From NCBI GenBank assembly GCA_951406725.2, contig OX597824.1, forward strand, positions 29,884,001-29,948,000: 64,000 nt of DNA. The letters are read 5' to 3'. Numbering within the stretch: position 1 is the stretch's first letter; each line of letters begins with the position of its first letter. Below the pieces are notes generated by a model, which was given only the letters and a program-made list of their open reading frames with translations, made no database searches and had not been told where the DNA came from. Shown piece after piece: positions 1 through 64,000 of this stretch. The position numbers were made by a program, and so were the translations under genes. Source of the stretch: Octopus vulgaris. Its lineage: Eukaryota.

Positions 1-19
1 AGCATGGAAGGAAAAGAAA

Positions 20-357
20 ATGTACGGTCAGTTTGTAAGAGATATGTACGCCAAGACTGGTACAGAGGAGAATTTGAAGTGGGAAATACGAAGGTTGTGG
101 TCAGTGAGGAGAGTAGACGTGATACCAATAGTAATTGGTGTGCTGGGAGGAATCAGCACTCAACTACCAACATGGCTGAAAAAGCTTGGTGCAAGTATGA
201 AGGTAGAAAACCTACGAAAATCAGCATTGCATGGAACTGCAAGAATACTTCGCAGGGTTCTTGAAGCATGACCAGTAAAATAAGTGTCACTTTAGTCTGC
301 TGGCTGTGGACAGCTGACATTTTCCATCGTAGCCGGCAAAAGAAGCTGTAAGGTTTC

Positions 358-360
<3 letters not shown>
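20..360 (+). mobile_element. 3' end of R4/Dong-type non-LTR retrotransposon (restriction-like endonuclease C-terminus + 3' UTR) ending in (TAA)n
   Basis: ORF 20-271 LKWEIRRLW..VIPIVIGVLG..LRKSALHGTARILRRVL matches the RLE C-terminal motif of R4-clade elements; ~90 nt UTR, then a pure (TAA)n tract from ~358. Confidence 0.8.
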
Positions 361-422
<62 letters not shown>

Positions 423-488
423 GCAACAACAACAATAATAATATAACAATAACAATGATAATAATAATAATAATAATAGTAATAATAA

Positions 489-826
489 GGCGCATGGCTC
501 AGTGGTTAGAGCGTCGAGCTTACGATCGTCGGGTTGTGAGCTCGAATCCCAGACCGGGCTGCGTGTTGTGTTCTTGAGCAAGGCACTTTATTTCACGTTG
601 CTCCAGTTCACTCAACTGTAGAAATGAGTTGCGACATCACTGGTGCCAAGCTGTATCGACCTTTGTCTTTCCCTTGGATAACATCAGTGGTGTGGAGAGG
701 GGAGGCTGGTATGCATGGGCGACTGCTGGTCTTCCATAAACTACCTTGCCCGGACTTGTGCCTGGGAGGGTAACTTTCTAGGTGCAATCCCATGGTCATT
801 CATGACCGAAGGAGGTCTTTACCCTT
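489..826 (+). mobile_element. tRNA-derived SINE family A (CORE-like body), tail type 1
   Basis: A-box TGGCTCAGTGG, B-box-like GCTCGAATCCC, then ttcttgagcaaggcacttta..gttgctccagttcactcaactgtagaaatgag; homologous copies at 28.8 kb and 30.4 kb. Confidence 0.85.
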
Positions 827-1282
827 AGTAATAATAATAATAATAGCAACAACAACAATAATAATAACAATAATAATAATAGTAGTAGTAGTAGGAGGAG
901 GAGGAGGAGGGGGGTAGTGAGAGTGGTGGTGAAGATAGCTGGTGCAAAAAGCTAAAACAATTAATGAAATATCTTTGATATGTAACAGAAAATACAATTG
1001 CAGTTGTTAACAGGTTCATTGGCTTGGCTGTTTTAGAAACCGCCCAAACCACACCATTACCGCCATTTTTTAAGTCTTCTTTTAAGTTGGAGCTAAATGT
1101 ATAATGGAAGCGACAAAAACAAAAAGAAGAAGAAAAAACTATTCCGGGTTCTGGCACCTGCTCAGGTAGCTAAAGAAGAAATATAAAGAAGGCATTAAAA
1201 AAAACACACACACAAATGAAAGAATAGAAAGGGAAAAAAATAATCATGTCAACCTAAACGACATACCTTATACATATTCACA

Positions 1283-1331
<49 letters not shown>

Positions 1332-1439
1332 ATGTATGTCTATATGTATGTGTGTGTGTACACACATATATATCTATATATACATGTGTATATATACATA
1401 TACATATATATATACATATATATATACACACATATACAC

Positions 1440-1512
<73 letters not shown>

Positions 1513-2177
1513 CATAGATATAACGCATATGTATATGCATGTATATATATAGATAGATACATGGGCGCGTACACACACACACGTACGCACACGCACACGC
1601 ACACACACACATACACACACATACATATACATGCAATTTAGTGAAGATCTCATCTGGTATGTTGACCAACAAATGCTGCGAGATACGTTTTCGTCTTTTG
1701 TCTCAGACGTTTCTGTTTTCTTTCACGTCTAATTCACCTCCAATTAGTCTTTCATTCTCTGACACTAACGCGGCTATAAATTGCCGTTTGTCTGCCGTAA
1801 TCTGCTGTAATCTATCGTAATCAATATGCCACCACTTACTGGGCCTGTTTCAGAAGTGACTTATTAACTTACACCACCTATGATCTTCGACACCGTCACC
1901 ACCGTCATCATCATCATCATCATCATTATTATTGCTACAGTTGTTGTCGTCGTCGTCGTTGTTTTTGGTCTTGGTGGTGGTGGTGGTGGTGGTGGTATGG
2001 TGGTGGTAGTGGTGGTGGTGGTGGTGGTGGTGGTGGTGTTGCTGTTGTTGTTATTCGTGGTGTGGGAAGTACACCAAGAGATTTTCCTTCCTCGGAAAAG
2101 CTCACAAAAATGTTCCAAGTTTAAGAGACTATGCGATGATGCCCTAACAACATTTACACTTATTATTACCATTATCT

Positions 2178-2254
<77 letters not shown>

Positions 2255-2283
2255 GGTGGTAGTTGTGGTAGTAGTAGTAGTAA

Positions 2284-2314
<31 letters not shown>

Positions 2315-3014
2315 TGTAGTATTGGTTTCTTGTTTTTGTTTGCATAGTTATTGTTCTTCTTGTTTTCCTTCATCTCTTTCGTTGTAGGTGTTTTTTGTAA
2401 ATCCACCAGAGAGGGAATTATCAGTAATTCCCCTTTGTTAATTTATGTTTAATACAATGCAAAAAACAAAAAAAAAAAGGAAAACGGTAAAAAAGGTTGA
2501 GAGCAGCAATGAAACAAATGTGACTGCAGAATAACGAACGGTGAGTGCAGAATGGTGCAGAAATGCAGAGATGCAGAGACGCAGAGATGCGGAGCACAGG
2601 TGAAGGCGACTGATTAAACTTGTGATTGAAATCTCTTCTGGCAGCTTGACTTGAGAAGCTCACAGATTAATAGAGACTCAGTTAATATAAAGGGCGTCAG
2701 GCGGTGGAGATGCGCAGTATAAAGAGTCGAACCAAGAAGCTAAAGTAATTGATGTGTTCTCTCTCTCCCACAAAGCCATATACACGCACACGCATATACA
2801 CGCACACGCATATACACACACATACATATATACATATGATGAAATTACGAATAAACGTGTGACCAAAACTGGCAAGCTATATATAATAATTAGTTTACTA
2901 GTGCCGCCAATAATGGCGACATGTATTGAAAGCAATAATGAAATAAAGTCGAAAGGTAAAAGAAAAAGTAACTATATCTGTTTCAAATGTATATATATAA
3001 AAAAAACTTGAACT

Positions 3015-3184
3015 CGCAGGAGTGGCTGCGTGGTAAGTAGCTTGCTTACCAACCACATGGTTCCGGGTTCAGTCCCACTGTGTGGCACCTTGGGCAAGTG
3101 TCTTCTACAATAGCCTCGGGCCGACCAAAGCCTTGTGAGTGGATTTGGTAGACGGAAACTGAAAGAAGCCCGTCGTATATATAG

Positions 3185-3227
<43 letters not shown>

Positions 3228-3440
3228 TGTGTAAATGTTTGTGTGCCTGTGTTTGTCCCCGCCAACATCGCTTGACAACCGAAGCTGGTGTGTTTACGTC
3301 CCCGTCACTTAGCGGTTCGGCAAGAGAGACCCATAGAATTAGTACTAGGCTTACAAAGAATAAGTCCTGGGGTCGATTTGCTCGTAAAGGCGGTGCCCCA
3401 GCATGGCCGCAGTCAAATGACTGAAGCAAATAAAAGAAAA
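3015..3440 (+). mobile_element. tRNA-derived SINE family B with internal (TA)/(TG) microsatellite
   Basis: Head gcaggagtggctg..gggttcagtccc, internal (TG)n, tail cagcatggccgcagtcaaatgactgaa; many copies in window. Confidence 0.9.
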
Positions 3441-3838
3441 GCTGGCGTGGCTGTGTGGTTAAGAAGCTCGATTTGCAGCCACGTGACTCCGGGTTCAGTT
3501 CCACTACAAGGCAAACTGGGTGAGTGCCTTTTATACTACAGCCCAGGGCAAACCGATGCCACGTGAGTGAATTCGATACACACACTCACACACATACATA
3601 CATGCAGTTTGTCGCCGGAAAAAGCATGTTTTCATCACTAGCTGGTGATTATCACACGCGGAAGACGGGTCTGTGTGTGTCACGTAAAGCTAGAGATGGG
3701 AGCGATGACCTCCCCTTGCAAATACTAATCGGACACAGTGTGTCGTTAGCTAGTTGGAGGAGATTCTTCCTGGGACTAAAAACAACAGTAACATCGTACT
3801 CTACGGGACCGCCACATTTATTTGGCAAATATTTTACG

Positions 3839-4306
<468 letters not shown>

Positions 4307-4504
4307 ATATACATGTATGTATATATACCGGTGTAAACCCCTTAAATATACTTAATCCATTATATATATATATATATGTATAAATATAGTTAATATATAA
4401 ATAGTTAATCCAAACATGAAAACACAAAGAGAAAACACAACAACGTGAGGACGTGGAACAAATATAGTATTATTGGACGCTCAGGAAGGAAGGAAAGAAG
4501 GAGG

Positions 4505-4539
4505 GTTTAACGTTTCGAGCGGAGCTCTTCGTCAGAAAC
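4505..4539 (-). ncRNA. Minimal type-I hammerhead ribozyme motif in a Penelope-like pLTR fragment (~4410-4610)
   Basis: Minus strand gttt-CTGACGA-a-gagc(tcc)gctc-GAAA-cg-T-T-aaac: intact core, stems I and II pair, palindromic ACGT stem III. Confidence 0.7.
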
Positions 4540-4968
4540 AGGAAAAGGAAAGATCCAAAGAAGGGAAGACAGAGGAAAAAAATCGCCAAAGGTACACACA
4601 CGGTCACATTTTAATGTATCTATGTGTATCCGCGTGGTGTGTGTGTGTGTGTGTGAGTGTGTGTGTGTGTGTGTGTGCTTGTGTTGTGTATGTGTTCGGT
4701 GTGTTAAAGAATGAGATTGAAATTTAACTTTTAATAACTGAATCATACGCTTCGCTTCCTTCGTTTCTTTCGTCGGAGAGTGTGCATGTCTGCTTATGTG
4801 TGTGTACATATGTATGAATGCTTGCGTGTTAGTAAGCATGATGTACGACGTGTGTGTATTTGTGTGTGTTGATATGGATTTCTGCATGTATATGTGTGTG
4901 TATATATGAGATTTTTTTTTTATTTATACGTGATGTATTTGGAGCACCTGCACATGTCTGGTGGTTTG

Positions 4969-5006
<38 letters not shown>

Positions 5007-5142
5007 AGTAAGTGTGTGTGTGTGTGTGTGCGTGTATTTGTGTACGTATACAAACATATTTAGATACAGAAAAATATGTATATATATGTGTGAGCGCGTG
5101 CCTGTTTAAGCATGTGTGTAAGAGTGTGTGTGTGTGTGTATG

Positions 5143-5188
<46 letters not shown>

Positions 5189-5819
5189 TGTTTATGTCTG
5201 CATATGTACATGCGTGTGTGTTCGCGCGTGTATGTGTGTGTCTGCTTTTGTTTTTTGTTTTTTGGGGTTTTTTTTTTTGCTTGTGTGCGTGTGTGTGTGT
5301 GTGTGTGTGTTTATGTCGTGTAATGTCCCAAGATCTACCATTATATCGGATGTGATCTTTCGACGGTCTTTGTTCCTGGTGTTTTGTTTTGTCTTTCTTC
5401 TCCTCGTATTCCTCCTCCTCTCTTCCTCCTCCTCTTCCTCCCCCTCCTCTTCCCCTTCCTCGTCTCTTCCCTCTTCGTCTTTCTTCGTCTTCCTGCCAGT
5501 CTCTGTCGATCAGATTAAAATCATTGCAGATACATTAAAATTCATGATCTCTTCTGTTGCTCGTCCAACAACAACGACAACACCAGCGACAATCAGAACA
5601 GCAACATCAATAACAACAACAATAGTAACGTCAACAACGAGTCTAGTGAGAAAGGTACGCTGGGAAATCTTATGCAAATTGCCGCTCCACTTTGCGAAAG
5701 ACAAAGAATGGTGGGAAGATCTGGAGAAATCTCAATATTGTTGGGAATATCTGCTATTTCAAAGAGACAGTGCCAAACCGTAGAGGAGGGACTGACATGT
5801 ATGCGTAGTAGTGATGACG

Positions 5820-5977
5820 AATGGGTGATGGTGGCGGCGACGACGGTGAGTGGTGTTGGTGGTGGTGGCGGCGGCGGCTGCGGTGGTGGTGGTCGTGGTG
5901 GTGGTGGTCGTGGTGGTGGTCGTGGTGGTGGTGGTGGTCGTGGTGGTGGTGGTGGTGGTCATGATGACGACGACGAA

Positions 5978-6011
<34 letters not shown>

Positions 6012-6185
6012 CCAATGACGATGATGTTGAAGATGATGACGATGATGATGATGATGACGATGACGATGACGACGATGACGATGATCATGATGATCACAAC
6101 GAGAAAGGTAATGATGATGACGGCGATGATGACGACGACGACGACTATGATGATGATGATGATGATGACGATGATGATGATGATT
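5820..6185. repeat. Compound (GGT/GGC)n-(GAT/GAC)n trinucleotide repeat
   Basis: Direct reading; similar architecture at 10305-10710. Confidence 0.9.
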
Positions 6186-6382
6186 TTTATAGTGGTTATG
6201 GTTGTGATGGTAATACTACTAGAAAATTCTGAAGACAAATATAAATGTTAAGCAGCCGGCATTATTGAGCGTGTGACTCAAAGTGGGAATTATGCATATT
6301 GCATATAAAACTTGACAGGAATGATGAATATGTATGTTTATTTGTGTATACACGCGGGCGTATGTGCATACATACATACATA

Positions 6383-6474
<92 letters not shown>

Positions 6475-6655
6475 CATATATATGTGTGTGTGTGTGTATC
6501 TATATATGTATATATATATGCATGCGTGTGTGTATCTGTGAGTATGTGTATATATGAATATACAGTGAGACGTTTGTAACAACAGGTGTTTATTTTAACA
6601 ACGACGTATAAAACAAATTACAGGTGTACATTGTTCATTTGTCTTTTTCTTTTTC

Positions 6656-6720
<65 letters not shown>

Positions 6721-7215
6721 CAACAACAACAACAATAATAATAATGATAATAATAATAATAATAACAATAATGATAATAATAAACAATGACATCAACCAA
6801 AAAACCGCAATTAGCACCTGTGAAGAATTAATGCTTATTTTGTGAGAAGGGAAGTGTGATTGTGTACTTAGAAATGGACAGAGGTTAAAAGCAGACAAGG
6901 ACCTCTGATCTTGTTTGTCCACGGTTATGTATCAAAGGTTGACGATAGACAAATAAACAACAGCTTACACACACACATACATACACACACACGCACATTT
7001 GTTTATGTGTCGAGTTAGAATAGAAACAGTTTAACATTAAACCAAAGAGTTACTTCAATACTTTCTGTAGAGCACATTTTTATTATACTTTTAGAAGAGA
7101 AGGTGAGTGACAGGGACTTCGCAGTTTCTGCCCTGTACTCTTCGTCGGACTGTTCGAAGCCGTTCTCACCTGTCTAATTGTAAAAGTATATTATACATAC
7201 ATATATGTTTCTATA

Positions 7216-7281
<66 letters not shown>

Positions 7282-7313
7282 CACACACGTATCGGTGTTT
7301 TATATATGGGTGG

Positions 7314-7378
<65 letters not shown>

Positions 7379-7508
7379 GCAAATAACCCCCCCCCCCCAA
7401 AAAAAAAAAAAAAAACAAAAAACAAAGAACAAATACAAATAAAACTACAACGCGAGAACGTGGTACATGTAAAGTATTAGCAGGCGCTCAGGGAAGGAAA
7501 AAAAGATG

Positions 7509-7543
7509 GTTTAACGTTTCGAGCAGAGCTCTTCTTCAGAAAC
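7509..7543 (-). ncRNA. Minimal hammerhead ribozyme motif, second copy of the 4.5-kb family (~7425-7605)
   Basis: Minus strand gttt-CTGAAGA-a-gagc(tct)gctc-GAAA-cg-T-T-aaac; flanks align with 4430-4600. Confidence 0.7.
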
Positions 7544-8204
7544 AGGAAAGTCCAATAGAAAATGAAGACAGAGGAAGAAAATCGCCAACGATTCACATGT
7601 GGCCAAAACTGGAGCACTACCATATATATATATATATATATGGTAGTATCCCAGTATGGCCACAGCATTTGAAGCGCATAAAAATATACAACAGTCATTT
7701 CTCTTGTTAGACTTTTGGTCTTGGTTGAAGTGTTTTTCATCAGAGAAGAATTAAGGTATGCCATGTTCACGAGGGTTTTTAATCTTGTTAAGTACCTCCT
7801 TGGGACGGATCTAACGGTTTTCCTGCATATTTACAGATATGAATCGGCCTCATCTCACTACATACTACTCATATCAATTGTTCACGCATGCGTGTATGTT
7901 TGAATATATGTATGTGTATGCGTGTGTGTGTATGTTTGTGTGTGTGTGTGTGTGCGAGCGGGCGCGAGCGTGTGTGTGTATGTCAAATATTTATAACAAA
8001 TTGCAGTGACTTCATGGAATGTATAGCAATGATATTTCGACAGAAAATCATTACGGAACCAAAATATCAACATTAAAACTTATACCAAACGTTTTCATAT
8101 TTACTATAACCCACACCGACAATATTTCAATCGTAATATTTATATTTATTCTCTTCAATACATTTGATATTAATGGGCGTGAAAGACACACACTTTCACT
8201 ACTG

Positions 8205-8244
<40 letters not shown>

Positions 8245-8454
8245 TAAATATGTATACACACACGTAAATGTCGAACGATGATAGTGGTTGTTCAACACCG
8301 CATTAGTGAATATAATTTCTTTATTTGCGAATTAAGGCTAGCATTGGTTTCATGTTAAGAAAAGTAGGGAAATATCCTAGTGTCTTAACAATTTTTCAAG
8401 CCGATCAAGTGAAGAAAGGTGTTTGTACATATACGTATATACGTATGTATATTA

Positions 8455-8672
8455 TTTTAAAACAAGTATATTATTGACAGTGACTTCGAAGTTATACTCG
8501 AGACTGCTCCTCCGAGATTGGAGCAGTCTCGAGTATAACCAGCCGAAACTGCAAAGATAATCTGGAATTCGACTGACGAAAGAAAACCTGGGATGACCCG
8601 TCCCTGTTTTATCTTGTCCCTTTTTGTATTCTTTTTTATATACATATAGCGGCGTATGTACACTTTGGTCTC
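8455..8672. mobile_element. Hairpin-containing insertion adjacent to (TA)n
   Basis: 20-bp perfect arms 8491-8510/8520-8539; reverse complement shares aaaaagggaca..aaaacagg with 4072-4093; left part similar to 12550-12580 and 42286-42314. Confidence 0.55.
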
Positions 8673-8728
<56 letters not shown>

Positions 8729-9531
8729 ATACGTATATGAAAATCTGTATATGCATATATATGTATGTATGCATGCATGCATGCATGTATATGAAAGTCT
8801 GTATATGCATATATATGTATGTATGCATGTATAGATACGCTTACATACAACACATACATTTATACATAAGTGTGTATTTTATATATGTGTATATACATGC
8901 ATGTATGAATGTACGTCTAGTTTTGGTTTAGTCTCTATGTGAGAAATCAATATCGTGGTAAATATACCGAGAGAGAAAAGCTATGACCTAAAGTTTGCTC
9001 TCCTCATCATATGAACATAGATATCCTTTCAGACTTGACAAGAGCGAGTAGAATATTAGCAATGAGACAGCTGATACAATTATTTTCGCTGTTTTTACGA
9101 ATTAATATTATAAATATCTTGATAATGGGATAGCGAATCATATAAACATGGTTGTGTCAAATGTAAAACAGCAATTGAAATTTGCTCGTTTGTATTTTCG
9201 TTTATGTTTTTTTGAAGGAGGTTTTTGTCGTTTGTTTATAGTTTGGCTGTTGTATTTTGCTTTATTTTCGTTTTTTTTTTTGTTTGTTTGTTTGTTTTTG
9301 TTTTTGTTTATTTTTACAAGATGTTGTCTGATAATGCATCATTCGCAATAATCGTATCATTTGACTGGACATCTGCGTTAATATGAAGTATTGACGTAAC
9401 CAGCTAGAAAATTACAGTTAGTACGGCTGTAAATTCCAAAACTAACATTACTGTTCTATTGATTCCACCTTCAACGAAAAATCATGTAAAATTAACATAT
9501 ATTTCGTATGATATAAGCGACAAGCACATTA

Positions 9532-9574
<43 letters not shown>

Positions 9575-10059
9575 CAAATGAAAGAGTTTTTTTTTTAACA
9601 ACCTATTAATATACTAATAGAATGTATATATGAAACATCAGAACAACATGAAAAATTTTGTATAAAAAATGATGTTATCTGTCATAAGCGCAGGCGTAGA
9701 AGTGCGATAAAAAGTTTGCTCCTCCAACCTCCTGGTTCCGGTTTCAGTCCCACTGCATGAAATTTTGGGCAATCTCTTCTTTTATAACCTCGGGTCGACC
9801 AGATGTTATGAAAATTTTCAATAAATTTCTTTAGAAATACGTGATTTTTTTTTCATAACATTTCTGGAGATCGGGAATTTATATATGTAGTGTACCTTTG
9901 GGTTTCAGCTATCCTAAGGGAAACAATCCCTTCCAGATTAAGCTAAGTTGCGGCGGTCTTCGACGCTTGAATTTTAAATTAGAGAATGAAGAAAATGGTG
10001 CTCAGAATAAACACATTTAATATTTCGTTTTCATATTCCTAAACTTCTTTCTGTTGAGG

Positions 10060-10298
10060 CTTAGATAAAGGAAGTTCAAATGGCTTGGTCGCATAGTCAG
10101 AGCACAATGTAAGAAAATACTGTTACTAAAAGGAAAGATAAACCGGTAAGCACTCGAGAGAAAGACTAAGAACAAACTGGTTTGAGAACATCAAGGACTG
10201 GGTCGAACCATCATAAGGTGTATGTGTAAGAATGGCAGAGAGAAGATCCGAACGGAGATCTTTGGTATTCAACCTACTCTGAGCAAATGGCACTTAAT
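10060..10298 (+). mobile_element. Decayed RTE-clade LINE 3' end
   Basis: Manual translation across a frameshift gives RKFKWLGRIVR..RLRTNWFENIKDW..RMAERRSERRSLVFNL, the typical RTE ORF C-terminus, with stops. Confidence 0.65.
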
Positions 10299-10436
10299 TA
10301 TGATGTGGTGATTGTGGTTGTGGTGGCGGCGGCGGCGGATGTGGCGGTGGCGGCGGATGTGGCGGTGGCGGCGGATGTGGCGGTGGCGGCGGATGTGGCG
10401 GTGGCGGCAGTGGCGGCGGCGGTGGTGGTGGTGGTG

Positions 10437-10468
<32 letters not shown>

Positions 10469-10489
10469 GGTGATGGTTGTTGGTTGTTG

Positions 10490-10521
<32 letters not shown>

Positions 10522-10614
10522 GGTGGTGGTGGTGGTGGTGGTGGTGGTGGTGGTGGTGGTGGTGGTGGTGGTGACGATGATGTAGATGAAGAAGATGATG
10601 AAGATGATGAAGAC

Positions 10615-10659
<45 letters not shown>

Positions 10660-11401
10660 GATGATGACGATGTTGTTGATGATGATGCTGAAGACGATGA
10701 TGATGATCATCATATGCCTATTATATATTTTTCCTGATCATCTCCAATAGCATTCGCATGCAGCGTTTTCCCCTGTCTACTCTTTCCCATAATCAATAAT
10801 CTGAACGGACCAAACATTAACGCATTAATACCACTGAGATATCATTGCATCCCAGCCTAAAAAGACCGAAAACAAAATTCAATGGAACTACTACCACTTG
10901 TTTGGAAACAAGAGACATGGCTGGGTGATTAGGAAGCTGACTTTGGAACCAAGCGGTTATGGGTTCAGTCTTACCTCGCAGTGCCTTGGGTAAGTTGTCT
11001 TCTACCATAGCACAGGGCTTACCAATATCTTTTGGGCAAATATGGTAGACAGAAACTGTGCGCAAGCCTGTCGTATACATACATATGTATACATATACAT
11101 GTATGTATGTGTATATGTATGTATGTATGTATGTATGTGTATATATCTATATATATCAATATATATATATATATATATATATATACGGCAAAAATGACAT
11201 GCATCAGCCGGTAGACATTCTGTTATGTCTATTTATTCCAAAACAAAAGGGACTATTATAAGAATACATATGCAGATACTGTGTGCCACACAAATATATA
11301 CTAGTAATACATTAAAGAGCAAAAGATTAAAAGATCAGTTTCTTACGGCCGTTTCTGCCAAGAGGCCACGATATCCTCCATGCTAGCTCTAACTCTCACA
11401 G

Positions 11402-11468
<67 letters not shown>

Positions 11469-12660
11469 CATACATATACTTATATACATACATAGATACA
11501 TATGTATGCATCTATATGCATACAGAGATATGATTTTTTTTTTTGTCTGTAACTGTGTCCCCTACTATCTCTTGACACCTGACGTTGGTGTGTTTACGTC
11601 TCCCTAACTAGCGGATCGGCAAAAGGTAAGTACGATAGAGTAAGTACTAGGTTTACAAAGAATATGTCTGGGATGTCGATCTTTTTTTTTTTTTTTCACC
11701 TAAAGTGCTTGAAGCAGGTTCCCCAGCCTGGCTGCAGTCCAATGATTGAAAGAAGTAAAAGATAAAAAAATACAAAGTACAAACCGTATGACGTGGAACT
11801 AAGTTGACTCACATGAATAATATATCATATCGTTTGCTAATGAGAAAAATAAATTATGTGGAAATTTGCTACAAAAGTTTCTTTTTTTAACTCATTTATC
11901 TGTGAATGTTTCATCTAACACAATGACAACTCGATGATTGAACAACGAGAAAGTTTAAAGCACTTTTTTGAAACGTCTATTTCTATGCTGGTGGGTTTGT
12001 GTGAGATTTTTCAAAACTTTAACATCTAGTTGAACCGGTTTGTGTTTCAAAATAGAAAATGCTACTTAAGTAATAATAACTGGTTCTTGTATTCAATTAT
12101 AATTGAATCTTAATGATTCTTTGTTAATATGCTGCATAAATTTATCGAAACACTGATAGAAGAGATGGAAGTTCGAACGTTGACACTAGCTGTGCACTAT
12201 ACCCTATTCTCAACACAACACTCGCGCTGGTTAACCCTTACGATTGCTATAAATATATTCGGCTTGTAGTTACGAGGAGGATGAGGTGTAATTGAGATCT
12301 ATCTCACCATGATCATCATCATCACCATCGTGGCTCTGTGGATAGAAAGTTTTATGAGTGTGTATTTGTTAAGTCTAGTTATAATTAAAACAATTTTACA
12401 TCAATCTGACGGGTTACTCTATACTTTCGTAAGGTACAAATTTATTATTAAACAATTGCAGCGTGGAAGGCGTTTATAAGCCATTTAAGAAACACACAAA
12501 AACCGTTAGATTCACTTCAACATTTAAATTCTAATTAAATTTATTATTCTTAAACAAGAATATCATTGTCAGTGACTTCAAAATAAACCATCGTCGGACG
12601 ATGACTTAACTGGCCGAAATAGGATAATATTCTTGTTTAAGAATTATGTATATATATTTA

Positions 12661-12785
12661 CAGTAATACCTCACTTTACGAGGACCCGCTATACGAGATA
12701 GTCGGTTTACAAGCTTTTACGAGTTTTATTTTCTGTTTACGAGCATTCTCCGGAACGAATTAACTCGTATATCGAGACTGTACTG
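12661..12785. mobile_element. pogo/Tigger-type MITE
   Basis: ta|CAGTAATACCTC..TTTACG at left, CGAGACTGTACTG at right; internal TACGAG repeats. Confidence 0.55.
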
Positions 12786-12817
12786 TGCGTGTGTGTATAT
12801 GTGTGTGTGTGTATATA

Positions 12818-12966
<149 letters not shown>

Positions 12967-12967
12967 A

Positions 12968-13790
12968 GGTGATCTGATCAATAAGTATCCGGACTGTTGT
13001 CATAGTAACGAAGCAAAAGCACGAAGAGTGAAACTGCTTGGCACATATTGTCCTTGACCTCTGCTATGCATGAGCACTAAGTTTTAACGTTCTAACTCAC
13101 TTCCGCTATTTACAGCAGTGCTTCAAAGGAAGGTGTGTCGTGCGTGATCATCACATTAACCATGACAGAGAAAGTTGAGCAGAGAATCTGCAACAAATTT
13201 TGCTAAAAGCTTGGTGATACCTACTCAGAGGCCTACGCAAAGTTTCAAAAAGTTTTCATCGTTCTCGACACAATTAAGGAGAGTTTGTGCAACTGAAACC
13301 CGAATGTCTTTTTGGTCAGCTGAAAGCAGTTTTGGCACGAACTTGGCAGACAACTGTCTCATACACAAATCTTCAGTGATATTGGACTGAACTGAACCGT
13401 AACTAATCTTCACATCCTCTGATAACTCACGGATGTGGATTCGACGATTTCGCCTCACAGCTGCACGTACGTCTGCGATGTTTTTCTCAGTTCTGCTGGT
13501 TGAGGGTCTCCCAGACAGTTCGTTAATATCGAGATTTTTTCTGTCATTTTGGAAACGTCTGAAGCACTCGTACACTTGTATGCGGCTCATCCACTCTTCT
13601 CCATTCACTTTCCGTAACTTTGCGTAGATCTCTGAGCAGGTATCACCATGACAAGTTTCTCTGTCGTGGTCAATACGACGATCACACGCCACAAACGTTC
13701 TTTCCAAGCACTGCAGTAAACAGCGGAAGTGAGCTAGAACGTTACAATTTAATGCACTACTCTGCGTGTTCTAGTTTTTTTTACTATAGT
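12968..13790 (-). mobile_element. mariner relic with two inverted 5' ends; transposase N-terminal pseudogene 13225-13707
   Basis: ORF with HTH motifs MSRIQVYECFRRF..SGRPSTS..IRELSEDVKISYGSV..SAKFVPKLL; 13065-13245 is an inverted copy of 13615-13760; TIR-like ctgatcaataagtatccggact. Confidence 0.85.
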
Positions 13791-13800
13791 AACAGACCTC

Positions 13801-13843
<43 letters not shown>

Positions 13844-13964
13844 AACATACAAACATACATACATATATACATACATACATACATACATACGTATATACAT
13901 GCGCGCGCACACACACTCACACACGCACATACACACACATACACACACACACACACATACATAT

Positions 13965-14712
13965 ATACATTCCTCTCGTACTGTTCTGACCTCGTCTACA
14001 GAATTCATATTTTTCCGTCCAAATGATTTTGAAGACTGCCGAATAAATATTTCTCCTTTCCCTACCCACTGTCTTCGGCGCTTGACATTTTTATAGAAAG
14101 CCCATTTCTCGTCACCAGTCACTATTCGGTCAAAAAAAGGTTCATTCGTGAGACGTGGCAACAAAGAAGAGCTTACATTCACTGTCTGCGCGCGATTGGA
14201 CTCAGAACGTTTGTGAGGAACCCATTTACCCAGTTTGCTGACTTTTCCGATGGCATGAAGGTGTCGACGAATGGCTGAATGACCAAATCCAAGTTTCTCT
14301 GCTAGTTCCTCGACAGTTACGATTGGATTTTGTTCCACCAGATTTTGCAGGACGTCCTCGTCGAGCACTACAGATCTTCCAAGACGAGGGTCGTCCTCTA
14401 GGCTGTAGTTTCCGGTTCGGAATTTCTGGAACCACCGTTGATACTGGCCCCAAATACTGCATTATTATTCCTCGCACTTTGCATTACGTTGTTACCCTTA
14501 TTGAACGCATAAAGCAAAATATGCTGAATATGCTCCTTTGTCACTTCCATTATAGCATTGAAAAAATAATTGTTAAACTCGAACTGCACTCTTCAAAACT
14601 TGCACTAAGAATAAGTACAAGGTGAAATTACTACCTGCTTTTATAGCAAGTTGATACAGGTACTTTATCCCGCCCCACTAATACTTTTAGCTCATGCAAT
14701 TGAAAAAAACCG
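13965..14712 (-). mobile_element. mariner transposase pseudogene, internally deleted
   Basis: MEVTKEHIQHILLYAFNKG..GKWVPHK..DRIVTGDEKW joined directly to C-terminal GRKNMNSVDEVRTV; frameshifted. Confidence 0.9.
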
Positions 14713-14713
14713 C

Positions 14714-14800
<87 letters not shown>

Positions 14801-14979
14801 TTGCGTTTTAGTCCACCACGCCATCTGATAACCAGCGTTAGTTTGTTTACGCCATCCTATCTTAACGGTTCGGCAAAAAAAAGAAGCCAATAAAACAAGT
14901 ACTAAACTTTACAAAACAATAATAAATACTGGAGCGATTTGTTCAACTAAACCCTTCAAAGCGTTTCACAAAATAAATT

Positions 14980-15035
<56 letters not shown>

Positions 15036-15864
15036 CACCAGTCTCAGAGACCCTGTAAATTATCTTGGGCGCTGCCCTTCCTCCTTTAATTAAGCTATTT
15101 AAGAAACACAATGCTATTAAACGTTTATAGCCGAGAATCGAAACTGTATAACAAGAACAGCGGTCGCTCGATAGGCTCTGACATCCATTATTCTACACTA
15201 CATTAGCTCATTATATTATTAACATTAATCTTAGTGAAAGCCAGGCTATAAACTACTTGCTATGTGAAAAGACATAACACATAACACTGATAACGAATTG
15301 CTAATTAATTAGAGCTATAATTTCTAATTAGCTGTGGTTTCTATGGAGTAGTCGTGATTCACAATTAAATAATAAATTACACTTAATAATACAGTAAACA
15401 GCAGAATCGGATTTTGCTTAATCGGTGGAAATAAAGCCGATATCTTGAACAAATATTCTGAGAATTTATTTATATTAGTTTCTTCTAACTCAGTACACAA
15501 GAAACTGTGAGATGTTAACCCCAGTTTACGGTATTCGCCATATCGAATTTATACCGCTATAATATTAGATTATTCTTCTTTCCACTTGTGGCTATTTTGA
15601 TATACGAGAATATCATGGCAATGATAAACTTGGATATTATATCGTTGTGTTTCTGCACTCATTTGTCAGTGGTACAGTGCTATGGTACATCGTATTATAG
15701 TATTACAAGTGCATCGTATTATAGTATTACAAGGCAATCGCTTCCTGCTCGGGTCACAATTATGGCATGATACAATGTCACACCCTCGTTTCGTTTGAGC
15801 AGTGGTTCTGACCCATTTTTTATTCGATGTTTAAAAAATCCTATTAAGTAATTATGTTACTGAA

Positions 15865-16448
15865 TATTATTAGTTGTACAATTCTATATTTAAGAGATGA
15901 GGAACTATGTACATTACTTACATTATTTACATTTGATGGATATTTGTCCTCATTTTGTTTGTTGCTAACAACAACAATTCGGCTGATATACCCTCCAGCC
16001 TTCATCGGGTGTCATGGGGAAATTTCGAACCTGTGTTCTCATTCCTAAGGTAGTTTTCGATGTTGAGCTGGCAGAAACGTTAGCACGCCGGGCGAAATGC
16101 GTAGCCGTATTTCGTCTGCCGTTACGTTCTGAGTTTAAATTATTATGGCTTATGGCCATATCACGTTGAAAGCACCGGTTCTCGTCCGATCACCGAAGTT
16201 AAGCAACGTCGAACCTAGTTAGCACTTGGATGAGTGATCGCTTGGGAAACCTAGGTGCTGTAAGCGTCACTAAACGGTGTGGCATCAGCATGGCCGCAGC
16301 TCTGAGTTGAAACTACAGAAAAAAAGAAAAAAATTATTACTATTGTTGTTGTTGTTGTTATTAGTATTATTATTAATATTATTATTCCGGTCACTGCCTG
16401 AATCGAACATGGAATCTTGAGGTTAGTAGCCCGCGCCCTTAACCACTT
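15865..16448 (-). mobile_element. tRNA-headed SINE carrying a degenerate hammerhead motif, interrupted by nested insertions
   Basis: Head 16448-16385 (agtggttaagggcgcgggctactaacc..gttcgattc), (AAT/AAC)n linker, body 16062-15865 with gacac-CcGATGA-a-ggctg..cagcc-GAAt. Confidence 0.55.
16148..16267 (+). pseudogene. 5S rRNA: 5S rRNA-derived sequence (retrocopy or SINE3 head)
   Basis: GCTTATGGCCATATCACGTTGAAAGCACCGGTTCTCGTCCGATCACCGAAGTTAAGCAACGTCG..GGTGCTGTAAGC; full length, terminal stem GCTTAT/GTAAGC, no T-run terminator. Confidence 0.9.
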
Positions 16449-16779
16449 AATGTAAATAATATAAATGATATTATTAGTCGTATTTTTAAAAATTGTTAAA
16501 ACACAATTGTATTGAAAAGTATAAGCAATTTATTGCTCATAAATTTTAACAAAAAGCCTTATATAGACCCACAAGGGCTAAATGGACCCATGTAGACAAC
16601 CACTGCGTCAGTGTGGCAGTATTGTAACAGTGCAATGTCGTTGGTTAGTTGTATGATACTTTAGTGTCACTGGTCAGTGGTGTAACATTGTGATGCCACT
16701 GATTAGTTACGTAACAAGGTCTAATTACTGATCATTGTTATGTTACATAGACATAACACTATTTGGTTGTATTAATTAT

Positions 16780-17345
16780 TTGTTCAAATTCCGCCGAGGT
16801 CGACTTTGCCTTTCATCCTTTCGGGGTCGATAAATTAAGTACCAGTTACGCACTGGGGTTGATGTAATTGACGTAATCCGTTTGTCTGTCCTTGTTTGTT
16901 CTCTCTGTGTTTAGTCCCTTGTGGGTAGTAATGAAATAAGTATTTCGTCAGTCTTTACGTTCTGAGCTCAAATTCCGCTGAGGTCGACTTTGCTTTTCAT
17001 CCTTTCGGGGTCGATTAAATAAGTACCAATTACGCACTGAGTCGATGTAAATGACTTAATCTTTTTGTCTGTCCTTGTTCGTAACCTCTGTGTTCAGTCC
17101 CTTGTAGGCAATAAAGAAATAAATATTGAGGCAGTGAGCTTGCAGGAACGTTAGCAGAAACGTTAGCACACCAAGGGGGCGAGCTGACAGAAACGTTAGC
17201 ACGCCGGGCGAAATGCTTAGCGGTATTTCGTCTGCCGTTACGTTCTGGGTTCAAATTTCGCCGAGGTTGACTTTGCTTTCATCCTTTCGAGGTCGATTAA
17301 ATAAGTACCAGTTACGCACTGGGGTCGATATAATCGACTTAATCA
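16780..17345 (+). mobile_element. Head-to-tail cluster of SINE family C (Meta-domain-like)
   Basis: Three repeats of gttcaaattccgccgaggtcgactttgcctttcatcctttcggggtcgataaattaagtaccag. Confidence 0.85.
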
Positions 17346-17354
17346 TGTACTTTT

Positions 17355-17665
17355 TTTTTAAAGTTTGGTATTTAATCCATCGGTCTATTTTAGCGAATTG
17401 CTACATCACGGATATATGAACAAACTAACGCTGGTTACCAAGAGGTGGTGGGAGAACAAACCCAAACACAGACACATGCACGTATACTTACATAGATTTA
17501 TACGACGGGCTTCCGCACAGTTTCCGTCTACCAAATTTACTCACAGTCATTGGTCGACCTGGGGCTATAGTAGAAAACAACTTTCCTAAAACACTATACA
17601 GTGAGAGTGAACCCAAAACAACGGGGTTACAAAGCAAGCTTCTTAACTAATACACACCCATGCCC
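17355..17665 (-). mobile_element. Diverged SINE family B copy
   Basis: Reverse-complement similarity to 3015-3440. Confidence 0.7.
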
Positions 17666-17999
17666 GAAATCTTATTCCATTGGCTGTGACAACAAAATAA
17701 TATGGAACTTCATAAGGAAGTTGGTTTCAAATTTGGCACAAGACCAGCAATTCCGTTAGCTGAGGTAAGTCGATTACATCGACCCCAGTGCTTGACTGGT
17801 GTATCAATGCAACTCTGAATTTTGATTACGATCAACCAATTACTTTATCCTCGTAAATTAAAGACAAAATCGACCTCGATTTGAATTTGAACTCGGAACA
17901 TAATGACGGACGAAATACCGCTAAGCATTTTACTCGGCACGGCAACGATTCAGCCAACTCGCCGCTTTAAAATCATAAATAATATTAAAGACTTGAAAG

Positions 18000-18940
18000 A
18001 AGGCGATGAGCTGGCAGAAACCTTAGCACGCCGGACGAAAAGCTTAGTGATATTTCGTCTGTCGTTACCTTCTGAGTTCAAATTCCGCCGAGGTCGACTT
18101 TGCCTTTCATCCTATCGGGGTCGATAAATTAAGTACCAGTTGAGGACTGGGGTTGATGTAATCTACTTAATCCGTTTGTCCTCTCTGTGTTTAGCCCCTT
18201 GTAGGTAGTAAAGAAATAGGTATTTCGTCTGCCGTTATGTTCTGAGATCAAATTCCACCGAGGTCGATTTTGCCTTTCATCCTTTCGGGGTCGATAAATT
18301 AAGTACCAGTTACACACTGGGTCGATGTAATCAACTTAATCCCTTTGTCTGTCCTTGTTTGCCCCCTCTATGTTTAGCCCCTTGTGGGCAATGAAGAAAT
18401 AAATATTGAGGCGGTGAGCTAACAGAAACGTTAGCACGCCGGGTGAAATGCATAGCGGTATTTCGTCTGCCGTTACGTTCTGGGTTCAAATTCCGGTGAG
18501 GTCGACTTGGCCTTTCATCCTTTCGGGGTCGATAAATTAAGTACCAGTTGTATATTGTTGTCAACCTAATCGACTGGCTCCCTCCCACAAAATTTCGGGC
18601 CTTGTACCTAGAGTAGAAAAGAGTCGTTAGCACACTGGGCAAAATGCTTAGGGGCATTTCGTCCGTCTCCACGTTCTGAGTTGAAATTCCGTCGAGGTCG
18701 ACACGGCCTGTCATCGGATCTAGTCTTTCTCATTCGCAAAATGAGCCCCACCTTAATTTTGCTGATTGCTTTCAGATTTTTTTACTGTCATTTAAAAAAT
18801 GCATATTTTGCGAATGAAAAAAACTATATCCGTAATCATTTCAGGGTCGATAAAATAAGTACCAGTTGAGGACTGGGGTCAATGTAATCGACATAATCTC
18901 TCTCCCGAAATTGCTGGCCTTGTTGCCAAAATTTGACAAC
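18000..18940 (+). mobile_element. Second tandem cluster of SINE family C
   Basis: Four or more consecutive copies or partial copies of the family C core. Confidence 0.85.
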
Positions 18941-19835
18941 CAACGCTGTGTTAAAGGACTGAAAACAAAGAGATCTTGAATCGAAATTTATCGTTACTAT
19001 GTGGATTGAGGTTTGGAGGATTTTTCAAGGGTTTTATTTTAATTTTTCTGTGTGTTAGTATATTAAATATTTTTCTGTGCTTCTGTGTATGAGTATTTTT
19101 CTGTGCTCCTTTCTGTATGTTAGTATGTTTATATGTATATTTTATTTCATATATTTTTGGGACTCATTAACTCAGATAGCCGTATTTAGGATTTCACTAG
19201 GTTAATTCTGTGCATAAAAATTTAAATTAGGAGTATTTCTTAAACCGTTAGCTTCACATTTCAACAGCTTAACTGAAATTTAGCCCACATAAAAGAAATA
19301 AAAGAAACAGTAAGATGATACGTGTTGATTTTATTAGGTGTTTCTGTTTATTTAGAAACCTACAGTGAACAGGTCAAACGCTAAACTCTAAATTTCACAG
19401 GGTACATCCTTAAAGTTGACACCGCTCCGCTAAACGCGGGAAATTTCTGTCACGCTATTGGCTAAAAATATACGGTTTTTCAATATTTAAACCACTGTAA
19501 CTTTTTTCTCCACAACATCATACCTTCAAAGCAATGAGACTGGAAGGCTACATTATTATAGCCGATTTTCAGATTTTTTTTACTGTCATTTAAAAAATGC
19601 ATATTTTGCGAATGAAAAAAACTATATTCGTAATCATTTCAGGGTCGATAAAATAAGTACCAGTTGAGGACTGGGGTCAATGTAATCGACATAATCTCTC
19701 TCCCGAAATTGCTGGCGTTGTGCCAAAATTTGAAACCAATATTAAAGGACTGAAAACAAAGAGATCTTGAATCGAAATTTATCGTTACTATGTGGATTGA
19801 GGTTTGGAGGATTTTTAAGGGTTTTATTCTTATTT
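18770..19835 (+). repeat. ~270-bp direct duplication (18770-19045 / 19567-19835)
   Basis: Near-identical sequence tttcagattttttactgtcattt..gaggtttggaggatttt in both positions. Confidence 0.85.
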
Positions 19836-20100
19836 TTTAAAATTTTAATAAAAGACTAAAAAAAAGCTACAGCCCAATGTCAGTGGAATCTCGTGGAGCC
19901 TTATCGGAAGTATTTTACAAAGACGTTATAAGACAAACGAACATAAGTGACATAACTAATTATGCTCTCAAAACTCAACATTATCACCACCCAGCAGGCT
20001 GTTTCTTCTCCCCTGCTGTTATATTTCTCATCAGCATCCAAGACATAGGACTTGAAAACTGTGTTAATTGTCACAGGCCAATTCAGCTGAGAATCTTGAT

Positions 20101-20177
20101 GGAAGAAGAAGAAGAAGAAGAAGAAGAAGAAGAAGAAGAAGAAGAAGAAGAAGAAGAAGAAGAAGAAGAAGAAGAAG

Positions 20178-20209
<32 letters not shown>

Positions 20210-20369
20210 TTTTGCCCGTCGCAACGTTCTGAGTTCAAATTCTGTCGAGGCCGACTTTGCCTTTCATCCGTAAGGGCTCGATAAAATAGGTACCAGTTCA
20301 ACATTGGAGTCGATGCAATCGACTTATCCCCTCATCCAAAATTGCTGCCATCGTGGCAAAATTTGAAAC

Positions 20370-20453
<84 letters not shown>

Positions 20454-20547
20454 GGAGAGGGTTTTACATGTAAAACACTGGAAAGGGAAGAAGAAAAAAC
20501 AAACAGGAATAAAGTAGTAAGGATGACGATGAGGGGGAGGAAGACGG

Positions 20548-20620
<73 letters not shown>

Positions 20621-20878
20621 CCTTTCTGTTATAGGCACGAGACATGAAATTTGGGGGGAGGGAAACTAGTCGATTACATCGGCCCCAGAATTTCATTGGT
20701 ACTTAATTTATCGACCCCGAAAGGGTAAAAGGCAAAGTCGGGCGAAATACGGCTAAGCATTTCAACCAGCGTGCCACCTCACCGCCTGGAGGAGAAGAAG
20801 AAGAAGAAGAAGAAGAAGAAGAAGAAGAAGAAGAAGAAGAAGAAGAAGAAGAAGAAGAAGAAGAAGAAGAAGAAGAAG

Positions 20879-20910
<32 letters not shown>

Positions 20911-21070
20911 TTTTGCCCGTCGCAACGTTCTGAGTTCAAATTCTGTCGAGGCCGACTTTGCCTTTCATCCGTAAGGGCTCGATAAAATAGGTACCAGTTC
21001 AACATTGGAGTCGATGCAATCGACTTATCCCCTCATCCAAAATTGCTGCCATCGTGGCAAAATTTGAAAC

Positions 21071-21135
<65 letters not shown>
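20101..21135 (+). repeat. Duplicated (GAA)n + SINE C fragment + (TTA)n module
   Basis: 20206-20371 appears identical to 20907-21072, with the same flanking microsatellites. Confidence 0.85.
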
Positions 21136-21136
<1 letters not shown>

Positions 21137-21150
21137 CATCATCATCATCA

Positions 21151-21234
<84 letters not shown>

Positions 21235-21265
21235 TATTATTATTATTATTATCATTATTATTATT

Positions 21266-21735
21266 GAGTGAGAGAGCAGAGCATGCCATCAGAGTGACAC
21301 TGGGGTAAATATACAAAGCCCACAATACCCATCATGACTACCCGTCTGATAAGGGTACACCAGGCACATGCATCACAACCATGTGTGTGCGACATGGTAA
21401 TCTCATATCAAGATAAACAGCACATGACTTTGCAAGTGGGGCCCAGTTAGAATTTCTTTCAGGTTGAGTAGCCCATCCCGCTCAAAAGGTCCCTGAATAA
21501 GGGTTGTTTAAGGATGTTGAACAAAATACTCAGGATTCCAGAGGTGCAATTATTGAAACTCCAAACAATCCCTCTCAACACATGGCTATGATGCTCCCCT
21601 ACTACTTCTGCTCGGGATCAGAGAGCACATATCGTCAGCCATTAAGGGGCATGCTCAACGAATTAAAGTCAAACAACTGACAAGCAAATCTGTGGTATTG
21701 AGCAGAATATTTGCTGTAGCCCATCTTTTATACCA
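21266..21735 (-). mobile_element. Non-coding (TAA)n-embedded retroelement, truncated copy
   Basis: Homologous to 51363-51835; flanked on both sides by TTA-type tracts. Confidence 0.75.
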
Positions 21736-21754
21736 TATTATTATTATTATTATT

Positions 21755-21838
<84 letters not shown>

Positions 21839-22186
21839 ATTATTATTATTATTATTAATATTATTATAGACTGTAGTTTGTATTTACTCATGGTATATTA
21901 TCGGCAACAATATAAGGTTATATACAGTGTAGCTCCGAAATGTATATACAGTATATACGAGTTTGAATGTGCGTACGCACGTGCATACATGTACGTACTT
22001 ATGTACGCGTACTAATGTCCATTTTTTCCGTCGTTGATTTATATGCCCCAATATTAGACTATGTTCTATAGTTAATTTATGGTGAAACTTATAATTATTC
22101 TTACAAAATAATTGTAATAATCATAATTCTTACAAAATATACATATACGTATTAATATTTTTATTTTTATTTTTTATTTTTTTTAT

Positions 22187-22573
22187 TTTACTTGTTTCAG
22201 TCATTTGACTGCGGCCATGCTGGAGCACCGCCTTTAATCGAGCAAATCGACCCCGGGACTTATTCTTTGTAAGCCCAGTACTTATTCTATCGGTCTCTTT
22301 TTGCCGAACCGCTAAGTGACGGGGACGTAAACACACCAGCATCGGTTGTCAAGCAATGCTAGGGGGACAAACACAGACACTCAAACATACACACATATAT
22401 ATATATATATATACATATATACGACAGGCTTCTTTCAGTTTCCGTCTACCAAATCCACTCACAAGGCATTGGTCGGCCCGAGGCTATAGTAGAAGACACT
22501 TGCCCAAGATGCCACGCAGTGGGACTGAACCCGGAAGCATGAGTTTGGTTAGCAAGCTACTTACCACACAGCC
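22187..22573 (-). mobile_element. SINE family B
   Basis: Near full-length reverse-complement copy. Confidence 0.9.
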
Positions 22574-25147
22574 ACGTGCGTATGTACATAAGGGAACGAG
22601 AAAGAGAGACATCTTGTGTGTGTGTGAGAGAGAGAGAGCAGACTAATGAAATGTAAACTAAAGAAAGATGAAAAATACTTATTATAGCTATAGATTTCCC
22701 CGTACGAGAAAATTTATCGACAAACAAGTGGTTAACGTATTTAACAATTTAATTATAAATCGTGTGTACAAAGAAGCTGCAGGTTTTTGACGTTCAGACA
22801 TCAAGCTACGGATATCCAGGCCAAACTTTAACTGCATCAAATTCACAAGTCTTTTTTGTTTTGTTCATTCAGTTTTCTTTTCAGTAAAATATGAAAAGGT
22901 CTTCGTGAGTAAGAGGCTTTAATCATTCGACTGATTTGGTTTATAGAAAGCAGAAAATAAAACCAAATTGCTGTTGTTTGCGAGGGTGGAGGAGTTGTGG
23001 AAATGTTGGCAGTGGGGTGTTTGTGGTGGTGGTAGTGGTGGTGGTGGTGGTGGTGGTGGTGGTGGTGGTGGTGGTGGTGGTGGTGGTGGTGGTGGTGGTG
23101 GTGGTGGTGGTGGTGGTTTTGATTGTGGTTAATCTAACACAGTCCTTATCGATATTCCAGTCGTGACCATCCAACGTCATGTATTTTGCGTCTAGAACTA
23201 CATTACTTTTTCTTAAGACATGAAGGTAAGATTTTGAAGAAACTTGACTCTTATTTCTAACATAAAAAGATGTCGTAGCAGTGACCAACCCGTTATGCTT
23301 TATTTTTCTAACTATTTCGAACATTACATTACCCAAATTGTCCTTCATTTAGGCGGTATAGAGTGGCAGTTACTTCTAGCAGATCAAAACACCGAGTAGA
23401 GATGCTCTACAGGAATGTAGAAAATAAAAATGAAAATAGAGTGTCTTGGGTGTATATTATATTGATTTCAATTTTTGCCACAAGGTCAGCAATTTTGAGA
23501 AAATGAGTAAGTCAATTACATCGACCCAAGTACTCAACTGGTACTTATTTTACCGGCTCCGAAATGATGAAAGGTAAAGTCATCCTAAGCGAAATTTGAG
23601 CTCAGAACGTAAAGTCGAACGAAATGCCGCTAAGCCTTTTGTCCAGAGTTATAACAACTCTGCCTTAGCCCAGGGATAATATATCAGAACATGTTTATTG
23701 TGTGTCAGATGGGGGAGTGTGAGGTCAACATGTTGGCAAGGTCCATGAAGTTTTGACGAAAATTCGTTCAAAGGTGACACCGATAGAAAGGCACAAGTGA
23801 AACGTTGGATGAACTAGCTAACGTGGCACACTCCACTGATCGATGGTCCTACTGAAAATAGCAGTCATGTAACTTCCAAAAGAAATTGTATCACCTTCCA
23901 AAGGAACGACATACAAGCCAAACCTAGTCCTTTGTATATAATTAAAAAAAATGAGGTGGTCAAACTTGGAACGCTTTTATCATAGATTTTCTTAATGACA
24001 TCTGATATGGGGCGAAACAATAACAACGTTGGATAGAAAACTGTTGCTTGTACATAGTTTTCAAATTAATGAGCTCATTTTCGGTGTTTATCCAAGGATT
24101 GGAGGTGAGGGGTATGCTGTTTTTATGCTTCATTGATGTTTTTAGGGGTTAAATTTTTTGTTTTTTACAAACAAGAATATATGAAATGAGAGGGTTTTCG
24201 GATTCCCCCCTGGAGTGGATATAGGTGAATGTGGACATAAGGATAGATAAGAACAGCTGGCAGTTCTTTTAAAGTACCGTATCGTAGGTTGTTAATTGGG
24301 CGCAATATGTGAACCGGAAGGGTGTTCCTGAGCATCGTGGTCTGGAAAGTTGTGTATTTGTGGTTGTGGTGGTGGTAGAGGTGTGGGAGAGGGATCGAAA
24401 AAGGGTGTGAAGAGAAAGACCTTATTTGCTTGTGTTTTGGGAACGTGTGTATGGAAAGAGAGAGGGAGTGAGTGAATGATGGGAACGAAGAAAAACAGAT
24501 GTGCTAATGTACTACGATTAAGCTTAAAGTTGTGCTACCGTATCAAATAAAGGGCGGTCGATTGACAGAATATCTTAGGTGTTGGAGTGCCTTGTAGTAA
24601 CTGCTCCGACTCTTCCTTTTCTGAGTTCAAATCTCGCCACGGTTATCTATAGTCTTTCATCCCCTGGGATAGAAAATTAAAATACCAGTCAAATGCTAGT
24701 GCCTTTTCTTTTTCTTTCATTCTTTCTGTCTCTCTCTCCTTACCTCTCTGTCATTCTCTCGCTCTCTCTCTCCACTCTCTCTTTTCTCTCTCTCTTTCTC
24801 CCCTCTCTCACCCCCCTCCTTCTTTCCCCCTGCTCTTTCACAGACATTATCTCTTTCCTACACAGGCAGACATACGCTCTCACTATATCTCTTCCTCTCT
24901 CCCTCTCCCTCTCAGAATCGACTACGGCGCAATAAATTGGTTGGAACCATCCACTGTATCTAGTTCCTCCAAGACACGAAGGAAACTGGGGCAAGGGTTT
25001 AAAAGTATGTTGTTTAAAAATAACTGTCCAAAGAAACGAGAAAATATAGAGAGTGGACAGAGATATAAACTTTACAGCACACAGCGGTGAAGAAATAGAA
25101 ATAGTTTATATATAATCAATAATTAATCTTGAATTCTATTTGATATA

Positions 25148-26326
25148 TTGGATTGAGGAATAATTAACGAGCGGTTTTTTTGGGGGGAGGGGGGGTCAAA
25201 TTTAAAAATGCTCGCAGAATTAAAAAGCATTGGTAAAATGTTTGATGTTATTTGAATGAGAATTTTTTTCTCTACAAGTTAATGTGTCATTTGATTTTAT
25301 TCATTTTTGTGTATTTTCAGATCATTAAAATGGAATGTCATGTGGACAAAACTGAGCATTTTCGACACCATTTCCTTTTGGCATTTAATTGAGGTGTCAA
25401 GCTTGCTGAACCTACTCCTGATATTTGTGCTGTGTATCGACGAGGAGCAATGCCTCAAAATACCTATTTCTTTACTAGCCACAAGGGGCTACACACAGAG
25501 AGGACAAACAAGGACAGACAAACGGATTAAGTCGATAATATTGACCCCAGTGCGTAACTGGTACTTATTTAATCGACCCCGAAAGGAAGAAAGGCGAAGT
25601 CGGCCTCGGCAGAATTTGAACTCAGAACGTAGCGGCAGACGAAATACTGCGAAGCATTTCGCCCGGCTTGCTAACGTTTCTGCCAGCTTGCCGCCTTGCA
25701 ATGCCTCAAAATACCGCCCGCCGTTGACTTTTGCGCTTCCAAAATGAAAATTCTGACCTCAGAGATGAATCACACACCGGTCAACCAATTGAGTTCGATG
25801 AAGAGGGATTGAATCAACTTCTTCACGAAAATCCAAGTCTGGCCGTTTGGCCAGAGAATTGGCGGAGCAGATGGACTGTGATAAAAAAAAAACTGTGGGA
25901 AACCACCTTCACTCAGTGGGCAAGGTTCATCGAACTCAGTTGGTCGACCGGTGTATGATCCGTCCTTGAGGTCAAAATCCCTATTTTTGAAGCGCGAAAA
26001 CCAACAGCGGTTGGTACTTCGAGGTATTGCTCCTTCTCCATACACAGCACAAATCTCACGAGTAGTTTCGACGAGCTTAGCACCTCGATTAAATGCAAAA
26101 GGCAAATGGTGTGGAAAATGCTCAGTTTTGTCCATGTGACGTTCTATTTTAATGATCAGAAAATACACAAAAATAAATGAAAATAAAAAATCAAAACGCA
26201 CTATCTTGTAGAGCAAAAAATTCTCTTTCAGATAACGTAAAACATTTTACCAAAGCATTTTATTTCTGCGTGCATTTTTAAATTTGAAAAAGAAAAAAAA
26301 GCTCATGAATTATTCCTCCAAATACC
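25148..26326. mobile_element. mariner relic made of two inverted 5' halves
   Basis: Minus-strand MDKTEHFPHHLPFAFNRG..TREICAVYGEGA..WFSRFK..GRPTEFDE; homologous plus-strand start at ~25340; ends 25148-25330 and 26140-26326 are inverted homologues. Confidence 0.8.
25465..25697 (-). mobile_element. Full-length SINE family C with target-site duplication
   Basis: Direct repeat gcaatgcctcaaaatacc at 25447-25464 and 25698-25715. Confidence 0.92.
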
Positions 26327-27214
26327 TATGTATGTAGGTATTAATATTTATCTCTGTCCGTCTGTTTCACTATCTATCTGTCTATCTATCTACACAATGT
26401 GTGTGTGTATGTGTGGGTGTGTGTGGGTGTGTGAAGGGAATCTCAAATGCAAGAGAAAAACAGTAAAAACAGCTTTTAGAAAATCGAGTAAAACGGAAAA
26501 AAGTGGCCAGAGGCTATAGTAGAAGACATTTACCCAAGGTGCCACGCAGTGGGACTGAACCCGGGACCATGTGGTTGGGAAGCAAGCTTCTTACCACACA
26601 GCCATGCCATATGTATATTTCTTTAGTACTTTATTTGATCGATCTTGGAGGGATCAAAAAGCAAAGCTAACCGAGTTGAGATTTGAATTCAGATTGTAAA
26701 TAGTCTTGAGAAATACTGGATGGTCTTTTGTTCGGCGCTCAAATGGTTCTGCGATTTTACTGTCCTATCAAACTTTAAATTATTTCAAGAATTATCTCAG
26801 CTATATAACTCAGAATAGACACTGGCATGCATTTGAAAAACATAGACAGTTCGAGGTATATTAAATACCATACAAGATAAATCTGTGGTTTATTAAATTT
26901 ATCTCCACCTCCAGAGAATGTGTCATAGATTACCTCATGGCAATTAAGAGCAGTTCCATGCTAAGGTAATTTCAAGAGTTAAAAATTCTCCAGAGTTAAT
27001 CATTCCAGCAAAAAAAAAGGGGGGACCGCTTACTGTCTTGAGGTAAGAGTCCTGTCATGGACACGTGTTTCTGACAAAAATGCCGTCATCGGCACAACAC
27101 TTGCCCAATCTTTTCGTGACAAAGAATCCTCTAACAACAAACCAATACTTTCCCTTGGTGGCATGAGACTTATGATTATCTCCTTTTCACCTGTGGATTT
27201 GGTTTTAATTATCA

Positions 27215-27607
27215 CTAGCAGTACCGCCCGGCGTTGCTCGGGTTTGTTTCGACCCTTTAGAATTAGAATTATTGAAAAGTAAATATATTGCATTATGTAG
27301 CTTGTTATTCTCTTTAAGTGAACATTTTTCTGGTTGAAATACACCAAAAAATGGCGACACAGCAGTAAAAAAATCGTAAAAAATAGGGATTTTCATAGAA
27401 AAAAGCACCTTTTTGATGTAAATAATTTTTAGTGTTAACATGGTTCGATTTGAATTTTATCTTCTACGGAAGGAAGAGCAAGCCTTCTTCTATCATAATC
27501 TCAATTTTGGTCAACTTGCGCCTCAGGGTCCCGGAGGAGATAGTGTTAGTTGAAAGCTACCAAACATGCCATACACAGACAACTTCAGGTTTATATATAC
27601 AGAGAGA
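27215..27607 (-). mobile_element. Non-autonomous Helitron
   Basis: Minus strand starts a|TC, ends with hairpin cccgagcaacgccggg then cggtactgCTAG|t; no TSD. Confidence 0.85.
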
Positions 27608-28195
27608 TTTGGTAATTATTACGAATCCTCTAGAATGTAGTTAATTTTAATAGATCAAGAATGTGTGTTGTATGATAATTGATATATGTGTGTATTTATC
27701 TAAATTAAGACATTCTCTCCCCCACCCCACCCCAACTTGTGCCGAACGACCTTGAGAACTTCCTTAACAAGCGTTTGCCACCACAAACTTGGTTTCGGCC
27801 AGTTCTCAGCAAATGATCAATTGGTTTGTTGTCCACCCATCTACCCTTTTACGTCATCAGCACATGGTCGATGCGCTTACGCCGACGCTAGCCCGAATTA
27901 ATACCAAATATGGCGCAGTGTATCTAGGAGTGCAGATTTTAATATGTCATCTGGTATTTGGATTCTTTTGTTAAAGCGTAAAAAAATGTCAAGGTTCTAT
28001 TTATAGCAGATCAAATGTTAGATCAAACGCTAGACTTAACAAACTGGAATTTATTCCGTGTAAGCCCATAAAGCAGTGAAGCTCAAAATAATGCTGTGTA
28101 AATGTATTTTTAACAGGTTCTTTCGCAATGGAAAAGGAATAACGTTCATCGCAGGATTTTGTCTCAGAGAAAAATCTTTTATTTGCTATTTTTAT

Positions 28196-28382
28196 AGGTG
28201 CAGGAGTGGCTGTGTGGTACGTAGCTGGCTTACGAACCACATAGTTCCGGGTTCAGTCCCACTGCGTGGCACTTTGGACAAGTGTCTTCTACTATAGCCT
28301 CGGGCCGACCAAAGCCTTGTGTATGGATTTGGTAGACGGAAACTGAAAAGAAGCCCGTCGCATATATGTGTGTATATATATA

Positions 28383-28436
<54 letters not shown>

Positions 28437-28655
28437 TGTGTCTGTGTTTGTCCCCCAACATCGCTTGACAACCGACGTTGGTGTGTTTACGTCTCCCGTA
28501 ACTTTGCGGTTCGTCAAAAGAGACCGATAGAATAAGTACTAGGCTTCCAAAGAATAAGTCATGGGGGTCGATTTGCTCGACTAAAAGCGGTGCTCCAGCA
28601 TGGAAACAGTCACATGACTGAAACAAGTAAAAGAGTAAAAGCGTAAAAGAGAGTA
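28196..28655 (+). mobile_element. SINE family B
   Basis: Full-length copy with internal (TG)n. Confidence 0.9.
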
Positions 28656-28827
28656 ACAGAAAAGATCCTTCAACTCCAAATGACATTGGTAGTGTCTATG
28701 ATTCACGAGGCAGAATCACTATTGACGACGCAAAAACACGCCGACTGGTGATCCTCTAGCATCGTTTGGAGCCTCGTATTTTTCTTGATGAAATTTTTTG
28801 AATATGTATTATTTGCGTATATATTTT

Positions 28828-29122
28828 GGTATTGTGACTTAGTGATTAGGGTATTCGCCTCATGATCGTAAAGTCGCAAGTTCGATTCGCGGCGGTGCGT
28901 TGTGTCCTCGACAAGACACTTTACTTCACGTTGCTCCAGTGCACTCAGCTGTAGAAATGAGTTGCGACGTCACAGGTGCCAAGCTGTATCGGTCCTCGCC
29001 TTTCCCTTCGATAACATTGGTGGCGTGGAGAGGGGTGGCCGGTATGCATGGGTGACTGCTGGTCTTCCATAAACAACCTTACCTGGGAGGGTGACTTTCT
29101 AGGTGCAATCCCATGGTCATTC
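28828..29122 (+). mobile_element. SINE family A, tail type 1
   Basis: Aligns with 489-800. Confidence 0.85.
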
Positions 29123-29125
29123 AAA

Positions 29126-29393
<268 letters not shown>

Positions 29394-29803
29394 CAAGGCC
29401 AGCCTTGTTAAATTCTGTGAGAACTACGTTAAGGGTACACGTGTCTGTGGATACTCAGCCACCTGCAGGTTAATTTCACGAGCAGACTGCTCCGTTGCTC
29501 GGATCAGCTGGAACTCTCGTCGTCGTAAGCGACGAAGTGCTAGTTATTTTGTCTTTGTGATGCGATATGAGAGTCGCTCCTAGAATTAATCTTGATCTTC
29601 TATTTTTGTGAGGAATTTTATAGAATATAAAGGTAAGGTAATACCCTCTAAACAACGTATGTCTGTAAAAGTATAGTTGCTGTATGGCTTGGAATCTGCA
29701 TCAAAACTTTTTTTGTCTTTATGCAAGTCTCTATCTCTGTTAGCATGTATATGTGTGAGTGTGTTCGGCTGTCCCCGTGTGTGTATATGCCCGTACATGT
29801 CCG

Positions 29804-29894
<91 letters not shown>

Positions 29895-30407
29895 CGATGT
29901 AGCATAACTGTGAATGGGTATAGAAAGGTATGTATACGTGTATACTGGTTCTGCTAGTTGGCATTTTTGTATATAGTTTGTATACGCATAAAATTGCGCA
30001 TATATGCTCATGTATGTGTGTGCATGTGTGTCGATGTGTCTGTGTATACCTGTGAGTCTGTGTCTGTGTATACCTTCTCTGCCTTCTCCCCATATACCAT
30101 TCTCCCACCATCTGACAACACGTGTTTTCCAACCAGTCATTAATTAATCGACACAGATAGAACAGGATAGGATAGCGATGTGAAGTTATCACTGGACTGG
30201 GAATAGTGATGTGTGTATTCATAATGGAGATATGTGGTGTGTGTGTGTGTGTGTGTGTGTGTATACTTGTGTGTGCATGTGTGTGTGTGCAAGAGAGACA
30301 GAGATAGAGGGAGAGAGGAAAAAGAGAGAGAAAGAGAGAGATAGCATGCATGTAAGTTATTTCAGATATTGCGGGTTTAATTATCAGTGTATGTATGTAT
30401 ATATATG

Positions 30408-30636
30408 GTGAAGCTGCGTGGCTCAGTGGTTAGAACGTCGAGCTTACGATCGCGAGGTTGTGAGCTGGAATCCCGGGCCGGGCTGCGTGTTGTGTTCTTG
30501 AGCAAGACACTTCACGTTGCTCCAGTTCACTCAGCTGTAGAAATGAGTTGCGACGTCACAGGTGCCAAGCTGTATTGGCCTTTGCCTTTCTCTTGGATAA
30601 CATCGGTGGCGTGGAGAGGGGTGGCCTGTATGCATG
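30408..30636 (+). mobile_element. SINE family A, 3'-truncated
   Basis: Aligns with 489-717. Confidence 0.85.
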
Positions 30637-31096
30637 AAATCTTGCTTTTAATTTTTATCTTTGTTTCAAAATGTCCGACACCTTAATCGTCATCATCGTG
30701 TTGATGATGAATCCATAACTCAGTCTTATTACGTTTGCATGCTATCCAATCATCTTTTACAAGGATATTCGTCACATTATATATTTTTTAATCAATAAAT
30801 ATATAATCATATCTATGTTTATTTCAATAAACACGGGATAAAATGACCTAAATGACAAAATCTCGACACACATTTAGTTCTTGGGTCATGAGGTCACATC
30901 TACTTCAAGTTATTGTTTGTGATTTTAAGTATCAGGACTCTATGGATTCCTCCTCTGCTTTTTAAAATTAAATATTGGCATTTTTACAGACCTGGCAAGG
31001 AAGAGAAATAAATCTTTGTTGTACATATTGTATATGAATTACTTCGTGAGTTATTTTAGCACTTTACAGTAATTACAAGAATATATAAAATATAAA

Positions 31097-31330
31097 TAAA
31101 TGCGCCCTTTTAAAGCCTAACCAGGCTCATGGGCCTGGTGTCCCGGTTTCAATGGCGTATGTGTTCCCCAGCTGGATGAGACGCCAGTCCATCGCAGCTG
31201 AGTAGACTGGAGCAACGCGAAATGAAGTGTTTTGCTCAAGAACACAACGCGTCGCCCGGTCCAGAAATCGAAACTACAATCTTACGATCATGATGCTGAC
31301 ACCCAAACCACTAAGCCACGCGCCTCCACA
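31097..31330 (-). mobile_element. SINE family A, tail type 2
   Basis: Reverse complement of 57922-58160. Confidence 0.85.
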
Positions 31331-31509
31331 TACAAGAATATATACCTATTCTGAATTTAAACATTGCTATGTGGGGAAGTCACATTTACAAATCCAGAAG
31401 ATACAGCATTTGTCGACTGGCTCAGTCATTGTAAGCTGTAAACAGGCCCTATATACGAATTACAGCACAGACCACCTCGCCAAATCAACTTGCGACACTG
31501 ACACTCTTT

Positions 31510-31728
31510 ACTCTCTTTTACTTGATTCAGTTATTTGACGACGGCCATGCTGGAGCACCGCCTTTGTAGTCGAACAAATTGACCCCAGAGCTTATTCTTT
31601 GTAAGCCCAGTCAGTCTCTTTTGCCGAACCGCTAAGTTACGGGGACGTAAACACACCAGCATCGGTTGTCAAGCGAAGCTGGGGGGTGGGGGTGGCAAAC
31701 AGACACACAAACATATACACACACACAC

Positions 31729-31765
<37 letters not shown>

Positions 31766-31930
31766 CATATACGACGGGCTTCTTCCAGTTTCCGTCTACC
31801 AAATCCACTCACAAGGCTCTTGTCAGCCCGAGGCTATAGTAGAAGACACTTGCCCAAGGTGCCACGCAGTGGGACTGAACACGAGAGCATGTGGTTGGTA
31901 AGCAACCTATTTACCACACAGCCACTCCTG
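31510..31930 (-). mobile_element. SINE family B
   Basis: Reverse-complement copy. Confidence 0.88.
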
Positions 31931-32500
31931 AAGAATCATCTAGATCATGTAGAAATAGCGGCCAAATCTCTCTCAGATCACGTTTTTACAGTCATCAGAA
32001 ATGGAGAGGGATACTTTAGAGAATATGGGTCAGAGAAAAGCCAAAAAAAAAAAGTATGAGATGATCATAGATGGAATACCTTTTGAACGTGGACCTGCTT
32101 GATAAGATTTGGCTTAGCGTTGAACAACAATAACGACAAAAATATGAACAATAATAACAACAAAGTTGATCTCGTTGTACACGGGGTATTCATAAATAAT
32201 TGTGATTGAAATGAAAAGGAAAGAAAGAAAGAAAGAATGACTGAATGAATGAAAGAGAAAGATAAACAACATAGACAAATATCAATTGGTTACATGACAA
32301 CCACACCCATAAAAGCCCTTAAACGATCCCCAAATCTATTCAATATATCTATAGACACTGGAAGATACAATAGCAAATATACGGGGTTCTTCTTAACAAC
32401 TACGTTTGTTTTTAAATGTAAAGTAAATCTGTTTAAGAATGGCAATATTTCGTATAGATCGAGAGAGGGAGAAGGAGACAGACAGAGAGGGTAGGCAGAC

Positions 32501-32583
<83 letters not shown>

Positions 32584-33416
32584 GAGAGAGAAGGAGAGAC
32601 AGACTGACAGAATAAGGAAGTGTCAATAGAATGCGTAATGCATTCAAAGAAACAGTTACAAAACTTCGCGAGCAAGATGGTTAAGGTGGTTAACATATTT
32701 GACCATGTTTTCAACACTAAGCACGGAAGTTTAGTCCAGTCTCAGATGTATGCGAAAGCATTAAAGCTGTTCGAGGGACCCGAGGTTGGGCTGAGGCACT
32801 TCGTGGTGACCGAAAGAACGATAAGGTCTTTCACGGAACATGATGTGATGTCCAGTATCACAAACGGATATTTGCGACTTTTCAGCAGTACTTTGAAGGA
32901 CTTTTCAAGGAAACTAGTAGACGAGTGACAGGGAGTCTTGATATCCAATTCGGCAGACTGCAATAAATCACAGCGTGACGGGTAAGGTGCTGGAATGGTA
33001 TGAAAATCAGCTCCTGGAATAGCTGACACTATGTCCAATTGTGTGAGAGAGATATCTCGAAAAAAACGGAGGAGGTTCATTAAAGATATATTGTAGTATA
33101 CCGGATTTGATCTCATTTCTTGACACGTAATCTTTCGGAACTAGTAACAGAGTGGTAGAATTTTCAGTTGTATGAAACTCGAGAATAGAGAAGCTTTTGA
33201 TGGAAGGTGCCAAAACGGACAAGCTTATAAGCATTTCGTGTCCAAACTGAATACAGAGTTGAAGATTTTGGCAAATGTGCTCACTAAAAAGGTTGGCATT
33301 TTTTTCAGATAGTTCGGTCGGAATTGCACGATACTTTTCGAACGAAACTGGTTGTGGTGGTGGCGGCGGCGGCGGCGGTGGTGGTGGTGGTGGTGTAGTG
33401 TTGTGCTATTGTCTCT

Positions 33417-33639
33417 AGGCGCAGGAGTGGCTGTGTGGTAAGTATCTTGCTTACGAACCACATGGTTCCGGGTTCAGTCCCACTGCGCGTCACCTTGGGC
33501 AAGTGTCTTCTACTATAGCCTTGCGCCGACCAAAGCTTTGTGAGTGGATTTGGTAGATGGAAACTGAAAGAAGCCCGTCGTATATATGTATATATATATA
33601 TGTGTGTATGTGTGTGTGAGAGAGAGAGAGAGAGAGATA

Positions 33640-33694
<55 letters not shown>

Positions 33695-33900
33695 TGTATC
33701 TGTGTTTGTTCCCTCAACATCGCTTGACAACCGATGCTGGCGTGTTTACCTCCCCGTAACTTAGCGGTTCGGCAAAAGAGACCGATAGAATAAGTACTAG
33801 GCTTACAAAGAATAAGTCCTGGGGTCTATTTGCTCGATTAAAGGCGGTGCTCCAGCATGGCCACATTCAAATGACTTAAACAAGTAAAAGAGTAAAGAGA
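33417..33900 (+). mobile_element. SINE family B
   Basis: Full-length copy with expanded internal TA/TG/GA tract. Confidence 0.9.
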
Positions 33901-34061
33901 GTAGTTTGGTTTTAAGGTTAATAATAATCAAGATGAATTCGATGAAGATAACAACGATGAGGATCATTGATAATGAGATTTTGACACTGACATCGACGAC
34001 TATCAATATCATTATCGTCGTTGTCGTCATCAACATCATCATCATCACTATCAGCATCATT

Positions 34062-34093
<32 letters not shown>

Positions 34094-34112
34094 GATCATC
34101 ATCATCATCATG

Positions 34113-34149
<37 letters not shown>

Positions 34150-34352
34150 CCATCATCATTGTAGTCGCCAATTAATTACCAAGCACGCAAAGTTAAAATG
34201 CAAACACTCGAGTTGGGAGTGTCAAAACTTTTGAAAATAGTGTCAAGGAAAAATGAAGAGACAGTTATTCTTTTATAGTACTCTGTATATACATAAGTGT
34301 GTATGCATGTGTATATATGTTTGTACATATGAATATATATATATATATATAA

Positions 34353-34435
<83 letters not shown>

Positions 34436-34436
34436 C

Positions 34437-34473
<37 letters not shown>

Positions 34474-34549
34474 CATATACATATACGTACACACACACAC
34501 AGATATCTGCGTAAACAGAAGTCTGTGTGCATGTATGTATGTATGTATG

Positions 34550-34589
<40 letters not shown>

Positions 34590-34598
34590 CATATATAT

Positions 34599-34664
<66 letters not shown>

Positions 34665-35324
34665 GTGTGTGTATATATATACATTACGTATGCATATTCT
34701 AGTAGGAGTGTAGGCGGTATAGGTGTCTGTATGCATGTGTGTGTGTGTGTGTGTGTGTGAAAATATTTCTGTGAAGATACGCCTATTAGTTATATCTAAC
34801 ATTCTCTTTCACCCACATCTCAGAGGTTTTTACATTAAAAACTAAATGGTCAGTTCTCCGTCAGTTCTCGACAATCACTATTCTGTTGTGCGATCAACTG
34901 AACTAAGTATTCACTGAATTAAAATATACCTGACTGCGTATCCTACAGACCCGTACGTTTACCATTAACGTAATACTCCGGACAGAATCTCTGTGCCAAA
35001 GTGCGTGACATGGTTGAAGCTTTACGTTACAGGTACTCAGGTACACTCCACCCGTAAGGGTTCAAAAAGGTTTCCGTCTGCTCGGTTTTACTCATGTCAG
35101 ATACTTGCCTAAAATGCCAGGCGCTAACATCGAAGCTGGGACATCGTATTTGTAAGGCGAACTTTTGAAAGATTCAGCGACATGCTCCGTCAACCGAGGT
35201 TTACTATAATACGTAGAAAAACACAAACTCGCACACATGGACACATGCGCAAGCACACATGCATACAAACACACACAATCGCACATACACACACAAACAC
35301 ACACACACACACACACAAACACAT

Positions 35325-35399
<75 letters not shown>

Positions 35400-35624
35400 T
35401 ATATGCTGTGTTTATACCTCCGTAACTGAACGTTTTGGCAAAAACGACCGATAAAATTAGTACTAGGCTCAAATAACAATAAGTCCTGGGGTTGATTTCT
35501 TCGACTAAAAGTATTCAAGCCGGTGCTCCAGCATGGCCACAATCTAATCAATCTAATAGATGATGAAAGATACGAAAACTCACACACAAACACACACACA
35601 TGTATGCATGTCATTATTTAGTTT

Positions 35625-36137
35625 ATTTCAAGATTTCTTGACAATAGAGAAAGAACCCTTTCTAACCTTGATCCAAGGTTCTTTCATTGAAATTTCGACA
35701 TCAACAACAGGCTATTTTTGTTTGTTTGTGTGTATGTATGTACGTATGTATATGCAGATTTGTGTATTTTATGTATGTATTCTCATGTATATAGTTATAT
35801 ATCTAGACATGCTCATATATATCTAAATGATAATCTTCTGGAAAGTTTTACAGATTTATACAATTCCAGTGATGGATTGGATTTGTTGTCTTGGAATTAG
35901 CTTCCTCCTTTCTAGTTTTGAGAAGCCTAACTTCCCAACATTGGTATTTAGGCAGTGTGTTACATATCCCAGGGGCCTATTGATTACAGGTATAAACCGG
36001 AACTTGTAATCTGGATAGAGTAACTGCAGATTTCTCAATAGTTCAGTATTCTCTTTTTCACTGGTCTTCGGCTTTATGTTAACATCCGCTGGGCAGCTAA
36101 TTTCCACAACTGTGCACAGTTTCTCTTCTCTGTCCCA
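35625..36137 (-). mobile_element. 3' end of RLE-type non-LTR retrotransposon (second family)
   Basis: WDREEKLCTVVEISCPADVNI..LLRNLQLLYPDYKFRFIPVI..LGYV..KLGF; related fragment EVSCPADVN at 53700-53830. Confidence 0.75.
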
Positions 36138-36310
36138 TGTATGTATGTATGTATGTATGTATGTATGTATGTATGTATTATGTATGTATGTATGTATGTA
36201 TGTATGTATGTATGTATGTATGTATGTATGTGCGTGTGTCTGTCTGTCTGTAAATATATAGCAAACAGCGAAAGAATAAAGGATACAAATATACGGTGGT
36301 TTTAGAAAAC

Positions 36311-36536
36311 CTATTTCTTTACTACCCACAAGGGGCTAAACACAGAGAGGACAAACAAGGACAGACAAATGGATTAAGTCGATTATATTGATCCCAGTGC
36401 GTAACTGGTACTTATTTAATTGACCCCGAAAGGATAAAAGGCAAAGTCGACCTCGGCGGAATTGGAACTCAGAACATAGCGGCAGATGAAATACCGTTAG
36501 GCATTTCGCCCGGCGTGCTAACGTTTCTGTCAGCTC
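36311..36536 (-). mobile_element. SINE family C
   Basis: Same as 25465-25697; further copies at 46319-46545 and 57003-57221. Confidence 0.9.
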
Positions 36537-37099
36537 ACAAAACCAAAATGATTAATGTGGTTTTGTGTTTAGAATGTAAGAATTATAATGCAAGGGTAAT
36601 CTGTGGTTTCACAGAATATCATTATATCTAAACGAACACATTCACATAAATGCACACACACACACACTGAATTTACTGGAGTATTCTTCTGAGACACTGC
36701 TGTGTTATGCGAAGCCAGGCCAAGGTGTATGGGACCTACCGAAAAAGGGGGGTATGCGCAACGGAATATATCACCTGATGCAAACGGATGTACATACAAT
36801 TCCAAATGTGTCTACGTTCAGTATCGTGTCTAAGTGGTCGGTATCGGGGTGGATGGGAGGGGAAGGGGGAGGTGTGGAGTTGGCTGTAAGGTATATGTAT
36901 ATATGTACAGGTATGTATATTAGCACCTTAGATGTGTACGAGTGCTTCTATCAATGCATTCTGTTACATCGGCGATTTAATTTGCTTAAACACTTGGTCT
37001 TTATGCGATCGCATGCATGACATTTTATTTATAAGGCTTTCAAAGGCAACTTGTCCTCCTCGTAAATATATGCGTCTATGTGTAAATATGTATATATAA

Positions 37100-37149
<50 letters not shown>

Positions 37150-37260
37150 ATGTATATATATGTATGTATATATATATATATACATATACATATGTATATA
37201 TACATACATTTATATATATACATACATCATACATATATATATATATACACACATATACAT

Positions 37261-37293
<33 letters not shown>

Positions 37294-37397
37294 CATACAT
37301 ACATACATACATACATACATACATACATACATACATACACATAAATATATCAATCTACATATATGTGTGTGTGCGTGTATGTATGTATGTATGTATG

Positions 37398-37484
<87 letters not shown>

Positions 37485-37644
37485 TAATATTATGTATGTG
37501 GCGGAACTTATCAAATAGAAAGAACATTGTATTTTCAGAGACCTATTGTTCATTATTTTATTTATTTGTTTATCCTGTGTGTGACCCGAATTGATAATTT
37601 TCTATCACTTACCCCCACCTCTCTTCTCTTTCTCTCTCTCCCCC

Positions 37645-37676
<32 letters not shown>

Positions 37677-37969
37677 TTCCTCTATCTATCTAGCTATCTA
37701 TCACACGGTCACACGCACACGCATACACACACACGCATACACACACACGCATACACACACATGCACACGCACGCACAAACAACAACACGGTTGTCTTTAG
37801 TACCATGCTGTTAAATGTCTTATTCAAACCTTTGAATTTCTTTACCTCTGCTTATAAATCAATAAAAAGTATATTCTTATGTAATATATGGGCGCCATTT
37901 TTAGGATACGGCTTTGCGTAGTGTGAGACAAATTTGCTGTTTCGTTGCTGTTATTGTCGTTGGTGTTGC

Positions 37970-38392
37970 TGTTGAGCGTTGAGCGTTGAGCGTTGAGCAT
38001 TGAGCGTTGAGCGTTAAGCGTTGAGTTTAAGCGTTGAGCTTTAAGTGTTGAACGTAGCGGTCTTTGTCCAGTGGGAGAAGTCCGAAACGTGGTCCTTTGC
38101 TATTCGTAAGACCCGCAGAAGAGAAAGCAAGTCAACCCCCGACACTGAGAGCATCGACGGATGAATGAATGCGCATCTAGGCTCAGCGGTTGCGTAGGAA
38201 GTCGGGGACAAGAAACAGGAAGAAAGAGTGAGAGAAAGTTGGAGCGAAAGAGTACAGCAGGGGTCGCCACTACCCCCTGCCGGAGCGTCGTGGAACTTTA
38301 GGTGTTTTCGCTCAATAAACACACACAACGCCCGGTCTGGGAATCGAAACCGAGAGTCCGCTACCCTGACCATTGAACCATTGCGCTTCCAC
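37970..38392 (-). mobile_element. tRNA-derived SINE family D with (CAACGCT)n tail
   Basis: Head gtggaagcgcaatgg..ggtttcgattcccagaccggg; 7-bp tandem GTTGAGC at 37970-38055 is its 3' tail. Confidence 0.8.
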
Positions 38393-38763
38393 TTGGTGTT
38401 GCTGTTGGTTGTGGGGCTATTGTGCCATTTTCCTTTCTGTTGTTGAAGTGTTACTTTATATGTCTGCAAGTGTCTTCTACAAGAGCCGCGGACTAACCAA
38501 CGTCTTGTGAGTGGATTTGGTGGACGGAAACTGAAAGAAGATCCTTGTATAAATACCTGTGTGTGTGCATGCGCATCCGCATGTGTGTATATGCGAGTGT
38601 GTATGTGTGTGTGTGTGTGTCTGCGTGCGCGCGCGTGCGTGTGTGTGTGTGTCGTTGCGTCAACGTTTCGTTCGACTAAGATTCTTCAAGGCAGATAGAT
38701 AGATAGATAGATAGATAGATAGTAGACAGACAGTCAGACAGACAGACAGGCAGTTATGCAGGC

Positions 38764-38866
<103 letters not shown>

Positions 38867-39647
38867 CAGATGTATACAGACAGATATATACATCGTATAT
38901 ATGTATGTCTATATGTATGCATACCTGAGGAGTGCTCTGCCACTTGAGCGTTGATTCCATAGGTAGTCTGTTCCGTTTATCGGATCAGCTGGAACGCTCG
39001 GCGTCGCAACTGATGGAGTGCCGGAAGGATGTATATATATACGAATTTATGTATATATATATGTATATATACGTATGTGTATGTATATATACACGCTTTC
39101 ACGTATCTGTATATTTTCCCTTCTATTTCTAAATATTCAAAAAAGAAGTTGGTTTTTCACGAAGATAAAAAGCTCTATCATTGAAATGTAGTTAACAAAA
39201 AGAAAATTCACATTTTGAACTTGAGAAAAATCTTGCATATTTTTAATGCTTCACTTACCGATTTTATTTGTGATTGGCGAATTAAGTGGAAAGGACGAAC
39301 GGTAAAGTCGACCCTGGTGGCATTAGGACTTAGTACGCAAGGTCGCAAGAACTAACCCTTAAGCATTTTTTCCGGTGTGGTAACGATTCCGCCAGCTAGC
39401 CGTCTTAAGCTCCAGTAACATACTGAGCTTAATTTTGCCAATCATACCCACTATCCTATTAAAAGTGTTATGACGTTAGACTTTTAGTACTTTGGATCGT
39501 CTACAGTGCAATGTAGTACTTAGTATTAGAATTAATGTTTTTCTTTTTATTTGTCGTTTAGTTCCATATTAACCTTTAGTTACCAGATCTACGAAAGAAT
39601 TCTAGCTGTGCACTCTTGTCGTTTTTTTTTATTGCATCTTCTTTTTT

Positions 39648-40028
39648 TACTCTGTCGGTTACGACGACGAGTGTTCCAATTGATCCGATCAGCGAAACAG
39701 CCTGCTCGTGAAATTAACGTGCAAATGGCTGAGCACTCCACACAGACACGTGTACCCTTAACGTAGTTCTCGGGGGAGATTCAACGTGATACAGAGTGTG
39801 ACAAGGCTGGCCTTTTGAAATACAGGTACAGCAGAAGCAGGAAGATAGAGTGAGAGAAAGTTGTAGTGAAAGAGTACAGCAGAGTTCGCCACCAACCCCT
39901 GCCGGAGCTTCGTGGAGCTTTAGGTGTTTTCGCTCAATAAACATTCGCAATGCCCGGTCTGAGAATCAAAACCGCGATCCTATGACCGCGAGTCCGCTGC
40001 CTTAACCACTGGGCCATTGCGCCTCCAC
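39648..40028 (-). mobile_element. SINE family D with a different 3' tail
   Basis: Same head/body as 38210-38392; tail also found alone at 29393-29542 and 38925-39022. Confidence 0.85.
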
Positions 40029-40069
40029 TTTATTGCATAAGTACTGTATATGATAATATATCAATTAAA

Positions 40070-40575
40070 TCCTTTGAAATAAGTGTGGATAATTGGAAAG
40101 AGCCAGTGATAAATTAGAATGACTAGAGATAATCCGTTAAGAAAGGATATAAAATGCTTGAGAGATGTTATAGGGCAGAGTTGAAACATGTCTTATGTAA
40201 AGGTTCTATTCTGAACCTGTCTATTATCTACGGTTACGATCTTATTTCGAATGCAGGCTGTGTTAATCATATGAAATCGCACACACTTACCCACTGAAAC
40301 AATCTTTATTCAACATTCATTTGTGGCCATTTTCACTAAGTACTACTTGTGCAATGTGCAGCAAAATATGTCACTCTAAACTTGAACTACAAAAAAAGAA
40401 AAATGAATGAAAAACATATGGTAATGCACAAGAATGCCATTCCACAGACTGACACAGTCATTACAATAAAGATGTTGACTTTCTTCTGTCATGTTTGCTT
40501 TTAGACCTTGTAAATCATCAGCTGCTCTTGAGAATCATCTCCGAACACATGGGCGTATGTCAATGAACAGAAAGA
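40070..40575 (+). mobile_element. Decayed RTE-like LINE 3' end with three C2H2 zinc-finger relics
   Basis: Manual translation: SNAGCVNHMKSH, CAMCSKICHSKLEL..KHMVMH, FFCHVC/RPCKSSAALENHLRTH; frameshifts and stops. Confidence 0.65.
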
Positions 40576-40710
40576 TTCAGTGAACAGTGAATAATGAGAC
40601 GGGTAACGTCTGTCAAGATGAAGGAAGCATCTTCAATTACGCATGTAAGAATGTATGTGTATATTAATGTGACGCTTGTAAGAATGTAGGTATGCCTATA
40701 TACATACACG

Positions 40711-40764
<54 letters not shown>

Positions 40765-40904
40765 TATACATATATATGTATATAAATACGTATACATATA
40801 TATATATATATATATGTATGCATGTGCATACATAGGTATACATGTATATACATATCTATATATACATACAATCATTTATATATCACACACACACACATAC
40901 ATAT

Positions 40905-40935
<31 letters not shown>

Positions 40936-41004
40936 TAGATATAGATATACATACATATATACATATCTATATATATATACATATATATACATATATATAT
41001 ATAG

Positions 41005-41088
<84 letters not shown>

Positions 41089-41106
41089 GTATATACATAC
41101 ATATAT

Positions 41107-41306
41107 AGGGTAGCGAATATTCGTTAGAAATATCACCACCAGTGGCCTAGCATGTATAAATAGTCAATAGACAACATATTCTTATTATAAAACAGTGTAC
41201 ATTTAAACATAAGAGAAAACTACCCTTTAACAGGTAATTTTTACATGGCTGCTTCTTCTAGAATGTAAAAAATTACCTGTTAAAGAGTAGTTTTCTCTTG
41301 TGTTTA
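41107..41306. mobile_element. Hairpin insertion in (TA)n
   Basis: ~43-bp arms from 41204 and to 41306, 16-nt loop; shares agtggcctagc with 49596. Confidence 0.6.
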
Positions 41307-41601
41307 TATATATATATATATATATATAACGTTGATGACGAAGAGAAGAGTGGAGATTTATTCATATCCAAAGACTTGAGTACTATACAATGAAACGTTG
41401 TAGATAGCCGACAACTTATCAAATTTTTTAGATAATACGGTATCCGTCAGAATAACATATCTCTTCTATACTATACACACACACGCACACACACATGCAG
41501 AGACACACACACGCACACATACACATTAGACAAAAATAGATAACAAAGCCAAGGCTGTGAGGAGTTTTCATGACATTTATAAGGAAAGAGATATAGATAT
41601 A

Positions 41602-41649
41602 GTCTTACAGCTGTTTCTGGGATATTATGGATATCCCTTCATCAGAGAC
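41602..41649 (-). ncRNA. Type-I hammerhead ribozyme motif (left arm)
   Basis: Reverse complement of the 41711-41758 motif with one loop II substitution. Confidence 0.8.
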
Positions 41650-41710
41650 GATATGAGATGGTTAAATAGAGGTAAATGTTTGTGTTTACGTCTATTTAAC
41701 ATTTCACATC

Positions 41711-41758
41711 GTCTCTGATGAAGGGATATCCGTAATATCCCAGAAACAGCTGTAAGAC
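41711..41758 (+). ncRNA. Type-I hammerhead ribozyme motif (right arm)
   Basis: gtct-CTGATGA-a-gggatat(ccgta)atatccc-a-GAAA-cagctg-TA-agac: all core nucleotides, GUA cleavage triplet, palindromic stem III. Confidence 0.85.
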
Positions 41759-43044
41759 TATATCTATATCTCTTTCCTTATAAATGTCCTGAAAACTCCT
41801 CACAGCCTTGGCTTTATTATCTATTTTTGTCTAATGTGTGTGTGTGTGTGTGCGTTCGTGTGTGTGTGTATGTGCGCGCACGTGCGTGCGTGTGTGTGTG
41901 TGTGTGTGTGTGCGTGCGTGTGTGTGTGTATCTTTGTGTCTCTGTCCCTCACCACAGTTTGACAACCGTGTTGGTGTGCTTACGTCTCTGTAACATGGCG
42001 GTTCGGCAAAAAACCTACAAAATAAGTACCAGGCCCTCAAACGAAAAACATACGTACTGGATCGATTCATTTGACTAGAAAATTCTTGAAGACGGTGCTC
42101 CAGCATGGCCGCAGTCTAATAACTGAAACAAGTAAAAAGATTTTTAAAAAACGATTTGTAAATATGAAAGATCCCGATATATAGAAATGATATTAATCAT
42201 GGGTTCTGAAAGAGCTAAAGTGAAGAAAGAGTATTATAGAAATGGATTGTATTCAATGCTGTGTGGTTAAGGGGGCTTGCATTCAACAAGAATATTATTG
42301 ATAGTGACTTCGAAATTTCGGCCAGTTAAGCTATGGGCGGACTATGTACATATGTATGTGTGTTTGCGAGCATGTATATATGTGTGTGTCTTTGTATTTT
42401 TATCTATCCCACCCACCACTGCCTGAAAACTGGTGTTGGTTTGTTCACGTTCCCGTAACTTAGCATTAAAAAAATTAAGTACCGGAAATAAAACCCTTCG
42501 AGGCGGTGACTCAGTATTGTCGTTGTCCAATGACTGGAACAAGTGAAAAAGAAAGAACATGGAGGAGAAAGCTCCAATAATATCACCCAAGAAAAAATAT
42601 TTGGTCAGTAAGAGCCAACCGATAAAAACGATTTATACTATTTTATCAATAGCAAAATGAAGCAAAGCAAACTCGGTTAGAGCAGGAGTTAAAGTCCAAA
42701 ATATGAAGGAATATAACTAACTTTTGCAATGTTTTTTTATACAACGAAGAACAACATAATTTAAATACTTATTTTTAATAAATGGAAATTAATTGATCAA
42801 AATTAATAAATGAAAATTAATGGCTTCAGAGACAGAAATTTAATTATTTGGATATATTAATTCATATTATTATTTCACTTTCTACTTTTATTCAATGTGT
42901 TGCTTTTTCATCGATGTAAAAAAAAAAGAAGTCGCAAATGTGTAACAATTTTCAAAGGGAACATGTAAATGAATATGTGTGTGTATATGCAATTTGCAAA
43001 TATATATAGATACGTACACATATGCAGACATACAAATGTAAACA

Positions 43045-43102
<58 letters not shown>

Positions 43103-43511
43103 TATTATATGATTGTATATACATGTGCTTATATACATATATGTATGTATGAGGTATGTATGATGTATGAACATAAAGAAAAGATTGAGCTGGACGAGGA
43201 AGGTGGAAAGGTAGGCGTGGACATAAAAGGCAGACCGAAATTGGACCCAGTGAAGTGTTTACACAGCTTAAACGAATAAGTGCGTGTGTGTGTATGTGTG
43301 TATTTCTGTAAATTTCAACTATATATATATAGGCATACATAAGCATTGATATAGTTATGTTTAGGTCATTTGGTCAATCTAAGAGAAACGAATAAATAGT
43401 AATAATAATATTGGTATCTAATTTTGGCATAAAGCAGCAAATTTTGAGGGAATAGGACAAGTCGATTGCAGCGAGCCCAGCACTTGAGTGGTACTTCAAT
43501 TTATGGATTCT

Positions 43512-43565
<54 letters not shown>

Positions 43566-43777
43566 GAAGGGTCGTGGTCATCGTCGTCGGTGTCGTGGTA
43601 GCAATAGTGGTAGTGGTGGTAATGGTGGTGTTAGTAGTAATAGTAGTAGTAGTGGTGGTGGTGGTGGTGGTGGTGGTGGTTTTAGTGGTGGTGATGGTCG
43701 TCGTCGTCATCGTCGTGGTCGTGGTCGTGGCGGTAGCAATAGTAGTAGTGGTGGTGCTGCTGCTGCTGTTGGTGCTT

Positions 43778-43829
<52 letters not shown>

Positions 43830-45371
43830 ATTGTTGAATAATACAGCCATTGAAAAAATGTATTTATAAGTTAAGGAAGATCTAGGAAAACGCACACATG
43901 CCTGCGTGTAAAGTTTGTGCAAGAGTTTATGTGTATGTGAGTGTGTGTGTGGGTGTGTAATATGTGCGTGTTTCTTTATGATCTGTAACTGAGTGGTTCG
44001 ACAAAATGAGAAGGTTAAAACAAATACTCAAATTGCAGTTAGTACTGCGGTTGATATGATAGATTAGACCATTAAATATAGAATTCCAGCATGGCTGTTG
44101 TCCAATGAGCGGAACCAGAAAAATTAAAATAATATAAGCATATGCGTATGGTTGTGAGTACGTATGTATGTGCGTGTCTCTATGCGTAGGCACATATTCA
44201 TATTTTACTGCGATATGTATATATATTTTACTGCGATATATACATATATATATATATATGTGGGTGTGTATATATATATGTGTGTGTGTGTATGTGTGTG
44301 TGTGTGTGTGTTGAAGGCATCTGCGTATACGTATATACATGTATCTATATACACACACATCCATAGACATGCACGCGCTAACACACACACATACGCATCA
44401 ACGCGCGCGCGCACAGGAAAATATGAATTTGAGCGGTGCTTTATAAGAATAAAGTTGAAAGACTAGTATTTTGGCACAAATAATGTCTATAATTATATGT
44501 GCATATATACATACATATCCATACATACATAATTATATATATATATATATATATACACATACATATATATATATAAATATATGTATATATATATATATAT
44601 TTATTCATTTATATATATATATTTATATATATATACATATATATGTACACATATGTATATATATATATACATACGCACATATATATATATATATATATAC
44701 ATACATACATACATACATACATACATACATACATACGTGTGTGTATGCATATTTACATACATATATACATACACACGTAGCTGTGTGCATGAATCTATAT
44801 GTGTGTGTATGTATGTATGTATGTATGTTGTATGTATGTATGTACGTATGTATCTATGTATGCATGCATGTATGTATGGGTAGGTACATGGATGAATGAG
44901 AGACCTTTCTTGTGTGGTTTCATTCATTGCCTTCCTCTGCTTCCATTCAACTGAATTAAACTACATCCGGTTTCTACTGTACAGGAAACAAGATATTATT
45001 GTAAGAAGATAATCTGGTTTGTAAAGCGAGATGATTGAGAAGGTAAAACACAAAGTATACCATTTACCTATGGGACACATATGTCTATAGCTGCTTACTG
45101 CCTCTTGGTTTTGAGTACCTCTTTACAGATCAGACAAAATAAAAACATGCTGCGTTAATATTGATCAAATGCTGTAGAGGATAAGATATTGATTGGAGTA
45201 CCAGATGATCATTAATCTGCCTGATTTGACACGGCGGAGAAGACGGAGAAGGCGGAGATGATAGGGGTGATTATTTCATTTCTGACGGGGCGAAGTACGT
45301 TTAACTCTCCTTTCGAATACGCTTCTGACCATCTTCAGAGAAGTGAGGTTACTCTTTTTTTCTTTTTTTTT

Positions 45372-45760
45372 TTTACTTGTTTCAGTCATTTGACTGCGGC
45401 CATGCTGGAGCACCGCCTTTAGTCGAGCAAATTGACCCCGGGACTTATTCTTTGTAAGCCCAGTACTTATTCTATCGGTCTCTTTTGCCGAACCGATAAG
45501 TGACAGGGACGTAAACACACCAGCATCGGTTGTCAAGCGATGCTAGGGGGACAAACACAGAAACACAATCATACACACATATACACATATACATATATAC
45601 GACAGGCTTCTTTCAGTTTCCGTCTACCAAATCCACTCACAAGGCATTGGTCGGCCCGAGGCTATAGTAAAAGACACTTGCCCAAGATGCCATGCAGTGG
45701 GACTGAACCCGGAACCATGTGGTTGGTAAGCAAGCTACTTACTACACAGCCACTCCTGCG
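45372..45760 (-). mobile_element. SINE family B
   Basis: Full-length reverse-complement copy. Confidence 0.9.
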
Positions 45761-48700
45761 CTGGTTGTTGAATAGTTTAACATATGAGATGTATCGAGCA
45801 TTGTCTTGACTACAAAGCTTATCAGTGACAAATCTGCTTCAGTTTACACCAAGTTTTTTAAGGAACCGACAATGCTAGCGTCATTCTTTTGAAGTAACGT
45901 AAACTTCATGTATTCCATAGGAATAGTAACCTGTTCGTGTGAGATTTGCAGCTTGTTGTTTTCGTTTTGATTCACTTCGATTCGTTTATCCTATTTTGGT
46001 TCTTTCTAATTCCATCAGTTAACCCTAACCACCCCCAAAACTCATCCGACCAGTAAGAGTTGTTTGATTTAGCTCAAACCGTTAGAAACAATAGCTATAA
46101 TATCGCTTAAATCACACGCATGTGTTTTCGATCACTATATATAAATCAGACCAGCGGGTCACAGATGGAACACCTTTGAACATGCGACTTTGAGGGTGTC
46201 TGATCTGGCTCGGTCCTACTGAGCAAAAGCAACGACCAGGGTTTTAACGCGTGAACTGCAGTTAATTTGACGTGATTCACGTCGTCTGGAACAGATACAA
46301 GAAATTCTAAGAATAAATCCTATTTCTTTACTACTCACAAGGGGCTAAACACAGAGAGGACAAACAAGGACAGACAAACGGATTAAGTCGATTATATCGA
46401 CCCCAGTGCGTAACTGGTACTTATTTAATCGACCCCGAAAGGATGAAAGGCAAAGTGGACCTCGGCGGAATTTGAACTCAGAACGTAGCGACAGACGAAA
46501 TGTTGGTAAACATTTCGCCCGGCGTGCTAACGATTCTGCTAGCTCGGTATGTAAAAGTTTCCGGTGGTCATGCATTTTTACGTATTTTTGCAGACGTAGG
46601 TGAGATTTTAAAGGAAACTAACCGGAAGTCCCTCCTCTCCTCGCCATTGGTGTTTATCTAAGGGAAAAACTGCTGAATTGGACTGATACAACTTGGCAGC
46701 AGTCTAGACATAAACAACCGTGACAGATACCACAAGACGTCTCACCCGATCTTCTAACAGTTCCTGTCAAGGTTCAGCTCCAACTTTCATCCAGTTAGCA
46801 CAATAAATTGTTCGAACCCTGGGAGGTATTTAGTCTAATATTTATATATTACATTAATCCAACCATTAGATTATCAACAACAGCCATTATTAGGCTAGTT
46901 AAAGGCTGCAACATGGCCGAATCGTTAACACACCGGGCAAAATGTTTAGCATCATTTCTTCTGTCTTTATGTTCTGAATTCAAACTTTGTCGAGGTTGAC
47001 TTTGCCTTTTCATCCTTTCGGAGTTGTTAAAATAAGTATCAGTTAGGCATTGAGGTTGATGTAATCGACGTATTCCCACCCCGAACTTGCTGGCCTTGTG
47101 CCAAAATTTGAAGCCATTATTAGGCTAGTTTTATCTTCCCTAAATTATATTTTGTTGCGGTTTTTGTTGATATGGTTGTTATTGTTGTCTCGTCACAGGT
47201 CAGTTCTTATCCAACAAACCTATAATTTTCTAGATTTGGTTTATTATAATATAAGTATTAATGCCTGTGATATAAAGATAACTCGAAATAAGGTTTCGTG
47301 TCATTCATAAAGATATATAGACATATACATATACGTAAATATATGTCTGTGTATGTGCATGGGAGAGAGAGAAAGAGTGAGAGAGTTTCTGTGTTCATGT
47401 GTATACATATATTAACTAACAGCAACCAAGAATCGCTTTATGGCTTGTCAGGATCTGTTTTTATGTTTAACAACCTCCGCCATTTTGGGTTACATACTCA
47501 TGTGAACATTACATAGTAGTGAAGAGCTCATAGTAGTGAACAGTTCATTATGTGTGGTTATTTTTGTTCAATCCCAGAAGATGAATAGTAGGACAGACCT
47601 ATGCGAATAGCTGTTTCACCTCGATTCTCAATACCTACATTATTCAATATTTTTATATTTTTATTTTTATTTTTTTAGCGGTTGTGCTTGACTTAAGAGA
47701 CATATTTTGCTATTTCCAGCACGTTGAGCAAGAGTGTAAGGAGCCCCTTCATTCGCTTCGTTGTTATTATTATTACTACCATATTTGAAATATGGGCACT
47801 CTAAATACCCAGTCCTTTATATTTTCGTTTTCTTTTAAGATATTCCACCCACCTGTTGATCAATTAAAGACAAACGATAGGGAAAATGTCTCCGAGTACT
47901 TTAACCTCAATATTTTTTTTTTGCCCTTAAATTATTTGATCAGCTTAGATCCAGTTGTAACTTCGAATATGTCAACACCAACGCACCCTTATTTTCATGC
48001 TTCGCTTATATTCTTAATTAGGTAACATCAAAGTAAGTCGACTTGCTAGAAGCGGAAGTTAGCTGAAGGACAACATTGGATAGCCTTTTTCGTTTTTACC
48101 TTCTTTTTTTTTCGTGGTAAACTTGGGTATCCCTCATAAACTTTGTCGTTCAGTGAAGTAAATTATTTGTGAGGTCCACGTTATTTTCAAGGACGTAAGG
48201 GGTTTTAACAATGCTGTTATGCCGGAATTATTTTACATACCCATTGGCTCCGGTTGATCAACTCTAATAAATAATGTGCGTATGGGGGGAGTGTGTGTAT
48301 AGTTTATAAGAGGCTTCATTTGATATCATCCGTAATATTTCAGTAGTTTACATAGCTAGCTAATTTTTTTATCTTTTACTTGTTTCAATCAATGGATTGC
48401 GGTCATGTTGGGGCACCACCTGAAAAGGGCTTTAGCAGAACAAATTGACTCCAGTACATATGAATTATATTCCTTAAAGGCTGGTGCTTATCTTATATTG
48501 TGGAACCGCAATTTACGAGGACGTAATCCAACCAGCTTGTTAAAAGGTGTAAAGGGAATAAACACTGACACACTCGCACACACTCGTAACCTGAGTGTTT
48601 GTGTGTGAGTGTGTGGGGGTGTGTGGGGGTGGGGGTGTATGTGTATGTGTGTGTGTTTGTGTTCGTGCGTGTGATGGCTTCCGCACAGTTTCTGTCTAGC

Positions 48701-49227
48701 AAATTCATTCACAAGGTACTGGTCAGCCCGGGGTTATAGTAGCAGACATTTTCCCAAAGTGCTGTGTAGTGGAACTGGACTTGAAACCACGTCGTTGCAA
48801 AGCGAGCATTTTAACAACACGGTGATACCTGCACCAATGAGAACATTTATATTCTACAGGGTTCTAAAACTTCTAATGTAAAAACGCCTTTTTTCCTTCT
48901 TTCACGGCTTTGTTCCTGTATATTCCAGCTGATGACTAGATTTTACCCTCAATTTTCACATTTGTTCGGTATGGCTTCTACATTTTTTCATTTTTGTTAT
49001 TTTCAGATCATCTCTTGGGAAGAAATCTTCCCTTTTTCTTTTTTCACCTCAGAAATACTAAAATCCAGAGACTGTATACTCAACTAGGCTTTCAGAATAA
49101 CTCTTACTCTACGATAGCATTCCTTTCTTATTTTTCCTTTCAATGATGAGTGCTTCATTATATCATCATCAGATATTCCTACATAACTTATAACTAACCT
49201 CATTTATTTTGGCATCCCTATCTAGAC

Positions 49228-49479
49228 CAGCATTTCTGAACCCAAAAGTTCCCTGGAACCCAAAGTTCCGTAAGAGGTTCCTAGGGGTTCCGCGAAAAAG
49301 AGTGAGATAAGTTAATGCTAATTTCATGATCATAATATATTACTATATATGCACAACATATTATTGGCTATTGTAATATTGTAATATAGACATCACCTTA
49401 ACTAACCTATTATGTTATCAAAAAAATATAGCAACTATTGGGGATATACTTAGTGATGCCTGTTGTCTATGGACACCAT

Positions 49480-49534
<55 letters not shown>

Positions 49535-49757
49535 TAAAATCACAATAAGGGTGAAAAAATTGAATATTAATTAATAACATCAATTTAAAACACCAAGTGG
49601 CCTAGCGTAAAAAAACTGTGATACAGTAAAAATTATTAATACAAGTAATAAGAGAGGGACCACATGTGGTCACTCTAACGCTAGAAATAGATCCGCAAAA
49701 TAGATCCGATCTATTTCTAGCGTTAGAGCGACCACATGTGGTCCCTCTCTTATTACT

Positions 49758-49791
<34 letters not shown>

Positions 49792-49793
49792 GA

Positions 49794-49838
<45 letters not shown>

Positions 49839-49967
49839 ATTGACCATGTGAACTATGATGAAAAAATACGACAAAGATATGGTATATATATATATATATA
49901 TATATATTTATGAGACATGTAATTTTATTTAAGGGCTACGCAAGGATAAAACGATAAAGAAACGCTG
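49228..49967. mobile_element. hAT (Charlie-like) non-autonomous element
   Basis: TIRs CAGCATTTCT / AGAAACGCTG; 8-bp TSD atctagac at 49220-49227 and 49968-49975. Confidence 0.88.
49528..49762. mobile_element. Hairpin insertion in (TA)n nested within the hAT element
   Basis: 55-bp arms 49639-49693/49708-49762 with one mismatch. Confidence 0.7.
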
Positions 49968-50089
49968 ATCTAGACTGACGCTGCATGTGACTGATAGTTT
50001 TCCCGTGATAAATCTAATTTTGGCGCTTTGTCAAGCCCGAATTCGGTTTTGATGTTATCACTAAATTGTTGATCATTTTTCGCAAGGAA

Positions 50090-50440
50090 TTTCAAGTCAT
50101 TATTCTAAAGAAGATGGTTGATGGTGTTTTTGTTGCATTCGGAAGTTTACATAGAGGAAACAATGCTAAATGGAATAACAAAGCAGATCGCTTGTCTCCT
50201 TGGAAAATTCCATAATTAGAACCGACTTCTCTAGATTTTATAGTTGTAATGTCCGTGTTGAGAATTAATGTCATTTTCCAGAGTTCCATGACATAAGATA
50301 AAAATTCCTTTTTTATTGGTGAAGCTTTGAATGTCTCTAAGCATTCCCTTATCCAGCTACTAGGAATAGTTACAAAGGCCTTTTTTGTAGTCTGTCCAGG
50401 CCTTTGATAGACATTGCTTTCCTATTGCTGCATCAAGAAT
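50090..50440 (-). mobile_element. R4/Dong-type reverse transcriptase fragment (pseudogene)
   Basis: AWTDYKK/AF..WIRECLE..GIFQGDKRSALLFHLALFPL resembles RT motifs A and B. Confidence 0.75.
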
Positions 50441-50442
50441 CA

Positions 50443-50521
<79 letters not shown>

Positions 50522-50522
<1 letters not shown>

Positions 50523-51100
50523 TAACGCTGGAGATGTACTACGGTGTCAGTTGTTCACTACATGTGAACTAAGGTTACACCTCTTACTTTTCGAGCACCT
50601 TCCGGAGTATTCGGGCGGTTCCAAGCAGTGTTGTTTTCTGCGAGTGCTCCACCCTTATTGCAGCCCATATTTGTTCCATGTACTTCTCGAGATTTTTGCT
50701 CACTGTTCCCAGGACTCCGACAGTTATAGATACTACTACTACCTTTTTCATCGACCACAACTGCTTAACTTCCCAAGCTAACCTCTCATATCTCTCCACT
50801 TTTCTTTCTTCCTTATCGCATATCTTATTGTCAGCTGGGTATGCTATATCTATTATCCAGCATAGTTTGTTTTATTTCTCAATTAAGACTATGCCCGGCT
50901 TTCTATTCTCTATCTCATGGTCGCACTGAATCATAAAATCCCATAGGGTCTTTGTATTTTTATTTTCGATGATGCCTTCGGGTTTGTGGTCGTACCAATT
51001 TTTTGTTCTGTCAAATCCATACTTGTTGCAGTGTCCGATAGACAAGCCTGGCTATATTGTCGTGGCGTCTCTTATATTCCTTCTGGGCTAGTGGCGTACA
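50522..51100 (-). mobile_element. 3' end of R4/Dong-type LINE ending in (TAA)n
   Basis: CTPLAQKEYKRRHDNIARLV..WDFMIQCDHEIENRKPGIVL..IIDIAYPAD..YERLAWEVKQLW..LLGTARILRKVL; (TTA)n on + strand at 50442-50521. Confidence 0.88.
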
Positions 51101-51296
51101 TTGTCTGCCATGCTTAGCGATATTTCGTCTGCCGTTACGTTCTGAATTCAAATTCCTCCGAGATCGACTTTGCTTTTCATCCTTTCGGAGTCGATAAAAT
51201 TACTACCATTTACGTAATGGGGTCGATGTAATCGTCTTAATCCCTTCCCACCAAATTAGAGGCCTTGTGCTTCCAGTAGAAAGGATCATCATCATC

Positions 51297-51362
<66 letters not shown>

Positions 51363-51915
51363 GAGTGAGAGAGCAGTTCATGCCATCAAAGTGACACTGG
51401 GGTAAAATATACGAAGCCCAATATACCCATCATGACTACCCGTCTGATAAGGGTACACCAGGCACATGCATCACAAACATATGTGCGCGACATGGTGATC
51501 TCATATCAAGATAAACAGCACATGACCTTGCAGGTGGGGCCCAGTTAGAATTTCTTTCAGGTTGAGTAGCCCATCCCGCTCAAAAGGTCCCTGAATAAGG
51601 GTTGTTTAAGGATGTTGAAAGAACCACTCATGTTTCCAGAGGTGAATTATTCAAACCCCAAACAATCCCTCTCAACACATGGCTATGATGCTCCCCCACT
51701 ACTTCTGCTCGTGATCAGAGATGCACATATCGTCAGCCACTAAGGGACATGCTCAACTGGTTAAGGTAAAACAACTGACAAGCAAATCTGTGGTATTGAG
51801 CAGAATATTTGCTGTAGCCCATCTTTTATACCAAGACAAAACAATGTACATGATAACACTTCCAATCAGTTAAGATCAGAAGCCATGAGAGCCACTGCCT
51901 GGTACTGCATCAGGG

Positions 51916-51916
<1 letters not shown>
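51363..51916 (-). mobile_element. Non-coding (TAA)n-embedded retroelement, longer copy
   Basis: ~555 bp, both junctions inside pure (TTA)n, no ORF, homologous to 21266-21735. Confidence 0.8.
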
Positions 51917-51999
<83 letters not shown>

Positions 52000-52844
52000 A
52001 TTATTATTTAATTTATCAAAAATTTATATTGCATGGTAACCAATTTGATATACCATAATGCTTCACGTTCAAATACTTGCGACTGGCCACTATGTGTTAT
52101 TTTTGCCCAAATTATGCATTACCATTTAAGCCGTCGCCTGTCTCTTATTACGAACATTGCTGACCACTTTCTTTACAGAAAAATATTCACTGTTAGTTGA
52201 CCACCAAGTATAAAAGAGAGGGTAGGAGGGGGAGTCCGTACCGATGACAGAAGACACGTGTTGCTATTGGTAAAGCTGTCATCGACAAACCTGACCTAAA
52301 TGCCTGACAGAAGGGATATAACGTGTGGCTGAAAGGAAGGTTGAGGTGGGAAGTATGATTTCTTATTTCAGCACAAAAGCCTATCGCGCCACATACATTC
52401 ACTCTCCTCCATCCCCTCAGTCTCTCTCTCTCTTTCTCTCCCTCTCCCCCCTTTCTTTCTCCCTCTCTGTCACACGCACACGCACATATACACAGACACC
52501 CATACGCATGCGTACGAGCACGGAAAGCAGCCCAAGAGAAATGATCCAGGAGGAAGAAGGCTGACGGTCATTGAAAGGGTTGAAGAGGGCGGGGAGTGAC
52601 CCTTTTATTTTCGATTTGGGTAAATAGTAAAGTATAGTATAGTATAGTACTGTTGTTTTTTATTGTTGTTGTTGTTATCACTGTGGTTGCTTCTGTCATT
52701 GTCGATACGTTGGGCCAATTTCTCTCTCTTTCTCCCTCTCTCTCCTCCCAGATCTGTCTGTCAGTCTGTCAGTCTGTTTGTCTGTCTCCCTATATCTCTT
52801 TCTCACACGCACGCATTTCTTTTCTTTCCCTCTTTTCCTTTACC

Positions 52845-52881
<37 letters not shown>

Positions 52882-52904
52882 ACTTCGCTATGTGTATCTC
52901 TCTC

Positions 52905-53008
<104 letters not shown>

Positions 53009-53896
53009 TCTCTCTCTCTCTCTCTGGTGTGTTTACGTTCCCGTAACCTAGCGGTTCGGCAAAAAGAGTCCGATAGATTAAGTACTAGGCTTACAAGAAT
53101 AAGTCCTGGGGATTTACAAAGAATAAGTTAGCGGTTCAGCAAAAGAGACTGATAGAATAAGTACTAGGACGAAAGGCATGGCCGCAGTCAAATGAGAGAA
53201 ACAAGTAAAAGAATGAAGAATAAAGGATAATTTTTTTTATAATTAAATATTAGTCCTGGGGTCGATAATAATTGTATAAAAATAATTATTAAAATAAGAA
53301 ATATTGAATTTCTAAATCTCTCGTAGAGACATGTACGGTGGTGGGGCGATAGAATGGTTATATACTGTCAATCTAACAAGAACGTGACAGTAGGGGGTAC
53401 ACCACCGCTGTATAGCCCTAGGAAGCATCGAACGCCTCCTGATAGCTTTGACACATTTTTTCCCTGTGTCCTTATATACATATACGAAGGGGAGACAAAC
53501 ACCCCCGGCTGCCGGAACTGCATCTAGGTTAAAATATTATTAAAATATTTTGCGTATAGTAGAAGTATAACTGATTTACTACTGCACGTAATTTTTAACA
53601 ACTAAATGTTATATGGGCCCCACCAAGGGCCATATGGACCACGTTTGAGGATCACTGCTCTGTAGTAACATAATTTATGTACGTACACCAATGATTCTAA
53701 GTACATCTTTAAGGTTAGTAATCCCAAGAAAGAAGTTGCTCGTAGATGTTCTGTTCTTTACTGATTTTTCAAGGAAGTTCACATCTGCCGGGCAGCTGAC
53801 CTCCAGTTCAACAGTACATGAGTCTTGTAATGTGTTCCTACATACGTATATACTATACGCAGATATGTGTATGCGCGGACGCATGTGTGTGTATCG

Positions 53897-53978
<82 letters not shown>

Positions 53979-54125
53979 TGTATATTATGTATATATACGT
54001 ATTCATGTATTATATGTACATATGTATGTATACATGCATGGATGTGTATATGTGTGTGTGTTATTGCACGCATTTCCTCTTCCTGATTGCTTCCATTTTG
54101 TAAAACACACATGTGTTTTCTCACA

Positions 54126-54165
<40 letters not shown>

Positions 54166-54287
54166 CTATCTCTATCTCCCTTTGCCTCTCTATCTCTCTC
54201 TTTGCCTTTCTCTCTCCCCCTTTGCCTCTCTCCCTCTCTCTCTCCCTTTGCCTCTCTCTCTTTCCTTGTCTTTCTCTCTTTCTATGC

Positions 54288-54321
<34 letters not shown>

Positions 54322-55135
54322 TTTTATGTCTATAGATAAATAGATATATTTATCTATCTATTTCCATCTCTCTCTCTCGCTCTCTCTCTTTCTTTTTCTC
54401 AGACTCTCACTCATCTACCTCTCTCTCTCTCTCTCTCTCTCATTCCCTCTATATCAAACACACACATATTCACCCGTCTACTCACCTACTATTCGACATT
54501 CCTAAATTGGCCCATCACTTCCTCAACATTTACAAGATTTTGATACCTTCTCTTGCAATGAATTCGAGAATACAGTACAGTAAAACATCCACCCCACACT
54601 TATCCCACTCCAGCTCTTCTCTTTCTGAGTCTTCTCTTCTCTTACTACTACCACCACTACTACTACTACCACTATTATAAACACCAGTACCACTGTCATC
54701 ACTACCACCACCATCATCACCACCACTACCACTACCATCAACACCAGGACCCCTATCACCGCCACCATCGTCATTACCACCACTACTACCGTCACCAACA
54801 CCATCACCATCATCACCACCACCACAACCATCACCACCACCACCACCACTACCACCACTACTACCTGCACCACTACCACCACAACCATCACCACTAATTG
54901 ACCACTGCTACTCCAACACCGCTACCATCATGCCAATACACCACCATTCATATTACACCAGTGCCGCCATCACCACCACCACCACAGCCACTACCGTTAT
55001 ATTACAACATCGCCTCCACCATCAACACCGCTATCAATTCCCCTTCCCCCCGTCAAATCTTGGGTCACAATAGACCTACCACATAACTCTCATACGTAAA
55101 CACCCATTCACCAACACAGACACATAAACAAACAA

Positions 55136-55198
<63 letters not shown>

Positions 55199-55206
55199 TA
55201 CATACA

Positions 55207-55275
<69 letters not shown>

Positions 55276-55549
55276 GGTACGTACATATATGTTTGTATGT
55301 ATGCATATATTTTATTTATTACACTATATATATATATGTATATATATATATACACTCGCTCGTATATCCGTCTCTACGTACATGTACACTAAGCTAGATC
55401 ACCTGAACAAAAAGGTAAATGCTAACAACCAATAGATTGAGTTACGAAGACAGGAAGCTGCTTCGATATAAAAGCAATAAAAGAACCAATTTTGTTTGTT
55501 TTGTTTTTGTTTGTTGTTTTTTTACTTTTTTTGTATTTCATTTTAATTT

Positions 55550-55708
55550 GGCATGTGTTATAAGAAGTTTCATTGCCAGCCACATAGTTCCGGGTTCAAT
55601 CTCACCTTGGGCAACTTTCTCCTACTTTAGCCACGGGCCGACCAAGTCCTTGTTGTGAGTAGATTTGGTTGACGAAAACTGAAAGAAGCACGTCGCACAC
55701 TCACACAC

Positions 55709-55766
<58 letters not shown>

Positions 55767-56030
55767 GTGTGTGTGTGTGCGCGCGTGTGCATGTGTGTGT
55801 GTGTGTGTGTTTGTGATGTGCTTGTCCCCCACCACTACTTGACAACCGGTGTTGGTGTGTTTACATCACTGTAAACTAGCGTTTCGGCAAAAGAAACCGA
55901 TAGAATAAGTACTTGGCTCTACAAAAAAAAAATTTTAAATAAGTACTGGGATCGATTTGTTCGAATCAAAATTTTTCATGGAGGTGCCCCAGCATGGCCA
56001 CAGTTTGATGACTGAAACAAGTAAAATATA
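55550..56030 (+). mobile_element. Diverged SINE family B
   Basis: Head, internal (TG)n and tail recognisable. Confidence 0.75.
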
Positions 56031-56503
56031 TTCCTTCGTTATTGGTAAACGACGTCTTTAACCCACACAACCTTTTCTCATGACACAGATAAAGAGGTTG
56101 GGCTGAAGAAAGGGGGTGGATGACGTCGTCTCCTCATACCAACACTCTGGAGACCAATACCGATAGATCGCCTTTCTATTTTTCTAACCTCTGTCAAAAA
56201 GGATTCATATACGGTTTTGAAGCTCAGATTTCAAGTTCAACAACTTGGTTATTATTACAGTATACTGCGCACACGCGTGTGTGAGTGTGCGCGCGTGCAT
56301 GTGCATATGTGTGTGTGTGCACGCGTGTCTTTGTGTGGGTGTGTGTGTGTGCGTGTGTGTGCGTGTGTGTGTGTCTTTGTGATGTGCTTATCCCCACCAC
56401 CACTACCACCGCTTGGCAACCGATGTTGGCGTGTTTACGTCACCGTAAGCTAGTGTTTCGCCAAAAGACATCGATAGAATAAGTACCGGGCTTTATTAAA
56501 AAA

Positions 56504-56542
<39 letters not shown>

Positions 56543-57399
56543 GTGTGTGTGTGTGTAGCAGGTTGGCTGGCTATCTTTGTGCTTGTTATACCTCCACTGC
56601 TTGACAACCGGTATTAATTTGTCTATGTTCCAATAAGTTAGCGTTTCGGCAAATGATATACTTTGATAGGTTTCGGCCAGTATTAGCCCAGGCCACGTCT
56701 AGCTTAATAGTATCACCTGGCGATAGAATAAGTACCAAATTTATAAAGAGAAGTTAAAGCATAAGGACTGCAGCCGACTTGGTTGACTAAAGCCCAGCGT
56801 GGCCGCAATCCAATAACTAAAACGAGTAAAAATTTAAACGGTAAACAAAATACTGTATATAAGAAAATTATGAATAACACACTTTGTAAAATACTCAGGA
56901 ATAAGTAAAGGCTTTGTAAAGCCTATATTAATATTAAAGGTTTTGTAACGCCTAAACTGGTACAGTCTTTGTAAAGCCTATAGTAAAACGTCTACTAATA
57001 TGTCCACAGGGGGCTAAGCGTAGAGGATACAAGCAAAGACAGACAAAGGGATTAAGGTGATTACATCGACCCCAGTGCGTAACTGGTAGTTATTTAATCG
57101 ACCCCGAAAGGATGAAAGGCAAAGTCGAACTTGGCAGAATTTGAACTCAGAACGTAACGGCAGCCGAAATACAGCTAGACATTTCGCCCGGCGTGCTAAC
57201 AATACTGCCAGCATGCCGCCCTACTAATAATATACTAATTAGTATTAGTATAGGATTCGTAAAGCCTTGAATTTTATTTATAAAAATCAGGGGTGTATCA
57301 TGATATTCTTTGTGACGCTCTGAGATACCCTTTATGATGCATCGAGATACTCTTTGCAACACAAGAACTTCAACTGCAGTGATGCGTCGTCTAAAATGC

Positions 57400-57625
57400 C
57401 CTGGTCTAAGTAATCACTCAACTTGGCAGAGAGAACAACTAAATCTCCCTCAAACCACATTCAACTGTCTTAAAAATTAGACACATTGGATAATGTAATT
57501 TTGTGAACACCATATCCGAACAAAAAAAACCCTAAAAAACAACGGCGGGATGGTCATCGCTGGAATGTCTTTGATCACAGGCCTGACCAATCAAAGGCTG
57601 ACCTGGTTTATACAATAGCAGCGAT
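57400..57625 (+). repeat. Old interspersed repeat family E
   Basis: aaatctccctcaaa..gatggtcat.gctggaatgtctttgatca..ctgacctgg; diverged copies near 23850-24027, 31940-32135 and 46070-46235. Confidence 0.6.
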
Positions 57626-57921
57626 TACAAAGAGAGAACCGATATAGCAAGTCTTTGACAGATAACAAAAGCTATGCACTGACGATGAGGTCAACTGCCT
57701 ACCGGATGTGAACTTTCTATTGAAATTCAGTGTCAAAGAGAATATTTACGGTCGATCACTTCGAAGCCTAAAAATTCTCAACCAAGAAAATGAATTTCTC
57801 CCTGGAATCATTGGTGCACTTAGACATGTTATTTTGTGGTTCGGTAATAGTTTAGAAGACTGGGTAGGCGGGGTTCATGTAAGGCTAGAGACCTTTTAAT
57901 AAGTATTGTGTATATACAGTG

Positions 57922-58160
57922 TGTGGAGGCGCGTGGCTTAGTGGTTAGGGTGTCAGCATCATGATCGTAAGATTGTGGTTTCGATTCCTGAACCGGGCGA
58001 CGCGTTGTGTTCTTGAGCAAAACTCTTCATTTCACGTTGGCTGGCAAAAATGAGTAACGCTGCGATGGACTGGCGTCCCGTCCAGCTGGGGAACACATAC
58101 GCCATAGAAACCGGGAAACCAGGCCCATGAGCCTGGCTAGGCTTTAAAAAGGCGCATTTA
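57922..58160 (+). mobile_element. SINE family A, tail type 2
   Basis: tRNA-like head TGGCTTAGTGG/GTTTCGATTCC, then ctgcgatggactggcgtcccgtccag tail. Confidence 0.88.
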
Positions 58161-58754
58161 TTATACTTATTATTATATACAATCAGTAAGTAAAACAATA
58201 TCCCTTCAAGATTATATTATTGAAGGGTAAAAGAGGCGTAGGGTCATCAATTTAGGATTTTGTTAAATTCTTTCCAATCACTTGAAGTATTTAAAATTTT
58301 CACTGGATATTACTGTCAAATTTTCAATCCTGAACACGTTTTACGTGTTCATAACGAAAATCGAATTCATGTTTTTCTTTTCTAGAAACTTATAAGCATT
58401 TCAAACTGTGTAATTCTAGTCAAACAGAAGCCTCCATTGCAACATGCTGGAAGTCGCACTTCTGTGTCTACTCTTAGAGAACAGCACAGACGACAAAGGC
58501 GAAACCATTGCGTGGTCTCTTGACCTGTTAGAGTAAATAAATTGTACTCTCAATGAAATGTTTTGTTGATGTAATCACTATAACGTATCACATACCATCT
58601 GTACGGGGAGAATGTAAACTCGAAGCTGAAGTAAAATATAATTATATACCTTATATTATGTATTTCGTACTTTTGTTGTTATTCGTCATAAACACCATTC
58701 ATATAAACATGCATGTGTGTATATGTGTAAGTACCAAGTTGAGTAAAAAGTAAG

Positions 58755-59015
58755 CAACACTTTGAATCATGAAGAATTTGTACCGGATTTTTGCAGAGTT
58801 TTGAATTATTTCTAAACAATTTTTTGCAATTATCTGATAATACAGACATAGTCTTGTCCAAATGCATCAGTAAATTAACATTGATTTTTTTTTCACCGTT
58901 GTTACAATCATCTGAAATGGAACAGTCAAAGCTCGATATTCGAGCAATTTTGCTATTCAACTTCAAAAAAGGACGTAAAGCAGCTGAAACTGCTCGCGAT
59001 ATCAACGAAACGTTC
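58755..59015 (+). mobile_element. mariner 5' fragment
   Basis: MEQSKLDIRAILLFNFKKGRKAAETARDINETF, mariner first HTH. Confidence 0.8.
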
Positions 59016-59737
59016 GCTTCGGATATTTTACGTGTTTGCTATTGTTAATTGAAAGGTGTTGCATTATTTTGTGCTGCTTTTCAGCGGTTGTATGATTGTA
59101 CTGTCCCTCAGCGTTTTAAAGAGAGATGGCTGAATTTGAAAATAGTTTTTATTCCGACCTGACTGAAACGTCTGAAGAAGAAATGGTTAGGGCTATCAAC
59201 AAAATAGAAAAATCTTTAAAGGGGAAAGGTTTTGCAGAAGTGGCAGGTGTCTCTAAGTAGGGAGTGAGCCTGAAAAACCTGAAGGATTTGGGGAAAATAC
59301 TGGAGAAGGAGGGTGGTGACGTGAAATTGTCATCAACGAATGAGGTTCTTTAAAACATGGAAGAAAGCAGAATTGTTTATAAAGTGTATTCAATCAAGGA
59401 GAGAAGAATTAAAAATGAGGCTACGGAGGAAATAGAGAAGGTATTGAGGCCAATCTGGCAAGATATATCATATTTTGCCAGAGGAAGCAGTTATGGGACT
59501 GTTGTTTGCATTTCAAAGAGAAAGAAAAGGCAAAGGAGCACTCAGCAAATACAATGAAGATGGAAAGAGTGATCCTCCAACCGATATACCTTGGAAGAAG
59601 AATTTCCAGAGTCAGAGTAGAAGGAATCCCCCCTGAAATAGACGTGGCTTGGGTAGTAGCAGTAGTATTTCTTGGAAGTGAGAAGGAAGTGGCCGTACTC
59701 CAAGTCACAGAAACAGAAGTAAGGAATTGGCGAGCGT
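59016..59737 (+). mobile_element. Probable LINE (L1/Tx1-like) 5' end / ORF1 pseudogene
   Basis: Purine-rich coding-like stretch from ATG ~59126 with a stop and frameshift; ..QPIYLGRRISRVRVEGIPPEID.. resembles ORF1 RRM regions. Confidence 0.5.
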
Positions 59738-60306
59738 TAAACAAGCACCTCGCACACGCCTTCCACCACCACCACCATCATTTCCCTTTCTCTTTCTCTC
59801 TCTTACATACACGTATACACACTCTCCTTCTCTATAACATACAATCTCTCTCTCTCTCTTTCTTATACACACTCCCTCTGTCTCCCGGTTATCCACACTC
59901 ATACTCTCCCTCTATTACATGCAGCCTCTCTCTCTCTCTCTCCCTCCTACAAGCAGAATATTTCCCTCTCTCTCTCTATTTCTTTCTCTTTCTCTTTCTC
60001 TCTCTCACTCTCTCTACCTCATAAACATACATATTCTCTCACACACTTTAGTCTCTTACACATAGACACACACACACACACTCTCTCTTTCACCTTCTTT
60101 CTCCTACACACACTATCTCCCTCTTTCTCATACAAACACTTTCTCACTCACACACCAAAGCTCTTTCTTTCTCTCTTTTTTACACACATACGCACACACA
60201 CACACACTCTGTCTTTTTTCACACACATACACACTCTCTCTCTCTCCCGCTCTCTCTCTTTCTTGCACACATACGCTCTCTCTCTCTCTCACACACGTAT
60301 ATACTT

Positions 60307-60337
<31 letters not shown>

Positions 60338-60390
60338 CATGCTCCTTTTTCTCCCTCTTACACTCTGTCCCTCTCTTTGTTCTCCCTTTC

Positions 60391-60891
60391 GGTTAATATC
60401 TAGATCCGCACCCGGTGGGAAAAATGAGATCCGCACCCGGTGGGAAAAATGGAAACGAAAATGTGTAACAGTTGTAAGGCATCGTATATTGACGGAATAA
60501 GACGGGAAAAAAGCGCGCTGACAAACGGGGGTGGGGCTCGGGAAATTCCCAGGATCAACCGTAGAGGCAAAAATGGAAAAAAATATGTGTAACAGGTGTA
60601 AGGCATCGTATATTGAAGGAATATGACGAAAAAAAAGCGCGCTGACAAACGGGGGGGGGAGGGGCTCGGAAAATTGCCTACGATTTAAAGAAAAATTTAC
60701 ACATATTTTTTTCCATTTTTGCCACCTGGGCGTGGATCCTCTACGGTTGATCCTGGGAATTTCCCGAGCCCCCACCCCCCGTTTGTCAGCGCGCTTTTTT
60801 CCCGTCTTATTCCGTCAATATACGATGCCTTACAACTGTTACACATTTTCGTTTCCATTTTTCCCACCGGGTGCGGATCTAGATATTAACC
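60391..60891. mobile_element. Mutator-like (MULE) foldback MITE
   Basis: ~160-bp TIRs beginning GGTTAATATCTAGATCCGCACCCGG; 9-bp TSD ctccctttc at 60382-60390 and 60892-60900. Confidence 0.92.
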
Positions 60892-61092
60892 CTCCCTTTC
60901 TCTCTCTCTCTCCTTCTCTTCCTTCTCCATCCCTCTTCTCTCTCTCTCCCACACATACACTTATACCACTGTAATCAGATACTCTATATCAAGTTTATCA
61001 GTATTGGCCTACTCTCGCTAACAACAACAACAACAACAACAAAAGCAACAACAACAACTACAATTGATGCTACAACTGCTACTGATGTTTTT

Positions 61093-61229
61093 TCTTCATG
61101 TCTGAAGATGACCAGATTAGCAGTCTTGATGTGGTTTATTAAGTAGGCCAATATCGGATAAAATCCAGTTACAATAGGTGCCCATATTAGCAGAATCAAG
61201 CCCCGATGGGACTCTCGCTTTCCATTCAG

Positions 61230-61279
<50 letters not shown>

Positions 61280-61585
61280 TCTCTCTCCTCTCTCCCCCCT
61301 CCCTCTCTTTATCTATCTCTTTAGTTTCTCTGATCATTTCTAATTCTTTGTCGCGGCACTGCGACACAGTGAGCGGTCTTGAGCCGCGTTCTTCATGTCT
61401 GAAGATGACCAAATTAGCAGCTTTAGTTTTTGAGAGTCCTGAAGTGATTTATTAATTAGGCCAGTATCGGATAAAATCCATGGCTATAGTAGGGGCATAT
61501 ATTAAACAGAATCAGGCCCCGATGGGACTCCCGCTTTCCATTCAGCTTTCCTCGCTCACTAGTTTCTCTGATCAGTTCTTATTCT
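61093..61585. repeat. Two diverged tandem copies of a ~300-bp unit
   Basis: ttcttcatgtctgaagatgacc..atcggataaaatcca..gccccgatgggactc.cgctttccattcagct..tagtttctctgatca occurs twice. Confidence 0.85.
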
Positions 61586-62077
61586 GAGTTCTGTATGGCA
61601 AAATGTTTGCTTCGACCCCAATACTTATTTTCAAGTCTGGTACTTATTCTATCGGTCTCTTTTGTCGGGTTGTCAAACGATAGTTGAGAACAAACACAAA
61701 GTAAACATATACATATTATTCGGAGGAGGAGTGGAACTGAGAAAAGTGACTGTGTGCCAGGCGAGAGGTTAAAGTATGATAGAGGAACAGAGACAGTTGT
61801 CTTACTATAGAAGAGATACTTAGCGACAGAAGAACCCACAAAAGTAAACAAGAGACAGAGACAGGCAGAAACAAGGAAAATGCCACTTGTATTTGAACAC
61901 TATACACGTATTCTTTTAAAAAAACTTTTATTTTATTGTTTCCAAATTTAATTGTTTTCCATACTTACAATTGAAGAAGCCTCAGTGACTGAAACTGGTA
62001 CTGAAATGTTTTTTACAAAATTATTTTAGCATTTTCTATCTTGACTTTTTTTTCCATATATATATATATATATATTA

Positions 62078-62603
<526 letters not shown>

Positions 62604-62706
62604 AAATGGTAAGACAACAAAAGAATGAAAGAGACCTCGATATTATGTAAATAGAGGAATTTATCTGTAAATGTAATATGTGACAATTATTCGGTAACAA
62701 TGGCCG

Positions 62707-62767
62707 GATAACTGAAGAGATAGTGGCGTGGATTTCCACCTCGGCATCCGAAACTCGGAGTTTTATC
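62707..62767 (+). ncRNA. Hammerhead ribozyme motif inside a hairpin insertion (62601-62810)
   Basis: gataa-CTGAAGA-[g..gtgga(tt)tccac..c]-GAAA-ctcggag-T-T-ttatc; enclosed by 35-bp arms 62662-62696/62773-62807. Confidence 0.65.
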
Positions 62768-63038
62768 ATGGCTACCGAATAATTGACACATATTACATTT
62801 ACAGATATATATACATATATTTCTACTTTGCAGACACCTCGGGGAAAGTATCTTCTACTATATATACATATGGTCTCCTATAGGAGAAATGAAACTGTTT
62901 GGCACACGTTGGACTCGGAGTACACACGGAAGGATACGATTAAGCAGCGTAACGCTCTCTGGCGCTTCTGCTAATTCACTGCCTTACCAAGTAGTAGTGG
63001 TAGTAGTAGCAGCAGTAGTAGCAGCAGCAGTAGTAGTG

Positions 63039-63078
<40 letters not shown>

Positions 63079-63314
63079 GAGGAGGAGGAGGAGGAGGAGG
63101 AGGAGGAGGAAGACGAGAAGGAAGAGGAAGAGGAGGAGTGGTGGTGGTGGTGGTGGTGGTGGTGGTGGTGGTAGTGGTAGTTATACTGTCGTCATTGCTG
63201 CAGTTGTTTAGTTCCAGACCAGTCCTTATCGAACAGATGAAAGATATTCCAGTTGTGACTATTCCAACATGTATGCTGCTGCTGCTGCTGGCGGTGGCGG
63301 CGGCGGTGGTGGTG

Positions 63315-63359
<45 letters not shown>

Positions 63360-64000
63360 CAATTATTCGTTTTACTATTGGTATGACATGGAGATATGTT
63401 TGCGTTGGTGGTGGTGGTGACGGTCGTCGTTGTAGTAGTAGTAGCAGTAGTGGTGGTGGTAGTAGTGGTTGTGATTGTGATGGTGGTAGTTGTTTAAGTG
63501 ATGGCGGGTGTATCATTGTTGAGGTCGTCGTCGTCGTCGTTGTAGTGAGACTAGGTGAGTGGTAGTCTGTTTAGGTGAGAGGTTTCGCTTGACTGAGAAT
63601 CTAGTATGCCATGCCGGACGTGTCCCGCCTCTGTTTTAATCACACACACACACCAACACATGCTCACTCACAGACCCATATACACAACGCACACGCGCTT
63701 ACATACATGCTTACACAAAAATAGGCTTTCACACACGCATATACGAACACACGCACTTCGTTCCGCTTGACTGATCCGTTCCGTGTTAATTGAGCCATAT
63801 CTCTGAAGTGAGGACTTGATAGGCAGGTCAAATGGCAGGAATTATTCGCCCTATCTGAATTACACGGCTATAGCGGAACCTATAATGAAAATAAGAATAA
63901 GGGGAAGAATAAGGATGTCGTGGTTCGCCAGAGGGGCAGCAGCTGGAAAACAGAATATAAAACGAAAACACACAATGCCAGCGAGTTTCATTAAGAAGAA

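Follow-up and report, generated by a model that had tools for sequence, protein, structure and literature searches.

Head-to-head minimal hammerhead motifs in the Octopus vulgaris genome, a probable fold-back scar of a Penelope-like insertion

Two short copies of a very abundant hammerhead repeat lie head to head in the Octopus vulgaris genome, within a window of 64,000 nucleotides (contig OX597824.1, positions 29,884,001 to 29,948,000, forward strand; all coordinates below count from the first letter of this window). Both the palindrome that they form and the hammerhead motifs that they carry are real, and a preliminary description of this DNA had recognized them correctly. The stubs are probably the one-off scar of a Penelope-like element (PLE) whose cDNA, during insertion, folded back and served as its own template. 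Most likely, the palindrome is a further case of a PLE insertion scar of known type, with minimal hammerheads that are likewise known.

Results

Comparison of the window with itself revealed a near-perfect palindrome at 41526-41834. Its left arm (41526-41686, minus strand), 161 nt long and 5'-truncated, is a copy of the hammerhead repeat and likely represents the 3' end of a PLE pseudo-LTR (pLTR), and its right arm (41685-41834, plus strand) is a copy of 150 nt. The two arms, 11 nt apart in length, stand head to head, read outward from the centre and share a 2-nt overlap (TT) at the junction (41685-41686), just to the right of which lies a trough in depth. Aligned in sense, they differ by six substitutions and one indel in 151 columns (~95% identity), with a longest perfect stretch of 56 bp, which bears out the palindrome as first described. 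Four of the seven differences fall within the first 30 nt of the right arm, beside the loop (41685-41714; post hoc Fisher p = 0.03).

A separate spacer at the centre is not what the contigs show. In run X7, ten contigs trace the left arm on the minus strand through the 8-nt loop (41677-41684) as far as 41686, where they pass into other shared sequence. Because they pass through the loop, it is best read as the left arm's own 5' sequence, an assignment based on one row of loose contig ends (ten contigs, one run). The left arm thus reaches 41686, one base past the first letter of the right arm (41685), and the shared dinucleotide is TT.

Both arms stop at the identical 3'-end base and then pass, in sense, into (TG)n. 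On the left, an imperfect (CA)n tract (41475-41525, plus strand) adjoins the 3' end of the arm and was likely the primer side of the target. On the right, an imperfect (TG)n tract (41835-41929, plus strand) adjoins the 3' end of the arm and runs into the tail of a SINE-like repeat. The self-comparison gave no mirror symmetry of the flanks outside the microsatellite tracts; the mirror takes in the 3' end of the repeat and a few bases of microsatellite, but none of the unique flank. A one-sided tail of 30-40 bp is absent from view, both arms stopping at the same base. As to a target duplication, the ends lie within microsatellite, where a duplication of 2 bp (AT) can be read as one possibility.

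The neighbouring repeat (41930-42140, plus strand), which lies outside the insertion, corresponds to the 3' half of a SINE-like repeat that is dispersed in many copies through the window. The repeat seems to resemble octopus SINEs. No SINE head was found directly upstream of this copy, so the empty site is not inferable as a split SINE.

The motif of the right arm (41711-41758, plus strand) is a minimal type I hammerhead. It has a 4-bp stem I (GUCU/AGAC, 41711-41714 with 41755-41758) and the core CUGAUGA (41715-41721) followed by an extra A (41722). Stem II has 7 bp (41723-41729 with 41735-41741) and is closed by the pair G41723-C41741. On the 3' side follow a second extra A (41742), GAAA (41743-41746), the palindrome ACAGCUGU (41746-41753) and A17 (41754), and the predicted cut lies at 41754/41755. 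The minimal type I hammerhead of the left arm (41602-41649, minus strand; C3 at 41645, predicted cut at 41606/41605) mirrors the right motif, with loop II as the sole difference. In both arms the core positions (C3 U4 G5 A6 N7 G8 A9, G12 A13 A14 A15.1, and U16.1 H17) are complete and the GUA triplet is present. Thus, all the parts named at the outset (CUGAUGA, the 7-bp stem II, GAAA, the palindromic stem III and GUA) are in place, and the cut position given with them agrees with the motif layout. The labels "intact" and "complete" overlook the extra A between C11.1 and G12, which can alternatively be read as an A.A mismatch at the base of stem II. A mismatch of this kind beside the core departs from the canonical type I hammerhead, for which the available text of Perreault 2011 requires a paired N10.1-N11.1 at this place.

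A hammerhead search had been proposed as a check. With a descriptor adapted from Cervera 2014 (PMC4209133) and widened for the palindromic helix III, it recovered four motifs in the window, the two of the palindrome and those at 4535 and 7539, and none in 30 block-shuffled windows. The Rfam hammerhead families gave no match at the gathering score, and none at E values up to 10. Rfam miRNA precursors did match, but below the gathering score and only on account of the long hairpin. At 62712, a CUGAAGA...GAAAC arrangement between 44-bp inverted arms (62659-62810) failed the descriptor and is possibly a decayed hammerhead.

The window is microsatellite-rich, animal-type DNA with about ten other inverted repeats. 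The motifs at 4535 and 7539 (both minus strand) belong to solo copies of a second minimal hammerhead family, which lie in the same orientation 3.0 kb apart and have a 4-bp stem II, an extra N10 and no extra N11. Downstream, each copy ends at (TA)n after about 130 nt, and no reverse transcriptase (RT) match lies between them. Together, the other inverted repeats and the two solo copies suggest that stubs of this kind are common in the window. Further short palindromes occur at 4088-4239, 49639-49762, 41198-41312 (210 bp left of the hammerhead palindrome), 29314-29361 and 8491-8539; four have a one-sided (TA)n, and no hammerhead core was found in any of them. A complex inverted repeat at 60427-60880 has arms of 166-184 nt (90% alike) and an internal direct copy, and a 5S rRNA gene or pseudogene (105.6 bits) lies at 16148-16266 (plus strand).

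Among the 196 window open reading frames (ORFs) of at least 62 aa that passed a complexity filter, the Pfam scan gave no RT or GIY-YIG match. As candidates for a host gene or a PLE ORF, it returned only low-complexity matches and fragments of a mariner-type transposase helix-turn-helix domain (HTH_48; 14401-14592, 25773-26246, 58773-59045 and 13228-13770).

The stretch, or part of it, is present in 20 of the 24 listed runs, which come from four organisms and 12 studies; no RNA run is listed among the indexed holders. Four of the 24 runs were placed on 41646-41860 at 85% likeness, a threshold that favours conserved letters, with 41824-41860 masked, so that the 3' ends of other copies, and any (TG)n there, lay outside view. 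In three DNA runs of three organisms, 1693, 1925 and 1203 contigs matched the arm, and the summed depth reached maxima of 312,868, 139,401 and 240,237 on the hammerhead. The arm is therefore a very abundant repeat. Relative to hand-picked single-contig depths the peak is 6,600-11,400, a ratio that is not a copy number. Depth declines on either side of the hammerhead and, among the rows listed, the loose ends there carry other flanks, which indicates that the ribozyme is the part common to subfamilies.

No core position varies in 4% of the depth or more in the three DNA runs. At 41742, the extra A prevails in the family (T 2-5%, G about 1%, and no row with a deletion), and we therefore regard it as a trait of the family and not as decay. 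Stem II is nearly invariant, and no paired changes are readable from the single-site tables, which are unphased. At loop position 41732, C makes up 49-61% and A 35-46% of the depth, and the right arm's G about 1%. In X7 there is also a deep class of contigs with C at 41765 (62% of depth), which is nearly missing from X1 and X3. A pattern scan of metagenomes returned four matches. All lie in what looks like bacterial coding sequence and share no more than 14-16 nt, and we attribute them to chance.

The centre of the palindrome is rare. At 41686-41693 depth falls to 877, 150 and 265 in the three DNA runs, 357-, 932- and 906-fold under the peak, and part of it stems from contigs that end at 41686. 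This trough equals 7-24 single-contig depths, so that a few further copies of the junction may exist. None of the pieces listed (24 of 4895) is a contig that spans the whole stretch. The loose-end evidence comprises 24 of 321 rows, contigs resolve palindromes badly, and a hole in depth is no proof. For a recurring palindromic mini-element of the MITE type, or for the PLE-mobilised palindromic unit of the preliminary description, such a collapse of depth in the contig data is not what one would see. Opposite-strand joints at 41648-41713 and 41656-41705 were set aside as the mirror continuation of a partly self-complementary reference. Another such joint, 41704-41780, was present in one contig each of X1 and X3 and may be another inverted junction of the repeat family with different truncation points.

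The RNA of the palindrome folds into a single rod of -251.9 kcal/mol (z -39), and none of 100 shuffles was equally stable. In the fold of a single arm, the hammerhead was not obtained as the minimum free energy (MFE) structure; the active fold of the monomer has -7.4 kcal/mol versus a minimum of -10.9. For the dimer, the active fold is the MFE, at -30.7 kcal/mol versus 2 x -10.9 for monomers. Inside the rod, keeping stems I and II formed and the core open costs 78.5 (plus strand) or 74.5 (minus strand) kcal/mol. Each palindrome RNA has one sense motif plus its antisense, as the preliminary description had it and as the head-to-head layout implies, and helix III would need a second molecule. 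Whichever strand is read through, the antisense arm is transcribed ahead of the sense ribozyme, whose complement is thus already waiting when it emerges. The motif would be set free only in transcripts that begin close to the centre. The order of synthesis, the cost of 75-79 kcal/mol and the need for a partner make the proposed switch between self-cleavage and a dsRNA rod unlikely. The palindrome RNA, if transcribed, can fairly be expected to serve as a substrate for ADAR or Dicer. A scan for sigma-70 promoters gave chance-level results, irrelevant to a eukaryote.

RNA run X23 (organism C), whose species may differ from that of the window, was read to about 6% (12,895,792 records). It contained 116 reads of the family, none at 99% or more and eight at 95-99%, all of which lie only partly on the stretch. 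Read mates fell on both strands alike (56/60). Depth at 41678-41693 was 0 in this one run, which leaves the centre uncovered, and no piled read starts or ends were seen, including at the predicted cut site; the RNA ends expected at 41754/41755 did not appear. Moreover, 81 reads in four loose-end rows extend past the cut site. The repeat family is transcribed at a low level, and largely uncut, in X23. As evidence on activity the run is weak, because the species may differ and because, in the available text of Frangieh 2024, a PLE hammerhead that cleaves in vitro also lacks RNA read ends. About 30 of the reads (loose ends at 41711 and 41768) indicate a transcript that shares the hammerhead region only and has other flanks. 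Differences at the 35 listed places comprised eight A>G and seven T>C versus five G>A/C>T (p = 0.18). This does not go beyond base composition, the reads come from paralogs, and the DNA runs compared are not of the same individual, so no A-to-I editing was called.

Discussion

The octopus motifs have the helix traits of the minimal hammerheads of PLEs. In the available text of PMC4209133, these are described with a helix II of 7-8 bp, a helix I of 4-5 bp, a G10.1-C11.1 pair, an extra nucleotide 5' of stem II (between 9 and 10.1) and a palindromic helix III. Their counterparts here are the 7-bp and 4-bp stems, G41723-C41741, A41722 and ACAGCUGU. The likeness to the same source further includes the core, a fold that depends on a dimer, a dispersed high-copy family and pairs on opposite strands. 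Such pairs are on record there at 100-700 bp, compared with 70 bp from core to core here, at the short end. For the published minimal hammerheads, the same text reports no cleavage of monomers and low cleavage of dimers.

The extra A before G12 is the norm in the octopus family, versus one of the 56 aligned rows in PMC4209133. The published descriptor permits one extra N11. Judged by row order, the row with AGAAA is that of a Cotesia bracovirus PLE, in which the opposite strand carries a second motif as well.

The layout likewise has its counterpart among PLEs. According to the available text of PMC3846280 and PMC8557442, EN+ PLEs generally leave inverted, 5'-truncated copies and are biased towards microsatellites. 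In rotifer PLEs, head-to-head inverted pLTRs with junction palindromes are the commonest arrangement, and head-to-head palindromes with overlapping, unequal arms have been interpreted as self-priming. The octopus palindrome shares with these the unequal, overlapping head-to-head arms, the junction palindrome, the microsatellite at the ends and no discernible target duplication. It differs in that both copies are only ~150 nt long and without ORF, both end at an equal base, with no one-sided 30-40-bp tail in view, and the microsatellite is CA/TG instead of TA. The PLE link of the preliminary description thus stands for the architecture, as a minimal hammerhead combined with a head-to-head layout is the known structure of inverted PLE pLTRs. 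Judged by motif and layout, the repeat itself likely belongs to the Penelope group. We found no publications on cephalopod hammerheads or on this repeat family in a search that had subscription papers, Repbase and Dfam outside its scope.

How such a pair could arise by fold-back can be outlined as follows. The PLE endonuclease would nick the microsatellite, and the 3'-OH of the top-strand (CA)n would prime reverse transcription starting at the family's 3' end. Synthesis would halt after about 161 nt, and the end of the cDNA (TT) would pair on AAA (41674-76), leaving an 8-nt loop. By extension, the cDNA would be copied to its start, giving a second arm with an equal 3' end, and the strand would be joined at (TG)n. 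Afterwards, the arms would have drifted by seven changes. The hammerhead of the source element is predicted to cleave as a dimer, and that of the scar is predicted to be silent, because read-through RNA would zip into a duplex of 150 bp.

Fold-back would explain why the loop is short, why the arms are nearly equal in length and why their 3' ends are identical. It also predicts a loop in the left-primed arm and arms of slightly different length, as is the case here (11 nt). The hairpin at the presumed cDNA end counts against it, as at 0.0 kcal/mol it is unstable on its own.

Alternatively, a dimeric PLE protein may have cleaved a (CA)n|(TG)n site on either strand and extended the two ends from an equal RT start, the two cDNAs then annealing at TT/AA. 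Purified Anolis PAc, a predicted dimer, cuts and extends both strands with an equal RT start (available text of Frangieh 2024). In agreement with this, both arms end at an equal base beside (TG)n in sense, and upstream of 55823 a SINE-like copy contains a (CA)n followed by a (TG)n. However, nothing would make independently primed cDNAs end so near to each other (within 11 nt), and the repeat family extends at least 30 nt farther upstream. In addition, both arms have C at 41772, where 57-71% of the depth is T, which points to one template or one subfamily. Both mechanisms require a (TG)n on the right, and the tract there is the microsatellite of a SINE-like repeat. We rank fold-back first, ahead of two-strand priming, which we consider possible but rather unlikely.

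There is little chance that the pair instead derives from a retrozyme- or SINE-like monomer, inverted at the DNA level by template switching in replication or by break repair. Such an origin would suit the lack of an ORF link among the window ORFs, the about ten other inverted repeats without a hammerhead motif, and the dispersal of retrozyme monomers in some genomes. According to the available text of PMC7229834 and 10.64898/2026.07.22.740005, animal non-LTR retrozymes are, like the octopus repeat, non-coding, equipped with a type I hammerhead, PLE-derived or PLE-mobilised, and known also as dispersed monomers. They consist, however, of direct tandem repeats with canonical hammerheads, from which circular RNA is released. 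In contrast, the window has only the two inverted copies of this repeat, with hammerheads of the minimal PLE type, and no tandem copy, with one sense motif per strand, so that excision of a monomer is impossible. Furthermore, the mirror reaches no farther than the 3' end of the repeat and a few bases of microsatellite, and it excludes the unique flank.

Still less likely is a non-coding palindromic unit that recurs in the genome and whose RNA alternates between cleaving itself and forming a dsRNA rod. All core bases are kept in both motifs, the arms are 95% identical, RNA of the family exists (116 reads) and the centre trough stays above zero, as such a unit would have it. Against it stand the 357- to 932-fold drop in depth at the centre, the energetic cost of the ribozyme fold within the rod, the antisense arm that always comes first, and, in the one RNA run, the uncovered centre and the lack of piled ends. 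A long-read fold-back or assembly artefact is the least credible explanation of all: no listed contig spans the junction, but the arms differ at seven places, the flanks are not mirrored, and at the five substitutions with depth one arm keeps the family letter (41703, C in 93-95% of the depth, as in the left arm; 41732, A in 35-46%, as in the left arm, and G in about 1%, as in the right arm).

As a single locus, the probable fold-back scar is of little significance, and its modest value lies in two points, the core variant and the symmetry of the pair. First, an abundant family has as its norm a stem II flanked on each side by an extra A, a state that is rare in the published alignment (PMC4209133). 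Second, young symmetric pairs, counted genome-wide, could separate fold-back from two-strand priming, an open point of the PLE mechanism in the available text of PMC3846280 and PMC8557442. A more far-reaching reading, which we regard as unlikely, is that the hammerhead with A.A at the base of stem II is the conserved, active ribozyme of an unreported high-copy PLE family, and that head-to-head pairs of this kind arise regularly when its enzyme primes from both strands at (CA)n|(TG)n sites. If true, such pairs would be the trace left in the genome by the two-strand extension that is observed in vitro, and many self-silenced duplexes of 150 bp would feed A-to-I editing in what is probably a cephalopod genome.
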